Translations under genes and position numbers: made by a program
Source of the DNA: an uncultured Hormoscilla sp.
Lineage (GTDB): Bacteria > Cyanobacteriota > Cyanobacteriia > Cyanobacteriales > Desertifilaceae
Length of the DNA: 64,000 nucleotides
Reading direction: 5' to 3'
Assembly (NCBI GenBank): GCA_963921275.4
Contig: OZ001293.3
Coordinates: forward strand, 2,944,001-3,008,000
Shown: positions 1 through 64,000 of the stretch, one piece after another
How the letters are laid out: every line of letters begins with the position of its first letter
Numbering within the stretch: the first letter of the stretch is position 1
The notes under the pieces: model-generated
The model's input: only the letters and a program-made list of their open reading frames with translations
Database searches by the model: none
What the model was told of the DNA's origin: nothing

Positions 1-207
1 CGGCGCGACGATAGGAGCGCTGCGCAGCCGCTGCGCAGCCGCTAGCGTCCCGAAGACATCGAAAGGGTCTGGAGGTTGCAAGTCTTGTACTGTCGCCTCG
101 ATGGTTGACTCTAAGCTATTGGTGGCTCCGGGAATGTCATCTAATGGTCGATTTTCAACTAGTTCTTCTGTTGGCAGGTTATTTGGGGTGTCAGCCGGTG
201 TACTCAT
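1..207 (-). CDS. 5' part of a hypothetical protein running off the window edge
   Basis: ATG at 207; frame open to position 1 (MSTPADTPNNLPTEELVENRPLDD...); same strand as and downstream of csaB. Confidence 0.4.
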   Translation of the reverse strand, partial: MSTPADTPNNLPTEELVENRPLDDIPGATNSLESTIEATVQDLQPPDPFDVFGTLAAAQRLRSAPIVAP

Positions 208-289
208 AATTTTTCGGACTATTAAAGGATCTCAAGAATGGATTGCGGGGCTGCTGCCGACACCCCAAATTAATACCAATAGTATGATT

Positions 290-1357
290 TTAATCTCTAC
301 TCTGCCCATCTGGGGCTAAAATTTGATGCAATAAATCTCGATGACTCAGGGCCCGGTCTACAAGGGACTGAATTTGATTGGCATCTAGGGGAGCTCTCTG
401 GCGGAAATGTGCTAACCAGGTTTTGCTAAGAAGATGGGGATCCTCTGGCATTTGGGCTAACTGCCATCCAGGTAGAGCCAGTTCTGCCATCAGTTGGTCT
501 ACCTTCGGATCGTAACTGACGGCTATGCATTGACATTGGGCTGCTGCTGCCATAATCATAGCATGCAGGCGCATGGCGATCGCCATCTGTACCCCCTGAA
601 ATACCCCTTTGAGAACTTTGGGATCTTCGAGCATGATAATTTGGCTGACTCCCGATAGCTGGGGTCCGATGGCCTGGGCGATCGGCATCTCGATGTCTGG
701 TTGAAAGAGGAGGAGTAAGATGCTGGCATTGGTAGCTTGCTGAAATAGTACCAGAGCCCGGGTGAGATTGTCCAGTCGCTGTGGTGTCAGTTGGGGGTGT
801 GGGCGCAATGTGACGGCAACTCTCGGTTCTGGTAAGTCCCGCAGTGCTGGGACTGGTTTTGAGTCTAAGGCCCAAACGGGGTCTGGTGCTAAATTATAGG
901 GTATTTGCCATGCTTGCAGGACGGCAGCTGAGGCTCGATCGCGGACCGAGACTGCCGTGCAACCAGCAAAGGCCCGCCGCGCGATCGCCCGAGTCAGGGG
1001 ACGGTGTAGGGGGCCAATTCCCTGGGCCCAAGCAATTGTTTTCAAGCCCATCTGTTGTGCTAATCCCATCAAACCACTATAGTATAGAGGACTAAGAGCG
1101 CTAGTGGCATCTTGGATTAAACTACCGCCGCCCCAGATGAAAACCTCTGAGTTACTTAATGCTGACAGGACTTGGAACGCGGATAGGCGATCGCGAGAAA
1201 CCACCCCGTAGCGAGTCTGGGTTTGGTGAGGATTTCCTGACAATACCAAAGGCGTCACATTTTCTGGTAACATTTGCAATAGGGTGGCCAGCAATGCCTC
1301 ATCGCCGCCATTACCTTTACCATAGTAGCCGCACAATACCGCCCTAATTTTCTTCAT
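290..1357 (-). CDS. csaB: polysaccharide pyruvyl transferase CsaB
   Basis: GYYGKGNGGDEALL, GGGSLIQD, SVRD, MRLH and SYDPKV motifs. Confidence 0.92.
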   Translation of the reverse strand: MKKIRAVLCGYYGKGNGGDEALLATLLQMLPENVTPLVLSGNPHQTQTRYGVVSRDRLSAFQVLSALSNSEVFIWGGGSLIQDATSALSPLYYSGLMGLAQQMGLKTIAWAQGIGPLHRPLTRAIARRAFAGCTAVSVRDRASAAVLQAWQIPYNLAPDPVWALDSKPVPALRDLPEPRVAVTLRPHPQLTPQRLDNLTRALVLFQQATNASILLLLFQPDIEMPIAQAIGPQLSGVSQIIMLEDPKVLKGVFQGVQMAIAMRLHAMIMAAAAQCQCIAVSYDPKVDQLMAELALPGWQLAQMPEDPHLLSKTWLAHFRQRAPLDANQIQSLVDRALSHRDLLHQILAPDGQSRD

Positions 1358-1398
1358 TTTATCTTAGCTTTCCATTCTCAATTCACCAATAGTAATTT

Positions 1399-1701
1399 AT
1401 GCATGCTCTCTCAATTCCAACTTGGATCATTCACATATCTAGCGTCATTGAGTGGATCGCCGCCATCTGGTATATCTGGACCTATGGCGAACTGACGCGC
1501 GATCGCACTTGGTACGGGTTATCATTAGCGATGCTACCAGCACTGATCGGCGCCATGTGTGCTTGCACCTGGCATTTTTTTGATAACCCTGCATCTTTAG
1601 AATGGCTCGTTACTCTACAAGCAGCGATGACAGTTTTAGGTAACTGCACCGTCTGTGCTACTGGTTGGTGGATCTGGCGATCTAGTCTCAGCGAACAGTG
1701 A
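1399..1701 (+). CDS. ycf49: Ycf49 / DUF2499 membrane protein
   Basis: MHALSIPTWIIHISSVIEW...AMCACTWHFFDN signature. Confidence 0.88.
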   Translation: MHALSIPTWIIHISSVIEWIAAIWYIWTYGELTRDRTWYGLSLAMLPALIGAMCACTWHFFDNPASLEWLVTLQAAMTVLGNCTVCATGWWIWRSSLSEQ

Positions 1702-1755
1702 GCATTACCAGTGCCGGAGTTCATCAGCAATCAACAATTAACAATCAACAAATAG

Positions 1756-2046
1756 ATGATTTCTAAAGACACGCTGTTTGCGTTATCCCTGTTTCCCTAC
1801 CTAGGATTTCTGTGGTTTATTACCCGCTCGGGGAAAATGCCGCGTTTATCCCTGATAGGATTTTACATGACTCTAGTGTTTGTTGGCGTCACCATTCCAG
1901 CGGGTATTTACTCCCAGGTAGCCTATAGTGAATCTTTAGCAAATGTAGATTGGCTGCACGGAGGCGCGGAGTTCTTTTTAACCCTGTCGAATATTTTGAT
2001 TGTCCTGGGTTTCTATCAAGCGGTGAGGGAGAAAAAGCAGGAATAA
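1756..2046 (+). CDS. DUF3593 membrane protein
   Basis: LFALSLFPYLGFL and LANVDWLHGGAE; usual neighbour of ycf49. Confidence 0.85.
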   Translation: MISKDTLFALSLFPYLGFLWFITRSGKMPRLSLIGFYMTLVFVGVTIPAGIYSQVAYSESLANVDWLHGGAEFFLTLSNILIVLGFYQAVREKKQE

Positions 2047-2174
2047 ACAGGACTTTTATGGATGGCTAATTGTGAATTGTCCCTCGTTTATTAATATCCA
2101 TAGCGCAGTTCATATCGCGCGGCGCGCGCGTCGCGCCGCAATTATAAATTCGTTCCAGACAAGAAGTGTTAGTG

Positions 2175-5100
2175 TTATCGAGATAATGATTGCAGCCAAA
2201 CCTGATTATTGCGCAACTCTCGTAGACTTGCTATAATTTTCACTGCATTTTCTGGATCTTGCACCCAGAATTCATGTCCAAAACGAATCACACGACGAAT
2301 GTGAAAGTCTTTACCCTCGACGAGCGCGAGCACGGGAACTTTGGGTTTATGGGTCTCTCCTGAGAGGTCTTTCAACCTTGATGATAGTTGATTGTGAAAT
2401 ACCTTACTACTAGCCATCTTATCGGTCAGTTTCATCACCACCAGGTAATTGAGTTCAATCCGGACAGCGTCTGACACCATCAGCAACCACCTTTCGGCAT
2501 CCTGTTGTTGCACTTTCCCCCAAAGCATGACAAGGCTGTCCTCCCACCGTTCCGGAAAAATCAGAGATGAGCCAATTTTCTGATACAGCTCTGGTTTAAC
2601 AATGGCCACACCCGATCCAGTCAAGTCCTTAAGCACCAGAAATGTCAGGCGTGAGTCCTCTGGTTTATGTTCAGTATGATGGACTTCTTCGATCGTAGCA
2701 ACCACCCGGACAGCTACTTGGGAGTGCTGTTGTGACAGATGGCTGAGATTAATCGGATCGAGACCCAGTTTTTTCGCTGTGAGTTGTACGGACTTCAGGT
2801 GCTGGAGTTTTTGCCGATCGATTTCACCTTTTGTTTGGGTTGGCGATCTGAAGCGATCGCTATCTGGAAAAACGTAAGACTGCTGCGGCGTCCTCAAACG
2901 CACCAACCGCTGCTCTGATTTGACGAACGCTGCGCGAAAAATCGACTCATTTTCTTCTGGTTCTGACTGAGGTTCCATATTCATCTTCTGGTGTTTTGGT
3001 GGCTGGCTATCTGAGGCGATCGAGGATCTCCCCCCGGGGGTTTCAACCCCCGACAACCCCTGACCATAAGGGGGGAACCCCTCATTTTCTTCTGGTTCTG
3101 ACTGAGGTTCTATCTCGATTTTTCGCGCAGCGTTCTCCTGTTTTGGTGGCTGGGTATCTGAGGCGATCGAGGATCTCCCCCGATTTTTCGCGCAGCGTTC
3201 CTCCTTCCCATACATCTCGAACCGATCTATTTCCGGTTCCGACTGGGGTTTTGTTCCGGAAAAATCGTCCGACATCAACTGCTCCTCTGGTGGCTGGAAG
3301 TCATCTATTTCTGGTTCCCACTGGGGTGCGGATAACATCCTCTGCTGCTCTGGTTTTTCAGCATTATCCACGATCAACTGAACTTTTTGTTCATCCTGGC
3401 GATCGGGTTTCCCTATGAGGATCCGTGGATTATCATGTTCGAGCAACTCTTCAATATCTTCATAACTTTTGGGAAAGACGATCGCTTCTGCTTTTCCAGT
3501 CAGGTCTTCTATTTGCATAAATGCCATGCGATCGCCATTTTTCGTGATATGCTGTTTCACCTCTGTAAGCATCACTAGGACTTTAATCTGTGTTCTGCCT
3601 TTTTGCTCCTCTAGCTGGTCCAAATTTATGGCATCTTCCGGTCGCTGCACCGATTTCAGGGGATGAGCCGAAACGTAATATCCCAAGTATTCCTTTTCCC
3701 ACTTCAACTTTTCTTCCACGGTACAATCCTTAACAACCGGTAGCTCCGGAGCCGGTGACTTAAAGCTTTCCATGTTAAATAGAGTCAGCTGGGAGCCGGA
3801 GTTAAGGCTATTTTTATTTTTCTGTGCCCACTCGGTCACGTCTTTGAGATATTCTAATAATTGATAGCGATTGGAGTTTATCATATCGAATGCTCCACAT
3901 TTGATTAAAGCTTCCAAAGCGCGTTTGTTTACCGCCTGCAAATCTAGACGATCGCACATCGAAGCCAGATCCTGAAACTCACCACCCTCTTTCTGGGCCT
4001 TAATAATAGATTCTATTGCATGTGTGCCCAGATTTTTCACCGCCGACAGTCCAAATAAAATCTTTTTTCCCTCTGGCCTAAATTTCACTCCAGAGCGATT
4101 AATATTTGGTCCTTCTACCTCAATGCCCATTTTCTTACAATTAACGATATATTTTTGCACCTTATCCTGGTCGGAGCTGTTTTCACTCAGCAGCACCGCC
4201 ATATATTCTTCGGGATAGTTCGCCTTTAAGTAAGCCGTTTGATAGGTTACATAGGCATAGGCTGTAGAATGAGATTTGTTAAAGCAATATTCGGCAAACT
4301 TCACCATTTGCTCGAATAAACTTTCCGCTACATCTGTATGTATACCATTTTTTGCCGAACCATCTAGAAATTTTTCTCTATGCTTTTGCATTTCTTCTGG
4401 CTTCTTTTTTCCGATACTTCTCCTCAGTAAATCTGCTTGACCCAAGGAATATCCTGCCAAATCTTGAGCTACTTTCATAATCTGTTCTTGATAAACTAGA
4501 ACTCCGTAAGTTTCTTTGAGAATTGGCTCCAGCATGGGATGTTCGTAGGCAATTTTTTCCCGACCGTGCTTGCGATCGATAAATTTATCAACCAGTCCCG
4601 CATCCAAAGGTCCAGGTCGGTACAGGGCTAGAATCGAAGATATATCTTCTATATTATCAGGTTTCAATTTCTGTACCACCTGACGCATTCCCGAAGATTC
4701 TAATTGAAAGATGCCTTCTAAATCCCCTTTCCCTAGCAGCTCGTATGTTTTTTTGATATCTGGGGGAATTTTCTTTACTGTTCCTTTTGCAAAAATTTTC
4801 CAAGCTTCTCTCTCCTGTAGGGGAAATTGGTCTGGATTTATATCAAATTTACGAGTTTCTTTAATCAATTCTACCGTATTCTGAATAATCGTCAAGTTTT
4901 TCAATCCCAGAAAGTCCATTTTTAACAGACCCAGAGATTCCAGTTCTTCCATCGAATACTGAGTGATCGCCGCCCCTTCATTATTCTTTTGCAGCGGCAC
5001 AATTTCATCCAACGGTTCCGCTGAAATCACCACTCCCGCTGCATGCACGCCAGCGCTTTTGTTTGTCCCTTCTAACCGCATCGCCATATCTATCCACTGG

Positions 5101-6662
5101 CGGACCGGAATGTCGCCGGTGATTTCTCCCCGATCGTTTTTAACTTCAACTTTGCCATTTTCGTATGCTTCTTTGAACTTCGGTTCCGGCGACTCATCGG
5201 AAATCATCTCCTTCAGTTTTGCTGGTTTCCCCCGCGCTACCGGGATTAATTTCGCCATCCGATCGGCGTCTCCGTAGGAAACCCCCAAAACTCTGGCCAC
5301 ATCTTTGAGAACCGCCTTGGAAGTCATCCGGTTAAAAGTAATAATTTGGGCTACCTTTTCTTTACCATACTTATCCGTGACATATTTAATCATGTCATCC
5401 CTTCTTTCAATGCAGAAATCAGAGTCAATATCCGGCATTGATTTTCGTTCGGGATTGAGAAATCGTTCAAATAGCAGTCCGTGATGTACGGGATCTATAT
5501 TAGTAATTCTCAGTGCATAGGCCACCAGAGAACCGGCTGCACTTCCCCGTCCAGGCCCCACTGGAATGTGATTCTTTCTGGCATAATTTATATAATCCCA
5601 AACTACTAAGAAGTAACTGGAAAATTTTTTTTCCTGCATTACTTTCAGCTCAATTCCTAACCGTTCTTTATATTCTGGATAGCGCGTTTCAATTTCCTTG
5701 CGTCCTTTGCAGTTTAGCCGTTCTTCCAGTCCTTCCCATGTTTTTTCCTCAAGAAAACTATCTGGTGTATGGCCTTCCTTCTGATAATTGGGGATGCGCG
5801 GTGCCCCCATTATGTCATATGCTTGCACCTTATTCGCCACTTCTACCGTGTTCGCGATCGCCTTTTCGATCGCCTGATCTGGCAAATGATCTCTAAACAA
5901 CTGCTTCATCTCCTCTGCTGACTTGAGATACTCCGTCCCGCTGTAGCGAAAAGTCCGCTTTTCATCATTAAATAACTTATTCGTGTTAATACAAAGTAGA
6001 GCATCGTGAGCTTCTACATCATAGCAATCAATATAATGGGAATCATTAGTCGCCACTACCTTAATTCCCAGTTCCTGGGCCATATCCCAGATTTCCACAT
6101 TAACTATTCTATCTTCCTGGTAACCGTGGTCTTGAATCTCTAAATAGTAATCCTCTCCAAATATTTCCTTGTACCATTTTGCCACTTCCCAAGCTTCTTT
6201 TGCTCGATCGTTGAGAATTAGCTTTGGCACTTCTCCCGCCCGGCAACCACTGGTTACTATCAGACCTTCATGGTATTCTGCTAGCAATTCTTTTGTGATA
6301 CAAGGACGGGCAAATATCCCGCTGCCTTGCTTTCCCTCTAGATGGGACTTTGTCGTCAGCTTGACTAGATTTTTATAGCCCTGTGTATTTTTCGCCAACA
6401 CCGTTTGGTGATGGTTGCTGTACTTCCCTTTATGATTTTTAATTGTGTTATTTACCACATACATTTCATTGCCGATAATTGGCTTAATGTTTTTGCTCCT
6501 GCAAACCTTAATCAGCTCTATCGCCCCATACATTACCCCGTGGTCCGTCAGGGCGATCGCCTCCATACCCAACTCTTTAGCTCTAGAAACCAATTGTGGC
6601 AGTTGAGAAGCACCATCCAGCAGACTATAATCACTGTGAATATGTAGACCTACAAAATCCAT
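2175..6662 (-). CDS. dnaE: DNA polymerase III alpha subunit, contiguous (no intein), with repeat-rich linker and duplicated OB fold
   Basis: PHP motifs [23 protein letters not shown], catalytic PDIDSDF and KMDFLGL, uninterrupted [11 protein letters not shown]. Confidence 0.96.
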
Positions 6663-6744
6663 AATTGCTAATTGTTAGTTGGTTAAATCTTGAGCCCTGG
6701 TGGGCGCGGCCCACCTAACCCATCTCCACCACCCAATTTGACAA

Positions 6745-8199
6745 CTAAATCGGGGGGTTTTTTAAATGCCAGCTCGTCGTTTGCTCGTAGGCATTCGCCA
6801 CTTCCAACAGCTGGTCTTCTCGCAGTACCTTGCCTATTAATTGTAGACCGATCGGTAGTCCTTTCTCATCAAAACCACAGGGTATACTTAAAGCTGGCAG
6901 TCCTGCCAGATTAACTGGGATAGTCATCAAGTCCAATAAGTACATACTCAAGGGGTCTTCTGTTTTTTCTCCCGCCTTAAAAGCCGTCGTCGGAGCCGTG
7001 GGACAGGCCAATATATCTACCTTAGCAAAAGCCCGATCAAAGTCTTGCTTAATTAAAGTCCGGACCTTTTGGGCCTTAAGATAGTAGGCATCATAATACC
7101 CCGCAGAGAGAGCATAAGTCCCAATCATAATCCGGCGTTTCACTTCGGCCCCAAAGCCAACAGCACGAGTCTTACCATACATAGATAGGAGATTATCCCC
7201 CTCCACCCGCAAGCCATATTTTACCCCATCATAACGGGCCAGATTCGCTGACGCTTCCGAAGGAGCGATAATGTAGTAGGCTAGCAGACCGTAGCGGAAA
7301 CGGGGACAGGAAACTATCTGAACCTCTGCTCCCAAGTCCTGTAGATGTTCGATCGCCTTTTTCACTGTCTCTTCTACTGCCAGTTCTAACCCCGAGCCAA
7401 AGGTTTCTGCAATCACCCCGATTCTCAGCCGTCCTCTGGCCTTAAAATTGGGTTTGAGCATCCCCACATAGTCGGGAACCTCAGCATTCAGACTGGTAGC
7501 ATCTTTGGGATCGTAACCCGCGATCACCTGCAACAGAATCGCCGCATCTTCTACTGTACGACCCAATGGTCCAATTTGATCCAGAGACGAAGCAAAAGCC
7601 ACCAACCCATAACGAGACACCCGACCATAAGTAGGCTTGAGACCGAAGATGCCGCAGAACGATGCCGGTTGACGAATCGATCCTCCCGTATCCGAACCCA
7701 CAGCCACCACTGCTTGAGATGATGCTACCGCCGCTGCCGATCCGCCGGAGGAACCCCCTGGCACCCGGGATAGATCCCAAGGGTTAGCCGTCCCTTGATA
7801 AGCGGAAGTCTCTGTCGAACCTCCCATCGCGAACTCATCCAGATTAGTTTTCCCCACCATCACCGCACCCGCCGCCGCCAGTTTTTCCGTCACCGTTGAG
7901 GAGTAAGGTGGCACAAAACCTTCCAGAATGCGGGAACCACAAGTCGTGGGGATCCCTTTAGTACAGAGAATGTCCTTTATGGCGATCGGGATCCCTGCCA
8001 GCAGTCCTATTTCTTCTCCTGCGGCTATTTTAGCATCCACCGCCTTTGCCTGTTCCAGAGCCCGAGCGGCTGACACGCACAAGAAGCTGTGTAACTTTGG
8101 CTCCAAGGTCTCAATGCGATCAAGGGCTGCTTGGGTTATTTCTGTAGCCGAACGCTCTTTATTTATCAGTTGATTGTGCAACTCGCGAATGGATGTCAT
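6745..8199 (-). CDS. gatA: Asp/Glu-tRNA amidotransferase subunit A
   Basis: amidase signature [32 protein letters not shown]. Confidence 0.97.
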
Positions 8200-8702
8200 A
8201 CTCGGTACCTTCTCTAATCTTCCGTCCCGATTTTACTATAAGCCCAGCCCATCTCTTTTCTCTATTCTACCACAGCACCTGCAGAAGCAATTAAAATTCA
8301 AATTGCCAAGCTAATAACACAGCTCTCATTTATGCAAATTAAATGCATAAAGTTTATCATTCTTTCTCAATCACCTAGAGTCCAGTCAAATATTTTTCCC
8401 ATCACGACCTTCTACCATCAACCAGATCTTTTCAAAAAACCTGGTTTCTTACTTTAAGTATCGCTTCTTTTCGATCGCTGCTATATTCTATCATTTCTTT
8501 AGCAGCACTTATCTTTTTTTGATTATATACGATCGAGTATTCATCTTGCGAGCGGAGAAAATCAAGAGACAGGACAACGAAATTGATCGAGTAAAAATTC
8601 CAGATCGCGATCGACCAAGTCATCGCGATCTGGATGGCCGCGCCGACAGCGAATATACAGGCAATTATCCAGTGACTCGACACCTGCATGGTTAGTAAAT
8701 CT

Positions 8703-8990
8703 TTACATCTGGCCATTGAGGAATGGTGTCCTAGCTGCTGGCGCCGTCAACTCCCCCACCCATTCTTCAAAAATTGTCAGATTTATCGGTTTGCAGCGCA
8801 CCACTACAACTCTAATGCCGATCGCCCCTTCCTTTTCCAAGTCTTCTATGTATCCTGACTGGGCTACTTCCGCTCCCTTCTTGTTCGCAAACGGTCCGAA
8901 ATAGTAGGTGCAACGGGGGGTCTCGGTGACAATTTCCACCCACCATGCTAAACCCAGGGCGTTCAGAGAGCTAATCATCAATTCTTTCAT
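8703..8990 (-). CDS. DUF1816 protein
   Basis: AWWVEIVTETPRCTYYFGPF...GYIEDL signature. Confidence 0.85.
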   Translation of the reverse strand: MKELMISSLNALGLAWWVEIVTETPRCTYYFGPFANKKGAEVAQSGYIEDLEKEGAIGIRVVVVRCKPINLTIFEEWVGELTAPAARTPFLNGQM

Positions 8991-9094
8991 TTCTTTTACC
9001 TCTTTATCAATGTTTGAGCGATATTATCCGGTGGTCCACAGGGGTTAGGTGCATTACATTTTGTTATGGTTCATTACTTTTCTTGTTTCACTGC

Positions 9095-10012
9095 TTAACT
9101 ATTCTTTACATTATTACCCAAATTCAGGGTATTTTCCCAGCGCTGACGAAAAATTTCATAAAGACTCATGGCCGCTGCTACCGATGCATTCAAGGTCGTA
9201 GTGTGTCCCAGCAGCGGGATGGAGACCAACAGGTCGCAGTAGCGTTGTGTCAACATACTCAGACCTTCGCCTTCCGAGCCTACTACTAATACCACCGGTC
9301 CAGTAAACTTAACAGCCTGTATTGGCTGACTAGCGGATGCGGCAGTGCCATAGATCCAAAAACCAGCCTCTTTCAATTCTTCCAAGGCCCGACTGAGATT
9401 GACAACCCGGGCAACTGGAAAATATTCTAAAGACCCTGCCGCCACCTTCATCACTGTCGAAGTCACCCCGGAGGCCCGGCGTTGGGGAATCACCAGTCCC
9501 TGACTCCCCAAAGCCTCTGCTGTGCGGATAATGGCACCTAAGTTTTGAGGGTCAGTAATGCCATCGGCTACCACCAGTACCGGTTGTTCGGAAATAGATT
9601 TGGCTTTTGCGATCAGTTCGCCCAGGTTAATGTAGGCGTAGGGCGCTACTGTTGCTGCCACACCCTGGTGATTGGCGTGACTGGTAATCTGGTTCAGACG
9701 CCGGTAGGAAACCTCATCGATGACTGTGCCAGTTGCCTTCGCTTGCAGCAGCTGGGAGTGAAAGCGAGGATCGTAGCGCATGCGTTCCGCGATCCAGACT
9801 CGGTTTAAGCGGCGCTTACCTCTCAGGGCCGCTAGGACAGTATGAATGCCGTAGATTAAATCAGTCTCTTGGTCAGTTGCTTGTGGGTCGGGGGCGACTG
9901 TGGCTGCTGGCGGTCGCGAGTTCCCTATAGGTTGAGGGCGCGATCGATCGCTCTTGGGCTTGTCCGGTTTCCCCCGCTGAGACTGAAGTTTTCGATCTTT
10001 TGGGGCTGCCAT
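9095..10012 (-). CDS. rlmB: 23S rRNA Gm2251 methyltransferase (SPOUT)
   Basis: [31 protein letters not shown]. Confidence 0.93.
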
Positions 10013-10260
10013 AGAGTTTTCATTGCCTCATCTGCTAGTATAATGTATCAATCTGACATTAATCTGTGATCGTTGACACAATTTCGACGGGTTGTAGTAA
10101 ACACGAAGCGTGTTTACGCGATAGTCAGTTGCGTTGTGGGACAGGATTAGCTTGTATCAAGGGAAAGTCAAACTACCTGAAACCCTTTATCTGTGAGAAT
10201 TTCGGGCAGACCTCAATTAACAACCAACAACTAACAACTGACTACTAACATGAGAATCCT

Positions 10261-10698
10261 TCATCCTTCCAGATCCAGCTGTGCCAACAACTGGTTCAAT
10301 CGCTGGCAGTCTGTGAGGTATAGGTATCCGATCAAAGTCTCTAAGCTAGTAGCTTGCTGGTATGTTTCTGGGTCTAAGCGTCGGGGACATCCTGTAGCGC
10401 CGTTCCGTCCGCGCTTCAAAATTTCCAGTTCCACTGGAGTGAGGTGAGGTTCTAAAGAGTGTAAATGTCGCGCCTGACTTTCTGCTCGTACCTGGGCCAC
10501 CACTTGATGATGATAATCCCGCGATCGCTTGGGGGGCATCAGGTAATGGGTGCGGATATGTAGCTCATAGACAGCATCTCCTAAATAAGCCAATGCCGAG
10601 GGCGAAAGTCGTTTGATATCTGCCGGTGACAATGACAACCCCGGCTGAGTATTAAAGACCACCTGTTCCAAGATAGCAAACCTCACCAAAAAAAACAA
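10261..10698 (-). CDS. mrnC: Mini-ribonuclease III (start uncertain)
   Basis: [32 protein letters not shown]. Confidence 0.9.
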
Positions 10699-10743
10699 GC
10701 TATCCAGAAAAACCTCTGGATAGCTTTCTGAGCGGTTGGTGGC

Positions 10744-11136
10744 TCAAGACTTCTGGTTCTGGACATGTTCGACAGCCTCATCTATCGAGTTCCGCAAGGA
10801 CAAGAACTTCTCTAGTCGAACTACCTTCACAGTTTGAGTCACGCGAGCATTTGAGACGATTTGCAAAGTGCCTTCGGAATTTTGAGCCTTCTTGACCAGT
10901 TGCACTAATGCTCCTAGGCCAGAACTTTCAACAAAGTCTATCATCGAGAGGTCCAAAATAATATTGGTCGGACCCTCATCGATATACATGCCGATCTTCT
11001 TACGAAAAGCTGGCTCGGAAAAGGCGTCTAACAAACCAGCGAGGCGAAATATTTGATAATTTTCCCTGACATCACGAGTGCCTCTTAAACTAACGGTCAG
11101 GGTTAGTGGCTCAGGAATAAAACCCCCTCCTATCAA
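10744..11136 (-). CDS. STAS-domain anti-sigma factor antagonist (start uncertain)
   Basis: GLLDAFSEP, LDLSMIDFVESSGLGALV. Confidence 0.88.
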   Translation of the reverse strand: MIGGGFIPEPLTLTVSLRGTRDVRENYQIFRLAGLLDAFSEPAFRKKIGMYIDEGPTNIILDLSMIDFVESSGLGALVQLVKKAQNSEGTLQIVSNARVTQTVKVVRLEKFLSLRNSIDEAVEHVQNQKS

Positions 11137-11448
11137 TATCGATCGTTTTCAACTCTTTAGATATATCCGGTTGCGTCGTCCGGACGCCCGGAGTAAGCTG
11201 TCGCTCATCTAAACTGCATATCGCTCATCTAAACTGCATATTTGGGCTGAGGGTAAAATCGTGGCAACCACCAGACCCATAAGCGTTGATTGCCAGAATG
11301 GCCATGTTAAAATAGGTAATTTAAATGCGCGACAGCTTATACTTTATCCTACTTCATTGTTTCTTGTGGTGTCCTGACAACTATCGATCTGTTTGGCTCT
11401 ATCAGGATCGATAATCTAGATTAACATGGGCAATGGGGTTTGTGCAAC

Positions 11449-12606
11449 CTATCCAGGGACGGAAGCACGAGCCGATCGCATGGCCTGGACAAACCGCTCG
11501 AACAGATAATCGGCGTCATGGGGACCAGGACTGGCCTCTGGGTGATGCTGGACGGAAAATAGCGGTAGGGATTTGTGCCGCAACCCCGCGACGGTGTGGT
11601 CATTGAGGTTCCAGTGGCTAATTTCCACATCGGCGTTGGCCAAGGATTCCGGATCGATGGCAAAACTGTGATTCTGGCTGGTAATCTCAATCTGTTGAGA
11701 CAACCCAGCTGGCTGATTTAAGCCGCGATGACCGAATTTGAGCTTGTAGGTTTGGGCCCCCAAGGACAGCCCTAAAATCTGGTGTCCCATACAGATGCCA
11801 AACATGGGTTTTTCCGCACCCAACAGGGCTTTGGTAGTTTCGATCCCTTCGGTGACGGCGGCTGGATCTCCAGGACCGTTGGAAAGAAAGATGCCATCGG
11901 GGTTGTATTTGAGGATCTCTGCTGCGGGGGTGCTGGCCGGGACGACGATGACGCGGCAACCGTAACTGGCCAAGCGGCGGAGAATATTGCGTTTGATGCC
12001 AAAATCAATGGCGACTACGGTGAAGGTTTCCGTGGTGCTACCCACACCAGTGGGGTTGAACTCCCAAACCTCCTCGGTGGCCTCAGACCACTCGTAGACT
12101 TGGGATGTGGTCACTTCGCGAACGAGATTTAAGCCATTCATGCTGGGTGCAAGCTTTACTTGGGCGAGTAATTCGGCCTCGTCCAGGATTTCGGTGGAAA
12201 TGCCGCCGTTCATGGCCCCGACAACGCGGATTCTGCGGGTGACGGCGCGGGTGTCGATGCCGTATATGGCGATAATGCCGTGTTGTTTCAGGTAGTCCGG
12301 TAGAGATTGGGTGGATCGCCAGTTGCTGGGGCGGGTGCAGATGTTGCGGGCGATCGCCCCCTTTACCTGGGGTCTACTGGATTCTTCATCTTCTGGGTTA
12401 ACACCGGTGTTTCCCAATTCCGGATAGGTGAAGGTGACGATCTGACCGCAGTAGCTGGGGTCGGTCAGGACTTCTTGATAGCCAGTCATCCCGGTGTTAA
12501 ACACGACCTCCCCTATGGTGGTTCCGGTGGCACCGAAAGACCAGCCGCGATAGCTGGAACCATCAGCAAGCACTAGCAAGGCGGACTTAGCATGAGAATT
12601 TGGCAT
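11449..12606 (-). CDS. carA: carbamoyl-phosphate synthase small subunit
   Basis: [40 protein letters not shown]. Confidence 0.97.
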
Positions 12607-12755
12607 AGATATGTTCGTAAAGCTGACAACGATGGTTATTATGGCACGATCGCCCTGGGTTCGATGGGTATCTGGATGACAAATTCTGCCCCTGTGCCAG
12701 TGCTGCTATAGGCGATGGTGCTGATAACCGGAGGCGGGCGGTATCTCCTGTGGGC

Positions 12756-12988
12756 TGTAACCTTACTGCTCGCACGGTGTAACCTTACTGCTCGCACGGT
12801 GTAACCTTATTGCTCGCAGGGTGTAACCTTATTGCTCGCACGGCGTAACCTTATTGCTCGCAGGGTGTAACCTTATTGCTCGCACGGCGTAACCTTATTG
12901 CTCGCAGGGTGTAACCTTATTGCTCGCACGGCGTAACCTTATTGCTCGCAGGGTGTAACCTTACTGCTCGCAGGGTATAACCTTACTC
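12756..12988. repeat. 22-bp tandem array, about 10.5 copies
   Basis: unit (T/C)GTAACCTTA(C/T)TGCTCGCA(C/G)GG; no spacers. Confidence 0.95.
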
Positions 12989-13005
12989 GAAGCGGGACGC
13001 CCGTT

Positions 13006-16000
13006 CTACGCAACAACCTGCGGTCGGATGGGAATCTCAATGACAAATTCCGCCCCCTGTCCCGGTGCTGAAATACAGCTAAGCTTTCCTCCATGTTTAT
13101 TTACCACGATCGAGTAACTGGTAGACAACCCCAAGCCTGTGCCAGCACCCACTGGCTTCGTGGTAAAGAATGGGTCAAAAATCTTCTTTTTGACTTCGGA
13201 GGGAATACCAGTACCATTATCAGCAATGCGGATCTTCACCCAGTCTGAAGCTGTCACCTCGGTGCGAATGGTAATTTTCGGTAAATTTTTATCTCCCAGG
13301 CCCGATGCTTTCTGCTCCTCTGACAAAGCATCAATGGCATTATTTAGCATCTGCATAAACACCTGATTCAGCTCAGAAGCATAACAGGTCACCTTTGGCA
13401 GTTTACCATACTGTTTAATCACCTGAATTTCCTCACGCTCCTTATTTCCTCTGAGTCCAGACTGCAATATTAGTAGAGTGCTGTCGATCCCCTCATGGAT
13501 ATCCACTGGCTTCATGTCGGCTTCATCCAGATGGGAGAAAGAACGCACCTCGTGGACAATATTGCGGATGCGCTCAGCTCCCACTTTCATCGATAAGAGC
13601 AGTTGTTGCAAGTCTCGTACCAGGAATTCTAGGTCGATATCCTCTATGGTCTCGCTGATTTCGGACACTGGGTCCGGATAGTGATACTGGTATTTTTGCA
13701 TCAGGTCGAGAAAGTCTTGAAAATATTCCTCTGCATGAGAGAGATTGCCGTAGATGAAGCTGACTGGGTTGTTGATTTAATGGGCAACACCCGCTATTAT
13801 CTGCCCCAAGCTGGACATTTTTTCCTTCTGAATCAGTTGGGCTTGGGTGCGCTTTAGTTCCTCCAAAGTTTGTTCTAGATGCAGGTTTTTTTCGTTTAAT
13901 TCCTGCGTTCTATCTCTGACTTTATGCTCCACTAAGGCATACAGCAAGGCATTGTCTAGGGCGATCGCCGCTTGGGCAGAAAGCAGCCTTAACACTTCCA
14001 GCCTCTCAGGGGTAAAGGCCCCGCTGATAAGATTGTTTTCTAAGTACAGGATAGCAATTAGTTTGCCCCCCTTGACGATCGGGGTACATAAGAGAGATTT
14101 CAGTTGTACGCGGGCAATATAAGGATCGTTGGTAAAATTTACCTCAGATGCGGCATTGCTTAATACTACATCCGAGCCCGATCGCTGGACATAATGGATT
14201 ACAGTCACTGGCAAATCCCGAGCATCTTCTACTGGCTGTGATTGCTGTACAACTACCAGTTCTGGGTCTACTGCTGAAGAGGCTTCGATCAGCAGTTTTC
14301 CTTCTCTAGGCAATAGCAGACAACCTTGTCGCGCCCCAGCATTTTCCATGAGAATCTTCATCAAGCTTGACAGTAATTTATCCAGGAATATTTCACCGAA
14401 AATAGCTTGGGCTGCTTTCAGCACTGTGGCTAAATCTAGGGAAGCAAAACTCCGGCTACTTCTATAGGTTGTAGCGATCGCCATCTCCTCGATTATCTGA
14501 TTATAGGCTGAATTTTGGGCTAGCAACAGGGGATAGTTTTTCTGCAAATCTTCTACTTTGCGTAATGCGCCCCAAAGTTGGTAGCCATAGTAGGCTTTCT
14601 GCATGTATAGTTGGGCAAATTCCTCTTTGCCTTTGCTTAACCAGAACTTGGCTGCTAGTTCATTGCCTAAGGCTTCATTCTGGACAAACTCGTTTTCTCG
14701 GGCCGAGGAGATGGCTCGATCGTACAAATCCATGATTGTTTCTAAATCTCCACCGGAGATGCGGGCTATTTCTGCGGCTACCAGCAGGTACTTGTGCAGG
14801 AAGTTTTCCGGGCAGATGTCCGCCCAGATTTGCATCTGCTGTTGATTAGCTGTCAATTGTTGCCAATATTGTTGTTTTGTTTCAGCTGAAGCCTCCTGAT
14901 AGAGAGCGGCCAGACTGAGGGAGTAGTAAAAATTATGTTCGGACATTTGGAACTGGCCGAGAATAAAGGAGATCTGCTTTTCTGCTGCCAATGCACAGTT
15001 TAATGCTTCAGTAAAATTGCCGTACAGATAGAGAACCTGAGACTTAAATACATGAAAAGTACATATCCAAGCAAAGCTGTTATGAACCTGACAAAGTTTC
15101 AGATATTGCACCTCGTTAATTTCGTCGTTGTGAAACTCAAGCTGGCTGGCCGTCAGGCCGCTCAAATTACAGAGGGTCAGTTGCAAACTTAATATCCCAT
15201 CAATCGCCCATTGATTTTGATTTTTTTTGTTAAACTGCAAGAACTTGGGCAGAGTTTTTCTCAGAGATTCCAGATTTTGACCTTGATAAAATAAGTAACG
15301 TAATTGGTGATCTAGTATGTATCCCGAGTGCCGGAACTCCCCAGATGACAAACCTGCTTGATACCCGTCACTGAAAATATCTTCAGCCAATTTAAGATGC
15401 TTGACCCAATGATTCAAATGACCAGCCAGAACCAAACAAGCACTGCATTTTTGAGCCGGATTATTGAATTTATCGCTCAGCTGCACCGCCAGCTGGCCAA
15501 ACTCATAGCCCGATCGATAGTCACCTAAAACAGACCCCAGGATCAGTCCGTAAGTAACGTAAGCCTTTGCTGATTCGGGAACGTGACCGTATTTGAGCGA
15601 GATTTGAGCCATTTTGACGACAATCACAGCGTAGAGAGCTTGATTGCTAAAGTAGGCAGGCGGATCGATATTCGACAATAATTTTACTACTAATTTTTGC
15701 TCTGGTATGGTCATTTCCGGTGCATCCAGCAAGGAAGCAATTTCTCGTTCGCCCAAATTCTCCCTTGCTTGGGCTAGTTCTTCATCCAGGGCCTTTTGCA
15801 AATCTGATTCCGGCAAGTCAATCCCTAACTGCTTAAGAGCTTTCCGCCCTGTTTGAATGGCTGCTTCGTATTCAGACATGAGAGTATACTGCACCAGGAG
15901 CATGTCGTACATTTCGGTTTTTTCTAGGGCCGTTTTCACTCGGAACTTCGTCAGGTTAATCAATTGTTGCGATCGCTCGAAGTTGCCGTTTAAGTATTCT

Positions 16001-18400
16001 ACCTCTGCCCTCTCTTTATACAGTGCCAAGGTCAAATCATACTGTGCAATCCAGCTATTTGGGGTTAAACATGTCATCCCTGCTGTCAAATACTCCCTGG
16101 CCGCGGCGTAAGCGGTTGCATCCTTGGCTTTTTGACCCGCTGATAGATTCAAACTTGCCAATTCCACCAGTTCGTCCGCATCTGTAATCAATTCTCGACC
16201 CTGATTTAGATGATCGACTAACTCAAAGATTCTTTCTTCTCGTGCTTCTGAGGGGATATTCGCCAGCAATAGCCGCCCAATCCTGAGATGAATTGCTTTT
16301 TTCTGGTCTGCATCAATCAGGGCTTCAGCAGCCTGTTGCACCCGATCGTGCCGGAATTGATAATTTAAGATTAACAGAGGTGCATCAACTTCCATCATGT
16401 CAGTAGTTTCTAACTCTGATGTGGACTGAATTAATCCTAACTTAATTGCTGGCAGCAGGGCCTCGTAAGTTTCGGCAGCAGATTTTTCCTGGACGATCGA
16501 GAGGGTGTCTAAGTCAAACTGGTTGCCCACACAAGCTGCTAAGGGTAAAACCTGCTGAGTCTGGTCTGGCAGTTTCTGCAATTTCGATATCATCAATTCT
16601 ACCACATTGTCCGTGATGCCCAGGGCCTCAATTCTCTTAATATCCCATTGCCAGCTTCTTGGCTGAAAGTCAAAGGCGAGCAGGTTTTCTTGATGCATGG
16701 TTTTGAGAAATTCATTCACAAAGAAAGGATTCCCTTCTGTTTTCTTGACCACCAGTTCTGCCAAAGGTCTGACCTGATCGCGATCGCTATGCAAGCTATC
16801 GGCAATCAATTGAGTAATCTGCTCCAAGTTTAAGGGCCTTAAGTTAATCTGCTTGACGATCGCCCCTTGCTTTTCGATTTCCTCAAGGGCGAGCATCAAT
16901 GGATGAGTGGGGCTAACTTCATTATCTCGATAGGCGACAATCAAAAGCAGAGAGTGGGTGTCGGTATCCGTCATCATGAGATCAATCAACTTGAGCGTAG
17001 CCGAGTCTGCCCATTGCAAATCGTCTAGAAAGATAACGAAGGGATGTTCCTGTTGACAAAATACCCGGATAAAGTTTTGAAAGACGAGATTAAAGCTGTT
17101 TTGAGTCTCAGTAGGTCCTAGTTCTTGCACCGCAGGCTGAGGTCCGATAATTAATTCCATTTCCGGAATGATATCAATAATCACCTGCCCATTCGGCCCC
17201 AAAGCTGCTAAGATTTGAGAACGCCAGCGGTTAAGTTCGGCTTCACTTTCCGTTAACAGTTGCCGCACTAATTCCCCAAAAGCACTGACTACGGCAGAGT
17301 AGGGTATATTCCGCTGAAACTGGTCAAATTTTCCCGAGATGAAATAGCCGCGTTTGCGGGTAATGGGTTGATAAAGTTCCTGCACTAGAGCTGATTTGCC
17401 GATGCCCGAATAACCCGCCACTAACATCATCTCAGTTTTTCCCTGGCTGATGCGATCGAATGCCTTGAGTAAGGTCTCAACTTCTTGCTCTCGGCCATAG
17501 AGTTTTTGCGGGATTTGGAATTTGTCGGAAATATCTTGATTTCCCAGGGCAAATTCTGATATATTTCCCTGAGTCTGGAGTTGAGTGAGACATAATTCTA
17601 AATCTGCTTTAATTCCACCGGCACTTTGATATCGTTCTTCTGCGGTTTTCGCTAACAATTTCATCACAATGGCTGATACTGCTTGCGGAATATCTCGATT
17701 AAGTTCATGAGGCGGCAATGGCTGTTTGGCGATGTGACAATGCACTAACTCCATGGCATCGGTGGCAGCAAAAGGCAGCTGATGGGTCAGCAGTTGGTAA
17801 AAGGTGGCACCGAGGCTGTAAAAGTCCGTGCGGTAATCGAGCGATCGGTTCATTCTGCCAGTCTGTTCCGGGGACATATAGGGTAAGGTTCCTTCTAAGA
17901 CTGCCGGATTTTTGAGGCTGGTATTTGAACGTGATAAGATGGTGGCAATACCAAAGTCGATGATTTTCAGCTCTCCTGTGGTGGAATTGAAGACGATATT
18001 GGCAGGGTTAATGTCTTTGTGGACGATCTGGCGCAGCCGTGTGGAGCTCGCCCAGAATCTCGGTAATGCGAATGGCGATCGCCAGAAATTCCGACAGGGT
18101 AAACTGGCGTTCCCCGATCGCTGACTGTAAGGAGGAACCACCGAAATCTTCCAATATCATCACCAGAGTATTCTTAACCAGCTGCAAGTCATAGGCTTTG
18201 ATAACGCCATGGATATTCAGTCTACGGAGCAGAGAATATTCCTGCTTATATCGGGTGAGTTCTCGCGGCGTGGGATAATCTTGCTTGAGTACCTTGAGGA
18301 TAACAGGTTTATTATCCTGTTTGCGGATGCCTCGATACACGTAGGAGTTGGCACTTTCATAGATTTGGGCGATAATCTGGTAACCGGGAAGGGCGATCAT
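13006..18400 (-). pseudogene. Ser/Thr kinase-AAA ATPase-GAF-histidine kinase, disrupted
   Basis: HKDINPAN/IDFG, GYSGIGKS, GAF, H-box and HATPase domains spread over three ORFs; frameshift near 18040; in-frame TAA in GVAH*INNP at 13777-13779. Confidence 0.9.
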
Positions 18401-18466
18401 ACTCTCTGTTCTCCTATAGATGTAAATTCACTTCTTAGAAAATAATGCGTTATCGTAGCAGCAGAT

Positions 18467-19336
18467 ATGGGTGATTTAAGTCAGACGCTTTCACTTACAG
18501 CTATGTTAAAACATTATACCTCTGGTTCGGCATTAATTTTGGGCATTTTAGCAATCTTATTTGTCGCCTGTAGCCACAATGAAGTCACAGATGCCAGTAA
18601 CAATGTCAGTTCAACACCAACAATGGATGGCGGTCCCGCACCCGTCGCCCCCCCCGTACAGCCGCCAAGCACAAAAGCGCAGCCGGATTATTATCAGCGA
18701 GCCCGTCTCAAAGCTGACAGTGCTGTAAGTATTGGTCAATCTGCTCAATCTCCTGAGGATTGGCAGCTAGTGGCAAGTCGCTGGCAACAGGCGATCGCCC
18801 TCCTGCAAGCCATACCCCCAGATAGTCCCCAAGCCGCTCAGGCCCTCACCAAAATAGCAGAATACCAGGGCCATCTTGCCCAGGCCCAGGAACAGGCCCA
18901 AAGCAACCGCCCCACATCCTCGACATCAGTGGCCTTCGAGATAGTACCAGCACCTGCGGCAAGGACACCACGAGTTTTTCCCGCCAGAATCAAGCGTCGA
19001 ATTGGTGGTACGCCGGTAATAGATGTGCGTTTTAACGGCTCCCAGACCTTTGAGATGATTGTGGATACGGGAGCCAGTGGCGTTGCGATCACTGAAGATA
19101 TGGCCCGAGCGCTCGCTCTGGTGATTGTCGGGGTAATTCAAGCTAATACAGCTAGTGACAAGGAAGTCCAGTTTCCTGTCGGTTTTGTCGAGGAGATCGC
19201 CGTCGGCGGTGCTACTGTCCGGGATATCCAAGTGGCGATCGCCCCCCAGCTGGACATCGGACTTCTCGGACATGACTTCTTCGGCAATTACGATATCATT
19301 ATTCGCCGAGATGTGATATAATTCCATCTCCGCTGA
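18467..19336 (+). CDS. lipoprotein with retropepsin-like aspartyl protease domain; probable premature stop 5 codons before the original end
   Basis: lipobox-like FVAC, VDTGAS, GLLGHDFF; ends DVI*FHLR*. Confidence 0.8.
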
Positions 19337-19479
19337 ATCAGATTTATGTAGAAAATTTAAGCTTAAGTTAAGTTTTATTGCAATAAGTGAACAAAATCAA
19401 AGGGAGAGAGCTAAGATGTAAAAGGTTGAGGCTGCTAATTGCTAATAGTTAATAGTTAATAGCAATTCGTAGACGCGAC

Positions 19480-19745
19480 GGTGCCTCCCGACTCCTAGGG
19501 GCAGAAAAGGGAGACACCTTCGATGTGCTCTGCTGGTGTGTCTCCTGGGAGCTCGATGTTTCTCGGGAGCTCGATGTCTCCGGAGAGATCGATGTCTTCT
19601 GGGACGAGGCGTCTCCTGGGAGCGCTAATCGCACTACCCAGGAGACGCAGAGCGCTAATCGCACAAAAGAGAAGATATCGTATTCGCACTACTCCAGAGA
19701 CATCGTAATCGCACGTTCCCAGGCAGAGCCGTGGGAACGAGGGGG
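19480..19745. repeat. cluster of nested palindromic REP-like repeats
   Basis: GTGTCTCC...GGAGAC arms, CTAATCGCAC motif, GTTCCCAGGCAGAGCCGTGGGAAC hairpin; related copies near 26497, 31652, 38080. Confidence 0.75.
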
Positions 19746-19829
19746 AAACATCGTAGTCGCAACCATTATCAGTTAGAGGCATCTTTTACAAACTCAAAGG
19801 TTAATAAACAGAGAGAGGCAGAATTAGTT

Positions 19830-21815
19830 ATGACTAGGTATTTGTGTCCTTGTTGTTCGCAACCTCTCATTTTTCACATCAGCCGCAAAAAAAAATTCTG
19901 GTATTGTATCAGCTGTCATCAAGAAATGCCAGCAATAGAAAACCATGAGACAGAATTAACACTTCCGACTGAGTCAAAGTGGGTATTGCCAGATAAGCAA
20001 GAGCTGTACGATCGGATTATTGAAACCACAAAAGAGGGGAGTTTGCTTCTGGATCCAGAAGGGAATACGGCTTTTGTGAATGGCAGGATGACAGAAATGC
20101 TGGGCTACAGTGGGTCGGCAATGCAACGGATGCCGCTGTTGATGTTGATAGATGAGGAATATCAACAGCAGGCAGCCGAAAATCTACTGAGATGCCGTCA
20201 AGGGCTGGATCGGGAAATGGAGTTAAAATTCCGCCACAGAGATGGTTCGGAAGTCTGGGCGAACCTGTCTACTAATTACATCTTTGATGCAGCGGATATA
20301 TACGCAGGAGTGCTAGTAATAGTTACCAACATTACCGAGCAGAAAAGGGCGGCAGAGAAATTGCAAAAGCAACGTCGGCAGCAGCAAGCCCTGAATTTGA
20401 TAACTCAAGCCATCCGCAGTTCGATAGATTTAGAGACGATGTTTTCGGCAGCTGTATCGCAAATGCTCCAACTCCTGCAAGCTGACTACGTTCACATCTT
20501 CCAATATATATATGAACGTCAGCTGTGGTTGAATGTGGCTGAGTCTCGCAGCCATCCAGCCTTGCCCGCGACTCTGGGACGGGAAATTCATGCAGGGGCC
20601 CTCCCTGCTAAAATCAACAGTTTAGAAATTGTGCGCAGTGATGATAACGGCATTGATGCAGACAAGCTGGCTGAAACTTTTACCGGAACTTGGTTGCTAG
20701 TACCGTTGCACTTGGGGGTATCAGTCTGGGGTGGGATAATTATAGTCATGCCAAGTGAATCCTACAAGTGGCAAGAATCAGAGATTGAGTGGCTGCGTAC
20801 TGTTGCCAACCAACTAGACATGGGCATCAACCAAGCTGTATTATATCAACAGTTGGCAGCAGCTCACCAAGAATTAAAGTATTTGGCAGCCTTAGATGAT
20901 ATTCCCAAAAATGTCACTCCCACCTTGCGTTCCCAGGCGGATCCTGGGTTGACACGCACCTGGGAGGATGGGGATACAAAAAAAAAGCCTGCGGGGTTGG
21001 AGAACATTACGACAGAAGGGCGATCTGGTTCTTTTCTCCCTGAGCAATCATTATTAATGAGCTATATTGCCTATTATCTGAGTCGGGGTAAAACTGTGCT
21101 CAGTCCCATGAGTGGTGTCCTATCATTTGACGGGAAACTGTACAATTACCAAGGATATCACGAGGATTTCCAGGATTTTTGGCAGCAACTCCAGCAGCGT
21201 CGCGACTTCCGCGAGCTTTATCTGGAAGCAGATAGTTATTGCTTCGGTGACTTTTTGGCTGGAAGTTGCACTGTGAGCGAGTGCGCCCGTTGTCAGCTAC
21301 CAATATCCATGTCAGCAGGTCATGTTGACAAGGTTCCTGGTTGTAATGGATTCTGTGAGGGTTTATTATCTCAAAAAGAGAATCAGAACTTGGAAGAGCA
21401 ACCTTGCTTAACCTCCGTGCTTGCCATTGGGGCGCTACCAAATGGCTCTAAAAACTTAGAGGAATTGTTCGCTCGCAACGGGTTTGCAGTCACCTTTGTC
21501 AGTCAACCAGAAGAAATTATCTGGCAATCTTTACCTGATACTATAGATCTGGTACTGATTCACGCGGAAGTTTCCCTTGTCGAGGGCAAAGCTTGGACGC
21601 AGTTTCTGCGTCGTCACCCACAACTAAACTCGGCTCCCATTATTGCTCTGAGTGCTGAAGCTGGGCATCCTCTGAGCTGGGTTGAGCGAGATCTCGGAGT
21701 GGAAGATTACCTGCTGACTCCTCTAGGGGGCGAGAGGCTAGCTGCTCATTTGCGCGGCTGTTCTCAATCCCAACTCAGCTTTGCTGGCACTGAGTTGCAT
21801 TGGTTTCCGCGTTAG
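19830..21815 (+). CDS. zinc-ribbon/PAS/GAF sensor protein with C-terminal pseudo-receiver domain
   Basis: CPCC..CISC, PAS ending NITEQK, GAF, CARC domain, receiver-like tail DLVLIH...PIIALS...DYLLTP. Confidence 0.75.
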   Translation: MTRYLCPCCSQPLIFHISRKKKFWYCISCHQEMPAIENHETELTLPTESKWVLPDKQELYDRIIETTKEGSLLLDPEGNTAFVNGRMTEMLGYSGSAMQRMPLLMLIDEEYQQQAAENLLRCRQGLDREMELKFRHRDGSEVWANLSTNYIFDAADIYAGVLVIVTNITEQKRAAEKLQKQRRQQQALNLITQAIRSSIDLETMFSAAVSQMLQLLQADYVHIFQYIYERQLWLNVAESRSHPALPATLGREIHAGALPAKINSLEIVRSDDNGIDADKLAETFTGTWLLVPLHLGVSVWGGIIIVMPSESYKWQESEIEWLRTVANQLDMGINQAVLYQQLAAAHQELKYLAALDDIPKNVTPTLRSQADPGLTRTWEDGDTKKKPAGLENITTEGRSGSFLPEQSLLMSYIAYYLSRGKTVLSPMSGVLSFDGKLYNYQGYHEDFQDFWQQLQQRRDFRELYLEADSYCFGDFLAGSCTVSECARCQLPISMSAGHVDKVPGCNGFCEGLLSQKENQNLEEQPCLTSVLAIGALPNGSKNLEELFARNGFAVTFVSQPEEIIWQSLPDTIDLVLIHAEVSLVEGKAWTQFLRRHPQLNSAPIIALSAEAGHPLSWVERDLGVEDYLLTPLGGERLAAHLRGCSQSQLSFAGTELHWFPR

Positions 21816-22026
21816 ATCGAAGGTTTGTAGTGAAGACTTTAGTCCTCACCGTGGGCGAGGTAAAAACTAAAGTCTGCTAAGCTCAGTTTGCCGCATCTCA
21901 CTTTTGCTGCGACCATATTTTGCCCAGAAACCAGGTTTTGACAAAAAACCTGGTTTCTTACTACGAACGGTCTCGGAAGCACTAAAGTGCTTACTACGAA
22001 CGGACTTTTTTACATATTTGCTACAT

Positions 22027-22776
22027 ATGAGAAAAACTCAGTTTAGCAAACCCCACGGGACAATTGTACTTGCCATGAGCGCTGATGGCAAGATATCCGA
22101 TGTGGGGCGATCGCCTGCTCGTTTCAGTTCAGCAGCAGACAAAGCCCATCTGGAAAAACAAATTGCGATGGCAGATGGAGTATTATCTGGAGCGGGTACT
22201 CTCCGCGCCTATGGGACAACGATGCCCATTTCTAACCCCAAGCTATTGCAGCAACGAGAATCAGATGGCAAACCACCCCAACCAGTGCAAATACTGGTAT
22301 CTATATCGGCTAATATTGACTCTTCTTTACGTTTTTTCCAGCAACCCGTCCCCCGCTGGTTATTAACAACCGCTGCTGGAGCCAAACATTACCACAGTGA
22401 CCGGGATCGACCCGACGTCACCAATAGTAGAGGCTCTGAGTTTGAAAAGATTATCATTGCGAAAATGGGGAATCAAGGGATTGATTGGGTTGAGGCTTTC
22501 CGTCAGTTAGCCCAGCTAGAATTGAAACGTTTAGCAATTCTGGGAGGCGGCGAATTGGTAGCCTCCCTGCTAGCTGCTGATGTGATTGATGAATTATGCT
22601 TGACAGTTTGTCCCTTAATTTTGGGTGGCGCAGCTGCACCCACTCCTGTGGAGGGTGCAGGATTGTTATCAGCGCAACATTTGCAGTTGTTATCTGTTGA
22701 TACTATAGAACAGGAGGGATTTCTGCATTATAGCATTGTCCGACGATCGGGAAATACCTTGGATAGTTTAAGCTGA
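22027..22776 (+). CDS. RibD C-terminal reductase-like protein
   Basis: AMSADGKI, GAGTLR, LGGGELVASL, DEL.LTVCP. Confidence 0.88.
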   Translation: MRKTQFSKPHGTIVLAMSADGKISDVGRSPARFSSAADKAHLEKQIAMADGVLSGAGTLRAYGTTMPISNPKLLQQRESDGKPPQPVQILVSISANIDSSLRFFQQPVPRWLLTTAAGAKHYHSDRDRPDVTNSRGSEFEKIIIAKMGNQGIDWVEAFRQLAQLELKRLAILGGGELVASLLAADVIDELCLTVCPLILGGAAAPTPVEGAGLLSAQHLQLLSVDTIEQEGFLHYSIVRRSGNTLDSLS

Positions 22777-22935
22777 AATTGGGAGCATGTCAACTTGGTT
22801 TCTAAGTATTTTTGCTCTCAAACTGCATTACCTGCTCTTAGGTCAACTAACCACTGCTGACATGCTTTCCTGAAATTAGCTTGCCTTTTTCTCATGATCG
22901 ATCAATTGTTCAAGTTTTTCTCCCAGAGAGTCCCT

Positions 22936-24114
22936 ATGGTGAAACAAATCTCGCCTCGAATTAGAGTTGCCTGGATTGACAAAATTGCCGAAATCCCCCA
23001 AGCTAAGTGGGATACACTAGCCCAACCCCTGAAGACGCCGTTTTTTGAATGGGATTGGTTGCACAATATGGAGGCGTCTGGTAGTGCGGTGGCACGGGCG
23101 GGTTGGCAACCCTGCCATTTGACCCTGTGGCGGGATAAACAACTTATAGCAGCCGCGCCCCTTTATGTCAAGGGTCACAGCTATGGAGAATTTGTGTTTG
23201 ACCACCAATGGGCAGATTCAGCCTATCGGTTGGGGATTGAATATTACCCGAAACTGCTAGGGATGAGTCCCTTTACCCCGGCGGTGGGCTATCGGTTTTT
23301 GATTACCGATGGAGAAGATGAAGATGAACTTACAGAGTTGATGGTAGCAGCGATCGACCATTTTTGCGATCGCCACAATATTTCTGGCTGTAACTTCCTC
23401 TATGTCGATCCAGAATGGCGATCGCGCCTCGAAGGCCACGGCTTTTCCAGCTGGCTGCACCACAACAGTATTTGGCAAAATCAAGGATTTCGGACCTTTG
23501 ATGATTATTTGGGCATGTTTAATTCTAATCAGCGCCGAAATATCAAGCGGGAACGGAAAGCATTATCAAAATCAGGTTTAGAGATGAAAATGCTCTCAGG
23601 CGATGAGATTACTCACTCCTTGCTTTCCTTAATGTACGATTTTTACAGCCACCATTGCGATCAGTTTGGCTGGTGGGGAAGCAAGTATTTAACTAAGGAA
23701 TTCTTTGAGAAATTATATCACAATTATCGCCATCGCGTCTTATTGGCCGCCGCCTACCGGGAAGGGGACGATCGCCATCCAGTGGGGATGTCTTTTTGCA
23801 TCACCAAGGGCGATGGTTTGTACGGGCGCTATTGGGGCAGTTTTTCCGAATACGACTGCCTGCATTTTAATGCTTGCTATTACTCTCCCATTGAGTGGGC
23901 GATCGCGCAGGGCATTCAAATGTTTGACCCCGGTGCGGGGGGGAGTCACAAAAAGCGTCGCGGCTTTCCCGCCACCCCCCATCATAGCTTGCACCGCTTT
24001 TATAATCAACGTCTGATGCAAATTATGCGTACCCACATCGCCAAAATTAATGAAATGGAACGGGAACAAATTGAGGCTATTAACCAAGAATTGCCCTTTA
24101 GTAAACGGGAGTGA
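22936..24114 (+). CDS. FemAB-like GNAT family protein
   Basis: HSYGEFVFDHQWA, LYGRYWG, LHFNACYY, GAGGSHKKRRGF. Confidence 0.9.
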   Translation: MVKQISPRIRVAWIDKIAEIPQAKWDTLAQPLKTPFFEWDWLHNMEASGSAVARAGWQPCHLTLWRDKQLIAAAPLYVKGHSYGEFVFDHQWADSAYRLGIEYYPKLLGMSPFTPAVGYRFLITDGEDEDELTELMVAAIDHFCDRHNISGCNFLYVDPEWRSRLEGHGFSSWLHHNSIWQNQGFRTFDDYLGMFNSNQRRNIKRERKALSKSGLEMKMLSGDEITHSLLSLMYDFYSHHCDQFGWWGSKYLTKEFFEKLYHNYRHRVLLAAAYREGDDRHPVGMSFCITKGDGLYGRYWGSFSEYDCLHFNACYYSPIEWAIAQGIQMFDPGAGGSHKKRRGFPATPHHSLHRFYNQRLMQIMRTHIAKINEMEREQIEAINQELPFSKRE

Positions 24115-24283
24115 TTAATGATTATCTAGAAGTAACCCATAAACAAGGTTTGTTGAAAAAATCTTGTTTATTAATTATTTGATATCCTCTCAGGAAGATC
24201 GCCTATTTTTTTAATTATAGATGAGCGAAAAAATATGAAAAATATATGTTAAGATATAATCCGCAGAGAAAAAAGGAGTAACT

Positions 24284-25183
24284 GTGAGAACCGATACACT
24301 TTTTTACCAATTATTTAAAACTTTTCCCAGTCTGTTGTTTGAACTGCTGGGGGAGTCACCGTCTTTAGCTGAAAGGTATGAGTTTTCATCCCGAGAAATC
24401 AAAGAACTGGCTCGGAGATTTGACGGGATATTTTTGCCCGAGTCTGAAGAAGTTGACAAACTCATCTACTTTGTGGAAGTCCAGTTTCAACCCAAAGAGG
24501 ACTTTTACTGGCGCTTGTTTACGGAAATCTTCGTATACCTGGGTCAATACAAACCGAAAAACGATTGGTTGGCGGTGGCAGTATTTGCCAACCGCAATTT
24601 AGATCCAGGACTGCCAATACAGTATCGGGCTTTCCTGAGCAGTCAGCAATTGAAATTTGTGTATTTGTCGGAGTTGTCAAAACCATCAGATCCATCTTTG
24701 GGCTTGGGGATAGTCCAGTTGGCCCTAGGGTCTTCCCAGGAGGCCGTCCAACTGACTAAGAAACTGATGCTCAAAGCACGGCAGTCAGTTGATGATATAG
24801 CCTTCCAGCGGCAGGTGATAGAATTGATAGAGAGCACGCTGGTTTATAAGTTTACCGAGTTAAGTCGGGAGGAGATTGAAGCTATGTTCGCATTGAGTGA
24901 CTTAAAACAGACGAAGGTTTATCAAGAAGGCAAGGAAGAAGGTAAGCTGGAAGGTCTCAAAGAAGGCAAGGAAGAAGGTCTCGAAGAAGGTAAGCTGTCG
25001 GGTAAGCTGGAAGGCAAGCTGGAAGGCAAGCTGGAAGGCAAGCTGGAATCTGTACCTGGGTTCTTAGCACTCGGGTTGACTGTCGAACAAATTGCTACGG
25101 CCTTAGGCTTGGATGTTGAGGTCATTCATCAGGCCGCTGTCCCTGCTGAACAGCCCCCACAACAGTCAGAAACACAGAGCTAG
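24284..25183 (+). CDS. Rpn family recombination-promoting nuclease / putative transposase (DUF2887 type)
   Basis: MRTDTLFYQLF, RFDGIF, FVEVQFQ, EGKLEG repeats. Confidence 0.9.
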   Translation: MRTDTLFYQLFKTFPSLLFELLGESPSLAERYEFSSREIKELARRFDGIFLPESEEVDKLIYFVEVQFQPKEDFYWRLFTEIFVYLGQYKPKNDWLAVAVFANRNLDPGLPIQYRAFLSSQQLKFVYLSELSKPSDPSLGLGIVQLALGSSQEAVQLTKKLMLKARQSVDDIAFQRQVIELIESTLVYKFTELSREEIEAMFALSDLKQTKVYQEGKEEGKLEGLKEGKEEGLEEGKLSGKLEGKLEGKLEGKLESVPGFLALGLTVEQIATALGLDVEVIHQAAVPAEQPPQQSETQS

Positions 25184-25342
25184 AAATCCCTTCTACCTGT
25201 GAAACTGGTGGCGCGAGCGCATTTTTTTATTGGCAAGAATGCGCTCGCCTATAGCTCGTGTTTTTATTGTGAATTTTATTTGAGCAAGTAAATCTTCTAT
25301 ATCTATGTTAAAATCTCATAGGAATATCAAAAAGGAGCAACT

Positions 25343-26198
25343 ATGAGAACAGATACATGATTTTACAAACTATTTCAAACATTTCCCAGCTTGTTGTTTG
25401 AACTGCTGGTCGCCATCTTTAGCAGAAGGGTATGAGTTTTCATCCCGAGAAATTAAATAATTGACTCGGAGATTTGACGGCATATTTTTGCCCGAGTCTG
25501 AAGAAGCTGACCAACTCATCTACTTTGTGGAAGTCCAGTTTCAACCCAAAGAGGATTTTTACTGGCGCTTGTTTACGGAAATCTTCGTATACCTGGGTCA
25601 ATATAAACTGAAAAACGATTGGTTGGCAGTGGTAGTATTTGCCAACCGCAATTTAGATCCAGGACTGCCAATACCCTATTGGGTGTTGCTTCCCAAATTG
25701 AAGTTGGTGTATTTGTCGGAGTTATCCAAACCATCAGATCCATCTTTGGGCTTGGAAATAGTCCAGTCGGCCCTAGGGTCTTCCCAAGAGGCCGTCCAAC
25801 TGACTAAGAAACTGATGCTCAAAGCACGGCAGTCAGTTGATGATATAGCCTTCCAGCGGCAGGTGATAGAATTGATAGAGGGCACGCTGGTTTATAAGTT
25901 TACCGAGTTAAGTCGGGAGGAGATCGAAGCTATGTTCGCGTTGAGTGACTTAAAACAGACGAAGGTTTATCAAGAAGGCAAGGAAGAAGGTAAGCTGGAA
26001 GGTCTCAAAGAAGGCAAGGAAGAAGGTCTCGAAGAAGGTAAGGTGTCGGGCAAGCTAGAATCTGTACCTGGGTTCTTAACACTCGGGTTGACTGTCGAAC
26101 AAATTGCTACGGCGTTAGGTTTAGATGTTGAAGTCGTTCAGCAGGCCGCTGTCCCTGCTGAAAATACCCCACAACAGTCACAGTCAGAAACTGATTAA
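25343..26198 (+). pseudogene. second tandem Rpn copy, disrupted
   Basis: near-identical to the first copy; TGA at codon 6, small deletion, GAA>TAA near 25458. Confidence 0.88.
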
Positions 26199-26422
26199 GT
26201 CGGGAGGAGATTGAGGCTATGTTCGCATTGAGTGACTTAAAACAGACCAGGGTTTATCAAGAAGGCAAGGAAGAAGGCAAGCTAGAATCTGTACCTGGGT
26301 TCTTAGCACTCGGGTTGACTGTCGAACAAATTGCTACGGCCTTAGGCTTAGATGTTGAAGTCGTTCAGCAGGCCGCTGTCCCTGCTGAAAAGCCCCCACA
26401 ACAGTCAGGAACTGAGAGTTAG
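26195..26422 (+). pseudogene. third Rpn copy, C-terminal fragment only
   Basis: SREEIEAMFALSDLKQTRVYQEG... duplicated tail. Confidence 0.85.
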
Positions 26423-26728
26423 AAAGAGCTTATACCTAGGGTACGGGTTGGGCGATTTTGTAGTCTGCGCGGGCGAAGTTAAGTCTAGCCCCACGCCGTG
26501 TCTCCTGGGAGATCGATGTTTCCCGGGAAACATCCTAGTCACACTTCTTTTGGAGACACGGCCCCCTAGTTCCCACGGCTCTGCCTGGGAACGGGCTCCG
26601 GCGCGGTACTTCATATCGATGCTAGACAGGAAAGAAACCCGGTTCTTGAGGGAAATGCGATCGCCCGCCCTGGCCTGGACTAGAATAAAATCACATCACA
26701 AGGTTAATCGCGAGCGAAATTATCTCTT

Positions 26729-27112
26729 ATGAATCAAATTGCCCAAGACATTGCCGCCATTGATGACAAGCTCTCCAAGCGCGACATCGCCCTCGATATA
26801 GGCGGATACTTCATTATCTACCTGGATCGAGAGGCGAAGTTAATTTGTGCCAAACATTTCACTAATGCGATCGACTCTCGGGGCAGGGCTGTCGATCCAG
26901 AAACGGGCAAAGTGATCCCCGCACGGGGTAAGGTGGAACGCACCGCCGAAACCCTGTATACCGCCAGAACCGCCAAAGAATTATGTGTAAAGATTTTTGA
27001 AGAAGCCCAGCCTTGCCCCGTGACCCTGTTAGATCACGCTGCGTATCTGGGACGAGAATTCATCAGGGCGGAACTGGCTCTGATCTCTGGACAAGAGTAC
27101 GTTCAGGACTAG
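26729..27112 (+). CDS. DUF4346 protein
   Basis: LDIGGYFIIY, LDHAAYLGRE, YVQD end. Confidence 0.85.
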   Translation: MNQIAQDIAAIDDKLSKRDIALDIGGYFIIYLDREAKLICAKHFTNAIDSRGRAVDPETGKVIPARGKVERTAETLYTARTAKELCVKIFEEAQPCPVTLLDHAAYLGREFIRAELALISGQEYVQD

Positions 27113-27142
27113 AATAGTTCATGGCAAGTAATGAACTAGCCA

Positions 27143-27853
27143 TCAATTTTGGTACAGCCAGAAGTAGGTAACCATCGGGATAATGGTCGCCAGAATTAGC
27201 AAGACAATCACCCAGGTGGTGGCGTTGCTGTTTTTGGTTTCTTCTGGGGTGGCAAAGGTGCCTTCTACTTGTATCTTATTTTCGACCACGGGGGGACCAG
27301 GATCCGGTTCGCCAGATAATACAGCTGCTAGTCGATCGGCTGCCGCCAAGAAAGCACGGTTATATTGATTATCATTGCGGATGGGGACTTGCATGGTTTC
27401 GGAGACCACACTCTGGGCAATATCATCGGACATCAGCTGTTTCACAGCCGCCCCGGTGCGGATCCCAGTGTTATTGGTCACGGTATCCAGGACGACTAAG
27501 GTTTGATTAGCTTGCGCTTCTGGGGTAGGAAACCACAAGGCAAGCAGCTTCTCGGCAAAACTGTCGATCGTTTCCCCGTAGTCCAGGCGGCGGATGGTCA
27601 CCATCCTGACTTCGTTGCCAGTTTCTTGGGCGAGTTTGGACAGCTGACTGCTGAGTTTGCCTTCATTGAAGCGGCTGATCGCTTCCCCCATATCGACTAC
27701 CCAAGTATTGTCACCCGCTGTCAGGTTCGGCATTTGATAAACGCCAGTAGCTCCAGCTGGCAGGGCGAGCAGCTGGGTGACCAGCAGCAGCGCCATTAGG
27801 GGCAAAATCAGGCGATCTAGTTGTGAGAGCAGTTTTCTCATGACCTTAACCAA
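27143..27853 (-). CDS. psb32: photosystem II repair protein Psb32 (TPM domain)
   Basis: VTIRRLDYGE, GEPDPGPP, C-terminal helix ATIIPMVTY. Confidence 0.9.
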   Translation of the reverse strand: MVKVMRKLLSQLDRLILPLMALLLVTQLLALPAGATGVYQMPNLTAGDNTWVVDMGEAISRFNEGKLSSQLSKLAQETGNEVRMVTIRRLDYGETIDSFAEKLLALWFPTPEAQANQTLVVLDTVTNNTGIRTGAAVKQLMSDDIAQSVVSETMQVPIRNDNQYNRAFLAAADRLAAVLSGEPDPGPPVVENKIQVEGTFATPEETKNSNATTWVIVLLILATIIPMVTYFWLYQN

Positions 27854-27935
27854 AAGTTTGCATATTGTAAAATTATCTCTTTTGGGGGTCGATCGTGTTA
27901 GGTTCTGAGTATTGGATTTCCGATCATCTTGGACT

Positions 27936-28190
27936 ATGACTTCCCCAGAGCTTTACAAAGGTTGGCTGATTGAGGCAAGACAAGTGTTCTGCGTACAGGT
28001 GTGGAGTGCAGGTGGTGGTGATTGCGTTATCCCCGTTCACAACGCCCAAAATGAGTCAGAGGCTCTCGCCCTCGCGAAGCGCTGGATTGACATGCAAGGG
28101 TCTCCCGCAGAGTCCCATCACCCATCGGACTCCTCGGAAGAGCACGATCCCTTTCCCCTGGACTGGGACGACGACGATATCCCATTTTAG
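27936..28190 (+). CDS. small hypothetical protein ending in DWDDDDIPF
   Basis: ATG at 27936, protein-like composition, SSB-like acidic tail. Confidence 0.6.
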   Translation: MTSPELYKGWLIEARQVFCVQVWSAGGGDCVIPVHNAQNESEALALAKRWIDMQGSPAESHHPSDSSEEHDPFPLDWDDDDIPF

Positions 28191-28272
28191 CCCTCGTTGG
28201 CTCGCAGCCATCGCCCCTGTGTACTTTTTGTTAAGGGGGCCGCGTGAGGGCTTTCGTCCGTAGTCCGAGAGT

Positions 28273-28705
28273 TTAACGATAAAGATTATGGCCAGGGTCT
28301 AACCAGACGATGTAAAAAACATTGTCTCTAAAAAATATATGTACCCTGCCATGTTCGTTAGCGGATATTTGAAACTGGTAGGCTGTGACTACTACCTTGT
28401 CTTCATTAGGAATGCCAAAGCCATTCGGTTCAGTAGTATCCTGCCAGTCTATTGGATGACATCGCAGACTTTTACTACGATTATTGACAATCTCTTGAAC
28501 AGTTAACTTGGATAAGTCCCGCAGTCTCTTCAAGAGGGCTTCTAGATATCTGACATCTCGCCCTCTAATTGAAAAATTTTCCTTGTCATCCTGATAATAC
28601 ATGAAGGAAAAGCTTACTTTGGGTATTTCTAATCCTAAGCGCTTGATCTCAGATGAGGAACCTTGGCTGCGAACATTTATCTTTTTCGGTTTTTTAGGCG
28701 GCAGG
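28273..28705 (-). CDS. putative toxin partner of the Panacea antitoxin; start codon uncertain or mutated
   Basis: frame extends upstream of the ORF call (PPKKPKK...VSFSFMYYQD); C-terminus YQFQISANEHGRVH.F..NVFYIVWLDPGHNLY. Confidence 0.6.
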
Positions 28706-29606
28706 TTTTTTGTAGTATTCTATCATTATTTTTTTAGAAATGATAGCATTAGAATGTTGAGCGATTAGCAGCCCTCTCCTCGCCTTAAGTCAAGGGTCTT
28801 CCCGATGAACCATGATTTCCAGTTCAAAAGCATCACACATAAAATACTCCTCTGTTATTTTAGCTAAAAAATCTTCTACTGCTTGCGGCAACTGTGGTTT
28901 GTTCACCTGCTTGAGAATGGGTTTCCATTGAAATTTTTTGTACTCCTCAAATAAAGCCGGAATAGTAGGACCGGGTGCCCAAGCTTCAAAATCATCTTCA
29001 AACAGGGGAGTGTGGTCAATAGCCAGATGCCAAGCTTGGGCATAATACACCAGCTTCTGTAGCTTGAGATTACTGATGAATGAACCAGTATCGTTGGCAA
29101 CCCAAATGAAGTAATCTGAAATTTCGCTAGCAGTCGTTATCGTCCTTGCTTCGACAGCACGACTCTTGTAAAACTCTCTCATTGATTCTTGAGAAATTAT
29201 AGCATGAGAAGGTTCATCTCTAGGTAAACCTTTCCTGGCTTTAATCCAAGGATATTCCCGACAAACCATCATTTCTAGTTCTAAACCAGTGCCAAGAAAA
29301 TATTCTACTGTTATATCCTCCAAAAACTCCTCTAATTCTGGCGAAAACTGTGGTTGTTTTACTTCCTTAATAATTGGTTTCCATTGAAATTTTTTTGTAC
29401 TCCTCAAATAAAGCCGGGATAACAGGACCATGTACCCAAGCCTCGAAATCATCTTCAAACAGAGGACTGTCGTGAATCGCCAAATGCCAAGCTTGGGCAT
29501 AATATACTAGCTTCTGTAGCTTGAGGTTACTGATGAATGAGCCAGTGTCGTTGGCCACCCGGATGAAGTAGTCGGCTATTTCGCCAGCAGTCGTTATCGT
29601 CTTCAT
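28694..29606 (-). pseudogene. tandem double Panacea (DUF4065/SocA-like) antitoxin, disrupted
   Basis: two SNLKLQKLVYYAQ...FEAW.(H/P)GP units; +1 frameshift in A7 run near 29390; probable TGG>TGA at 28790. Confidence 0.88.
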
Positions 29607-29697
29607 CGAACAGGTGTCCGGCCTGTCTAAAGTTGCTTTGCCGCTCATAAAGGTAGAGTAAGCTGACAACTGACAACTGACAACTGTCGAACTGACG

Positions 29698-30828
29698 TTA
29701 TCCGAATAAAGCCAATTGCTGAGGCGGCGATGAAAATGCAGTACCCGAATCGAGACAGACCAAAGCCTTGTGGATATTCTCGCCCAGCCGTCGAGCGAAC
29801 TCCACTGGCACGGCGTTGCCAATTTGGATCATAATCGATCGTTTGTTATTGCCCTTAAACTCCCAATCGTCGGGAAACGTTTGCAGTCGTGCATATTCTC
29901 GATGGGTGAAGGCTCTCAATCGTGATGCTGATATACGCCAGAGCTTTGCGTTGGCCTTCGGATTTCTGATATGCCGACCGTTGATACGATCTTTTACTTG
30001 ACGACTCGCTCGTACATTGCCCTGGGCCCAACCCCACACTGTTGCCGTGTCGATCGCGGGAAAGGGCCGATCGTAACTGCGAATCGGATGACCGTCGGAT
30101 GCGGTGCGGGAAAAGCGTACTGGCAAGACGCAATCAGTTGGGTCGAAAGGTTCGCCAGTTTCGATGTGAACTGCGCTCTTGAATCCCCAGACCGGATCGT
30201 GATTCGGTACAGTTGGTACGGGACTGAAGTTGTGAGCCAGGTCGAACAGAAACGGGCGAATGGAAGTCTGGCACTTGTCGGGTTGGGGTAAATAATAGCC
30301 AAGTGGCGGTGGTTCGCAAAAGGCGACGAAGACAAAGCGGCGGCGGGTTTGCGGGACACCATAGTGGCACATCTTGAAAATGTCGTGAAAGACGGTGTAG
30401 CCACAGCGTTCTAAATCCTGCGTAATTTGCATGGCTACGGGCTTACCTGTTTCCGGCGATTTCATCGTGCGTAGGTTGAGGACGTTTTCGATCGCGATGA
30501 TGCGGGGTCTTCCTTGTCGCGCAATCCGTAAAACCTGTTTATAAAGCTGATTTCTCGGATCGTCATCCTGACGGTTACCGCCCAGAGAAAAGCCCTGACA
30601 GGGAACTTCTGCTAGTAAGACATCAGGTGAAATCACCGAATCTAATTCAAATTCTCGGAGGTCTGCTTGGAGAACTGGCCAGTGGGGACGATTGTGCTTA
30701 AGCGTGGCGATCGCCCACGGATCCAGATCGATCGCCTGTCGGTGCTGAAAATCAGCTAACTCAAACCCCAGGTCTAGTCCTCCGGCACCCGCACACAATC
30801 CAACGACAGTGAAATTCGATTGACTCAT
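29698..30828 (-). CDS. DNA (cytosine-5) methyltransferase of a type II R-M system
   Basis: LCAGAGG, PCQGFS, ENV, QTRRR, RLQTFPD, IGNAVP. Confidence 0.9.
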   Translation of the reverse strand: MSQSNFTVVGLCAGAGGLDLGFELADFQHRQAIDLDPWAIATLKHNRPHWPVLQADLREFELDSVISPDVLLAEVPCQGFSLGGNRQDDDPRNQLYKQVLRIARQGRPRIIAIENVLNLRTMKSPETGKPVAMQITQDLERCGYTVFHDIFKMCHYGVPQTRRRFVFVAFCEPPPLGYYLPQPDKCQTSIRPFLFDLAHNFSPVPTVPNHDPVWGFKSAVHIETGEPFDPTDCVLPVRFSRTASDGHPIRSYDRPFPAIDTATVWGWAQGNVRASRQVKDRINGRHIRNPKANAKLWRISASRLRAFTHREYARLQTFPDDWEFKGNNKRSIMIQIGNAVPVEFARRLGENIHKALVCLDSGTAFSSPPQQLALFG

Positions 30829-31611
30829 CGATCTTCCTCCTGACGTAGCGTTACAGTGGGTTGGTGAGAGTGACTTGATGAGCGATATGCAATGAAATGG
30901 TGCTGTTGTCCTGCCGATGGGTTTTCGGTATAGGTAGCCTGTAGCTTATTCGTCGTCAGGTCGAAATAGTATCCAGTCATCAGGCGATCGGTCTCCGTCC
31001 TTACGAGTTCACCCACAGGGATTAAACTATCCGACACAGGCCATGCGGCGGGTAGGATCGAAGTCATTTGTCGCTCCACACCATCCAACAAGCCAAACGG
31101 AGTCGGTGCAACGTACATTTTACGATCGCGCAGCAGCACGTCACCAAAGCTTCCCATACCGCGAACACTCTTGTTTTTATGCACGTAGCTATTATCAGCA
31201 TTGAGAAACGAACCGTGACAGAGAACGAGATCGTATACACCGTAAATATTTTCTGAGGGGTTAGCTGGATAACGTCCGAACACGTAGATAATTTCGCGAC
31301 CGCGATAGACACCGTGCGGGATCTGGCTGTTGCAATCATAATCGTTGACTCGTCCGAGATACCTAGTCCTTTAAGTTCGTAGCCCAGCGGTATATGCACG
31401 AGACGAAAATCAGATACATGTTGCGACCGGGTTCGTCAAAATCTATCTTTCATTCCTCAAGGCGTGCTTTGAACCAGTTTTGAAAGGGAAATTCTTTGTC
31501 ACGGCGGGATTGACGTTCAATCAGCTTGCCGTCGTCGATCGCTGTTTCACAAGCAATCAACATGGCAGTCACTTCGGCACTCAAGACGATGGGAGCGTTT
31601 GTCATTGACAT
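30825..31611 (-). pseudogene. putative type II restriction endonuclease, multiply frameshifted
   Basis: three consecutive frames (DKEFPFQNWF / GYELKGL / FGRYP...RDRKMY); stop overlaps the MTase start. Confidence 0.65.
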
Positions 31612-31806
31612 AAGTTTAACATACAGGTGCTGCAATCCCAACCTACGACCGATGTCTCCTGCATGCGCGCAGCGTGCGCGCAGCGCAATCGCTAATCGCA
31701 CTTCTCCGGGAGACACCGCGAAGGGGCCTGCGGCAACTGAGCGCCCCAACACCTGTGTAAAAGCCTCAAGCTTGTAGGAACATCTAGGTTGAAGATCAGC
31801 GATCGC

Positions 31807-32886
31807 CTAATCTTGGAGAAACTGCACCAACTGTTCCAACTTGGTCCACGCAGCACCACTGGATAGGATATCCTTAGCCACCTTAACACCCTCTGCATGA
31901 GCCTGAAGTGGCACAACTCCACCCACCTGAAGGGCCAAAGATGCATTCAATGCCACCACATCCTGCTGGGCCGCTGTACCCTTGCCTTGCAGTACATTGG
32001 ACATAATCTCAACATTGTCTTTAATTTCGCCCCCTCGCAGTGCATCGACCCTTGCTGCTGTCAAACCCAGTTCCTGGGGATTGACTGCGGTTATCTGCAC
32101 CCGACCATCGGACAATACTGCCAAATCTGTTAAATCTCCCAACCCCGCCTCATCTAGTTTTTCCCGTCCGTGGAGGACGATCGCCTTCTGGGTTCCCAAC
32201 TGCTGCAATGCTTGGGCGATCGTTTCTATCATCCCCCCATCGAAGACCCCGATCGCTTGACCTGTAGGGCGCAAGGGATTCACCAGTGGACCCAAGAGAT
32301 TAAAGACAGTTCGCACCTTCAGAGTTTTCCGCAGACTCACTACCGCCTTCATCGCCGGATGCCAACCGGGGGCAAATAGAAACGTGATTCCTACTTCATC
32401 AAGGGCCGAGACAACCTTCTGAGTGGGTGCATTCAGGTTCACGCCCAAACCTTCCAACACATCCGCCGAACCCACCTTACTTGATGCCGAACGATTGCCA
32501 TGTTTGGCCACTTTCACCCCAGCGGCGGCGGCCACAAAGGCAACAGCAGTAGAGATATTAAAGGTAGAAGCACCATCCCCACCCGTTCCGCAAGTATCTA
32601 TTACAGGGGTCGAATGTACGGTTTTGGGGTATGATTTAGATTGAGATTGCAATACCGAGGCCATGCCCGCCAGTTCTGTTGCTTCTACACCTTTAGCTTG
32701 GATGGCCGCTAAGATCGCACCTGAGAGTACTGGCGGAATTGTCTCACTTAACCATCCCTCCATTAAGGACTCTGCCTGGGCCCGTGAGAGTGATTGCTTG
32801 TCTAGGAGTTGTTGTAGTAAATTGGACCAGTTGGGGATTTGCACGTCAATTGCCATCGCTCGCTCCTGAGTCATAATTGTTGCCAT
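31807..32886 (-). CDS. trpD: anthranilate phosphoribosyltransferase
   Basis: [25 protein letters not shown]. Confidence 0.96.
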
Positions 32887-32954
32887 ATTTGACTATTTTC
32901 AATTGGAGATCGTCATGGGTTATTCAGTCAAGTCCTATATTGCGGTGTCTTCCT

Positions 32955-33140
32955 CCCATTGAAACCCATATCCTGCCTGGTGTCTAGACCCAATTTGCGA
33001 GGGATCCTGTTTTCGCACCCTTTTTCCTACCCCATGATCCCTAAAAAAATGGCTGAAACCCTTACAGGTCAAGGGAGCGATCGATCCCATAAAAACTCGT
33101 TGTTTCAGCCATTTTTCAGATCCCTCGCAAATTTTACTAA
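32955..33140 (-). promoter_or_regulatory. CRISPR-leader-like sequence with nested inverted repeats and no array
   Basis: AATTTGCGAGGGATC/GATCCCTCGCAAATT (32992/33119) and AAAAATGGCTGAAAC/GTTTCAGCCATTTTT (33045/33102). Confidence 0.45.
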
Positions 33141-33502
33141 ATAATCAACAATTGGGGAGGTTTTGTAACAGACGGGCCACCGCACCTCGTTACCGGGTGT
33201 GGTCAAAAACAGTTGGTACACCGGAGTTCTCGCGGGGTGCAGGGCGAAGCATTCGGATAGGACATCTGTAAATTTATGTCATAATTTGCGGAAGAATGCT
33301 AGTCGCCCCTACAGGGGTATACGACAGGGAGGGCCCATAAACGATCAACGGGTTTTGACCACACCCACCTCGACCTGGTTCATATTTTGGCGGGACAGCG
33401 GGTAAAATCGCACCTTGCTGGCTGGGATTTATCGAACGAGGGCCCGGCTACATGAAACCGTTCTCAGGCAGAGTCGTGGGAACGAGGGGTTTGGCTACAT
33501 GA

Positions 33503-33723
33503 AAGCTATTGCATGCTTACACTAAGCTATTGTATGCTTACACTAAGCTATTGTATGCTTACACTAAGCTATTGTATGCTTACACTAAGCTATTGTATGC
33601 TTACACTAAATTATTGTATGCTTACACTAAATTATTGTATGCTTACACTAAATTATTGTATGTTTACACTAAGCTATTGTATGTTTACACTAAGCTATTG
33701 TATGCTTACACTAAGCTATTGTA
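33503..33723. repeat. 21-bp tandem array, about 10.5 copies
   Basis: unit AAGCTATTGTATGCTTACACT with block-wise variants. Confidence 0.95.
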
Positions 33724-33844
33724 AACATATGTTACAATTTTCTGACGCTCGGCGCCAGCAACCGCTCTCAAGGTCGCCGTGCCGGGCACGGCAACCCCTT
33801 GATGCAGAGCTTATCAGAAACATCCTCCCGTGGGAATCATTAAC

Positions 33845-35353
33845 TTAGAGGGAAAAAGTAAATCCCATTTTTACCTCCCAGATGCTGTCATTGTCGCTGT
33901 CGCTTTCTGGGTTAATCTGTACAGACAAATTATAATTCCATCTAATCCGGTCAGTCAAAGGATAGCTATAGGTTCCTGCAATTGTCAACCCAGTATCGGG
34001 ATCTATTCGTTCGGAAAGGTCATTTTCGGTCACCTTCGGTTCCATTCTGAACAGGAAACTCAACTGAGACCCTAGTTTACCTACGTCTGGAAAAGCCAGT
34101 CCGAGCCCCCAGTACCAAAGCTCGGCTTCAGCACCTCTGGAACCTTCAAAGATTCCCTGAGATCCAGGAGAACTTTCTGCCTTCGCCTCAGTATAACCCA
34201 CCCAAGCGCCTGCGATCAGGCTATCGCTAAACCGATAGTTGGCTTCGATGCCATAAGCATTTGCTGATGTTGCGGTATCTTCACCAAAAGCTGCTCCCGC
34301 AAAGCTGCTGCCACCACGCCCAACATTAGGGCTATTAGGAGCATAGTAACGCGCATAGGTAAGACCGATACCCAGGCGATCATTCGGTGTCAAAGTCACC
34401 TGAGCTAAAGCTCCAAATTTACCGTTAAAAAGCCCTTTCCCCTCACTGGGATCCGATATACTATCATCCGAACCGAAATAAGTTGCGCCAATTTCCAGCC
34501 AATCATTTAATTGATAGTTTATCCCCACGCCACCACCAGAACTGAGCCCGTAGATGGGGCTGCTGGAGACCGGATTTAATGAGGGAACAACGCTTGTTGC
34601 CGACTGACCCCTTGCCACTAAGTAGAATTGACCGCGAAAGCCCAGGGGAAATCGATAGAACACCGAGCCCCAACTAATTTCACCACTGCCAGTGAGCCCA
34701 GCTCGCAACAGGTCTCTACCGGTGAAACTGGTGTCAAAGTTGAGAGACGCCGAACCTCCAAATGTGAGATTTTCCTCTGGATCTTTGTTCCAACTCTCAG
34801 TAAAAGTGAAGCTGGCTGACCCAAATAGCTTCGCTGTAGTAGAGAACTGATTCGCTTCCAGTTCAGCCGTCAGGGCTTCCAGGGCATCTACTCGACCCCG
34901 CAGAGTCGCCAGTTCTGGGGCATACTCGTCTTGCAGCCGTAGCAACCTATTTATGTCATCTCTGTCCAGTACATTGCTTGTCGCACTGGCAATTAGTTCA
35001 TTTATCCTGTCTAAACAGGCATTCAATCCCGCCGCAAACTCATATCTCGTTAAGGCCCGATTCCCCCGATACCTGCCATCGGGATAACCGGCGACACAAC
35101 CGTAGCGTTCTACCAATGATTGTAATGCTTGGTATGCCCAATCTGTTGGTTGGATATCAGATAGTTGAGACACCGATGTTGTCTGCCATCGCTGCCGGGA
35201 ATCTCCAACATTCTCCCCCACATCAGAAGATAATTCTTCTACCGAAATGAAGGGACTCCCTAAGCTGCCATTAGTCTGGGCCAGACTAAGATCGCCTATC
35301 GTCAAGCTCGATCCTAGTATTGCCGACGCGATCGGCAATAGACATTTTTTCAC
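33845..35353 (-). CDS. SLH-domain cyanobacterial outer-membrane porin
   Basis: SVSQLSDIQPTDWAYQAL..LVERYGC, TRYEFAAGLNACL, QFSTTAKL. Confidence 0.9.
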   Translation of the reverse strand: MKKCLLPIASAILGSSLTIGDLSLAQTNGSLGSPFISVEELSSDVGENVGDSRQRWQTTSVSQLSDIQPTDWAYQALQSLVERYGCVAGYPDGRYRGNRALTRYEFAAGLNACLDRINELIASATSNVLDRDDINRLLRLQDEYAPELATLRGRVDALEALTAELEANQFSTTAKLFGSASFTFTESWNKDPEENLTFGGSASLNFDTSFTGRDLLRAGLTGSGEISWGSVFYRFPLGFRGQFYLVARGQSATSVVPSLNPVSSSPIYGLSSGGGVGINYQLNDWLEIGATYFGSDDSISDPSEGKGLFNGKFGALAQVTLTPNDRLGIGLTYARYYAPNSPNVGRGGSSFAGAAFGEDTATSANAYGIEANYRFSDSLIAGAWVGYTEAKAESSPGSQGIFEGSRGAEAELWYWGLGLAFPDVGKLGSQLSFLFRMEPKVTENDLSERIDPDTGLTIAGTYSYPLTDRIRWNYNLSVQINPESDSDNDSIWEVKMGFTFSL

Positions 35354-35498
35354 CGTCTATTCTCCTCACACAACACATCCCTCGATCTCTGGTGATACAA
35401 TATCAATCACCCCCTGTCAAGAGACCGGGCAACGTGCACTTACGGGCAAGGTGCAGCACTGCCTATAATACAACTGACCACTGACAATTCACAATGTC

Positions 35499-36515
35499 CT
35501 AGGGACTAATCGTGATATTGTTATGGATGTAATCCCGCAGCTTAGGAAGCTCAGAAGGAGAAAGTGCCACGTAAAATAGTTCAGCGTTAATTTCTGGACC
35601 CATGCTCGTCACCCAAGTAACGAAGTCTTTTATTGCTTGAGCGATTTCGGCATTGGGGTATTTCTGGTAAAATATCAGCATACTCGTACCGATGATCGGA
35701 TAGCCCTCATCTGGGTCATCTATTTTTTTGAGTGAGAAATTCTCGTCCCACTCTGTTGTTAGCAGCGCTTTATGGGACTGATCTACCGTAGGTCGGACAT
35801 ATTCTCCCTTCTTATTTTCCAGTCGGGCTGTCGATAAGTTGTAGCTCAAGGCATAATTTGCTTCTACATACCCGATCGCCCCATCATTTAGGGCCACCGT
35901 CGATGCCACTCCTGCATCCCCATCACGACTCGCAAACAAGTTGAAACCCCATTCTGGGTTTTTCGTAGCCTCTATTTCCCCTTTTGTCAGGGCACTCAAG
36001 TGACGGGTGAAAATCAAGTTCGTACCGCTGCCATCGTCATGGACAACCACCTGGATTTTTTGGCTTGGCAACCGAGGACTCACCTGATTCCAATTACCGA
36101 TTTGACCTGTGAATATTTTCACTAGCGTCTCCCGAGATATCAAGATATCCGGAGGTGCCTTTCTGAGATTGTATATCACTGCCACCCCGTTTCCTACCGT
36201 GGACAGCAATAGCAAACCCCGATCCATCTGTTCTCTTTCTGCACGTGTTGGCGGTGCATCGCTGGCTATGAAGTCTACCGACTCATTCTGAAATCTTTCT
36301 ATACTACCGGCGCTACTCCTAACTACGTACTTTATTTTTACACCGGTTTTTTCCTCGTATTCGGTAAAATAACGCTGGTAAGCTGGGAGACCAAAACTTG
36401 TTACCACACCGCTGATGGTTTGCGCTATTGCTGCATTAACCGCACTTAAGGAAAACCCGATCGCCATGCTTGTTGCTGTTAAGGCTTTACGCCAACTGCT
36501 TGCTTTCACTACCAT
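35499..36515 (-). CDS. divergent PstS/SphX-family substrate-binding protein
   Basis: VDFIASDAP, IFTGQIGNWN, DGSGT, GAIGYVE, YPIIG. Confidence 0.8.
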   Translation of the reverse strand: MVVKASSWRKALTATSMAIGFSLSAVNAAIAQTISGVVTSFGLPAYQRYFTEYEEKTGVKIKYVVRSSAGSIERFQNESVDFIASDAPPTRAEREQMDRGLLLLSTVGNGVAVIYNLRKAPPDILISRETLVKIFTGQIGNWNQVSPRLPSQKIQVVVHDDGSGTNLIFTRHLSALTKGEIEATKNPEWGFNLFASRDGDAGVASTVALNDGAIGYVEANYALSYNLSTARLENKKGEYVRPTVDQSHKALLTTEWDENFSLKKIDDPDEGYPIIGTSMLIFYQKYPNAEIAQAIKDFVTWVTSMGPEINAELFYVALSPSELPKLRDYIHNNITISP

Positions 36516-36665
36516 CTTTCCCTATTTCCTCCTGTCTTGGTTAGATCCTCTTTCATTATAGCCCTATTCTCTGTGTACTTGTCAAATATTAAGGAATATG
36601 AAGTCCGAGACCTGACATGGCCTACAGGATTTCACCGATCTTACCAGACTAGCGGTGTCTCCTGG

Positions 36666-37908
36666 CTGATAGGGGTACAACGCGGGTTAGAACGTAGATA
36701 GGGCAAGCTCTATGGTACGCTGTCCTTTTTTATAATCCTTGATGAAACGGCGGTTAATTTGCCAAAGTTCCTTCACAGTTTTTGGGCACAATTGCTCTCG
36801 GTTTTAGCCTGCAGATGCTGACCAACATAAAAAGAGCTATGTCTGCCTTGAGATTTCCCCTTAGTCTCAGGACGGGCAACACGCTACCGCTATTTTTGAA
36901 TCCCATTCGCTTGATTTTTTGCCCTTCTCGAGTTGCCCTAGGCAATAGCCACAATAATCATCAGTAAGATAAGCTATGCATGCTCCCAGTCTTGACCCTT
37001 CAAGATTATAGCCACCTGATTGGAAATCTCGAAAATATCAAAACCTTTTTGATAAGCTTGCCATCCCTAGGAAAATTTGTTAAAACGTACCAAGATTCTT
37101 TAGCTTTGAATCCTCGGTAATTTTTCTGACATGGGACATGTTCCAAATCCTTTCCTCACTTGTCGAGCATTGACAAACAGTTTTATCCCGGGTTTAAAGG
37201 TCTCGAAGTTCCTGAAATATCCCAGACTCTCTTGCAATTTTTGTGTCACATGTCTTAAACAAAAGTAGGCTTGACGCTCCCTAACCAATGTCCTAGCTTA
37301 GGTGAACAAAATTCTCGGTCTCCTAACAGGACCACAACATATTCTGATAATACCTCTAGACTCTATGGCTGCTTCGCTACGCGATAAGCAAAACACTTTG
37401 TTGCTAGTAGCAAGTTACTACTCCCTTTCTTGTCTATAAATTCCCAGGAAATTGGCCAAAACCTATGGTCATAAACTACCCTGACTAATAAAATGTTGCT
37501 CTTTCCCCAACTCCTGCGCTCGCTCGCAACATAAAGGGTATCCTCCGGATGAAAGACAGTGGCTAAAAGAGACTTTATACAAGGACACAGTAGGGTTTCT
37601 ATACTTAAAGCATCCAGTCGAGGGAAATCTGCGGAGCATCCTCTGCGACGACTTTCAAGTAATATGGGTAAAGGAAGAGCCTCTGCTAAAACCTCAAGCT
37701 TCACTTGCCAATCGCATTTGTAACGCCGCAACCAGCAAGACAACTGACAGATACGTAGCGTGGCCCGCAAGGATAATTTTCTGGTATTCTTTTGCTATCA
37801 TTTTTCTTCCATAGAGCAGATCTACTAGATCTGCTCTATCTTTTTCTTCACTTTTTTTCTGTATAAGCTGCTACATAAGGCTTTCAAGCTCCGTTGTCCC
37901 CCTATCAG
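36666..37908 (-). mobile_element. IS4-family element with decayed transposase
   Basis: 17-bp TIRs CTGATAGGGG(T/G)ACAACG; transposase remnants KLEVLAEALPLPILLESRRR and KKGSSNL. Confidence 0.8.
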
Positions 37909-38684
37909 GGCTCTACGCCAACTGCTTGCTTTCACCACCATCATTCGCTATTTTCTCCTCTCTTGGGTATATCATCATCCATTATAGCCCTATTCTCTGT
38001 GCAGTTGTCAAATATTAAGTATTATGAAGTCCGAGACCTGACATGGCCTACAGGATTTCACCGATCTTACCAGACTAGCGGTGTCTCCTGGTCGGGAGAT
38101 GTCTTGTGACACAGCCGCCTAATCGCACTTCATAGGAGACACTGCGGAGCCATTATTCATTAACTATATCATAGCCGCAGCAACCTAAATCAAGTTGTCA
38201 ATGTTCCTTGACAGGTAGCAGGGCTGGTGTGGTAAGATGGACTTGTCGCGATCGCCAGCGTATGGCTGCACACGCTTCGCTACGCTACACGGCTACGCGC
38301 GATCAGACCACAGACTCTCTGGCTGGATGACTTTAGTATAGCCCGTGGGCTCAAAATTTTGGATCGTGGAAAAAGAAAATGGTAAAGTAAGAGTAACTAA
38401 AAAGGTAGAAAAGCGATGAAATAAACTGGATGCATCTCAGTTTTGCAAATTTAGCAATTGAAAATTGATCAAGATAAAATTTATAATTGTTCCCTTTTAC
38501 ATATTTGCAATTATACCCGTAGGATTCGCAAATACAAGTACAAAAGTGAGATGCTCCGAAATCAACTATCTGCAGTCTAGGTATCGTTGTTATAACTATT
38601 CTCACTTTAGCAGCTACAGCACCACTAGCCTGTTCTGATGCTATTGTCAACTCGGAAACTTTAGAAAACAAACAGTTACAAAAC

Positions 38685-38954
38685 ATGGATTATCAAATCA
38701 CAGCAGTGGATTTAGTCAATCGCGCCTATCGCGGTGCCTATCGCGCAGCGCGATCGCTGCGCGAAAATAGAGAAACCAAGGAATTTATAGTTATCAGGCC
38801 CTCGTCCTCTCTTATACGAGGCGCACATTTACTGCTAAAGATCTGGTGGAAGCAGCCGTGAAAGCCAAACTAATCCAGGAAGCTGCTGTTAATGACCGGA
38901 GGTACTTAAATGATGTCAATGCCCAACTAAAAGCTCTCGAAGATATCTGGAGAT
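38685..38954 (+). pseudogene. small frameshifted hypothetical gene carrying a GC-rich repeat insertion
   Basis: MDYQITAVDLVNR... continues in another frame as FTAKDLVEAAVKAKLIQEAAV... Confidence 0.3.
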
Positions 38955-38989
38955 AAAGCTATGCTTGTAAATTGAGCATATTGAAGATT

Positions 38990-39520
38990 ATGAATCTGCC
39001 AACCGGGATTACTTTCTCTCGTTTGCTGGGGATACCATTTATCCTCTACTTTTTAACGGCACCTACTCCCACCCAGCGCTGGATATCTCTGGCAATCTTT
39101 CTAGTTGCTGCTGGTACGGATTGGTTAGATGGCTATTTGGCCAGGAAATTGAACCAAGTTACAGATTTGGGCAAGTTTCTCGACCCCTTGGTAGATAAGT
39201 TGCTGGTGCTTGCGCCTTTGCTTTCTTTAATTGATTTGGGGCAAGTGCCAGCTTGGGGCGTGTTTGTGATTTTAGCACGAGAGTTGGCGATCGCAGGTTG
39301 GCGGGTTAATCAACCCCACATCTCTGGGGCGAATATCTGGGGGAAGCTCAAAACTGTCAGTCAAATCGGGGCCTGTGCCCTTCTCATCGCCCCCACTCCT
39401 GATAGCTGGGAAATCCCTTCTCTGATTGTCTTCTGGGTTGCTGTCGCTCTCACTTTGATTTCTGGCGCTATCTATCTATTGCCCAAAAGAGAAAAAAACT
39501 CGACAAAAATTAACAATTAA
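38990..39520 (+). CDS. pgsA: CDP-diacylglycerol--glycerol-3-phosphate 3-phosphatidyltransferase
   Basis: TDWLDGYLAR...GKFLDPLVDK, GKLKTVSQ. Confidence 0.95.
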   Translation: MNLPTGITFSRLLGIPFILYFLTAPTPTQRWISLAIFLVAAGTDWLDGYLARKLNQVTDLGKFLDPLVDKLLVLAPLLSLIDLGQVPAWGVFVILARELAIAGWRVNQPHISGANIWGKLKTVSQIGACALLIAPTPDSWEIPSLIVFWVAVALTLISGAIYLLPKREKNSTKINN

Positions 39521-40436
39521 TCATATTTGGGATAATTAAAAATCGCGATAGCCTACTTGGAGTCAATGGAAAGAGATTTTTGAAAATTATCTCATTTTAC
39601 CAGAGATTCGGAAACATCTTTATGCCCAGATAATCTGCATGACTTTGATTTGGGATGCTAATTTAAACTTGATTGACGAAAAGCTCGATATTCACTCTCC
39701 TTTTCTTACTGCTAAACTGGAGAAAGAAGCAGATTTAGAATGAATAGTCGCCCTCACGTTAATTTCTGGTGCTATCTATCTATTGCCCGGAAAAGCGGAG
39801 AAAATGGGTGAGGCAATGAATCGCCAATGTCCAGTAGGGGCATGGCATCAGCAGTAAGATAGGTTAATCGAAACATGTTTAAAATGCCGTGCCCGGCTCC
39901 ATGCGATCGCCATATTCCGCCGACGCTGGAGAGAAATAGCCGAATAGTCAAAAAAACCGGGTTTCCGACTCAGCAGAAACCCGGTGCATTCCGATTAAAG
40001 GAGAACGCTGCGCGAAAAATCGAATGTCATGGTACAAATCCCATCATTGTCAATCGCTTCCCCCCAGGCGATCGCCTGGGGATATCCGGTCAGCAACCAC
40101 CACCAGAACGGGGGTGGGCGCGATTATTCTACCGGTGCTTGTTCCGACTTATCAGGGTAATAAAATTGCCCTCCAGCTTATTCGGCACAATTCGGCACCA
40201 TATAATTTGCACCGGCAGTATGTCGCGCAACAATGAGGTTAAATTCGTACATATTCAATCTTCCTTTTTGGTAATTTTCTATTGCTATTTTTATAGTAAT
40301 TCATAATTTTTGATTTGGATATAAAAAAATTAAAAATTACCAAAGTTTTTTAATTTTTTTTCTGGGGACGACATGGCACTGGCGCAGGCATCCGGTGATG
40401 CTGCTAGGTGGATGGTGGGCAGTGCCCACCCGACGT

Positions 40437-41363
40437 TTAGATGATTTCATCATCGACGGAAAAGTCAACTTCCGCCTTATGCTTACTCTGAGTTAGGTAA
40501 TCCTTCTCGAAGGATTCTTTCAGACCAGAAAGCATGTCAAATTCTGGCCGCCAGTTGAGTTCGGTCATGGCTTTATGTACGTCAGCGAAGAAATGCTGCA
40601 CTCGCAGAGGGAAGGCTTTGCGCTTGCCGAAATCAAACTTTTTCGGGTCGTAATGTACTATATTAATGCTATCAGGTGATTTGCCGGCGGCTTGGGTACA
40701 GGCACGGGCTAAACCGTTAAAAGTGACGTAGCGATCGCCCGAAACATTATAGATCTGCCCGATCGCCTGAGAGTTTCCCAAGACAGCTGCCATAGCCCGA
40801 GCCAAGTCTTGACAATGTCCCAGTTGGGTGATATGATAGCCATTACTGGGGATAGGAATGGGGCGATCACGGACAATCCGGTCAAAGAACCAGGATTCCA
40901 AAGGATTATAATTCTTGGGTCCATAGATATAGGTAGGACGAATGGCAGTAAAGGGCAAACCAAGTGCTTGGAGATATGCTTCCGTTTCATACTTACCCTT
41001 GTGGCGAGAATTGGGGTCGATCGCATCTGACTCTACATGGGGCATTTGGTCGGATTTGAGATAGACTCCGGCAGAACTCATGTAGACAAAATGCTGGACC
41101 CTGTCCTTAAACATATCGGCAAGGGGTTGAGTGTCGCTGAGTTGGCGGCCATTGTTATCAAAGATAGCGTCAAACTTTTCCTGGGAAAGTTTTTCCTGGA
41201 GTTGGGCCGGATCGGTGCGATCGCCATGAATCTGCTTGACCCCCGGGACTGGTGCCGGTTGATTGCCGCGATTAAACAGCACAACTTCATGACCTTGTGC
41301 GACCAGAATTGGCGTGAGGTAAACACCGATAAACCGGGTGCCACCCATAATTAAGATTCTCAT
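40437..41363 (-). CDS. NAD-dependent epimerase/dehydratase family, CSP41-like
   Basis: MGGTRFIG, SSAGVY, RPTYIYGP, GKRKAFPLR. Confidence 0.88.
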   Translation of the reverse strand: MRILIMGGTRFIGVYLTPILVAQGHEVVLFNRGNQPAPVPGVKQIHGDRTDPAQLQEKLSQEKFDAIFDNNGRQLSDTQPLADMFKDRVQHFVYMSSAGVYLKSDQMPHVESDAIDPNSRHKGKYETEAYLQALGLPFTAIRPTYIYGPKNYNPLESWFFDRIVRDRPIPIPSNGYHITQLGHCQDLARAMAAVLGNSQAIGQIYNVSGDRYVTFNGLARACTQAAGKSPDSINIVHYDPKKFDFGKRKAFPLRVQHFFADVHKAMTELNWRPEFDMLSGLKESFEKDYLTQSKHKAEVDFSVDDEII

Positions 41364-41499
41364 GACCTTGTTGATTGTTAATGGTTAAAGGTGAATTGCC
41401 AGCTTCCCGAGAAACGGAAGGCATTGGCAATCTGGTAGAGATTGTACTCCAGAAAGTAAAATATATACTATACTGAAGCAGGTTTGATAGGTGAGGTTG

Positions 41500-43595
41500 A
41501 TGATGATGGCTGCGGCTCGTTTTTGGCGGAAAATCAGGAATTGGTGGGCCTTCGGGCAGAAGGGGAAAAGAATGATTTTGGCCTTGCTACTCATGCTGCT
41601 GTGGTTGATACTTTTAGGGCCAGCATGGCAGAAAAGCCTCCAGAAAAGGCGGTGGTGAAGGTGCCAGTGATGCTGGATGGTAGGGAGTTGTTTCGGGTGA
41701 GTAATTCTGGAGAGTTCACTGCCGCCGAACGAGGGAAAAATATTGATGCCCTACTAGAGGAAAAACTAGATGGGACATTGAAATCGGGTAGGTCTCTGGA
41801 GGTAAAAATCGCCCAGCAGAAGGAACCAATAACCCTGCGGCTCAATGACCAGCATCTGGTGACGGTGACGGAAAGAGATACCATTCCAGGGATGATGTTA
41901 GCAGAACAGGCGCAAATATGGCAGGAAACTCTTCAAGAGGCGATCGCCAGAGCCAAATATGAGCGAACACCTGCTTACATGGGTCTGGCGATAAAACTGA
42001 CTCTGGGGAGTATAATAGGGGCGCTCGTCCTACAATGCGCACTTGTCTGGATAGGTAGGCGGTATAGACGCCGACATCTGCGACGGGAAAGTAGCGAAAA
42101 AGGATCTTGGCAATTATTAGTGCTGCTGCTACTGCGGATCGGGGTAGGGATAGCAGTTGCTAGTTATATCGCCAATTTATTCCCCTGGACTCGTCGCTGG
42201 CTATACAAAGCCTACCAAGTTTTAATAACCACATTTTCAGCTGAGATTTTTACCTTAGGAGAAGAAGCAGTTTCACTCAACCGACTGCTGCTGATGGCTG
42301 TCTTAACACTGGGACTGTGGATAGGGGTCGGTTGGTTGATCAAATTGCTGAAATCTCAGATCTTACCCTTAGCGGGAGGAGACCAAACTGTCCAAGAGTC
42401 GATCGCCTATTTCCTCCGCTACGGGTTAATTTTCTTTGGTTCCCTGCTAATCCTCACCGTTGGCGGGTTTGACTTTCATTCCCTGGCCATTATAATTAGC
42501 GTCCTGGGGGTAGGAATTGGCTTTGGACTGCAAAATATTGCTAAAGACTTCATCAGTGGCTTGATCATGAGCTTCGATCGTCCGATAAAAGTCGGTGAAT
42601 TAGTCCAAGTCGGGGAATTTCAGGGTTTAGTCCAACGCATAGGTCCGCGCGTTACCGAGATTTCTACCATAGAACGAGTAATTGTGATGATACCCAATTC
42701 TCGGTTTATCGAAGGGGAGGTGCAAAACTGGCATCGTAGCGGACTGACTCGCGTGAAAGTCTATGTCGGGGTCCCCTATGGTGCGGATATGGAATTAGTG
42801 CATAAAGTGCTCTTAGCTGCTGCTCAAGCTGCTCAAGCTCACCATCCTGATATTTTACGCCATCCTCCCCCCAAGGTGAAGTTTCGGGGGTTTGGCGATA
42901 GCGCCCTCAATTTTCGGGTGGTGGTGTTTATTCGCGACCCCCTCAAGGAACCAAAGGTGAGAACTCTTGTTTACAATCAGGTTGAAGCTTATCTGCGCCA
43001 ATATCATATCAAAATTCCTTTTCCCCAGCGTTCTTTACAGGTAAATATCCCTCAATTTAAGGAACTGGCCGCAAGTTGGCAAAACCAACCAGCTAAACAG
43101 GATCCTTACTATCCAGATCGAGCCAGGGACGAACGCTGCGCGAAAAATCGAGATGATGATACCCCAGCACCCCCGGTCGTGCAAGCAGAATATGATTGGC
43201 AGGCGATCGTTTCCCAGATGCGGGGACCGTCCGGAGTAGAAATTAAAGACCGCCGATATAATCTGAAGTCGTTCGACAAATGCTTTGTCGGGTCCGAAGC
43301 AGTAGACTGGTTGATGGAGCATGAAAAAGCTACCAGAGAAGAAGCGATTCTGATCGGAGAATTAATGGTCTCCGGGAAGTTAATTCACCATGTCCTGGAC
43401 GAACATGGCTTTAAAGATGGACTCTTATTCTATCGCTTCTATGCTGATGAAGATACCACGTCCAAGCCAGATAAATCCAATTTTCAGCCCACAGCTACCG
43501 TTCCGGAAAAATCAGAACGCGATCGGGGTCTAGACAATGACGACGATCGAGACAGCAAGGATAGAGAATATTCTGGAGGAGTTATCGATGACTAA
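41500..43595 (+). CDS. MscS mechanosensitive channel with C-terminal DEP domain; probable frameshift after the signal peptide
   Basis: GIGFGLQ..KDFISG, IPNS, FGDSAL; DEP-like CFVGSEAVDWL..IHHV..F.D..LFYRF; hydrophobic leader in another frame up to about 41628. Confidence 0.85.
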
Positions 43596-44269
43596 AGTAT
43601 GATTTTGGTAACGGCAATATTACCAGAAAAACAAACATCGACATCCGTGCCAGGAACCCGCTCGCGCTTACCATACTCTCCGATATAATAATATTGGTCT
43701 TCCTCAATCCGATATTGTACAGGTAAAGGTTGGGTACTGGGTTCACATAAAACTACATCTGGCTCAGCAGCACCTGGTTCAAGATGAGGTAAATTCACGT
43801 TCCAGAAACTACCCGGATCGAGAGGAAGGGAGAAGAGCTCCCTTAATAGCATAGCAGTCCATTCGGTCGCCCACTCCCAATCAATTACCAAAGGTTTTTT
43901 GATCCAGTGGGAAATAGCAATGCCGGGGATACCGAGAATGACAGCTTCTCGGACAGCAGCGACAGTTCCAGACATATAAACATCAACTCCCAAATTGCCC
44001 CCCGCATTAATCCCAGATAAGACCCACTCGACATCAGGACAAAGATGTGTTATTGCTAGACGAGAGCAGTCTGCGGGAGTACCGCCAACAGCATATTCTG
44101 TGTCTGAGAGACGGCCGACGTGAATTGGTCGATCTGTGGTAACTTGGTGCCCGCAGCCCGATAAATGCCCTTTAGGTGCGACAATGATACCATTGCCATC
44201 TAGCGCCCGCTGTAGCGCCCGGATGCCTGGGGCATCTATGCCATCATCGTTGGTTAGAATTAGGGTCAT
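43592..44269 (-). CDS. surE: 5'/3'-nucleotidase SurE
   Basis: LTNDDGIDAPG, GTPADC, SGINAGGN, SGTVAA. Confidence 0.95.
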   Translation of the reverse strand: MTLILTNDDGIDAPGIRALQRALDGNGIIVAPKGHLSGCGHQVTTDRPIHVGRLSDTEYAVGGTPADCSRLAITHLCPDVEWVLSGINAGGNLGVDVYMSGTVAAVREAVILGIPGIAISHWIKKPLVIDWEWATEWTAMLLRELFSLPLDPGSFWNVNLPHLEPGAAEPDVVLCEPSTQPLPVQYRIEEDQYYYIGEYGKRERVPGTDVDVCFSGNIAVTKIIL

Positions 44270-44320
44270 AAAGTTCAGGGTGGAAAGGATATGAATGCAA
44301 AGGACAGCATTAACTATAAT

Positions 44321-44452
44321 AGTGGAACGAGTGCTGGGGGAGTGGAACGAGTGCTGGGGGAGTAGAACGAGTGCGGGTTGGATAATGACTGTTGCGGGTT
44401 GAGCAGTGACCTGTGCAGGTTGGATAATGACTGTTGCGGTTGAGCAGTGACC
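44321..44452. repeat. short compound tandem repeat
   Basis: AGTGGAACGAGTGCTGGGGG about x3, then GGTTGGATAATGACTGTTGCGG.TTGAGCAGTGACC x2. Confidence 0.8.
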
Positions 44453-44779
44453 AGAGTTGGGAAAGTAGCATAGCTGGTGCCGTTCCGGAAAAATCGGATT
44501 GCTCGATTTTTCCTCAGTTGCGCAATTTTGATTCCGGATCGGAGGTCGTGCTGATAGAACTCGATATACAGTAACGCATAAGGTAAGAGCAATCTAGTCC
44601 GATTTTGTCCCGCGTTCTGACGCTGAGTTCAAAAACTGGGAATCAAACGCAAATATGAGATGCACCCTCGCACTCTCATCAATGCATCGCGAGGCTGTAG
44701 CGGATGCGCCCTCGATGTTTGGGATACCTCCTGCTGTAGAGAAGAAATGGGAACCAATCATTCATCTGTCATTGCCAAC

Positions 44780-44967
44780 AGATTTGAAAATCATGATTGT
44801 GGACGATGAACCGGTCAACCTCCAGGTACTGGTGAACTATCTGTCGCCCCATAACTATGTTCTGATCGAAGCCACGAATGAAGGCAGATATTCACGAAGG
44901 GATTGAGAGCACGTTAGTAATCTTAGAAAATTATCTGAAAAATACCCCTAATGGTAGGAAAATTCAA
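44780..44967 (+). pseudogene. fused receiver-domain and histidine-kinase fragments
   Basis: KIMIVDDEPVNLQVL abuts ADIHEGIESTLVIL in another frame; truncated at the intron. Confidence 0.7.
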
Positions 44968-45750
44968 GTCAGACCGGGGTCGAGCTGGTACTCGCGTACC
45001 AACCCTCCCTTTCGGAACCTGAAGAGCGACTTTCACCGCACACGGCTACTGGTTAATAGGCTGTTGTCATCAGTAGGATTACCGAGGGTTACCCCGTTTG
45101 TCCCTTGTCCCATGAAATTTTGCCCCTTTGTGGTCAGTCGATGGACCCTTAGCTACCTAACTCCGGAAGGTTCGCGGGGGTTAGACCAGAAAACCACATC
45201 TCCGCTCTTTACTAAGTTTTCCCTTTGTTTTTGGAGCCCTGTATCTTTACCCGGTTAGGATTTTAATCCACCATTAATCCCTAGGATTTCTCCTGGTTTA
45301 TTACATTCAAAGGCTACTTTCTCCCAGAACCTCCTATTATATCCGTCCTACGTCAGCATATCCCAGGCATTACCCCGGGCGTTGGCTTCTTAGGACATCC
45401 CTTCCTCTGTGGCATGCGCTTTACATCTAACTTGTCCAAATGGGGACAGCACACAGGAGATTACCTCGTTCCTTGATATCATTTCACGAGACTTTTAGGT
45501 CCCTTCTTTCCACCGGTAGTCCTATTCGGGTAATTACTAGCTACCTATAACAGCTAGTACGCTGACTACTTTCACAATTTTGTGTCGAGCGTTTTATCAG
45601 CCCTTTTCGCTCGTTCTGTGTAACGACGTTTATACGAAGGTTCGCTTTTTCTAACCATGAGCCTCTTTCCTAGCGGTTTCGTTCTCCGGACTGACCTTAT
45701 CCTACATTTTAGTCCTTGCTTCACACCACGGCGATGTGACTCCGTAGCAC
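44968..45750 (-). mobile_element. ORF-less, degenerate group II intron (boundaries approximate)
   Basis: minus strand: 5' GTGCT, domain V-like AGCCGTGTGCGGTGAAAGTCGC...GGTTC, domain VI-like hairpin GGTTGGTAC-GCGA-GTACCAGCT then CGACCCC. Confidence 0.75.
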
Positions 45751-46152
45751 TAAGGACCCATACTCTCCCATGCTGCCATTGCCACCAATGGCGCTATTAT
45801 TCTGGAAAGTGCTATCGGTCACCGTGACCGTCCCTTTATAGACAAACAGGGCACCGCCCATGCCTGCCGCCCCGCCGCCGCCATCGCCTCCTCGGGCCCG
45901 GCCGTTGCTAAAGGTCAGGCGATCGAAATTGACCACACCGCTTCTGACAAAGAACAGCCGGTGTTGGTCGTTGCCATTAATGGTGTTGTCGCCTCCTGAA
46001 ATCGTGAGCTGGATGTCCTCTTCAATAAGGGGTAGCAACCCGGTCAGGGTAATATCTCCCGTGATGTTAATGCTATCTGCCTCACCGTTATTCTTGGAAT
46101 CGGTAATCGCTTGGGAGAGTCCTCTTTCTGTGTTGACGTTAAATGTAGCCAT
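45751..46152 (-). pseudogene. N-terminal fragment of a glycine-rich beta-helix surface protein, truncated at the intron
   Basis: RLFFVRSG, GGGAAGMGGALFV, F.NNSAIGG motifs. Confidence 0.7.
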
Positions 46153-46418
46153 AATATCTCCTGATGATTGGTTCGGGGGAGCCCTTCTAGGGGTTGTTGG
46201 TCCAATGACCTTGTTCCCTGGCTCCATTGAGCGAAACTTTTAGCTCTACTCCTCAGGGAGTATTTCCTGCTATATACTTTTTTTATGATATTCCGAAGGT
46301 AGTTGTCATCCGTAGATCTCGAAAATTATCAAAATTATTTGCTACTATACCGTCGTCAGCCGCTCCTGGGCCATGTTTTGCCGCTCCTGGGCCATGTTTG
46401 GGGCTATGTTTGGGCCAC

Positions 46419-47636
46419 CTACTGAAGTTCTCCCGTTACCAACCTCCTCAAAATCTCGGTCACTTCCGCAGCCATCCGGGCATCTACCTCTACGGCCTCC
46501 CGGTCGCGTAGCGTGCGCGCAGCGCAATCGAAATCACCCAATGCTTTGGCACAGCGCAGGGTCATGGCCACAGAGATTAGTTTGTCCTGGTAATCAAACT
46601 GAGTAAAGCAGGTGTAAGTTAACTCGGTGCGCTGTTGCCAGCTACTGTAGCCAAAGCCCATTTTCGAGAGTATGACAGGCTTGGAGATCCTATTTTGGAT
46701 GCCTAGCTTCTCAATGGCTACGTCAAGGTAGCGGCCAGGATCTTTACCCAGAGCAAGAATAAATGGTTTCAAGTTGTCCCAAGAACTTCCAGGCAATTGC
46801 GCTGTCGATGGCAGGTGATAATGCCACCCTACCATTGAGATGATTCTCGTCAAGTCATAAGCTGTCACCGAGTTTTCGGTCTTCTCTGTTTCTGGTGCAG
46901 CAGTCAATAGCACCTCATCTGACTTAATCACTTCCGGGTTAGCAATAAACGGATCTTCACCATACATCCCCCGAAATATGGTATGGGGCGTACCAGTAAT
47001 TCCCTTCAGCCATGCTTCTAAATCAGCAAATGTCTGAAAACGCTTAAACATGGCTGCTATAGAATTAGAACTACCTATCTTTGAGTCATAGGTAACAATA
47101 TCCTCGATCAGTTCCGGGATGCCAAAGCTTTTGCCATCACCCCTGACTGCACAAGCATTGATATCTGTCTTGAGGGAACAGATGACATTCAGAATGGGAA
47201 TGATTTTGGTCGTACTCCAAAACTCACCCCGGACGCGGGCTTCTCTTCCCAACCAACGGGCTTTGAATGGCCCTCCTTCCGCACCGCCAATGCAAATACA
47301 GGCTTGCTTGATGTCGGGATGGAGAAATTCTAGTGCTTGTTCGTCAATTGCGGGCAACTCCCCTACTTGGGGATAAGAGGGAACTCCCCCGATCGCCAAG
47401 GAAGGCTGTTCGGTTAAATAGTCTGGGTAATTCTCCACCTGACTGTGATAGGGTGAGTTTTTAATCCCTTTGTCTAGAAAAGCTAGCTTATAGCTGTTGA
47501 AGCCTGCTTCTGAGTCTAGAAACTGATTGTAGACCAGATTCCGATCTTGGGCTATTGTCAGAGAGACGGTCTCGCTGACGAAATTAAAAAAGTTAGTAAT
47601 CAGCTCAGTTATCGTATGAAGTGTCAATTCATTCAT
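46419..47636 (-). CDS. hypothetical protein with beta-lactamase/PBP-like motifs
   Basis: FWSTTK (SxxK), SSN (SxN), SKMG (KTG-like) in canonical order. Confidence 0.6.
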   Translation of the reverse strand: MNELTLHTITELITNFFNFVSETVSLTIAQDRNLVYNQFLDSEAGFNSYKLAFLDKGIKNSPYHSQVENYPDYLTEQPSLAIGGVPSYPQVGELPAIDEQALEFLHPDIKQACICIGGAEGGPFKARWLGREARVRGEFWSTTKIIPILNVICSLKTDINACAVRGDGKSFGIPELIEDIVTYDSKIGSSNSIAAMFKRFQTFADLEAWLKGITGTPHTIFRGMYGEDPFIANPEVIKSDEVLLTAAPETEKTENSVTAYDLTRIISMVGWHYHLPSTAQLPGSSWDNLKPFILALGKDPGRYLDVAIEKLGIQNRISKPVILSKMGFGYSSWQQRTELTYTCFTQFDYQDKLISVAMTLRCAKALGDFDCAARTLRDREAVEVDARMAAEVTEILRRLVTGELQ

Positions 47637-47683
47637 TCCTACTACTGCTCCTTTTCCTGCTCAAAAGCATCACGGACGATGGA

Positions 47684-49641
47684 TTACAAAAACCACAAAC
47701 GCCGATCGCGCTGCATTCCTGGCGGGAGCAGGTCTTTTAAGGCACGCGACGCTGCCCGATCGGCATAATAGGTGGTAATGGGTAAGCGGACAGTCTGAGT
47801 CGTGCCCACTTGCATCAGACTTAACCAGTATACCTGTTCGGCGAGGGTAAGTAAATCCGTCTCGCCCATCCTTTTTCTAATGCGCAGGGGACGGGGAGCA
47901 CTCTTAGGACTTACTTTAGTCTCGCGCCGACCCGTCGTCAGAATCACCGCTTCATTGCGAGCATATTCCCAAGCATATCCATTTTCCGGGTTCCTGGAAT
48001 TCTTAGGATTCTCTGGGTTATATTCTACAGCTCGACAAGTCCCTGATTTGATTACTTCCACCACATCCACCTGTTTTATTCCGGCTACATGTTTCTGCAA
48101 ATCCGAAATTGCTTCCATCTCTGCATCTCGAACATCCCCGTCGCGATGAATCACTAAATGTTGGAGCTTGCACTTAAAATGGCGATCGTACAATATGACA
48201 AAATTTCCTAACCAATCCATGAGTTGAACGCGATTGAGGGCTTCTCTGTAGACAGGAAACTTAGCTGTTGACCAACCGATCGTCCTACCGGTTCTGTCTA
48301 TCAAGAACGCTGCCGCGACTGTGTCCCTATTTTTCCTGCCAAAATCTAGACCAATAAAAGCTTGGGCTTTTCCTGGCATATCCTTCAGACGCCAACTGAA
48401 ATGACCGAGTTTGGCATTGATTCCCAGAATTACATTCCGACCGATATACTCGTTCCATCCCCTTTTGAGGGTAGATTTGGTAATCATCTGAGATGGCAGT
48501 TGCCGCTTGACAAATTCCTGCTTAATCAGTTCGTAAGGATTGACCTCTCGCGTAAAGTATTTTTCCCCCGGTTTGGGAACGTAAGCAATGACAGCAGCTT
48601 ATGCGCTTTCATTCCAGCCGCTGGATAGGGAAATAAACCTTTTCCAAAATCGAGATTACTCGAACCCTGCTTAAAGTTTTGCAGGTTTCGCGGTTCGCGC
48701 AGGGACTCGGAAAACTTGACGGGAATGTCATTCAGATGAAAGCGATTTTTGGCGTTGAGAAACTTAATGCTGGAGATCGCCTTCTCGACTTTTTCGCCAA
48801 TGGGCAATAGTTGCTGTTTTAAAAACTCATCTTCTACGTCTTCTCGGTCATAAATTTTCCGCAACAGTTGCGGCATGTGGCTGGCCTCAAAATCTATTTT
48901 CCCACTATTTTTATACTTCACCGTGACCGCTGGTGTCGAGGGGTCTAAGGAATTAAGTAATTCATTATCCAGGTTACCTTTTTGCTTGTGGTAGTCAAGG
49001 ACACTCTTATTCCCTAGGGCAGATAGTATAGTGCTAATGTTTTTTTCCTTGTCGATGCGGACAAATTCACAAACCTTGTCATCATACTTGTGCAGCAAGC
49101 GATCGCCAGGATCCAAACTGTCCAGTCCCAGTTGGTCGATCGTCAACTGGGAGTGATACTCGTTAGCGAAGTCAAGCACTAAAACTAAATGCTGATTTTC
49201 TTCTCGGATAAAGTAAAATTTCAGATACATTTGACCTTCCATCCCATCCGTAGTTACCCTCTCTTTGGAATAAATACGTTGGCGCTCGCGATCTACTTTC
49301 GGAGGATGCTTGGCGCTCTGAAAAGCATTATACAGGGCAAAGTTGCAAACCTGGAACAAGTAGCGATTGTATCTGGGTTCAGCTAAGTTAATTGACTCTT
49401 CGTCTATAATACTGTAGCGATCGTCCTGTCTGGCCAACGGAACTAAACTTAAAATGGCACAGTTAGTGATGTCTGCAAGAATGGCAGTTTTGTGTTTCCA
49501 TTTCAGACTCCTAGCTAACGTTCCCAGTTTTCTGGGTAGTTCGTCACTTGCTGCATTTAGTCTGACGCGATAGCGGGTGTAAGGTAGTGAGACGATCGGC
49601 TTTTGACTGACAAAGCTCAATTCTCGTATTAGCATCGGCAT
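47684..49641 (-). pseudogene. ago: long prokaryotic Argonaute, split by an apparent internal deletion/frameshift
   Basis: PIWI motifs NAKLG, FIGLDFG, VIHRDG, EVIKSG, LPITTYYAD; MID Y..IK..PSQMI in the downstream frame; frame switch near 48595. Confidence 0.88.
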
Positions 49642-50019
49642 TGACTCCCTTGACTTGACTTAGCTTACCATAATCTGGGCGATCCATAACTGCTATATTT
49701 TTTTGTCGCCTGTGCTACTGTTTTTGACTGGTGACCGGACCAGAATCCCCAAGGTTCTGTCGCGCTATTAAATTGCAGAGGTCGAAAAGCTGATGTCTTT
49801 GTTATCAATGGCTTTCCCAATTTAAAATTTTGAATTGCTTAGTCACTCTTCAATGCTACTATATAAATTATAGATCCTATAGGGTTTCCTGTCCTTCAGT
49901 GGTCAAAAGTAGTTGTATTAGTGGGGAACAGGGAACGGAGAACGGGGAACAGGAAACGCTCGCAGGGAACGGCGAACGGTTGCCAACGGGCGCAAGACCA
50001 CACCCGTTTAAAACCCCGA

Positions 50020-50720
50020 CGGAGAGGTTTGAAACCCAAACGCGCGTCTTGAATCTTGCCAAGTATTCCCTGAATCTCCTCAATATCATAACCGTCAAGG
50101 AATCTGAACACGGAGGATGCCAGATACTCCCGATCGATAAAATGTGCAACGCCCTCTCCAGCTTTCGCCAGGGAGTTGCCTTCCATTCATCTTTAACGCA
50201 GAGTTGCGCGACTTTAACGTAGAGTCACGCGACTTTAACGCAGAGTCACGCGACTTTAATGCAGAGTTGCGCGACTTTAACGCAGAGTTGCGCGACTTTA
50301 ACGCAGAGTTGCGCGACTTTAACGCAGAGTTGCGCGACTTTAACGCAGAGTTGCGCGACTTTATATATTGGTTATATGACTTTTACGCAGATGCTCCGAA
50401 TATAAGGGTTTTGAAGGTTGCACAATCACGGGATGATAAGGGCTGCTAATGGCTAATACTCAAAGGTTAATCTAGATAGTCATTGGTAGTCATGAATAGA
50501 TTGATTTACTCTTTGCAATTAGCAATTTTCAACCATTGGCTCTTCCAAATGGCTTTATCCACTCGACATACTCGGTTTCCTCGACATTACCATAGGTTTT
50601 CTTGCGGCGCAGGGCAAAAGGCGGGGAAGTCATGACAAGATCGATACTGTTGTCTAGCAACTCTGCTAGGAGTTCAAAGGAATCACCTACGTAGGCTTGA
50701 CCTCTTGTTGTGTGATAAAT
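50020..50720 (-). pseudogene. PvuII-type N4-cytosine methyltransferase, shattered
   Basis: N-part GDS..L..SIDLVMTSPPFALRRKKTYGN (50540-50720); C-part EYLASSVFRFLD (about 50020-50135) resembles the M.PvuII C-terminus as I recall it; middle missing. Confidence 0.75.
50191..50363. repeat. 21-bp tandem array, about 8 copies
   Basis: unit CTTTAACGCAGAGTTGCGCGA. Confidence 0.95.
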
Positions 50721-51855
50721 TTGAATTAAAGGTATCAACAAGAGCCGTCGCTGAAGTTGCCGAAGCGAATTTGCCTAATGCCCATGCTGCTCCTGCCCGT
50801 AGTTCCTCATCACGGTCGCTGTCCTGCAACACCTCAATCAGTATGCTTTTGCTATGTTTCTTTGGTATTTCGGATACCACAATGACTGTTTCCAGTTGTG
50901 TTTGAAGGGGCACGCTCATGACTGGGCTTCGCAGTTTTCTCTCTATGAACTTCCAACCATTCGGGTCGTCGTATGCAGCCAGGGCCGCCGCCGCCTCCAG
51001 TTGAACGTAGATATCCTCATCGGGATCGTTCATCCGGGATGCGAGTGCAGACTTAGCATTGCTATAACCGCGATAACGCAGAGCCTTGGCAGCCGCATAT
51101 CTTTCGCTGAGATTAACACTAGCGAGTTTGTCTGTAAAATATGTTTCATCAATTGGTGGGGGACATTTGAGGTCTGTATAGACAGGTACAACTGACGCAA
51201 CAATTTGATTTGCTTCCACTAGATCTCCTACTTTAACCTGCGGTAACAAGGTTATCTTTCCTCCACTCCGGCTTAACTGGATAGTTTGCCGACGCCCATT
51301 CTGGATCGGAGTAAGACTGACCTTATTAGGTTCCACAGCAAAAACTTGTGACCTCTGTTTGGCAGCGGCACATACCCACACTACCCTGATTTCATAGCCT
51401 TCCTCGACCCCTTTTGGCTGAGTGATAGACACTTGTTCGGCGCTAAAGGCATTACGCAGATCGCTGACGCTAACAAAATGAATAGGAGAAATTTGCTTCA
51501 GGTCAACAGGAGAACCATCTTCTTGCTCAAACATAATGATTGAAACCAGGTCATCATCCCGCATTCCAGCATCCCATGATCTCTTGGGATCCTTCAGGGA
51601 ATGAGACATTGATATTTCGAGTTTTGTCTTGCCGCGAGATTCAAACCTAAGCCCCGTGTTTAAGCAGAGGATGTCAGGCATCCGTACACGCTTGATCTTG
51701 ATTTTCTTCCAAATCTTAAAGCCAGTAGACCCGCGATCGAGTTCGATCGGGTTAAAGTCCATGCTTCTCAGATAGGCAATAGTCGCATTTGTCCCGGCTG
51801 CACCAACCGCAAGTTTTCTCAAGAAACTATCGTCGCTCTTAAAATTATTTGCCAT
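50683..51855 (-). CDS. putative nuclease with HEAT repeats, C-terminally truncated
   Basis: PDILC...FESRGK; HEAT-like ERYAAAKAL, VQLEAAAALA, LRAGAAWALG; directly upstream of the MTase. Confidence 0.65.
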   Translation of the reverse strand: MANNFKSDDSFLRKLAVGAAGTNATIAYLRSMDFNPIELDRGSTGFKIWKKIKIKRVRMPDILCLNTGLRFESRGKTKLEISMSHSLKDPKRSWDAGMRDDDLVSIIMFEQEDGSPVDLKQISPIHFVSVSDLRNAFSAEQVSITQPKGVEEGYEIRVVWVCAAAKQRSQVFAVEPNKVSLTPIQNGRRQTIQLSRSGGKITLLPQVKVGDLVEANQIVASVVPVYTDLKCPPPIDETYFTDKLASVNLSERYAAAKALRYRGYSNAKSALASRMNDPDEDIYVQLEAAAALAAYDDPNGWKFIERKLRSPVMSVPLQTQLETVIVVSEIPKKHSKSILIEVLQDSDRDEELRAGAAWALGKFASATSATALVDTFNSNLSHNKRSSLRR

Positions 51856-52028
51856 TTTTGCCCCACCATATATGAAGTCCTTTTCATTTCTGGTATCAAT
51901 GTATTATTTTTGGATCGCGGCATTGCCTGTACTGGCATGCTTCCTACGAAGGAATACGTACTCTACGGGCGATCGGAAAGTGATAGCAGCGATCGCCTTA
52001 AGGAAAGGTGGGCGGTGCCCACCCTACT

Positions 52029-52976
52029 TTAATTAGAACTTTCAACGGATTTAGCATTGCTAGGGGCAAAAATTTGCCGACCCGTTAAACTGTTCAAATA
52101 CATCCCGCCCACGGTAACCAGGAACAGGAGGTAACCCACTGCTTCTACACTATACATCTGTTCCCGGTAGCCAAACAATATTTTCAACAGAATTCCGGGA
52201 AATTGCTTCTGGGGGAGAATGCTTGAGGCATCCCAAACCATTGGTCCTAAGACACATGAACTGTTTGTCGCCAAGTCTCCGTAGAAACATAGCCCTGCTT
52301 GGGAATTCATCTCTGCCAGTTGACTGACAACAATGTCTAAATGTGCTAAAGCAGAGATCACTAAACCAGCAACAATCAGCAGCAACAAGACACCCATCAC
52401 CTGGAAAAAGGCGCGGATGTTGATTTTGACTCCCAATTTGAAGATTAGCAGGCCAATTATTGCCGCCATCACCACGCCGGCGATCGCCCCGACAACTGGA
52501 GTTAACCCTGATTGGAAGTAAGCAAGTACCAAGGAAACCGCCTCAAAGCCTTCTCGTAAGACAGCAATCAGAATTAAAGTAAAGATCCCCCAACCTGCAT
52601 TATCTCGTGCGATCGCCGTTTTCACGGCCCCTGCAACTTCCGCCTTCATCGTTCGGGCCTGTTGAGTCATCCAGACTAGCATCCAACTCAGGAGGGCGAT
52701 CGCGACCAAACTAAATCCCCCTTCCAGAGAGTCTTCTATCACCTCCTCATACTGGGGATAACTAGCAGTTAAACTCGCCATTCCCCAACTAAACAATATC
52801 CCAACTAAGGCACTTGCGACAATTCCCACCGCGATGCCACCATAAACCCAAGGGTTCAACTGACTCTGTTCGGCCTTTTTCAGGCAAGCTAAAACAATTC
52901 CCACCACCAGTGCGGCTTCCACCCCTTCTCTGAGGGTGATTAAAAAAGTTGGTAAAGCTGAAGTCAAATCCATCAT
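52029..52976 (-). CDS. FTR1 family iron permease
   Basis: two RExxE motifs (REGVE, REGFE), multiple TM helices. Confidence 0.92.
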   Translation of the reverse strand: MMDLTSALPTFLITLREGVEAALVVGIVLACLKKAEQSQLNPWVYGGIAVGIVASALVGILFSWGMASLTASYPQYEEVIEDSLEGGFSLVAIALLSWMLVWMTQQARTMKAEVAGAVKTAIARDNAGWGIFTLILIAVLREGFEAVSLVLAYFQSGLTPVVGAIAGVVMAAIIGLLIFKLGVKINIRAFFQVMGVLLLLIVAGLVISALAHLDIVVSQLAEMNSQAGLCFYGDLATNSSCVLGPMVWDASSILPQKQFPGILLKILFGYREQMYSVEAVGYLLFLVTVGGMYLNSLTGRQIFAPSNAKSVESSN

Positions 52977-53024
52977 TTTCTTGCTTATTGCTAATTTCGT
53001 TCCCGGAACGAGGCTAACGAACCA

Positions 53025-53489
53025 TTAACTAAAGTCGCGCAACATTTTTTTAATTTCGATGTTGTGCATTTCTTCCTGACCGATCATGCCGCGAGCAAAT
53101 TCTTCCAGATAAATGCTAGCACCCTCTACTGTATCTAGTAAGTCCTTATACAGTTCCAGGGCTTTTTTCTCGTGGTTGAGGCTTTCTGAGAGAATATCCT
53201 TGACAGAATGCTTATAGGTTTCCTCAATCGGCGCGATTCGCTGGGTCGGATGACCTTCCAAACCCGTGAGAATTTCTCCCACCTGCTGGGCGTGAAGCAG
53301 CGACTCGGTAGCTTGAGTCTTAAAGAAGTTCACGATCGGGATCCGGTTAGGACCGGTCACCATCAGGGAATAGTGAGTATAGCGCACGACCCCTGCCAGT
53401 TCAAATTCCATGATCTGCTTTAGCTGGCCATTGGTCTTTTCTACATCAAGTTCTTTCATTTTCTTGGATGCTATTACTGCTTTCTCCAT
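53025..53489 (-). CDS. ferritin-like / bacterioferritin family protein
   Basis: ELAGVVRY, ESLLHA, HEKKAL..Y, EEMH. Confidence 0.85.
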   Translation of the reverse strand: MEKAVIASKKMKELDVEKTNGQLKQIMEFELAGVVRYTHYSLMVTGPNRIPIVNFFKTQATESLLHAQQVGEILTGLEGHPTQRIAPIEETYKHSVKDILSESLNHEKKALELYKDLLDTVEGASIYLEEFARGMIGQEEMHNIEIKKMLRDFS

Positions 53490-53623
53490 TATCCATCAAT
53501 TGGGACCGATCTCCTTGTCAGCAGCCGGGGCTGACCGGGGCTTTCCTCTTAGGTAAGCCTAGGCTTCTACTATGATATAATGATAGCACAACATCTTTTT
53601 TTTGAGCTCGTTGTTAAACAGAA

Positions 53624-55012
53624 ATGGCTTTAGTAATTGCGGGCGTTAGCAGCGGCGTCGGGAAAACAACTTGTACTCTCTGTATGCTAGCATATTTGCA
53701 ACGCTACGGAGTGCAATCTTTTAAGGTCGGTCCTGATTATATTGACCCGATGTTTCATCAGCATGTCACGGGTCGCCCTTGTCGGAATTTAGATCCGATG
53801 CTGACTGATTCAGAGTACGTACAGCAATGTTTTGCTCTCCATACTCGAGCAGTGGACTTCGCCCTGGTGGAAGGAGTGATGGGACTATTTGATGGCATTT
53901 CTTTCGAGTCTACAACTGATTTTGCCAGTACGGCCCATATCGCTAGGTTACTGGATTTGCCCGTATTATTGGTAATCGATTGTAGTCGGCTATCGGGTTC
54001 CGTAGGAGCGATCGCCCACGGGTATCGGTCTTTCGACCCCAGGATTACAATAGCAGGTGTAGTATTAAATCGGGTAGGGAGCGATCGGCATCTCGAACTG
54101 CTCGAAGCAGCTCTACTGCCCTTGCATTTGCCAATCTTAGGAGTGCTGCGGCGACAGGATAATATTACCATCCCCGATCGGCACTTGGGATTAGTCCCCA
54201 CCGCCGAAATTCACGCACTGGATGCAATAATTGACAAACTGGCCCATTTGGGAGAAAATAGCTTTGACTGGGAACAGCTAATCCCACTCGTGCAATGCTC
54301 CCCCAAATCCCCCATACCGTTCCCAGGGGTCGCCAGGGAACGAGGACATGCAGCAATACCCATGCAGCGATCGCGCCCCAGATTGGCGATCGCCCGGGAT
54401 GCCGCTTTCAGCTTCTACTACCAGGATAACCTCGACCTATTAGAACAGCTAGGGGCCGAATTAATCCCTTGGAGTCCCCTAGCAGACAAGAGTCTACCAG
54501 ACCGAGTGCAGGGATTATATTTTGGAGGCGGGTTTCCAGAAATGTTTGCCCAACAGCTAGCAGAAAACATCCCCGTTCGCCAGGCCCTGCGGTCGGCAAT
54601 CTTGACAGGAATGCCTACCTATGCCGAATGCGGCGGTTTAATGTATTTGTGCGAGTTTCTAGTTGATTTTGCCGGCAAGTCCTGGCCAATGGTAGGAGTA
54701 TTGCCCACATCGACGATCGTGAGCAAAGGGCTAACCTTAGGATATCGACAAGCAATAGCATTGCGAGATAGCCCCCTGCTGCGGACTGCCGAAGTTGTGC
54801 GGGGACATGAGTTTCACCGTTCCCAGCTGACCAAAGCACCCAAAGAACCATTATATCGGACAAAGGGATATGACTCCCGAGGCCAAGCAGGTACGGAAGG
54901 ATGGCAGTTGTATCAACTACATGCTTCCTACATTCATCTTCACTGGGGAGGACTTCCCTCAATTATCGCCCAGTTTTTGCAGTCAATGTCATATACTGGT
55001 AAACTGAGTTAG
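53624..55012 (+). CDS. cobB: cobyrinate a,c-diamide synthase
   Basis: SGVGKT, FKVGPDYIDP, EGVMGLFDG, AECGG, GHEFH. Confidence 0.95.
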   Translation: MALVIAGVSSGVGKTTCTLCMLAYLQRYGVQSFKVGPDYIDPMFHQHVTGRPCRNLDPMLTDSEYVQQCFALHTRAVDFALVEGVMGLFDGISFESTTDFASTAHIARLLDLPVLLVIDCSRLSGSVGAIAHGYRSFDPRITIAGVVLNRVGSDRHLELLEAALLPLHLPILGVLRRQDNITIPDRHLGLVPTAEIHALDAIIDKLAHLGENSFDWEQLIPLVQCSPKSPIPFPGVARERGHAAIPMQRSRPRLAIARDAAFSFYYQDNLDLLEQLGAELIPWSPLADKSLPDRVQGLYFGGGFPEMFAQQLAENIPVRQALRSAILTGMPTYAECGGLMYLCEFLVDFAGKSWPMVGVLPTSTIVSKGLTLGYRQAIALRDSPLLRTAEVVRGHEFHRSQLTKAPKEPLYRTKGYDSRGQAGTEGWQLYQLHASYIHLHWGGLPSIIAQFLQSMSYTGKLS

Positions 55013-55033
55013 AACTAGAATTGGGAAGGATCT

Positions 55034-55384
55034 GTGACTGTATCCGTACAATTTATTGAGGGACTGGATGAGGCGATCGCTGGCATTAGCTTGCGAAAAC
55101 GCCGGAATGATGAAACCAAGATTGTGGTTTTAACCTTCGATCGCCTGCGGGCGATCGAGCAATTTCGGAGCTTGACAAAAAAAATTGACGCCCTGTTGCT
55201 GCGGGATGAAGAAGGGGAGATTCGCGCGATCCCCAGTGGCATTAAGTTTATCTTTGAAAAAGAAGATGAACTGTCAAAAGCATTCTGTACATTTGAAGTC
55301 AACGACCAATCAGCTTTTGAACGAGTGATGCGGTTTTTGCACCGTTATGCAGAAGCGAATGGGTTTGAGTTTCGCTCCGGTTGA
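55034..55384 (+). CDS. psb28: photosystem II protein Psb28 (Psb28-2-like)
   Basis: QFIEGLDE, LRDEEGEI, FERVMRFLHRYAEANG. Confidence 0.9.
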   Translation: MTVSVQFIEGLDEAIAGISLRKRRNDETKIVVLTFDRLRAIEQFRSLTKKIDALLLRDEEGEIRAIPSGIKFIFEKEDELSKAFCTFEVNDQSAFERVMRFLHRYAEANGFEFRSG

Positions 55385-55394
55385 AAGCACGGGC

Positions 55395-55685
55395 CTATTC
55401 CAGATTTTTCGGACCGTCCGCGGGCCGATCGCCCCCGATCGCTGAATGTGATGATTCCTGGTAAGATGCTAGCATCCGGCGCATCAGTGGCGGCCAGATT
55501 AACAGAAAAAATCCCATCCAGGCGCACACGGGCACAGAGACAATAATTGAGATCCAGATGGTCCGGAAGAGAAACCAACTGAGATAGATGATAGTTATAC
55601 CAGTGAGGATAATTGACCAAGGTTGACACCACCAAGGCTTATAATCCCAAGGGTTAATCGGTTTTGGTGCAGATATTTCTTTCAT
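55395..55685 (-). CDS. DUF6737-like small membrane protein
   Basis: WDYKPWWCQPWSIILTG signature. Confidence 0.8.
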   Translation of the reverse strand: MKEISAPKPINPWDYKPWWCQPWSIILTGITIIYLSWFLFRTIWISIIVSVPVCAWMGFFLLIWPPLMRRMLASYQESSHSAIGGDRPADGPKNLE

Positions 55686-56041
55686 GGGTGAGCGGTCAGT
55701 AGTCAGTGGTGAGTGGTAAGTGGGTACGAGCGGGCTGGGCGATCGGGTGCATCAGGTAGATTATACAATAGGCAGGCGATTGCCACCCCGTCAGGCCGGG
55801 AGTGACAACCGGCGATCGCCAGTTCGGGGCCGGGGGCGATCGCCTGGGAGAGAATCGGGGTAGAAAAGGGATTGAAAAAAAAGCGATCGGGAATTATAGT
55901 AAAAAAATCCCGATCGAGCTGTCTCGATCGGGCCAAGGCGATCGCGGTAGGGCAAGGAGATGGTAAAATGCCTGACATAGCCCCCCAGATCAAGGACTCC
56001 GGACCAGAACAGGCAAAGAGAATGAAGAAAAAAGTAAGAAC

Positions 56042-57307
56042 ATGAGTAGTGAGACAAAGAAAGAACGACCGATCGCAGTAGACTTGTGCGCAGGTGCAGG
56101 AGGGATGACCCTAGGGTTTGAACAAGCAGGGTTTGACGTGCTGGCATCTTTTGACATAGACCCAATACACTGCGCTATCCACGAGTATAATTTCCCCTTT
56201 TGGTCAGTATTATGCCAGAATATAGTAGAAATTACGGAAGAGGAAATAAGGTCGAGGTCAAAAATAGGCGATCGGGAGATAGACGTAGTGCTGGCAGGAT
56301 TACCAATATATCAAGGATTGGCATCCAAGGGCAGACGGGCAGCGGAGGAACAGCGGAACTCGGTGTTGTATCATTTTCACAGACTGGTGGTGGAGCTACA
56401 ACCGAAATATTTTGTGATGGAAAATGACCGGGGACTGGCGATCGGGAGGCCAAAACAGCGACTGAAGACTTTGATCAAGGAGTTGAAGGCAGCAGGCTAT
56501 CAAGTACAAGAGGAATACAAATCTCTCAATGCAGCCAACTACGGGGTACCAGAGGCTCGGGAACGATTGTATCTGCTAGGATGCCGGTCAGACAGGAAGT
56601 TGCCGAAATATCCCCCGCCAACGACGAAACCAGCAAAACCCAAGCTGCGCGATCGGCATCGAGATTCAGATCTGCCCCCCGGTCCCACGGTGTGGGATGC
56701 ATTATCAGACCTGCCAGAAGCGAAAAACTACCCAGAATTGTTCAAGCAGGACTGGGCCCAGGCCGAGTACGGCAAGCCTAGCGATTATGCCAGGGCACTG
56801 CGCGAGCGGGACTTTTTAGAAGATAATTATGCCTACGAGCGGGAATACAATCGACAACTGCTCACGGCCAGTATGCTGACTAAACATTCATTGCGATCGA
56901 TTAAACGATTTGAGAATACCAAAGAGGGTCAAAGGGAAAAAATCAGTCGTTTCCAGAAGCTGCATCCAGAAGGAATATGCAACAGTCTCCGGGGGGGAAC
57001 GGACAGGAATCAGGGTTCATTCACGGCCCCGAGACCAATTCATCCCTATATACCCAGATGTATCACAGTCAGGGAAGCAGCAAGGATGCATTCTTTCCCG
57101 GACTGGTTTAGATTTCATGGAACGAAATGGCACGGCTTCCGACAAGTGGCCAATTCTGTACCGCCATTGCTGGCCTTGGCCCTGGGGGCAGAGATTATAC
57201 GTGCCTTGGGAGTGGTACCGTCTAAACCGACGGTCAAGCAGGAGTTGGGAGATAAGAAATTACTACAATTAACTAATTCCCAAGCAAGTCTGCGTTACCG
57301 TTCGTAG
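56042..57307 (+). CDS. C5 DNA methyltransferase homolog of M.Ssp6803I/DmtC type with degenerate active site
   Basis: RPIAVDL.AG.GG, EKISRF..LHP.G.CN.LR.GT, FTAPRPIH, ITVREAAR; motif IV reads GLPIYQGL. Confidence 0.85.
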   Translation: MSSETKKERPIAVDLCAGAGGMTLGFEQAGFDVLASFDIDPIHCAIHEYNFPFWSVLCQNIVEITEEEIRSRSKIGDREIDVVLAGLPIYQGLASKGRRAAEEQRNSVLYHFHRLVVELQPKYFVMENDRGLAIGRPKQRLKTLIKELKAAGYQVQEEYKSLNAANYGVPEARERLYLLGCRSDRKLPKYPPPTTKPAKPKLRDRHRDSDLPPGPTVWDALSDLPEAKNYPELFKQDWAQAEYGKPSDYARALRERDFLEDNYAYEREYNRQLLTASMLTKHSLRSIKRFENTKEGQREKISRFQKLHPEGICNSLRGGTDRNQGSFTAPRPIHPYIPRCITVREAARMHSFPDWFRFHGTKWHGFRQVANSVPPLLALALGAEIIRALGVVPSKPTVKQELGDKKLLQLTNSQASLRYRS

Positions 57308-57376
57308 TAAGTCGTTCGTAGTAAAGACTAAAGTCCTTACCTAAATGTGATATAGTCAGAGAAAAGGGAGGGAATA

Positions 57377-57898
57377 ATGCCCAGAACACAACGTAACGAT
57401 AATTTCATTGACAAAAGCTTTACGGTAATGGCAGATATCATACTCAAGATAATGCCGACGAACAAAAAAGCGAAAGAAGCTTTTGCCTATTACCGGGATG
57501 GAATGTCAGCTCAAGCAGATGGAGAATACGCGGAAGCATTGGAAAATTACTATGAAGCGCTGGACCTAGAAGAAGATCCGAACGATCGCAGCTATGTCCT
57601 GTATAATATCGGATTGATCCATGCCAGCAACGGAGAACATGAGAAGGCACTGGATTACTATCAGCAGGCCCTAGAACAAAATGCTCGCCTTCCCCAAGCG
57701 CTGAACAATATTGCTGTGATTTACCACTACAAGGGGGAAAAGGCAAAGGAAGCTGGTGAAGATGAAGCTGCTGAAGCTATGTTTGATAAAGCAGCTGAGT
57801 ATTGGAAGCAAGCAATTTGCCAGGCACCCAATAACTACATTGAAGCTCAAAATTGGCTCAAAAATACAGGGCGATCGGAAATGGATGTATTTTTCTAG
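57377..57898 (+). CDS. ycf3: photosystem I assembly protein Ycf3
   Basis: [35 protein letters not shown]. Confidence 0.98.
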
Positions 57899-57984
57899 TA
57901 GCGTAGCGTGTAGGACTTGTCCCGCCTGTCCGTAGGACTTGTCCCCCCTGGAAGTCAGTTGTCTATTCTAACCAGCAACTCCCG

Positions 57985-58284
57985 ATGAAGATCGATCTAG
58001 AACAAGTCCGCAAAGTTGCCCATCTGGCCCGTTTGGAATTAACTTCGGACGAGGAAGAGAAGTTTACTACTCAACTGAGCAGTATTCTGGACTATTTTGA
58101 ACAGCTGAGCGAACTAGATACCAGTGATGTGCCGCCGACAACACGGGCAATTGATGTCAGTAACGTGGTGCGGCCAGATGAACTGCAACCCGACCATAAC
58201 CGGGACGCTATTCTAGCATGTGCGCCTGACCAAGATGGTGATTTCTTCAAGGTGCCACAAATAATCAGCGAAGAGGATGGCTAA
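57985..58284 (+). CDS. gatC: Asp/Glu-tRNA amidotransferase subunit C
   Basis: VAHLARLEL, LSELDT, FFKVPQI. Confidence 0.95.
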   Translation: MKIDLEQVRKVAHLARLELTSDEEEKFTTQLSSILDYFEQLSELDTSDVPPTTRAIDVSNVVRPDELQPDHNRDAILACAPDQDGDFFKVPQIISEEDG

Positions 58285-58819
58285 ATTCTACGAGCAATTG
58301 AATGACTCTTTACGGCAGTTCATCGCGGCACAGCAGATGTTTTTTACAGCAACTGCGCCGTCAAAGGGGAGAATAAATCTATCCCCAAAGGGGATGGATA
58401 CTTTTCGGTGTATTGATAACCGAACAGTTGCCTATTTAGATTTAACCGGAAGCGGCAATGAAACAGCGGCCCATTTACAAGAAAATGGGAGAATGACAAT
58501 GATGTTTTGTAGCTTCGATCGGGATCCGTTAATCCTGCGTCTCTACGGACAAGGGAGAGTAATTTTCCCCCGAGATGAAGAGTGGCAAGATTTATATCTC
58601 CTGTTTGAAAAGCTGCCTGGAGAAAGGCAAATTATGGTTTTAGCAATTGAAAGCGTCCAGACATCTTGTGGTTATGGGGTTCCCCTTTATGAGTTTAAGG
58701 GAGAAAGACCAACCTTGAAAGCTTGGGCCCAAAAGAAAGGGGAAACAGGAATTATTGAATACTGGCAAAAGAAGAATCAAACCAGTATTGACGGATTACC
58801 GACAAATATATTATCATAG
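58277..58819 (+). CDS. pyridoxamine 5'-phosphate oxidase family protein
   Basis: NLSPKG, DLTGSGNET, SCGYGVP, SIDGLP. Confidence 0.9.
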   Translation: MAKFYEQLNDSLRQFIAAQQMFFTATAPSKGRINLSPKGMDTFRCIDNRTVAYLDLTGSGNETAAHLQENGRMTMMFCSFDRDPLILRLYGQGRVIFPRDEEWQDLYLLFEKLPGERQIMVLAIESVQTSCGYGVPLYEFKGERPTLKAWAQKKGETGIIEYWQKKNQTSIDGLPTNILS

Positions 58820-59164
58820 TAGCGCGTAGGGCGGGCGGATCGCCTGCCGGGGATGAACCTAGGGCGGGCGCAATACTTCTCGGTTAATAACTTGTCATTG
58901 CGGGGGGCTCCCAAACGAGCATTCTTCTGATCCCCGCGCTTAATCCCCCCCGAAGCAATCTCACCTCCGACAGCGCTTTTCCTCTCATACGGGGCGGGGG
59001 GATTGCTAGCCCTCCTGGCGTCGGGCCGCTGCGCTAACCGGGGGGGTTAACGAACATGAACGCATAAGTTAATCGCTACGTACTCCCCCCCACGCTGCGC
59101 GAAAAATCGCAATGACAGATAAGATGCTTAACCGAGAGGTATTGAGGGCGGGCGGATCGCCTAG

Positions 59165-60451
59165 CTAAAGAACTCGGATCGCACTGGGAATGCTATCAAC
59201 AGCATCCAGAGTGTTAATTTCATTGAGGGCATTGCGGAAGTTGCCTTCACGGGTTGCGTGGGTAAGGACGACAATTTCTGCTAGTTGACCCTTAAAGCCG
59301 ATTTGGACAAGGGATTCGAGGCTAACATTATTGTTACCGAAGCTGGTGCCTAAGTGACCGATGATTCCCGGTTGGTCTTTGGTCAGAAAGCGGACGTAAA
59401 ATCGGGTCTGGAGTTCTTCTATTGGGGCGATCGGGCAATAATGTTGATGGTGACACGAGAGCAAGGGATGGGGTATGGGTTCGGTTTCAGTTTGGAGAAT
59501 AGCAGCAATGCCGATCAGATCGGCAACTACGGCACTAGCAGTGGGACCAGCACCCGCACCCCGTCCGTAAAACATTACCTGTCCGATCGGTTCTCCTTCG
59601 ACTAAGATGGCATTATAAACGCCGCTGATGCTAGCGAGGGGATGAATTTGGGGAACCAGAGTGGGATGAACCCTCACTTGCAGGGAGTCTTCTAGGTCCC
59701 GTTGGGCGATCGCCAGCAGTTTAATTTCAAACCCCAGCTTTTCAGCATAGGCAATATCTGCTACAGTTACATGACGAATGCCTTCGCAATAAACATCTTC
59801 TAGTTTCAAACGTCCCCCAAAAGCTAAGGATGCCAGAATAGCAATTTTATCGGCAGCATCCAAACCATCTACATCGGCAGTAGGATCTGCTTCCGCGTAA
59901 CCCAACTGCTGTGCTTCCGCTAAAACATCGGCAAAATCAATGCCTTCCCGTTGCATTTTGGTCAGGATATAGTTAGTCGTACCGTTGACAATGCCGATTA
60001 CAGATTGAATGCGGTTCGCGACCAATGCCTGTTTCAAGGGTCCAATCACGGGAATGCCACCTCCCACCGCCGCTTCTAGCATTACGTAGACGCCAGCGTT
60101 ATTGGCCGCCGTGTAAATTTCATCACCGTAGCGGGAAATTACCGCTTTGTTGGCAGTGACCACATGCTTTCCGTGGGCAATGGCTTTCAGAATGAGCGAT
60201 CGGGCGGGTTCCAGTCCTCCGATCAGTTCTACGACAATATCAACTGCCTCGTCTGTGACAATTGCCTCTAGATCCGTTGTCAGGATATCCGCAGGCAATT
60301 TGACAGGGCGAGGTTTGGAGATATCCCGCAGGCCCACCCGATAGATTGACAATTCCTGCAATAGGGGATGGCGTCCCTTGGGGTCGAGTAAAATCTCTGT
60401 CGTCCCCCCACCAACGGTACCCAATCCCAGTAAACCGATTTTATAAGCCAC
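59165..60451 (-). CDS. hom: homoserine dehydrogenase
   Basis: GLGTVGGG, VVTANK, EAAVGGGIP, NGTTNYIL, C-terminal ACT domain; GTG start at 60451. Confidence 0.95.
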   Translation of the reverse strand: MAYKIGLLGLGTVGGGTTEILLDPKGRHPLLQELSIYRVGLRDISKPRPVKLPADILTTDLEAIVTDEAVDIVVELIGGLEPARSLILKAIAHGKHVVTANKAVISRYGDEIYTAANNAGVYVMLEAAVGGGIPVIGPLKQALVANRIQSVIGIVNGTTNYILTKMQREGIDFADVLAEAQQLGYAEADPTADVDGLDAADKIAILASLAFGGRLKLEDVYCEGIRHVTVADIAYAEKLGFEIKLLAIAQRDLEDSLQVRVHPTLVPQIHPLASISGVYNAILVEGEPIGQVMFYGRGAGAGPTASAVVADLIGIAAILQTETEPIPHPLLSCHHQHYCPIAPIEELQTRFYVRFLTKDQPGIIGHLGTSFGNNNVSLESLVQIGFKGQLAEIVVLTHATREGNFRNALNEINTLDAVDSIPSAIRVL

Positions 60452-60745
60452 GATGACAAGTTCCGATATGTTTGCCTTGACTATTCTGACAGATTTTAGT
60501 AAGAGGAGAATTGCCAATTTAAACTTGTAAATTGAAAATCTAGTATTTTTATATTTATAGCTATTTTTGACTCTAACATTTTACAAGGCGATCGCATTTT
60601 TCGAGACAGAAACTTGCCTCTTCGATCGCAATTTGAAGGGCGATCGTCTAGCCTGATTATGTTCGGAGATAATATTCTAATTATAGGCAGATTATGGTTG
60701 TATATCGAATGTAAATATGACTGTAGGTTGAGCAACTAAACCGAA

Positions 60746-60916
60746 TTATGTCGGATCTTCATCCTCTAGATATAAAGCAACTGCTTCTTGCAGATTGCTG
60801 ACAATTTCCTCTTTACTCCTACCCTGAGTGACTACATTAATTTCTGGGCATTCGGCTACATAACCTTGTTGTTCGCCCCGACTGATTTTAGCTGTGATAT
60901 AATTTCTTAATTCCAT
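60746..60916 (-). CDS. HicB-like antitoxin, short or orphan
   Basis: GYVAECPE..VVTQG.S.EE...NLQEAVALYLE. Confidence 0.75.
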   Translation of the reverse strand: MELRNYITAKISRGEQQGYVAECPEINVVTQGRSKEEIVSNLQEAVALYLEDEDPT

Positions 60917-61162
60917 AGCTGTAGCAGATGAGTTCAGGAAGGCCGTTCGCCTCGCAGGTGGATATAAATCTGATAACATGAATTTACCGAACGGGATCTT
61001 TAGCATCGACCAACCACCCCGGTTGAGGGCTAGGTTTGGCTCTGGGGAACCGGCAGCAGGAACAGACCGATCGGTCCTCACGGTCGGCGGACTCGTCGTC
61101 AACCGCTGCTCCCAAAGCCATGATAATATTATAGCAACACATTGTTTTGCAGATAGAGAACC

Positions 61163-61474
61163 ATGACTCCAGAACAAGAACAAAAAATAATTGAGTTACG
61201 TGCCAAAAATATGACTCCCAAACTGATTGCGCGGAAATTGGGCTTGAAAGTATCGGAAGTAAGTGCGATACTCAAGGGTCAAGCACAACAGGTAACTCTG
61301 GAAAGGGCAGCTAGTGGGGAAATGGACCCAATAGCAAAATGCCTGGTGAACGCTAGCTGCTTCGACAGTTTATTTGGAGACAAACGTCAGCGAGAGGCAG
61401 CAGAAGATTCGCAAGTGGGGGGCCTGGGATTAGTTGCAGTTGCACGCACCACAGGGCAAGATAAGTTTATCTAA
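61163..61474 (+). pseudogene. HTH-bearing protein, truncated
   Basis: MTPEQEQKIIELR...PKLIARKLGLKVSEV; ends at the junction with the Rpn-like fragment. Confidence 0.6.
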
Positions 61475-62244
61475 AGAATGGTTCTCCGATAAATGTCGTG
61501 GTTCATGTAGAAGTCCAAAGTGAGTACGAAGTAGACTTTACCAAACGGATACATATTTACAACAGCCTAATAGAGTTGCGCCACGATCTGCCGGCGGCCA
61601 GTTTGGTAATATTAGGCGATGACAGACCGACCTGGCGACCCCAAGAATATGTGTCTACAATTTGGGAAAGCAGAACAACCCAGTCCTATCGTGTAGTCAA
61701 GCTGCTGGACTACCAAAACCAATGGTCTGTGTTGTCGCATAGCACTAATCCCTTTGCGGTGATGGTAATGGCCCATCTGAAAACAATGGCGACGCGCGAG
61801 AATGCCCGGAAACGCTTGGAATGGAAAACCAGGGTAACCAGAGGGCTGTTAGAGGTTGGATATAGCGAACAGGAGATTCGCAACTTGTTGCGGCTAGTAT
61901 ACTGGATGATGCGACTGCCAGAGAATTTAGAACGGGAATTTCAAATTCAACTAGATAAATTCTTGGAGGAGAAAGAGATGCCGTATGTAATGATGCCTTG
62001 CGAGCAAGATGCAATGATGAGGGGTATCCTGCAAAAAAGCAGAGAGGCCATAATCGATATCCTCGTTCTGAGGTTTTCTTCTGTGCCCGAGGAAATAGCC
62101 GATCGCATCAATAAACTGAAGTCCGAGTCGGTGCTGCGGGATCTTTTGAGGCGAGCGGTGACGCTCGCCTCCCTATCAGACTTCTCTGCCGTTCTCGATC
62201 AACTTGCGCCAGCGGAAGATAGTAGTGGTGATCGGTACAACTAA
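61463..62244 (+). pseudogene. Rpn/transposase-like protein lacking its N-terminus
   Basis: VYLKNG...VHVEVQS, VKLLDY, NPFAVMVMAHLKT; partial second copy near 62307-62381. Confidence 0.75.
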
Positions 62245-62747
62245 CCGCGAGCAGGATGAGGGGCGATCGCCCCTACTGAAAGCAGAGGGCGATCGCCAAA
62301 GATTGTTTCTTGTCCGAGAAAGAGATGCCCTATGTAATGCTGCCTGGTGAGGAAAATGCAATGAACAGGGGGTATCCTGCCTCCTAGCTAGCACAAAAGG
62401 GGAAACACGGCCAGGCCATTGAACAACATCATCCCGCGATCGCCCCCCTCACCCGAAAGGGCCTCAGCTGATGGTGCGATTAGCCAGTGGAGCAGACGGC
62501 GCTACGAACGACGGGAAGCACGAAGCGTGCTTACTACCTCACTCTTGTGGTACAATGGTCGAAAGCAAACGCTTCTTCGCAAGGAGTAGTGTCAGGCACG
62601 CTCGCCGGAGGCACTAGATTCCCATGTCAATGCTAGCCTCATGGCTGGTCATCTCGCCTCTTCAGCTTTGCAACCGCTACAACTAACAACTGACCCGTTG
62701 AGTTTCTCCATTGCCTCTTACAAGCGGCTGGCTCTCAATGAGCATCT

Positions 62748-63018
62748 GGCGTTGCACAACTCCGGGATGATTTGTGACCACTTCCAAGAAGCTTATAGCG
62801 ACCATGCCTCATTTATAATGACTTGTTACAACTGATAACTGACAACTGACAACTGACTAACCAGAGAGCCACCATCATCCCCAAAATGTGCAACGCCCTT
62901 TTGGAGGCGTTGCACAATCACGGGATGATGGGCATAGTTGCAGCACTTTTAAACTTAGAGTACAAGCTATTTTCTGTTATGTGCAAAAAAGGGCATCATC
63001 CCCAAAATGTGCAACGCC
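62748..63018. mobile_element. two tandem MITE-like elements
   Basis: ends GGCGTTGCACAA..GGGATGAT / ATCATCCCCAAAATGTGCAACGCC at 62748-62897 and 62906-63018; second flanked by CTTTTGGA on both sides. Confidence 0.75.
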
Positions 63019-63030
63019 CTTTTGGACTTA

Positions 63031-63849
63031 CAGCATATTGCAGATAAATGAGGTACACTTAATAAAAGTAAATCAATCAGTAAAATGAAAGCTTTACTCA
63101 ATTGACTTCCGCGAAAAAATAGTTTTGGCTTATGAACAAGGTAACACTTCAGTCAGAAAAGTGTCGGTGTCCCCCGGTCGCTCATCGTATTCGCAGAAAA
63201 GGGGGGACACCGCTGATAGATTTGGTGTAGCCAAAAGCTTTGTGCAGAAACTACTCTCCATGAAGAAGACCCAAGGTCATGTCAAGCCTAAACAACAAGG
63301 TGGAGCAATGAAGGGTCAGTTGAATGGATTGGGAACTCAATTAGCCGCAATGGTGGAAAAATACCCAGATGCCACTTTATCGGAATACTGTGAGTATTGG
63401 GGAACCACCTATAATCAATGGGTAAGTACAAGCACGATATGTCGTGCATTGAAAAAATCAAAATTAACACTAAAAAAAAAGACATTAGGGAAATTGAAAA
63501 TTGAGCAATTGAAAATTGAGCAATTGAAAATTGAAAATTACTTCATTTTCCATAGCGCTATGCGCACTGCGTATACGCAATTCGTAATTAGCCATTTTCA
63601 TTCGCAAATACAAATGCCAAAGTGAGATGCTCCCCAAGTGTTCTTTATCAATCACCCTCCTCTCCAGATTTTAATCCTATTGAACACTGGTGGTCACAAT
63701 TAAAATCTTTTTTACGTCAATTTTATCCCATATCTGCCAAAATGGTTGATGTTCTTATTCGCATTGCACTTAACTTGGTCAATCCTCAGCATTTAAAAAA
63801 CTGGTTTACAAACTGTTGTTACTGTACCTCATAAACCTGCAATCCGCTG
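63031..63849 (+). mobile_element. IS630-family element, internally deleted and frameshifted
   Basis: TA-flanked imperfect TIRs CAGC..ATTGCAG.T..ATGAGGTACA; DATLSE, SPDFNPIE.WWSQLK. Confidence 0.88.
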
Positions 63850-64000
63850 TATTTATTTCCTTGTTTGACTTAGAGCCAACGCAAGATTAAATCCCATCCG
63901 AACTACCAGAATCTGCTTATCTTCTGTCCGGAGTATTGCCCTTGGATAGTTTTGGGTGAGAAACTGACTTTACGGCTCATGACAAATACTGAAACCGTCT

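Follow-up and report, generated by a model that had tools for sequence, protein, structure and literature searches.

A 15-nt module of the cyanobacterial genus Hormoscilla with the behaviour of a mobile element, among the smallest known

Among known systems, the closest to the repeats analysed here, likened by description, are the small dispersed repeats (SDRs) of Nostocaceae, especially SDR5. SDRs, described by Elhai and co-workers in 2008, are reportedly 21–27 nt long, and SDR5 is said to lie exclusively within HIP1 (GCGATCGC). SDR4–6 reportedly share a hairpin with compensatory changes, and the same authors are said to have seen nested insertions and SDRs riding inside larger elements. We know of no enzyme that has been linked to the movement of such 15–27-nt sequences since 2008. 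Elements of the IS200/IS605 group insert with a fixed 3–5 nt word to one side of them, keep a fixed orientation, duplicate no target bases and depend on hairpins. Rickettsia palindromic elements (RPEs) were reportedly found by Ogata and co-workers in 2000 to be inserted in frame in protein genes.

According to Elhai (2015, PMC4390886), SDR5 sits inside HIP1, following the third nucleotide and preceding the fourth. SDRs were reported only in Nostocaceae, as stated by Xu et al. (2018, PMC5861425). REPs and REPINs are short hairpin repeats mobilised by RAYT, a single-copy domesticated HUH enzyme, and Bertels and Rainey (2011, PMC3116915) named SDRs as a possible relative.

The window (the whole stretch of Hormoscilla DNA analysed, 64,000 nt) was searched for the 15-mer. 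Exact matches of the AACGCTGCGCGAAAA type were found at 2926–2940(+), 3120–3134(-), 3185–3199(-), 40004–40018(+) and 43132–43146(+), and matches with one mismatch at 59091–59105(+) and 38753–38767(+). A preliminary description of this DNA had listed the five exact copies and a 14/15 copy near 59091–59105. All were found in place, and the copy at 38753–38767(+) was added to them. At up to two mismatches, the window gave 7 matches against 0.16 expected, a number reached in 0 of 100 shuffles. The flanks were also as first described, with G before and ATCG after the 15-mer in 5/5 exact copies of the window. Genome-wide, 29 exact 15-mers were counted, 28/29 of them preceded by G and 25/29 followed by ATCG. 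The 15-mer had been described as stop-free in six frames, and reading of both strands found no TAA, TAG or TGA.

Sites where the preceding base was not A, namely the group II intron copies and the C-run sites, fixed the boundary one base over. The best definition of the unit is ACGCTGCGCGAAAAA (E1), which goes in 5' of TCG and duplicates no target bases. Insertion at G^ATCG, as originally proposed, was thus the same site shifted by one base, a reading limited to sites preceded by A. Because the E1 boundary lies 5' of TCG, the GATCG or HIP1 core is not the target. What remained of that proposal was a preference: CGATCG was restored at 30/77 independent E1 sites, compared with a background of 14%. 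GATCG was restored at 44/77 and full HIP1 at 3/77, and many sites read C^TCG or T^TCG.

The bases 3' of the unit were TCG in 73/77 E1 sites. At the sites of a second module (E3, below), TCGG followed in 154–170 of 183, and 181/183 agreed by the first base. G at position -1 was found in 0/289 module sites, as against 18.6% of all TCG sites, which gives H^TCG as the target. The units took one orientation relative to the target, and on the opposite strand every unit followed CGA. No duplicated bases were found at unambiguous sites.

The 15-mer belongs to a larger family. Two sister modules, E3 (ACCGTTCCGGAAAAA, 15 nt) and E5 (24 nt), have the same plan as E1: one A, then a short GC hairpin, a run of exactly five A, and the target TCG. 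The numbers of copies and of independent flank clusters were 120 and 77 for E1, 238 and 183 for E3, and 79 and 29 for E5. The A-run was exactly five in 100, 189 and 66 copies of E1, E3 and E5, respectively, and was four or six in 0/355.

The stem types co-varied among the modules (CGC/GCG, CCG/CGG and CGG/CCG), support for the hairpin that comes from covariation among few sequence types of shared ancestry. Stem variants were intact in 50 cases and broken in 16, but the stem has only 3 bp. On folding, the hairpin reached -2 kcal/mol and was not more stable than shuffles (z about -1 to +0.6). Of the single changes, 32/55 lay mid-loop. The lengths of E1, E3 and E5 are all multiples of three and the modules are stop-free, and a copy within a gene adds 5 (or 8) residues. 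Selfish DNA of this form can dodge the cost of insertion into a gene. The anatomy is unusually clean, with a fixed length and A5, a 3-nt target word, no target duplication, and three sister modules of one design.

Table 1. Coordinates of the modules, related sites and host reading frames in the window
Feature	Position	Strand	Remarks
dnaE ORF, 1495 aa	2175..6662	-	Pfam: PHP, DNA_pol3_alpha, finger, HHH_6, tRNA_anti-codon
E1 copy 1 (ACGCTGCGCGAAAAA)	2927..2941	+	antisense to dnaE, phase 2; adds IFRAA in ...SIFRAAFVK...
Empty target GGCG^ATCGAGG in this genome	3018..3019	+	closer strain (one run X5 contig) carries ATCGCTGCGCGAAAA behind 3018
E1 copy 2	3119..3133	-	dnaE sense, phase 0, ENAARKIE
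E1 copy 3	3184..3198	-	dnaE sense, phase 1, ERCAKNR
Probable old, diverged E3 copy, TTTGTTCCGGAAAAA then TCG	3250..3264	+	DFSGT in DnaE; tentative: three of the first bases differ from the E3 consensus
Variant ATCGCTGCGCGAAAA	38753..38767	+	only four A, no TCG behind; degenerate or partial copy, status uncertain
E1 copy at GGAGA^TCGAAT	40005..40019	+	in a 147-aa open frame without Pfam match
MscS-type channel ORF, C-terminal DEP domain	41460..43595	+	host of E1 copy 43133
E1 copy	43133..43147	+	linker (about aa 558–562) between MscS C-terminal domain and DEP domain
E3 copy, one mismatch, GCCGTTCCGGAAAAA then TCGG	44479..44493	+	antisense, N-terminal part of SurE ORF
Exact E1 copy in a short host repeat, CCCCCC^TCGCAATGACA	59092..59106	+	the 14/15 copy of the preliminary description is the same copy read one base left

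The coordinates in the window, with E1 defined as above, are given in Table 1. Three E1 copies lie in DnaE at aa 1155–1246, downstream of the OB fold. They use three frames and contribute to the peptides IFRAAFV, ENAARKIE and ERCAKNR, as had been noted before. The single reading inside mscS was likewise confirmed, the copy at 43132 lying in an ORF with MscS domains. This essential replicase tolerates repeated insertions of five residues in a variable C-terminal segment.

The sites of the dnaE copies were compared with sister species and with contigs (not reads) of other runs; the contigs of runs X6 and X8 cover parts of the stretch only. The site of copy 1 was empty in G001, G002 and G003, reading GACG^ATCGAC or GGCG^ATCGAC, and a run X5 contig omitted 15 nt at 2926. 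At copy 2, G004 had CATCTCGATCTCCTG, with a precise 15-nt gap, and 15 nt were missing at 3119 in run X5 contigs. At copy 3, the sequence was CCCCCGA^TCCTCC in G001, G003 and G004; 15 nt were missing at 3184 in run X5, and the copy was present in an identical run X8 contig. The dnaE copies were therefore empty in 3, 1 and 3 of 4 sister species, these being the only species with aligned sequence. Local duplication had been offered as a source of two of the dnaE copies. This was not upheld, since each of the three has a separate 15-nt empty site.

The E3-like copy at 3250..3264 was also found in G003 and was degenerate in G001. As a separate observation, strains a few per cent apart differed in the presence or absence of copies inside a dnaE segment of 300 nt. 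Owing to these strain differences, gains and losses can be counted in population data, and a mobilisation assay has a defined substrate.

Elsewhere in the window, the copy at 59092 belonged to a flank cluster of 15 members, and relatives and paralogues of its host repeat lacked the 15 nt. The copy at 43133 had no clean empty site, as relatives differed there by more than 15 nt. For the copies at 38753, 40005 and 44479, no orthologous stretch was aligned in the relatives compared.

When 15 copies of the present genome (G000), the 3 in dnaE and 12 others, were compared with relatives, 7 had 15-nt empty sites, 3 were shared and filled, 1 was ambiguous and 4 were without an aligned orthologue; insertion and precise excision were told apart by parsimony alone, with one run and 5 genomes. 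Compared the other way round, G000 had 3 clean empty sites where relatives were filled (L017, L027 and L066), and two more (L045 and L072) were empty by eye. One group II intron family had 61 aligned copies, of which 14 were filled with the 15 nt and 47 had a precise gap. Precise empty paralogues of E3 sites were found at C1:2471258, 6439889, 5578788 and 4816597. The target at C1:4892246 had been used twice, by E1 in G000 and by the 24-nt module in G004, and was empty in G001.

The preliminary description had taken the 15-mer for an inserted, repeatedly used unit, with empty alleles to be sought in relatives. The precise empty sites of the three dnaE copies and of four further genomic copies bore this out, and empty alleles were found both in sister species and in a closer strain. 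Copies of the unit come and go between species and closer strains, and E1 acts as a mobile element would, among the smallest known. We interpreted the 15-mer as belonging, very probably, to a family of mobile mini-insertions, with E1 as a non-autonomous, ultra-small insertion module.

The resemblance to SDRs, which the preliminary description had pointed out with the remark that the unit is shorter, extended to several features. Like SDR1–8 of Nostoc punctiforme and relatives, these repeats are dispersed, very short, set in unrelated flanks and inferred to be mobile; the E1 family had 77 independent flank clusters, with filled and empty sites, and so qualifies as a dispersed unit. Nested insertions and transport in larger elements were seen in the Hormoscilla modules. 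Their stem types also show compensatory changes, but in a stem of 3 bp with no better energy than shuffles. The HIP1 position 3/4 of SDR5 is the place noted for the 15-mer. On the other hand, E1 and E3 are exactly 15 nt long, as measured by the empty-site gaps, and only E5 (24 nt) falls in the SDR range of 21–27 nt. SDR5, known here by description, also differs in its target from the Hormoscilla modules, which use H^TCG, and E1 restored full HIP1 at only the three sites given above.

HIP1 itself, with 4754 copies in the genome, is an octamer maintained in place without insertion. E1 and E5 frequently land within its core (CGA^TCG), and the preference for HIP1 is limited to these two modules. 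At E3 sites, CGATCG was restored in 12/183 and full HIP1 in 0/183.

A 17-mer was present in 5/5 genomes of the genus Hormoscilla and in 0/36 other genomes, and the holders included at least 4 named Hormoscilla assemblies. A degenerate pattern gave 249 matches in G000 and 2 single matches among 400 other Cyanobacteriota genomes. Among the genomes searched, Hormoscilla is the only genus with the family. The modules thus lie outside Nostocaceae and extend SDR-like elements beyond that family, contrary to the account of an earlier survey in the 2018 paper (PMC5861425). A literature search found no earlier description of the Hormoscilla repeats.

An enzyme supplied in trans would spread the unit, either by copying and pasting it or by a cut followed by rejoining. 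Our tentative preference is for a mechanism like that of IS200/IS605 or REP–RAYT, in which one strand is nicked and transferred; this might place the unit beside a fixed 3–4 nt word without duplication. As in IS200/IS605 elements with their HUH Y1 transposases, the modules had a fixed word, a fixed orientation and no target duplication. On the other hand, the known IS200/IS605 hairpins have about 10 bp and stand at both ends of elements of at least about 100 nt, whereas E1 has one 3-bp hairpin in 15 nt. The searches also gave no linked transposase, shared ends or strand bias for the Hormoscilla modules. Homologues of the Y1 transposase (PF01797) were present in 15/15 genomes searched, with or without modules, and gave no separation between them. 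No module lay within 6 kb of the two Y1 homologues of G000, the nearest being at 6.5 kb. A conserved Y1 homologue lies at C1:241795–242139. In the search for an autonomous partner, no larger repeat ended at AAAAA^TCG, and only internal parts of larger repeats were found.

The CGA at the module foot may pair with the target TCG. For E1, such pairing predicts C as the fourth target base. The bases observed were A 34, C 24 and G 19, and this pairing was rejected for E1.

REPs and REPINs, too, are short hairpin repeats that spread within a genome. REPs are extragenic, about 20–35 nt long, arranged in doublets and clustered beside the RAYT gene. The Hormoscilla modules differ in being singlets of 15–24 nt, about half of them in ORFs, and none near Y1 homologues. 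RPEs share with the modules the character of selfish repeats that stand in frame in essential protein-coding genes and add peptide segments, but they are about 100–150 bp long, an order of magnitude larger, and have no defined 3-nt target.

Spread through RNA appears rather unlikely as an alternative. A short transcript of the hairpin and A5 would be reverse-transcribed by a group II intron reverse transcriptase and patched into the DNA at TCG. RNA intermediates are said to have been proposed for SDRs by Elhai and co-workers in 2008, and the module does end in an A-run. The intron ORF encodes RVT_N, RVT_1 and GIIM, and matches to RF00029 numbered 151, 143, 111 and 144 in G000, G002, G003 and G004, against 0–4 in the sister genera g2 and g3 (5 genomes). 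However, this co-occurrence of module and intron amounts to one phylogenetic event, and G001, a fragmented assembly, has 20 copies of the 17-mer yet 2 intron matches. The constant length of the A-run also speaks against this route. At the compared sites there were no 5' truncations and no target duplication, unlike the products of target-primed reverse transcription.

The unit might instead be immobile, the 15 nt being ancestral or made locally, for instance by gene conversion from a tandem array or by HIP1-associated repair, and the empty sites being precise deletions. We consider this improbable. Precise loss is possible at any single site, an array of six tandem units exists (C1:4116586–4116675), and E1 prefers CGATCG, a site known for special methylation or cutting (Elhai 2015, PMC4390886). 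At the dnaE sites, however, only G000 was filled, together with the identical X8 contig at copy 3, while the aligned sister species and the X5 strain were empty. The same 15 nt stand between unrelated flanks, run in both orientations and use three frames. Most E3 sites do not resemble HIP1, and a given target is taken by different modules in different species. Selection that keeps the motif as a functional site (a word for protein binding or regulation, or a peptide motif, for example), and not its spread by insertion, would account for the highly conserved core, the fixed A-run and the conserved stem. It is hardly credible for a sequence that turns up both within and outside coding DNA, on either strand, in every frame, and in introns and insertion sequences. 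Its presence also varies between strains, which a selected peptide or operator would not do. An artefact of assembly or sequencing, the chance of which we put at almost nil, had nothing in its favour and was refuted, since four further assemblies of the genus and contigs from independent runs also carry the module.

Returning to the mobile module, a further-reaching reading is conceivable and is put forward as speculation. The 15-nt units may be active now and be the smallest mobile DNA yet defined, served by a dedicated putative enzyme that would read only the 3-bp hairpin, A5 and TCG. As stop-free multiples of three, they would therefore act as a natural in-frame peptide-insertion mutator, remodelling even DnaE. 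If a dedicated enzyme does exist, finding it would also explain the movement of the Nostoc SDRs.

Enrichment for coding insertions, raised in the preliminary description, was not seen. ORFs of at least 600 nt held 37/77 independent copies of E1, 101/183 of E3 and 17/29 of E5 (48–59%), compared with 54% of random positions; the copies were not depleted from ORFs either. The modules sat in both coding and non-coding DNA, in all frames, and inside introns and insertion sequences. The strand counts were 36+/41- for E1 and 85+/98- for E3, with no visible bias. The replication arms could not be set from GC skew, which gave neither an origin nor a terminus that could be used, and a lagging-strand preference of the kind typical of IS200/IS605 was not demonstrable. 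E1 copies were clustered, with 20 pairs within 5 kb against 4.2 expected, a number matched in 0 of 2000 simulations. Close pairs of modules occurred only within insertion sequences or one tandem array.

The 15-mer AACGCTGCGCGAAAA was found in exact copies at all five window positions named in the preliminary description, its 14/15 copy carried one mismatch, and one further single-mismatch copy was unlisted there (38753). At up to two mismatches, seven matches were obtained against 0.16 expected, and none of 100 shuffles reached seven. The claimed G and ATCG flanks were present at all five exact copies, and the sequence of the 15-mer contained no stop triplet on either strand, as had been stated. 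In the source genome (7.03 Mb, 47.4% G+C, 4754 HIP1 octamers), 29 exact copies were counted, with G before 28 and ATCG after 25.

Copies of the repeat in the window and in the source genome (C1), with their state in relatives and reading in dnaE
Position	Strand	Copy	Compared with relatives	Peptide	Orientation in gene	Phase
2926	+	exact, dnaE
3120	-	exact, dnaE
3185	-	exact, dnaE
		dnaE		IFRAAFV	antisense	2
		dnaE		ENAARKIE	sense	0
		dnaE		ERCAKNR	sense	1
38753	+	one mismatch
40004	+	exact
43132	+	exact, mscS	ambiguous
59091	+	one mismatch
C1:4890100			15-nt empty
C1:4889006			15-nt empty
C1:4897438			15-nt empty
C1:4892246			15-nt empty
C1:4887048			filled alike
C1:4898737			filled alike
C1:4899923			filled alike

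The unit was delimited with the help of a repeat of about 2.4 kb that carried 17 family copies. This repeat, a group II intron, matched Rfam RF00029 on the opposite strand, and its ORF contained RVT_N, RVT_1 and GIIM. Among 61 aligned intron copies, 14 held the unit (CTACTTGC/ACGCTGCGCGAAAAA/TCGGCGAT) and 47 showed a precise 15-nt gap (CTACTTGC/TCGRCGAT). Since C precedes the insertion in the intron, the unit is ACGCTGCGCGAAAAA, designated E1, placed 5' of TCG. The proposed insertion at G^ATCG describes this unit with its boundary set one base to the left, a reading possible only with a preceding A. The exact 15-mer makes up a subset of a family with the constant core CGCTGCGCGAAAAATCG, which occurred 94 times exactly and 119 times at up to one mismatch; flanks were unique in 62 of the 119.

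With one representative for each flank cluster (n = 77), TCG lay downstream of E1 at 73 sites. The base before E1 was A in 49, C in 22, T in 6 and never G. Removal of E1 restored CGATCG at 30 of the sites, the shorter GATCG at 44 and the complete HIP1 octamer at 3, whereas 13.9% of all genomic TCG sites are preceded by CGA and 18.6% by G. Therefore, of the suggested targeting of the HIP1 core, a preference of about 2.8-fold remained, but not a fixed target.

The 3' part of dnaE was aligned with its orthologues in the four other species of the genus (G001 to G004; 82-91% identity). All three copies appeared as precise 15-nt gaps. Copy 1 was empty in G001, G002 and G003 (…GACG/ATCGAC…), with a bigger deletion in G004. 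Copy 2 was empty in G004, the entire local block being missing from the other three, and copy 3 in G001, G003 and G004 (CCCCCGA/TCCTCC). This ruled against the idea that two of the copies arose by local duplication: each has its own empty site, so no dnaE copy is a local duplicate of another.

Contigs of a public sequencing run from a closer strain (X5; 0.31 of sampled words in common with the source genome, about 40 letter differences over 1101 bases) lacked 15 nt at each of 2926, 3119 and 3184. They carried ATCGCTGCGCGAAAA behind 3018 (GGCG^ATCGAGG), where the source genome is empty. A contig of another run, X8, was identical to the source genome over 3159-3340, copy 3 included. These data being contigs, they represent differences between strains, not polymorphism within a population.

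Empty 15-nt alleles, for which alignment of orthologues had been proposed, were thus found in dnaE and also elsewhere. Twelve more copies gave four empty sites, three filled in common, one ambiguous case and four without an aligned orthologue. Reciprocally, 84 loci with the 18-mer in public genomes, among the matches listed, were set against the source genome. Of those spanned by a match there, at least three (L017, L027 and L066) were clean cases of a filled relative and a precise 15-nt gap in the source genome, and L045 and L072 were also empty if substitutions were permitted. Among the matches listed, several loci lay in a C-run repeat and about 10 were filled on both sides. At C1:4892246, the source genome had E1, G004 a 24-nt module and G001 nothing, so one target was hit independently. 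Nested units were also seen: in relatives the E1 copy at C1:4898737 contains 16 additional nt, and the source genome had extra nt inside copy 4899923 and opposite locus L009.

Translation of the DnaE ORF, 2175-6662(-), confirmed the three reading frames claimed. Pfam assigned it PHP, pol III alpha, finger, HHH_6 and an OB fold (aa 1033-1102); the E1 copies fall at aa 1155-1246. A dnaE block of about 150 nt is duplicated (2946-3035 / 3083-3184) and carries, at 3033-3082, a G/C-run insert of 46-50 nt (GGGGGTTTCAACCCCC...GGGGGGAACCCC). G001-G003 lack this insert and only G004 shares it; it has the look of a further small inserted element, lying like the E1 copies in the variable C-terminal segment. 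The mscS copy was likewise located as described: in ORF 41460-43595, it follows the MscS domains (aa 359-519) and precedes a DEP domain (aa 592-660). This C-terminal DEP domain (PF00610, E 3.8e-23) is of a kind known mainly from eukaryotic signalling proteins.

A k-mer survey with flank tables revealed two further modules with the 3' end of E1. E3, ACCGTTCCGGAAAAA, had 238 copies in 183 independent clusters, followed by TCGG at 154-170 of the 183 sites; precise empty paralogues occurred inside the source genome. E5, 24 nt long (T or A, then CGGTCCGCGGACGGCCCGAAAAA), had 79 copies in 29 clusters; many travel in groups of five within a multi-copy insertion sequence. A multi-copy element, L135 (C1:433800-437200), has about 11 paralogues, a weak DDE_5 match and five 24-nt modules, including a pair 34 nt apart, and persists as many near-identical copies despite these modules.

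The three modules share one plan: an initial A, a GC stem of 3 bp closing a 3-nt loop, and a run of exactly five A. The stem-loop types were CCG-TTC-CGG (174), CGC-TGC-GCG (77), CCG-TGC-CGG (18), CGC-TAC-GCG (12) and CGG-TTC-CCG (2). In near variants with distinct flanks the stem was kept in 50 versus 16, and 32 of 55 single changes hit the middle loop base. The A run was five long in 100, 189 and 66 copies, and four or six in none. As free DNA the hairpin was marginal (-2 kcal/mol, shuffles being equally stable), so the case for it comes from covariation between a small number of related sequence types.

Each of the three modules is a multiple of three in length and stop-free on both strands. 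Independent copies lay in stop-to-stop ORFs of at least 600 nt in 37/77 (E1), 101/183 (E3) and 17/29 (E5) cases, roughly equal to the controls (random positions 54%; CGATCG, TCGG or HIP1 sites 61-63%); no coding enrichment was seen. Pairs within 5 kb numbered 20 for E1 (4.2 expected) and 105 for E3 (24 expected), neither matched in 2000 simulations. Such clustering is compatible with local hopping or with permissive regions. The copies showed no strand bias, and GC skew yields no replication arms in the source genome.

All five genomes of the genus contained the 17-mer (copy numbers 94, 20, 26, 48 and 41); 36 genomes from 29 other genera of the order had no copy. The degenerate E1+E3 pattern gave 249 matches in the source genome and two single matches in 400 other Cyanobacteriota genomes (156 genera). 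In a species-level public collection, among the matches listed, 53 of 80 titled rows were Hormoscilla, the other 27 being single matches in unrelated taxa.

The SDRs of Nostocaceae are the closest described elements. Elhai and colleagues (2008) reportedly described SDRs as 21-27 nt long, with hairpins, nesting and a proposal involving RNA. The likeness to SDRs drawn in the preliminary description held for behaviour, with shorter units, but several SDR5-defining features were absent. The Hormoscilla modules are shorter, extend beyond HIP1 and belong to a different lineage; therefore, set against SDR descriptions, they are SDR-like in working and not SDR members. PMC4390886 places the SDR5 insertion point exactly between HIP1 nucleotides 3 and 4, and PMC5861425 reports that no SDR-like repeats were found outside Nostocaceae. 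Bertels and Rainey (PMC3116915) suggest that SDRs may be kin of REPINs.

Insertion was precise, orientation-specific and without target duplication, with a unit of fixed length placed 5' of TCG. The mover would be an enzyme acting in trans. IS200/IS605 and REP/RAYT elements insert beside a fixed word, without duplication and with a hairpin. The modules resemble them in these respects, but their 3-bp hairpin is far below the known ends in size. Each of the 15 genomes searched had Y1 homologues, whether or not it carried modules, so that these did not discriminate; none in the source genome had a module within 6 kb. No larger element with the modules' end (AAAAA/TCG) was found there. A DNA strand-transfer route is a tentative, rather doubtful proposal, though placed above an RNA route.

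Movement through RNA seems less likely still. With up to 150 candidates scored in each genome, RF00029 group II introns gave at least 111-151 matches in four of the five Hormoscilla genomes versus 0-4 in two sister genera. The invariant A5 and the lack of truncation and of duplication oppose priming of reverse transcription on the tail.

The ATCGCTGCGCGAAAA variant starts with TCG, so every copy recreates the target at its own 5' end. L136 (C1:4116586-4116675) consists of six such 15-nt units in tandem, the family's only tandem array in the source genome; target recreation could explain it.

A short host repeat, found at 59070-59125 and at 14 further sites, among them C1:2232967 and 4872748, consists of a C-run then TCGCAATGACA, or TCGCTCCGGACA in relatives, and received E1 repeatedly between the C-run and TCG. 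At C1:6640320-6640561, the source genome has ACGCTGCGCTCCGGA where loci L058 and L076 of relatives have ACGCTGCGCGAAAAA, the final six bases being replaced; the same word, TCCGGA, and AATGA occur as alternatives in the C-run repeat. Finally, group II introns are very numerous in the source genome (e.g. L134, C1:1670200-1673000), with at least 151 RF00029 matches and 411 occurrences of a 12-mer taken from the intron 5' end.

Follow-up and report, generated by a model that had tools for sequence, protein, structure and literature searches.

A probable decayed CAGCTG restriction-modification cassette with a HEAT-tailed candidate endonuclease beside an unrelated Argonaute pseudogene in Hormoscilla

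The PvuII restriction-modification (R-M) system, as set out in excerpts of PMC2997769, comprises the methyltransferase (MTase) M.PvuII, the endonuclease R.PvuII and the protein C.PvuII, with CAGCTG as its site and N4-methylcytosine as its modification. Prokaryotic Argonautes (pAgos) can be encoded together with nucleases, and the excerpted accounts describe short pAgo-APAZ systems, operons that contain a long-B pAgo, and also long-A pAgos accompanied by a Cas4-like nuclease (PMC6299218, PMC10653904). In an excerpt of PMC10250240, CbAgo is reported to load its guides from engineered double-strand breaks.

Within the window (the whole 64,000-nucleotide stretch of Hormoscilla DNA analyzed here), remnants of genes related to both kinds of system lie side by side (Table 1). 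They had been read, in the original prediction, as a conceivable coupled R-M/Argonaute system of three co-oriented and damaged genes. The gene identities hold, as do the shared minus strand and the damage, a deletion being present in each gene; the coupling finds no support. The cluster very probably consists of a decayed CAGCTG R-M cassette with a HEAT-tailed endonuclease and of a separate, unrelated long-A pAgo pseudogene, placed together by rearrangement and deletion in this lineage. Nothing in it is functional today.

Table 1. Coordinates of the remnants and of the flanking genes in the window.
Feature	Position	Strand	Remarks
405-aa gene directly downstream of ago	46419..47636	-	stable ago neighbor in the genus; synteny anchor of the ago block
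Long-A pAgo pseudogene, 3' part	47684..48592	-	end of MID and PIWI; frame lost after ~196-bp deletion
Long-A pAgo pseudogene, 5' part	48593..49641	-	N, L1, PAZ, L2; residues 1-350
Junction region, MTase remnant to ago	49642..50044	.	short dispersed repeats; sister genomes carry 4.7-6.7 kb there
MTase 3' remnant	50045..50138	-	codons ~280-311; 93.6% DNA identity to L004 10294-10387
Dispersed-repeat DNA in place of MTase codons ~67-279	50139..50539	.	~400 bp
M.PvuII-like N4-cytosine MTase, 5' remnant	50540..50719	-	codons ~7-66; TSPPF present; without start codon
Truncated HEAT-tailed PD-(D/E)XK restriction endonuclease gene (predicted)	50720..51855	-	codons 1-379 of 491
FTR1 iron permease gene upstream of the cassette	52029..52976	-	synteny anchor of the R-M block

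The HEAT-nuclease reading frame (51855-50683, minus strand, 390 aa; Pfam match HEAT_2) is a truncated member of a family whose intact length is 491 aa. Relative to the Hormoscilla locus L004 (9118-9475), a 358-bp deletion has removed its last ~112 codons together with MTase codons 1-6, and from there the frame reads on in the wrong register until the stop at 50683. In the intact protein, a nuclease core (~1-160) is followed by a sandwich-barrel-hybrid-like module (~161-225) and a HEAT solenoid (~237-490). The window copy keeps the motif P60-D61...E72xRxK76 (D61 at 51675, E72 at 51642, K76 at 51630), and D61, E72 and K76, which are invariant across 102 homologs, are presumably the catalytic residues. 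That a PD...ExxxK nuclease-like N-terminus is joined to HEAT repeats had been claimed from the outset, and structure prediction agrees: in a wide VIA search the N-terminal model shows a PD-(D/E)XK fold, matching Hjc (Z 9.5, rmsd 2.9, 109 aligned), I-Ssp6803I (Z 8.9) and NhoI (Z 8.1), moderate values given that the tool's own note puts the chance-level best at 7-8. Foldseek alone did not relate the N-terminal model to any nuclease. With residues 1-230 it gave only weak RNA polymerase barrel matches in the PDB, and no BFVD match fell below E 0.001; with the whole model it gave HEAT/armadillo proteins only, and the ESM Atlas matches were all unnamed HEAT clusters. Taken with the invariant motif, the model identifies the protein as a predicted PD-(D/E)XK nuclease that carries HEAT repeats.

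The family numbers over 1,300 homologs in many phyla, annotated merely as "HEAT repeat protein" or "hypothetical", and the nuclease models of PADLOC, Pfam and NCBIfam all miss it. Accumulibacter, Tepidicella, Chlorobaculum and Meiothermus are among the taxa with intact orthologs. The intact ortholog used as search query, P0066 (WP_186407051.1), has no match in the plasmid or phage collections searched; three HEAT-nuclease loci sit in viral contigs.

The MTase gene survives as two pieces separated by repeat DNA, which includes a tandem array of 21 bp x 8.2 at 50191-50363 and parts of which recur at 36 further sites of the genome. In L004 and L011 the MTase gene is intact, and the 5' piece is 98% identical to it in DNA. 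The L011 enzyme is homologous over its full length to M.PvuII (1BOO, E 2.7e-138), with ~65% identity as counted from the printed alignment, and a T/SSPPF motif is present in 62/62 PvuII-type MTases. In keeping with the earlier assignment to PvuII-type N4C enzymes, the MTase is, judged by sequence, a close relative of M.PvuII and belongs to the beta class of N4-cytosine MTases.

An MTase gene adjoins the HEAT-nuclease gene in 128 of 140 loci; the remaining 12 are contig ends or have less than 340 bp of upstream flank (11 loci) or represent a fragment (one). The conserved unit is thus a type II R-M pair with separate, adjacent endonuclease and MTase genes. In the near clade, which includes the window locus, the pair is co-oriented and without a controller (one weak match in 57), and in the distant clade a controller-protein gene lies directly upstream of the HEAT-nuclease in 72/83 loci and the MTase is divergent in 77/83. 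An unrelated ~590-aa DPPF MTase takes the place of the PvuII-type enzyme in 65 of the 83 distant loci, and MTase type switches across the HEAT-nuclease tree (FastTree, midpoint-rooted, 80 sequences, clade support untested); L166, whose adjacent MTase is of the 590-aa type, is not among these switches.

Alternatively, the HEAT protein might be an accessory nuclease, such as a nickase, a repair enzyme or an abortive-infection effector, that travels with CAGCTG MTases. The literature searched (few subscription journals; patents and REBASE outside its scope) describes no HEAT-repeat restriction enzyme, nor any type II endonuclease that bears a HEAT solenoid; the protein is matched by none of the PADLOC REase models, and in L183 and L184 it shares the MTase with a true R.PvuII homolog, so that there it need not be the main endonuclease. 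An R.PvuII homolog is present in only 3/140 loci, however, leaving the HEAT protein in the other 137 normally the sole candidate endonuclease seen, and in the 72 distant loci it fills the slot that follows the controller. Decay also begins with the endonuclease: R is broken and M intact in 11 loci (some of which may be assembly frameshifts), the reverse holds in none, and both are intact in 97. Together with the host-wide site avoidance described below, this is indirect evidence for a site-specific endonuclease that is toxic without its MTase, and an accessory role is improbable.

CAGCTG is the most depleted of the 64 palindromes both in near loci (O/E 0.19, the next at 0.51) and in far loci (0.32). 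The genomic background of hosts is 0.27 versus 0.67 in relatives without the HEAT gene, and CAGCTG-free regions of at least 15 kb number 16/27 in hosts versus 1/27 in such relatives, the control consisting of relatives of four hosts only, whose kin are not independent; even without the system the site is mildly avoided (0.67, rank 5). The HEAT-nuclease is predicted to cleave DNA, with specificity for CAGCTG. In the genome of the window CAGCTG is not avoided (O/E 0.92), which is compatible with a short-lived or dead system and lends it no support. A relaxed site such as CMGCKG, the MspA1I/NspBII type of which CAGCTG is a subset, or identity with an enzyme already named in REBASE, is very unlikely. 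CMGCKG is rejected because CAGCGG is not depleted (0.92 and 0.95) and CCGCGG is depleted to background level only (0.75). Moreover, of 63 distant-clade MTases, 59 carry T/SDPPF (four have no such motif), a motif that points to adenine methylation; a site methylated in this way must have an A in each strand, which counts against CMGCKG. As to a named enzyme, a search of the 2008 REBASE family alignments for five motifs of the HEAT-nuclease family found none, although a motif split by a gap or a line end can escape such a search and the MspA1I alignment lies outside the supplement searched.

The ago gene (49641-47684) has lost about residues 351-416, part of MID, through a frameshifting ~196-bp deletion at 48593/48592. 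Its remnants match PAZ_3 and Piwi and retain the DEDD tetrad (D48346, E48244, D48142 and D47761, as window positions). The intact ortholog P0272 has CbAgo, CpAgo and KmAgo as best PDB matches (E 4e-31 to 1e-15), CpAgo/CbAgo being closest to the Hormoscilla Ago among solved structures. Gene remnants and intact orthologs display the N-PAZ-MID-PIWI order and DEDX tetrad of long-A pAgos, and the gene, rightly recognized earlier as a long pAgo, is a stand-alone CbAgo/CpAgo-like member of that group and a pseudogene in the window. Its clade is cyanobacterial (Hormoscilla, Prochloron, Moorena, Aerosakkonema, Leptolyngbya), with orthologs that sit among housekeeping genes. The 405-aa gene, which has no Pfam, PADLOC or NCBIfam match, adjoins ago or its remnant in four Hormoscilla genomes (G000, G198, G632, G633).

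Were the R-M genes and ago coupled, DNA ends made by the endonuclease would feed pAgo guides, and the three genes would be kept together for that reason. Co-orientation and the 403-bp gap in the window speak for this, as do three Hormoscilla genomes (G000, G198, G631) in which a single contig carries both blocks, and the closeness of the Ago to CpAgo/CbAgo, given the break-derived guides of CbAgo. Yet ago is absent from all 138 non-Hormoscilla HEAT-nuclease loci (1.54 Mb; in 57 of them each flank reaches at least 2.5 kb), and a Piwi match occurs in only 1/48 non-Hormoscilla genomes with the HEAT gene, on another contig. Conversely, a sample of 400 other cyanobacterial genomes yielded no HEAT gene (top three candidates per genome scored), and neither the gene nor the cassette turned up in six genomes that carry the closest ago orthologs. 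Among Hormoscilla genomes, ago and the MTase gene lie 0.4, 4.8 or 6.7 kb from each other or on separate contigs; opposite-strand toxin-antitoxin genes part the blocks in G198 and G631, the blocks are unlinked in G632, with ago and the HEAT gene on different contigs, and in G633, which lacks the HEAT gene, ago is intact. The partner that co-occurs with HEAT-nuclease homologs is therefore the MTase (128/140) and not ago (0/138), and same-operon ago-nuclease linkage does not recur across genomes, being variable or absent even within Hormoscilla. An R-M/Argonaute pair as a conserved system is refuted, and we give coupling at this locus hardly any credence; opportunistic guide loading in trans is possible and would need no linkage. 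The proximity is an accident of genome decay.

The spacing of ~400 bp, correctly noted beforehand (403 bp between the MTase remnant and the beginning of ago), is itself a deletion product: at this junction sister genomes carry MNT-HEPN and XRE-PIN toxin-antitoxin genes, an IS and other genes. A sigma-70-like site (49895-49867) points into ago, a lead only, the promoter/terminator scan being at chance level (8 sites versus 6.6 expected). On the other side, FTR1 adjoins the cassette in G000, G198, G631 and G632. Both the ago junction and the HEAT/MTase junction are crossed with 0 differences by contigs from runs X1, X2 and X4 (three samples of a single study, possibly including the source), so that assembly error is rejected for these two deletions; at the ago break, a run X5 strain carries ~197 bases more. 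The repeat stretch 50315-50415 is spanned by none of the listed contigs, and no RNA holder is listed for the locus.

The history of a decayed cassette beside a separate Argonaute very probably runs as follows. A type II R-M cassette for CAGCTG would have been acquired horizontally, its M.PvuII-like enzyme presumably N4-methylating host CAGCTG sites, as expected because of the ~65% identity to M.PvuII. The 491-aa partner would be the endonuclease, whose small Hjc-like PD-(D/E)XK core would cleave incoming DNA at unmethylated CAGCTG sites; DNA recognition or dimer scaffolding is the likeliest role of the barrel module and HEAT solenoid. In Hormoscilla the cassette would have inserted beside FTR1, the endonuclease being lost first and, in the window genome, the MTase as well. 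The stand-alone Argonaute, normally beside the 405-aa gene, would have been inactivated in the window by the MID deletion. Rearrangement would have brought the blocks to within 5-7 kb of each other in some members of the genus, and in the window genome loss of the intervening toxin-antitoxin block would have left 400 bp.

The lasting value of the locus lies in the HEAT-tailed endonuclease family, widespread and unnamed. Because existing nuclease models miss it, defence inventories count its cassettes as orphan MTases. From the family one would expect a PvuII-site enzyme that is built differently and, for CAGCTG, a likely m6A MTase. There is also a small chance that the protein is a true CAGCTG endonuclease whose solenoid acts as a protein-binding sensor or switch, with a protein of the phage, one that blocks restriction or a partner from the host as ligand, an idea kept alive by the surface-type solenoid residues K257, E287, E322, E329, R353 and W484, each kept in at least 90% of 102 sequences. 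If so, this would be a type II restriction enzyme under ligand control, for which an m4C and an m6A MTase could stand in for each other as protection.

Compared with known systems, the window resembles the pAgo-nuclease systems in having a nuclease gene upstream of ago on the same strand, but their association, according to the excerpts cited above, recurs across genomes, whereas that in Hormoscilla is limited to part of the genus and varies by genome. The Ago itself shares PAZ, MID, PIWI and the DEDD tetrad with CbAgo, CpAgo and KmAgo, and differs in its cyanobacterial clade, its housekeeping surroundings and its pseudogene state in the window. The N-terminal domain finds its best structural matches among Hjc-like minimal nucleases (archaeal Hjc, I-Ssp6803I, fusellovirus D212, NhoI; Z 8.1-9.5), to which the HEAT-nuclease adds a sandwich-barrel-hybrid-like module, a solenoid of ~250 residues, a PD-x10-ExRxK motif and constant pairing with an MTase. 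To the PvuII system it is linked by MTase similarity, by the same probable site and, in the distant clade, by the arrangement of controller and R with a divergent M. The two differ in that the near clade is co-oriented without a controller and most distant loci use the ~590-aa DPPF MTase, and above all in the endonuclease, a three-domain protein of 491 aa as against 157 aa for R.PvuII: P0066 has no sequence match to R.PvuII at E <= 10 and resembles it only at fold level (Z 6.0-6.5), whereas the true R.PvuII homolog in L184 matches R.PvuII at E 3e-47.

The window (G000:C1:2944001-3008000) comes from a 7.0-Mb cyanobacterial genome, with Hormoscilla as the source of the closest named loci. It very probably holds a decayed PvuII-site type II restriction-modification (R-M) cassette, whose HEAT-tailed endonuclease is unannotated, and next to it an unrelated pseudogene of a long-A prokaryotic Argonaute (pAgo). 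The HEAT ORF, methyltransferase (MTase) and Argonaute were accurately described in the original prediction as all damaged, as judged from two Hormoscilla loci that carry the cassette (L004 and L011) and from Logan contigs. Relative to these loci, a 358-bp deletion has taken off the 3' end of the HEAT gene (~112 codons) together with MTase codons 1–6, ~400 bp of repeat DNA stands in place of MTase codons ~67–279, and a ~196-bp deletion shifts the frame within the ago MID domain. Logan contigs from three runs of one study, one run possibly being the source of the window DNA, show 0 differences to the window over 47000 or 47057 to 49928 and over 50472–52500, and in another strain ~197 extra bases are present at the ago break. 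Pieces of the repeat DNA occur at 36 other places in the genome, and in another Hormoscilla genome (G632) most of the HEAT gene has given way to the same element, so the cassette was struck twice, in different places. Further tandem arrays and a duplication are present in the window.

Coordinates of the cassette, Argonaute and associated features (window positions unless a locus is named)
Feature	Position	Strand	Detail
HEAT-repeat ORF	51855-50683	minus	390 aa
Amino-methyltransferase remnants	between HEAT ORF and ago	minus	
Argonaute gene	49641-47684	minus	split over two frames
405-aa gene	46419-47636	minus	
Putative C5-cytosine methyltransferase gene	56042-57307	plus	
Repeat element	50139-50541		~400 bp
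Same element in G632	L269:9776-10273		
Tandem array	12756-12985		22 bp x 10.5
Tandem array	33503-33723		21 bp x 10.5
Duplication	28773-29601		457 bp
~590-aa MTase	L126:1598-3364		also in 64 other loci among L102-L182
HEAT endonuclease, M.PvuII-like MTase and true R.PvuII homolog	L183:8001-11201; L184:1-3220		one MTase in common; viral-collection contigs
Second long pAgo, distantly related	L098:9182-12207		G000:C1 about 3,059,200-3,062,200, outside window
Second long pAgo in G198	L100:5103-8137		

Of 8,000 candidates that were scored, 1,320 are homologs of the HEAT protein; they are spread over many phyla, and 152 clusters at 50% identity reach E 1e-30. The best 120 are almost all 491 aa long and 77–94% identical. 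Existing labels read hypothetical or HEAT-repeat protein, Pfam reports HEAT_2 alone, and no nuclease model in PADLOC or NCBIfam matches. Modelled with AlphaFold2, an intact member gives a confident structure (pLDDT 93, pTM 0.90), and in a structure search of 48,161 chains a model of residues 1–230 matches PD-(D/E)XK nucleases (Z: Hjc 9.5, I-Ssp6803I 8.9, D212 8.5, NhoI 8.1, MspI 7.2, PvuII 6.5), residues ~161–225 resembling biotinyl-lipoyl/RNA-polymerase barrel modules; Foldseek alone found no nuclease match for this region. Together with D61, E72 and K76, unchanged across 102 diverse sequences, the modelled fold supports the nuclease N-terminus that had been proposed. No description of a HEAT-repeat restriction enzyme was found in the literature searched, which did not extend to REBASE or patents, where a named member may exist; none appears in the accessible portions of PMC2441816, PMC12707154 and PMC11090510, and five HEAT-family motifs are absent from supplement file 2 of the first, which contains the positive controls and lacks the MspA1I family.

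The partner of the HEAT protein is always a methyltransferase, the missing cases having short flanks, contig ends or a fragment. A PvuII-type MTase directly follows the HEAT gene in 49/57 near-clade loci, the others being 7 contig ends and 1 fragment, and an MTase adjoins it in 79 of 83 distant-clade loci, the 4 exceptions having <340 bp upstream. Of these 83 loci, 3 are viral and the other 80 are the best of 260 metagenome matches. A controller-protein gene lies upstream in 72/83 distant-clade loci. Most distant-clade cassettes have, in place of the M.PvuII-type enzyme, a ~590-aa DPPF enzyme (65 loci) with a zinc-ribbon insert and a TDPPF motif; 12 have a divergent PvuII-type enzyme and 2 a downstream PvuII-type one. 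On the endonuclease tree, in which one label is wrong, the two MTase types switch back and forth several times. The intact L011 MTase matches M.PvuII (E 2.7e-138), whose product is N4-methylcytosine in CAGCTG, according to the accessible part of PMC2997769. An R.PvuII homolog occurs in only 3/140 HEAT-gene loci, and in L183 and L184 it is convergent onto the MTase used by the HEAT endonuclease. The L183 locus adjoins two genes that we take to be recombinase-like.

When 64 palindromic hexamers were compared, along with CAGCGG/CCGCTG, depletion was strongest for CAGCTG, both in near loci (n=55; O/E 0.19, next palindrome 0.51) and in far loci (n=83; 0.32), CAGCGG standing at 0.92–0.95 in both. 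CAGCTG again ranks first in 33 host-genome regions far from the cassette (0.27). Relatives of four hosts, where the HEAT gene was looked for and not found, were sampled in 40 regions, and there CAGCTG ranks fifth (0.67). Four of the hosts have 1 site versus 50 expected. Among regions of 15 kb or more, 16/27 in hosts are free of CAGCTG versus 1/27 in non-hosts. This avoidance is strong but indirect evidence that CAGCTG would be the recognition site of the cassette, since kin are non-independent and mild avoidance occurs without the system. As CAGCTG is also the most depleted palindrome in loci with the ~590-aa MTase, that enzyme is a candidate m6A methyltransferase for this site.

The pattern of decay was counted in 109 loci with both genes off contig ends (19 edge loci and 12 without an MTase gene excluded). 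Both genes are intact in 97, the nuclease is broken and the MTase intact in 11, the opposite case is found in 0, and both are broken in 1, whose MTase runs toward a contig end. In the Hormoscilla genomes with the cassette, the nuclease is broken in 4/4 and the MTase kept in 3/4. CAGCTG is not avoided in the window's genome (O/E 0.92), as expected of a short-lived system. Its contig C1 strongly avoids GTCGAC (0.02), ACGCGT (0.05), CGTACG (0.06), GTGCAC (0.08) and TTCGAA (0.13), which points to other long-resident R-M systems. Another window gene, presumably a C5-cytosine methyltransferase by its motifs, shows LPIYQG in the place of an expected catalytic PCQ, likewise in L004.

A coupled R-M/Argonaute defence system, as originally proposed, is very improbable. 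The 140 HEAT-gene loci were searched for ago by tblastn, with a full-length intact ortholog (P0272) as query, and by an HMM made from 57 homologs plus 25 long ORFs taken from ago loci. Only L004 and L011 gave a match; ago is found in 0 of the other 138, which together span 1.54 Mb, fall into 117 clusters at 95% and include 57 that have 2.5 kb or more on each side. Pfam Piwi matches occur in 3 of 50 HEAT genomes examined (of 57), two being Hormoscilla and one having it on a different contig. A pAgo match is present in 60/201 genomes of the order. The HEAT gene was not found in a sample of 400 further cyanobacterial genomes, for each of which the top 3 candidates were scored, or in six genomes carrying close ago orthologs. 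Five close ago orthologs sit among housekeeping genes, with neither nuclease nor MTase. Restriction ends as a source of guides are plausible chemistry, since CbAgo takes guides from engineered breaks (PMC10250240, in the part available), but such loading needs no gene linkage, and both genes are dead in the window. A survey of pAgo operons, in its accessible part, mentions R-M components as some of many neighbours and describes most groups as lacking a defined operon (PMC6299218).

Within Hormoscilla, ago keeps the 405-aa gene as its neighbour, and the cassette keeps the iron permease gene FTR1. In the window 0.4 kb separates ago from the cassette, against 4.8 kb (G198) and 6.7 kb (G631) in two other genomes, in both of which the gap contains opposite-strand MNT-HEPN and XRE-PIN genes plus an IS. 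In G632 ago and cassette lie on different contigs, this toxin-antitoxin block staying with ago, and G633 has an intact 712-aa ago without a HEAT gene. As these neighbours stay the same and distance and linkage vary within the genus, the adjacency is the end of rearrangement and deletion, in that order, which would have left the pAgo pseudogene beside a cassette whose HEAT-tailed protein would be the endonuclease. The 405-aa gene, which immediately follows ago in four Hormoscilla genomes, has no match in Pfam, PADLOC or NCBIfam; it carries STTK and KMG motifs, to us reminiscent of a serine beta-lactamase/PBP-like fold.

The window ago retains its DEDD residues, and the solved structures closest to P0272 are CpAgo and CbAgo. 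Proteins P0270–P0325, from Prochloron and filamentous cyanobacteria, form a CbAgo-like long-A clade; by loose pattern match, 38/56 of them show D-D-D at three positions of the tetrad. According to the accessible text of PMC10653904 (section 5), pAgos predicted to be active number only two in filamentous cyanobacteria. The second long pAgo lies directly downstream of a PD-(D/E)XK (PDDEXK_1, Cas4-like) gene, both being frameshifted in the window's genome and this ago broken in G198 too. Nuclease-ago pairing recurs in cyanobacteria, according to the same portion of PMC10653904, and the second pAgo with its Cas4-like gene is an instance of it, unlike the adjacency of HEAT nuclease and ago in the window.

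Follow-up and report, generated by a model that had tools for sequence, protein, structure and literature searches.

Background

The closest described systems to the gene analyzed here are CpAgo (PDB 9jh7/9jh8) and CbAgo (PDB 6qzk), stand-alone long-A prokaryotic Argonautes (pAgos) that are DNA-guided DNA nucleases and that gave its best sequence matches (E 9e-34 and 3.8e-29). The pAgo of the pAgo-ACE1 system (CtAgo, PDB 9iad; PMC12094033) is also a cyanobacterial long-A protein with a DEDD tetrad, and matches at E 7e-18. AfAgo-N/AfAgo (long-B) and the short pAgo-APAZ heterodimers resemble the locus described below in that one frame encodes the N-terminal lobe and an adjacent one the PIWI lobe. 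According to PMC10954474 they are split before MID, which stays whole, their PIWI is inactive, their PAZ is reduced or missing, and they are found repeatedly in different genomes. Sporadic domain loss across the long-pAgo tree was reported by Ryazansky et al. 2018 (PMC6299218), whose ‘truncated’ long pAgos include one without MID.

Hormoscilla have been described as sponge symbionts (PMC7313196, PMC6520454). A literature search returned no publication on Argonaute in sponge cyanobacterial symbionts and none on Hormoscilla pseudogenes (the nearest concerns Leptothoe), and the main text of PMC6520454 makes no mention of pseudogene, transposase, genome reduction, CRISPR, Argonaute or restriction. 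Here, we analyzed a pAgo locus in a 64,000-nucleotide stretch of an uncultured Hormoscilla sp. genome (GCA_963921275.4, contig OZ001293.3, positions 2,944,001 to 3,008,000; hereafter the window), which an initial annotation of the sequence had interpreted as most likely a recent pseudogene of an active cyanobacterial pAgo.

Methods

The window's own genome is referred to as G000. An intact ortholog of 710 aa (P0002) was modelled with AlphaFold on a 50-row alignment (pLDDT 91.7, pTM 0.89). Twenty-three sequencing runs were listed, four of which contained all sampled words; the runs compared were three of these four, X1, X3 and X4, together with the relative X5, with X2 and X6-X23 outside the comparison. 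For the forward decay test, a 201-kb sample of the relative G001, whose pAgo is intact (108 ORFs), was matched against G000 at a threshold of 75% identity, which left out 46 of the 108 ORFs (32 with a best match < 75% identity, 14 without a match); the reverse test, with G000 ORFs searched in G001, left out 11 of 73 ORFs as locus-edge. A second pAgo of G000 was typed by motifs read by eye and by tblastn to L009.

Results and discussion

The pAgo gene lies on the minus strand and is spread over two overlapping frames in the ORF list, 49641-48526 and 48598-47684, in agreement with the frame switch seen in the initial annotation. The 5′ part (48526..49641, with a start at 49641 or 49635) is a 371-aa ORF that covers N-L1-PAZ-L2, with 350 residues in register and a tail of 21 out-of-frame residues followed by TGA (48528-48526); in the protein alignment its residues 3-350 correspond to P0002 1-342 at 83% identity. 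The PAZ domain match within it (PF18309, PAZ_3; 48910..49092, minus strand, aa 184-244; Pfam E 3.3e-5) is weak, scoring 24.8 bits under a curated cut-off of 27. The 3′ part (47684..48598, minus strand, 304 codons stop to stop) comprises the second half of MID and the whole PIWI domain (PF02171, Pfam E 1.1e-19), and its residues 3-304 correspond to P0002 409-710 at 92%; its first ATG, at 48487 on the same strand, would give 267 aa. PADLOC pAgo models matched both frames (best E 3.8e-59).

The PIWI aspartates that had been noticed in GLD, RDG and YAD were located at 48346, 48142 and 47761; the position of the glutamate finger, left unplaced in the first reading, is 48244 (minus strand, span 47759..48346). 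This DEDD tetrad aligns residue for residue with those of CpAgo and CbAgo, in the latter with D541, E577, D611 and D727, in order (numbering from PMC6582352), and is present in 49-50 of the 50 aligned rows of the intact clade. The MID 5′-phosphate motif, YKQTNK as defined in PMC6299218, consists of Y 48535, K 48523, Q 48490, T 48481, N 48436 and K 48412 (minus strand, span 48410..48535); its Y, K, Q, N and K occur in all 50 rows of alignment A1 and its T in 28 of them. Upstream, the best promoter-like site (AGGACA-17-TATAAT, 10/12; 49867..49895, minus strand) is a consensus match only, as the promoter scan found 8 sites vs 4.8 ± 2.6 in shuffled sequences, and promoter and terminator counts were at chance level. 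The same upstream region holds dispersed genomic repeats (49757-49968), short elements that attract many other high-depth contigs in all four runs compared, and a tandem repeat (50191-50363) with a 21-bp unit, 8.2 copies and 94% matches, one frame of which is a heptad repeat; lesser 20-21-bp arrays lie at 44321-44452 and 46359-46399.

DNA alignment against G001 and another relative, G004, revealed one lesion in the gene, at 48593/48594, where 199 bp (66 codons + 1 nt, P0002 L342-F408) are gone. The junction (48592..48593, minus strand) carries a 2-nt TG microhomology, and the frame switch reads AAGCTGC-TG-TCATT, at the very position given before, the TG (48593-48592) being assignable to either flank. 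Since the lost length amounts to 66 codons and one base, the first ORF continues for 21 residues out of frame and then stops. Against a third relative, G003, the gap is 198 nt, G003 having its own 1-nt loss there. The in-register residues add up to 348 + 302 = 650 aa, the length already judged short for a long pAgo; the intact same-genus orthologs are 710-723 aa long and 83-92% identical to the window pAgo (the closest database proteins with a name being Hormoscilla), and lengths among the 55 best longer homologs range from 620 to 834 aa (median 727). The missing block measures 64-67 residues in 50 of 50 full-length rows of alignment A1; by these lengths together with the block, a naturally short family was ruled out. 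Relocation within G000 was ruled out as well, as a search of the assembly for the lost 199 bp gave a best blastn E of 0.086 and no tblastn match.

In the AlphaFold model of P0002, the first four MID elements are a strand (347-355), a helix (356-375), a strand (379-387) and a helix (392-401), and the next four are a strand (408-413), a helix (427-437), a strand (442-446) and a helix (456-469), in line with the four-stranded parallel sheet of beta-alpha repeats described for the MID fold (PMC2897117). Mapped on this model, the deletion is predicted to take strand 1, helix 1, strand 2 and helix 2, the first two of the four strand-helix units, and the second frame begins at MID strand 3 (P0002 409). 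The out-of-frame deletion previously placed in L2/MID was thus found, but hardly in L2, whose end contributes only ~5 residues to a loss that is almost wholly the first half of MID. The MID of the window copy is incomplete, with the motif residues kept and two of four strands and two helices gone, and the reading frame is interrupted by the 199-bp deletion and the TGA at 48528-48526. By its domains and tetrad, the window copy can be counted as a long-A pAgo by descent, one that has neither the continuous frame nor the complete MID of a functional member.

An assembly or sequencing artefact, with the gene in reality intact, has next to no probability in our judgment. X1, X3 and X4 each contain a single contig across 47300-49928 with 0 differing letters and 0 gaps (depths 16, 48 and 85), so that an assembly error can be set aside; the three come from three sample codes, and their contigs list no joint or second allele at the junction. 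Moreover, a 199-bp loss is unlike a homopolymer-type error, and the lost piece is absent elsewhere in the assembly. What can be said for an artefact is that the comparison rests on contigs rather than raw reads, and that all three runs carry the same study code, so that the source of the window itself may be among them. These contigs back the consensus, beside which a rare intact allele may persist. X5, a sponge metagenome, yielded a related allele in which the 199 bp are present, and the only RNA run listed contained 0.06 of the sampled words.

Two frames that are otherwise open and keep the tetrad could also be taken for a working two-chain long-A pAgo comparable to AfAgo-N/AfAgo, in which an N-PAZ-L2 chain would be joined by a MID-remnant-PIWI chain that is re-initiated (at CTG, ATT or ATG) or frameshifted. 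We hold this to be very improbable, and we give equally little credence to a natural split, catalytically competent long-A pAgo whose half-MID PIWI chain would be a guide-poor or guide-independent DNA nuclease. Within the long-B and short clades pAgos have become split on many occasions, but in the known cases one subunit retains MID and PIWI entire (PMC10954474), and here half of the MID sheet is missing whatever the reading. The in-frame CTG at 48529 overlaps the upstream TGA (CTGA) in a manner suggestive of re-initiation, yet this out-of-frame TGA is ancestral, G001 having CTG ATA there, so the overlap is accidental. A restart at CTG would lose the motif Tyr, and one at ATG would lose Y, K and Q; before the ATG at 48487 the only possible starts are ATT (48589, 48526) and CTG (48529, 48499), with no in-frame GTG or TTG, which agrees with the earlier opinion that a two-chain form is the less likely one. 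A G5A5 run also sits in the frame overlap. Programmed frameshifting or slippage at this run (48571-48562 region) was rejected: judged by sequence only, the frame-restored product would still be without three MID strands, and relatives carry GGGGGAAGAA or GGGGGAGGAA at that run.

Some related sequences seem at first to repeat the arrangement. The second frame of G003 starts at nearly the same place, but it owes this start to a frameshift and a stop and is minus one catalytic Asp. The first residue of P0128, P0129 and P0146 is a Met that aligns with P0002 412, these being protein records whose upstream DNA was outside the comparison; their cluster-mate P0144 equals the sequence of the second frame of locus L031, which has a stop and a frameshift farther upstream. 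Against a split shared by descent, the window junction was found in 0 of 23 clade loci in the genome contigs and in 0 of 19 metagenome loci, and the N-part search of 204-650-aa proteins gave five matches with scattered ends (P0002 342, which is the window copy itself, 390, 710, 274 and 436). Searches of shorter proteins returned 17 C-type and 5 N-type matches in all, and their scattered ends ruled out a conserved split. The window copy is not an AfAgo-type split pAgo: its deletion lies inside MID, occurs in one strain, leaves an active-type PIWI and offers no good second start. Nor does it equal the ‘truncated’ pAgos of Ryazansky et al. (PMC6299218), which are annotated proteins without PAZ, whereas the window copy keeps PAZ, loses half of MID and is frameshifted. 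If the two-chain reading were true after all, the window copy would be without precedent as a split slicing pAgo, and the need for a whole MID would come into question.

The evidence points instead to a recent pseudogene of a stand-alone long-A pAgo, broken by an out-of-frame deletion, which we consider highly likely. It is supported by the 199-bp deletion, the contigs of three runs, the kept tetrad and the orthologs of 710-723 aa; neither a continuous frame nor homologs naturally of this length, the two outcomes named beforehand as contrary to it, came to light. The gene is intact at the same locus in G001, flanked by the same downstream gene. The G003 copy lacks 1 nt, contains a TAA and has E in place of the last catalytic D, the G002 copy has two large deletions, and the G004 copy an insertion of ~880 bp, with the remainder of the gene on another contig; as close relatives broke the same gene in other ways, ordinary gene decay is indicated. 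Among the 23 clade loci in the genome contigs, 15 were full-length and open, six were broken elsewhere and two were partial, while the 19 metagenome loci comprised eight full-length and open copies, five that represent one C-terminal remnant with a stop, and others that were partial or distant. P0002 was matched at E 1e-60 or better in 17 of 401 genomes of the order, and P0002, P0003, P0004 and P0139 are intact same-genus-like proteins.

In a quick tree of 59 MID-PIWI rows, the window pAgo grouped with Hormoscilla (100) and Aerosakkonema (99), without long-B or short rows. CpAgo, KmAgo and CbAgo headed the fold search with the intact ortholog, in which the best structure matches were all long-A and CpAgo/CbAgo took ranks 1, 3 and 4 (TMq 0.73-0.77); the ortholog matches these three across ~790 alignment columns. 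The window pAgo differs from CpAgo and CbAgo in belonging to a separate cyanobacterial clade, with ~20% identity over the whole structure, and, unlike them, it is out of frame and minus 66 MID residues. In the quick tree it also stood apart from the cyanobacterial pAgos of 27-31% identity, which form another branch (SH-aLRT 100), and, in contrast to pAgo-ACE1, its own clade has no conserved partner gene. Across 22 clade loci, no shared neighbor gene was found beyond close kin, which argues for a stand-alone pAgo, and no Cas4-family ACE1 gene was found among the window neighbors.

Other irregularities were seen in the clade. L028 and L030 have a TAA at the same aligned codon (5367-5369 in both, ~aa 123), where L031 has GAG; the two are only 68% identical, and their other 598-600 codons are open. 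Because the quick tree pairs L028 with the intact L108 and L030 with L031, the stops look parallel rather than inherited, and they may reflect readthrough or an N-domain split. L028 is titled Tatlockia (Legionellaceae), yet its pAgo nests among cyanobacterial sequences, so a mis-binned contig or a transfer is likely. Within the genus, the pAgo alleles (window vs L081, L083 and L085) look mosaic, with conflicting patterns in the indels and divergent tracts that they have in common, and the pairwise dS between the window and G003 is 0.135 in pAgo vs 0.258 in the neighboring gene; homologous recombination is suggested by both. As to habitat, the intact L016 comes from a record titled sediment bin, and L024, L071, P0141/P0148 and P0001, whose strain names we take to be sponge-derived, are fragmentary or split and overlap with other handles instead of adding cases. 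A pattern of pAgo breakage in symbionts vs free-living relatives is a lead only, the records of the intact P0003, P0004 and P0139 giving no habitat.

Regarding age, the window pAgo has no nonsense codon over 1945 nt and has kept all ten key residues. The lack of nonsense codons bounds neutral divergence at ~0.033 substitutions per site, in agreement with private synonymous changes of 0.02 per site; a single lesion and no nonsense codon fit a recent event, without proving loss of function. The private changes of the gene (21.5 non-synonymous, 8.5 synonymous) give a pN/pS of 0.71, vs 0.27, 0.85 and 0.44 in the pAgos of G001 (intact), G003 and G004, respectively, and 0.23 in the window's neighboring gene. 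This contrast is modest (Fisher p 0.03-0.15 vs G001 depending on rounding, and 0.012-0.024 vs the neighboring gene), and the comparison is unrooted, with alleles that look mosaic.

The forward decay test showed that, out of 62 G001 ORFs, 44 were intact in G000, 13 broken (counting the repetitive and doubtful L102) and 5 partial. Of the 62 non-edge ORFs in the reverse test, 49 were intact, 6 broken and 7 partial, several of these cases probably being spurious opposite-strand ORFs; as this control also shows broken genes, decay is not one-sided. Outside the window, G000 has a second pAgo (C1:3059184-3061404) that is frameshifted, as is the Cas4-like gene upstream of it (both within C1:3059184-3062209). 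By its sequence motifs this pAgo looks like an ACE1 type and resembles the systems of PMC12094033; its row was a long-branch outlier in the quick tree, and different lesions disrupt the orthologous gene in G002, G003 and G004. A frame change and a reverse-transcriptase-like ORF were seen at a further G000 locus.

The loss could also have been driven by selection and not by drift, if slicing pAgos are costly or block the uptake of useful DNA in these lineages, each of which would then have inactivated them. This proposal concerns the cause and is compatible with a pseudogene; we rate it as unlikely, but well above the alternatives discussed so far. Accessory genes decay faster than average, and this weighs against it, as does the existence of the intact P0002, P0003, P0004 and P0139. 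Breakage of both pAgo genes in four of five same-genus genomes by different lesions speaks in its favor, but kin are not independent, and differing lesions can follow one ancestral relaxation; of the six broken loci among the 23 of the clade, moreover, four are outside the window's genus. This breakage is also more frequent than the background in G000, where 13-18 of 62 genes were affected; the background rate comes from G000 and G001 only. The finding that SeAgo lowers natural transformation (PMC10653904) likewise speaks in its favor.

The surroundings of the gene were considered as well. A 405-aa gene (46419..47636, minus strand), 47 bp downstream of pAgo, is intact and was taken as context only; Pfam, NCBIfam and PADLOC gave no match to it, and the PDB none of use. 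It is syntenic within the genus only and under purifying selection in five of five same-genus genomes; the motifs STTK, SNS and SKMG were noted by eye, and presumably recall serine beta-lactamase-like folds. Upstream, at 50529-51855 (minus strand), a gene of 390 aa carries HEAT repeats in its C-terminal part, while its N-terminal part appears restriction endonuclease-like by eye; it is followed by what is left of a type II methyltransferase, a stub of 70 aa (PADLOC E 3.1e-21). The two are probably a decayed restriction-modification pair, which is not common to the relatives' loci. Short response regulator/histidine kinase-like and adhesin-like fragments occupy 44655-45258 and 45721-46227, and the insertion in the G004 pAgo matches 44976-45758; these are more decayed genes and a mobile-element remnant.

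Conclusions

The history of the gene may be outlined as follows. The intact ancestor would have had ~716 aa, with the architecture N-L1-PAZ-L2-MID-PIWI, DEDD and YKQTNK, and by analogy with its relatives was probably a DNA-guided slicer. Homology and motifs suggest that it was most likely CbAgo/CpAgo-like, loading 5′-phosphorylated short DNA guides and cutting complementary plasmid or phage DNA. Selection had probably relaxed before the deletion, in a genome that was shedding many genes. The loss of the 199 bp, which removed half of MID and shifted the frame, may then have come about by end joining or slippage at the 2-nt microhomology. Translation would now yield at most the 371-aa N-PAZ-L2 fragment with its junk tail; the PIWI half is not preceded by a proper start, and any product of it would be without the guide-anchoring pocket, so the present products are presumably inert.

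As it stands, the window copy is one more decayed defense gene and matters little. No characterized member of its clade was found, the sequences of characterized cyanobacterial pAgos such as LrAgo lying outside the comparison. Together with ~50 more, the intact orthologs P0002, P0003, P0004 and P0139 make up a cyanobacterial long-A clade of stand-alone pAgos, distinct from the ACE1-associated cyanobacterial pAgos, and they are candidate mesophilic programmable nucleases. For the genus itself, two pAgos broken differently in four of five genomes amount to a small natural experiment on the loss of nucleic-acid defense.
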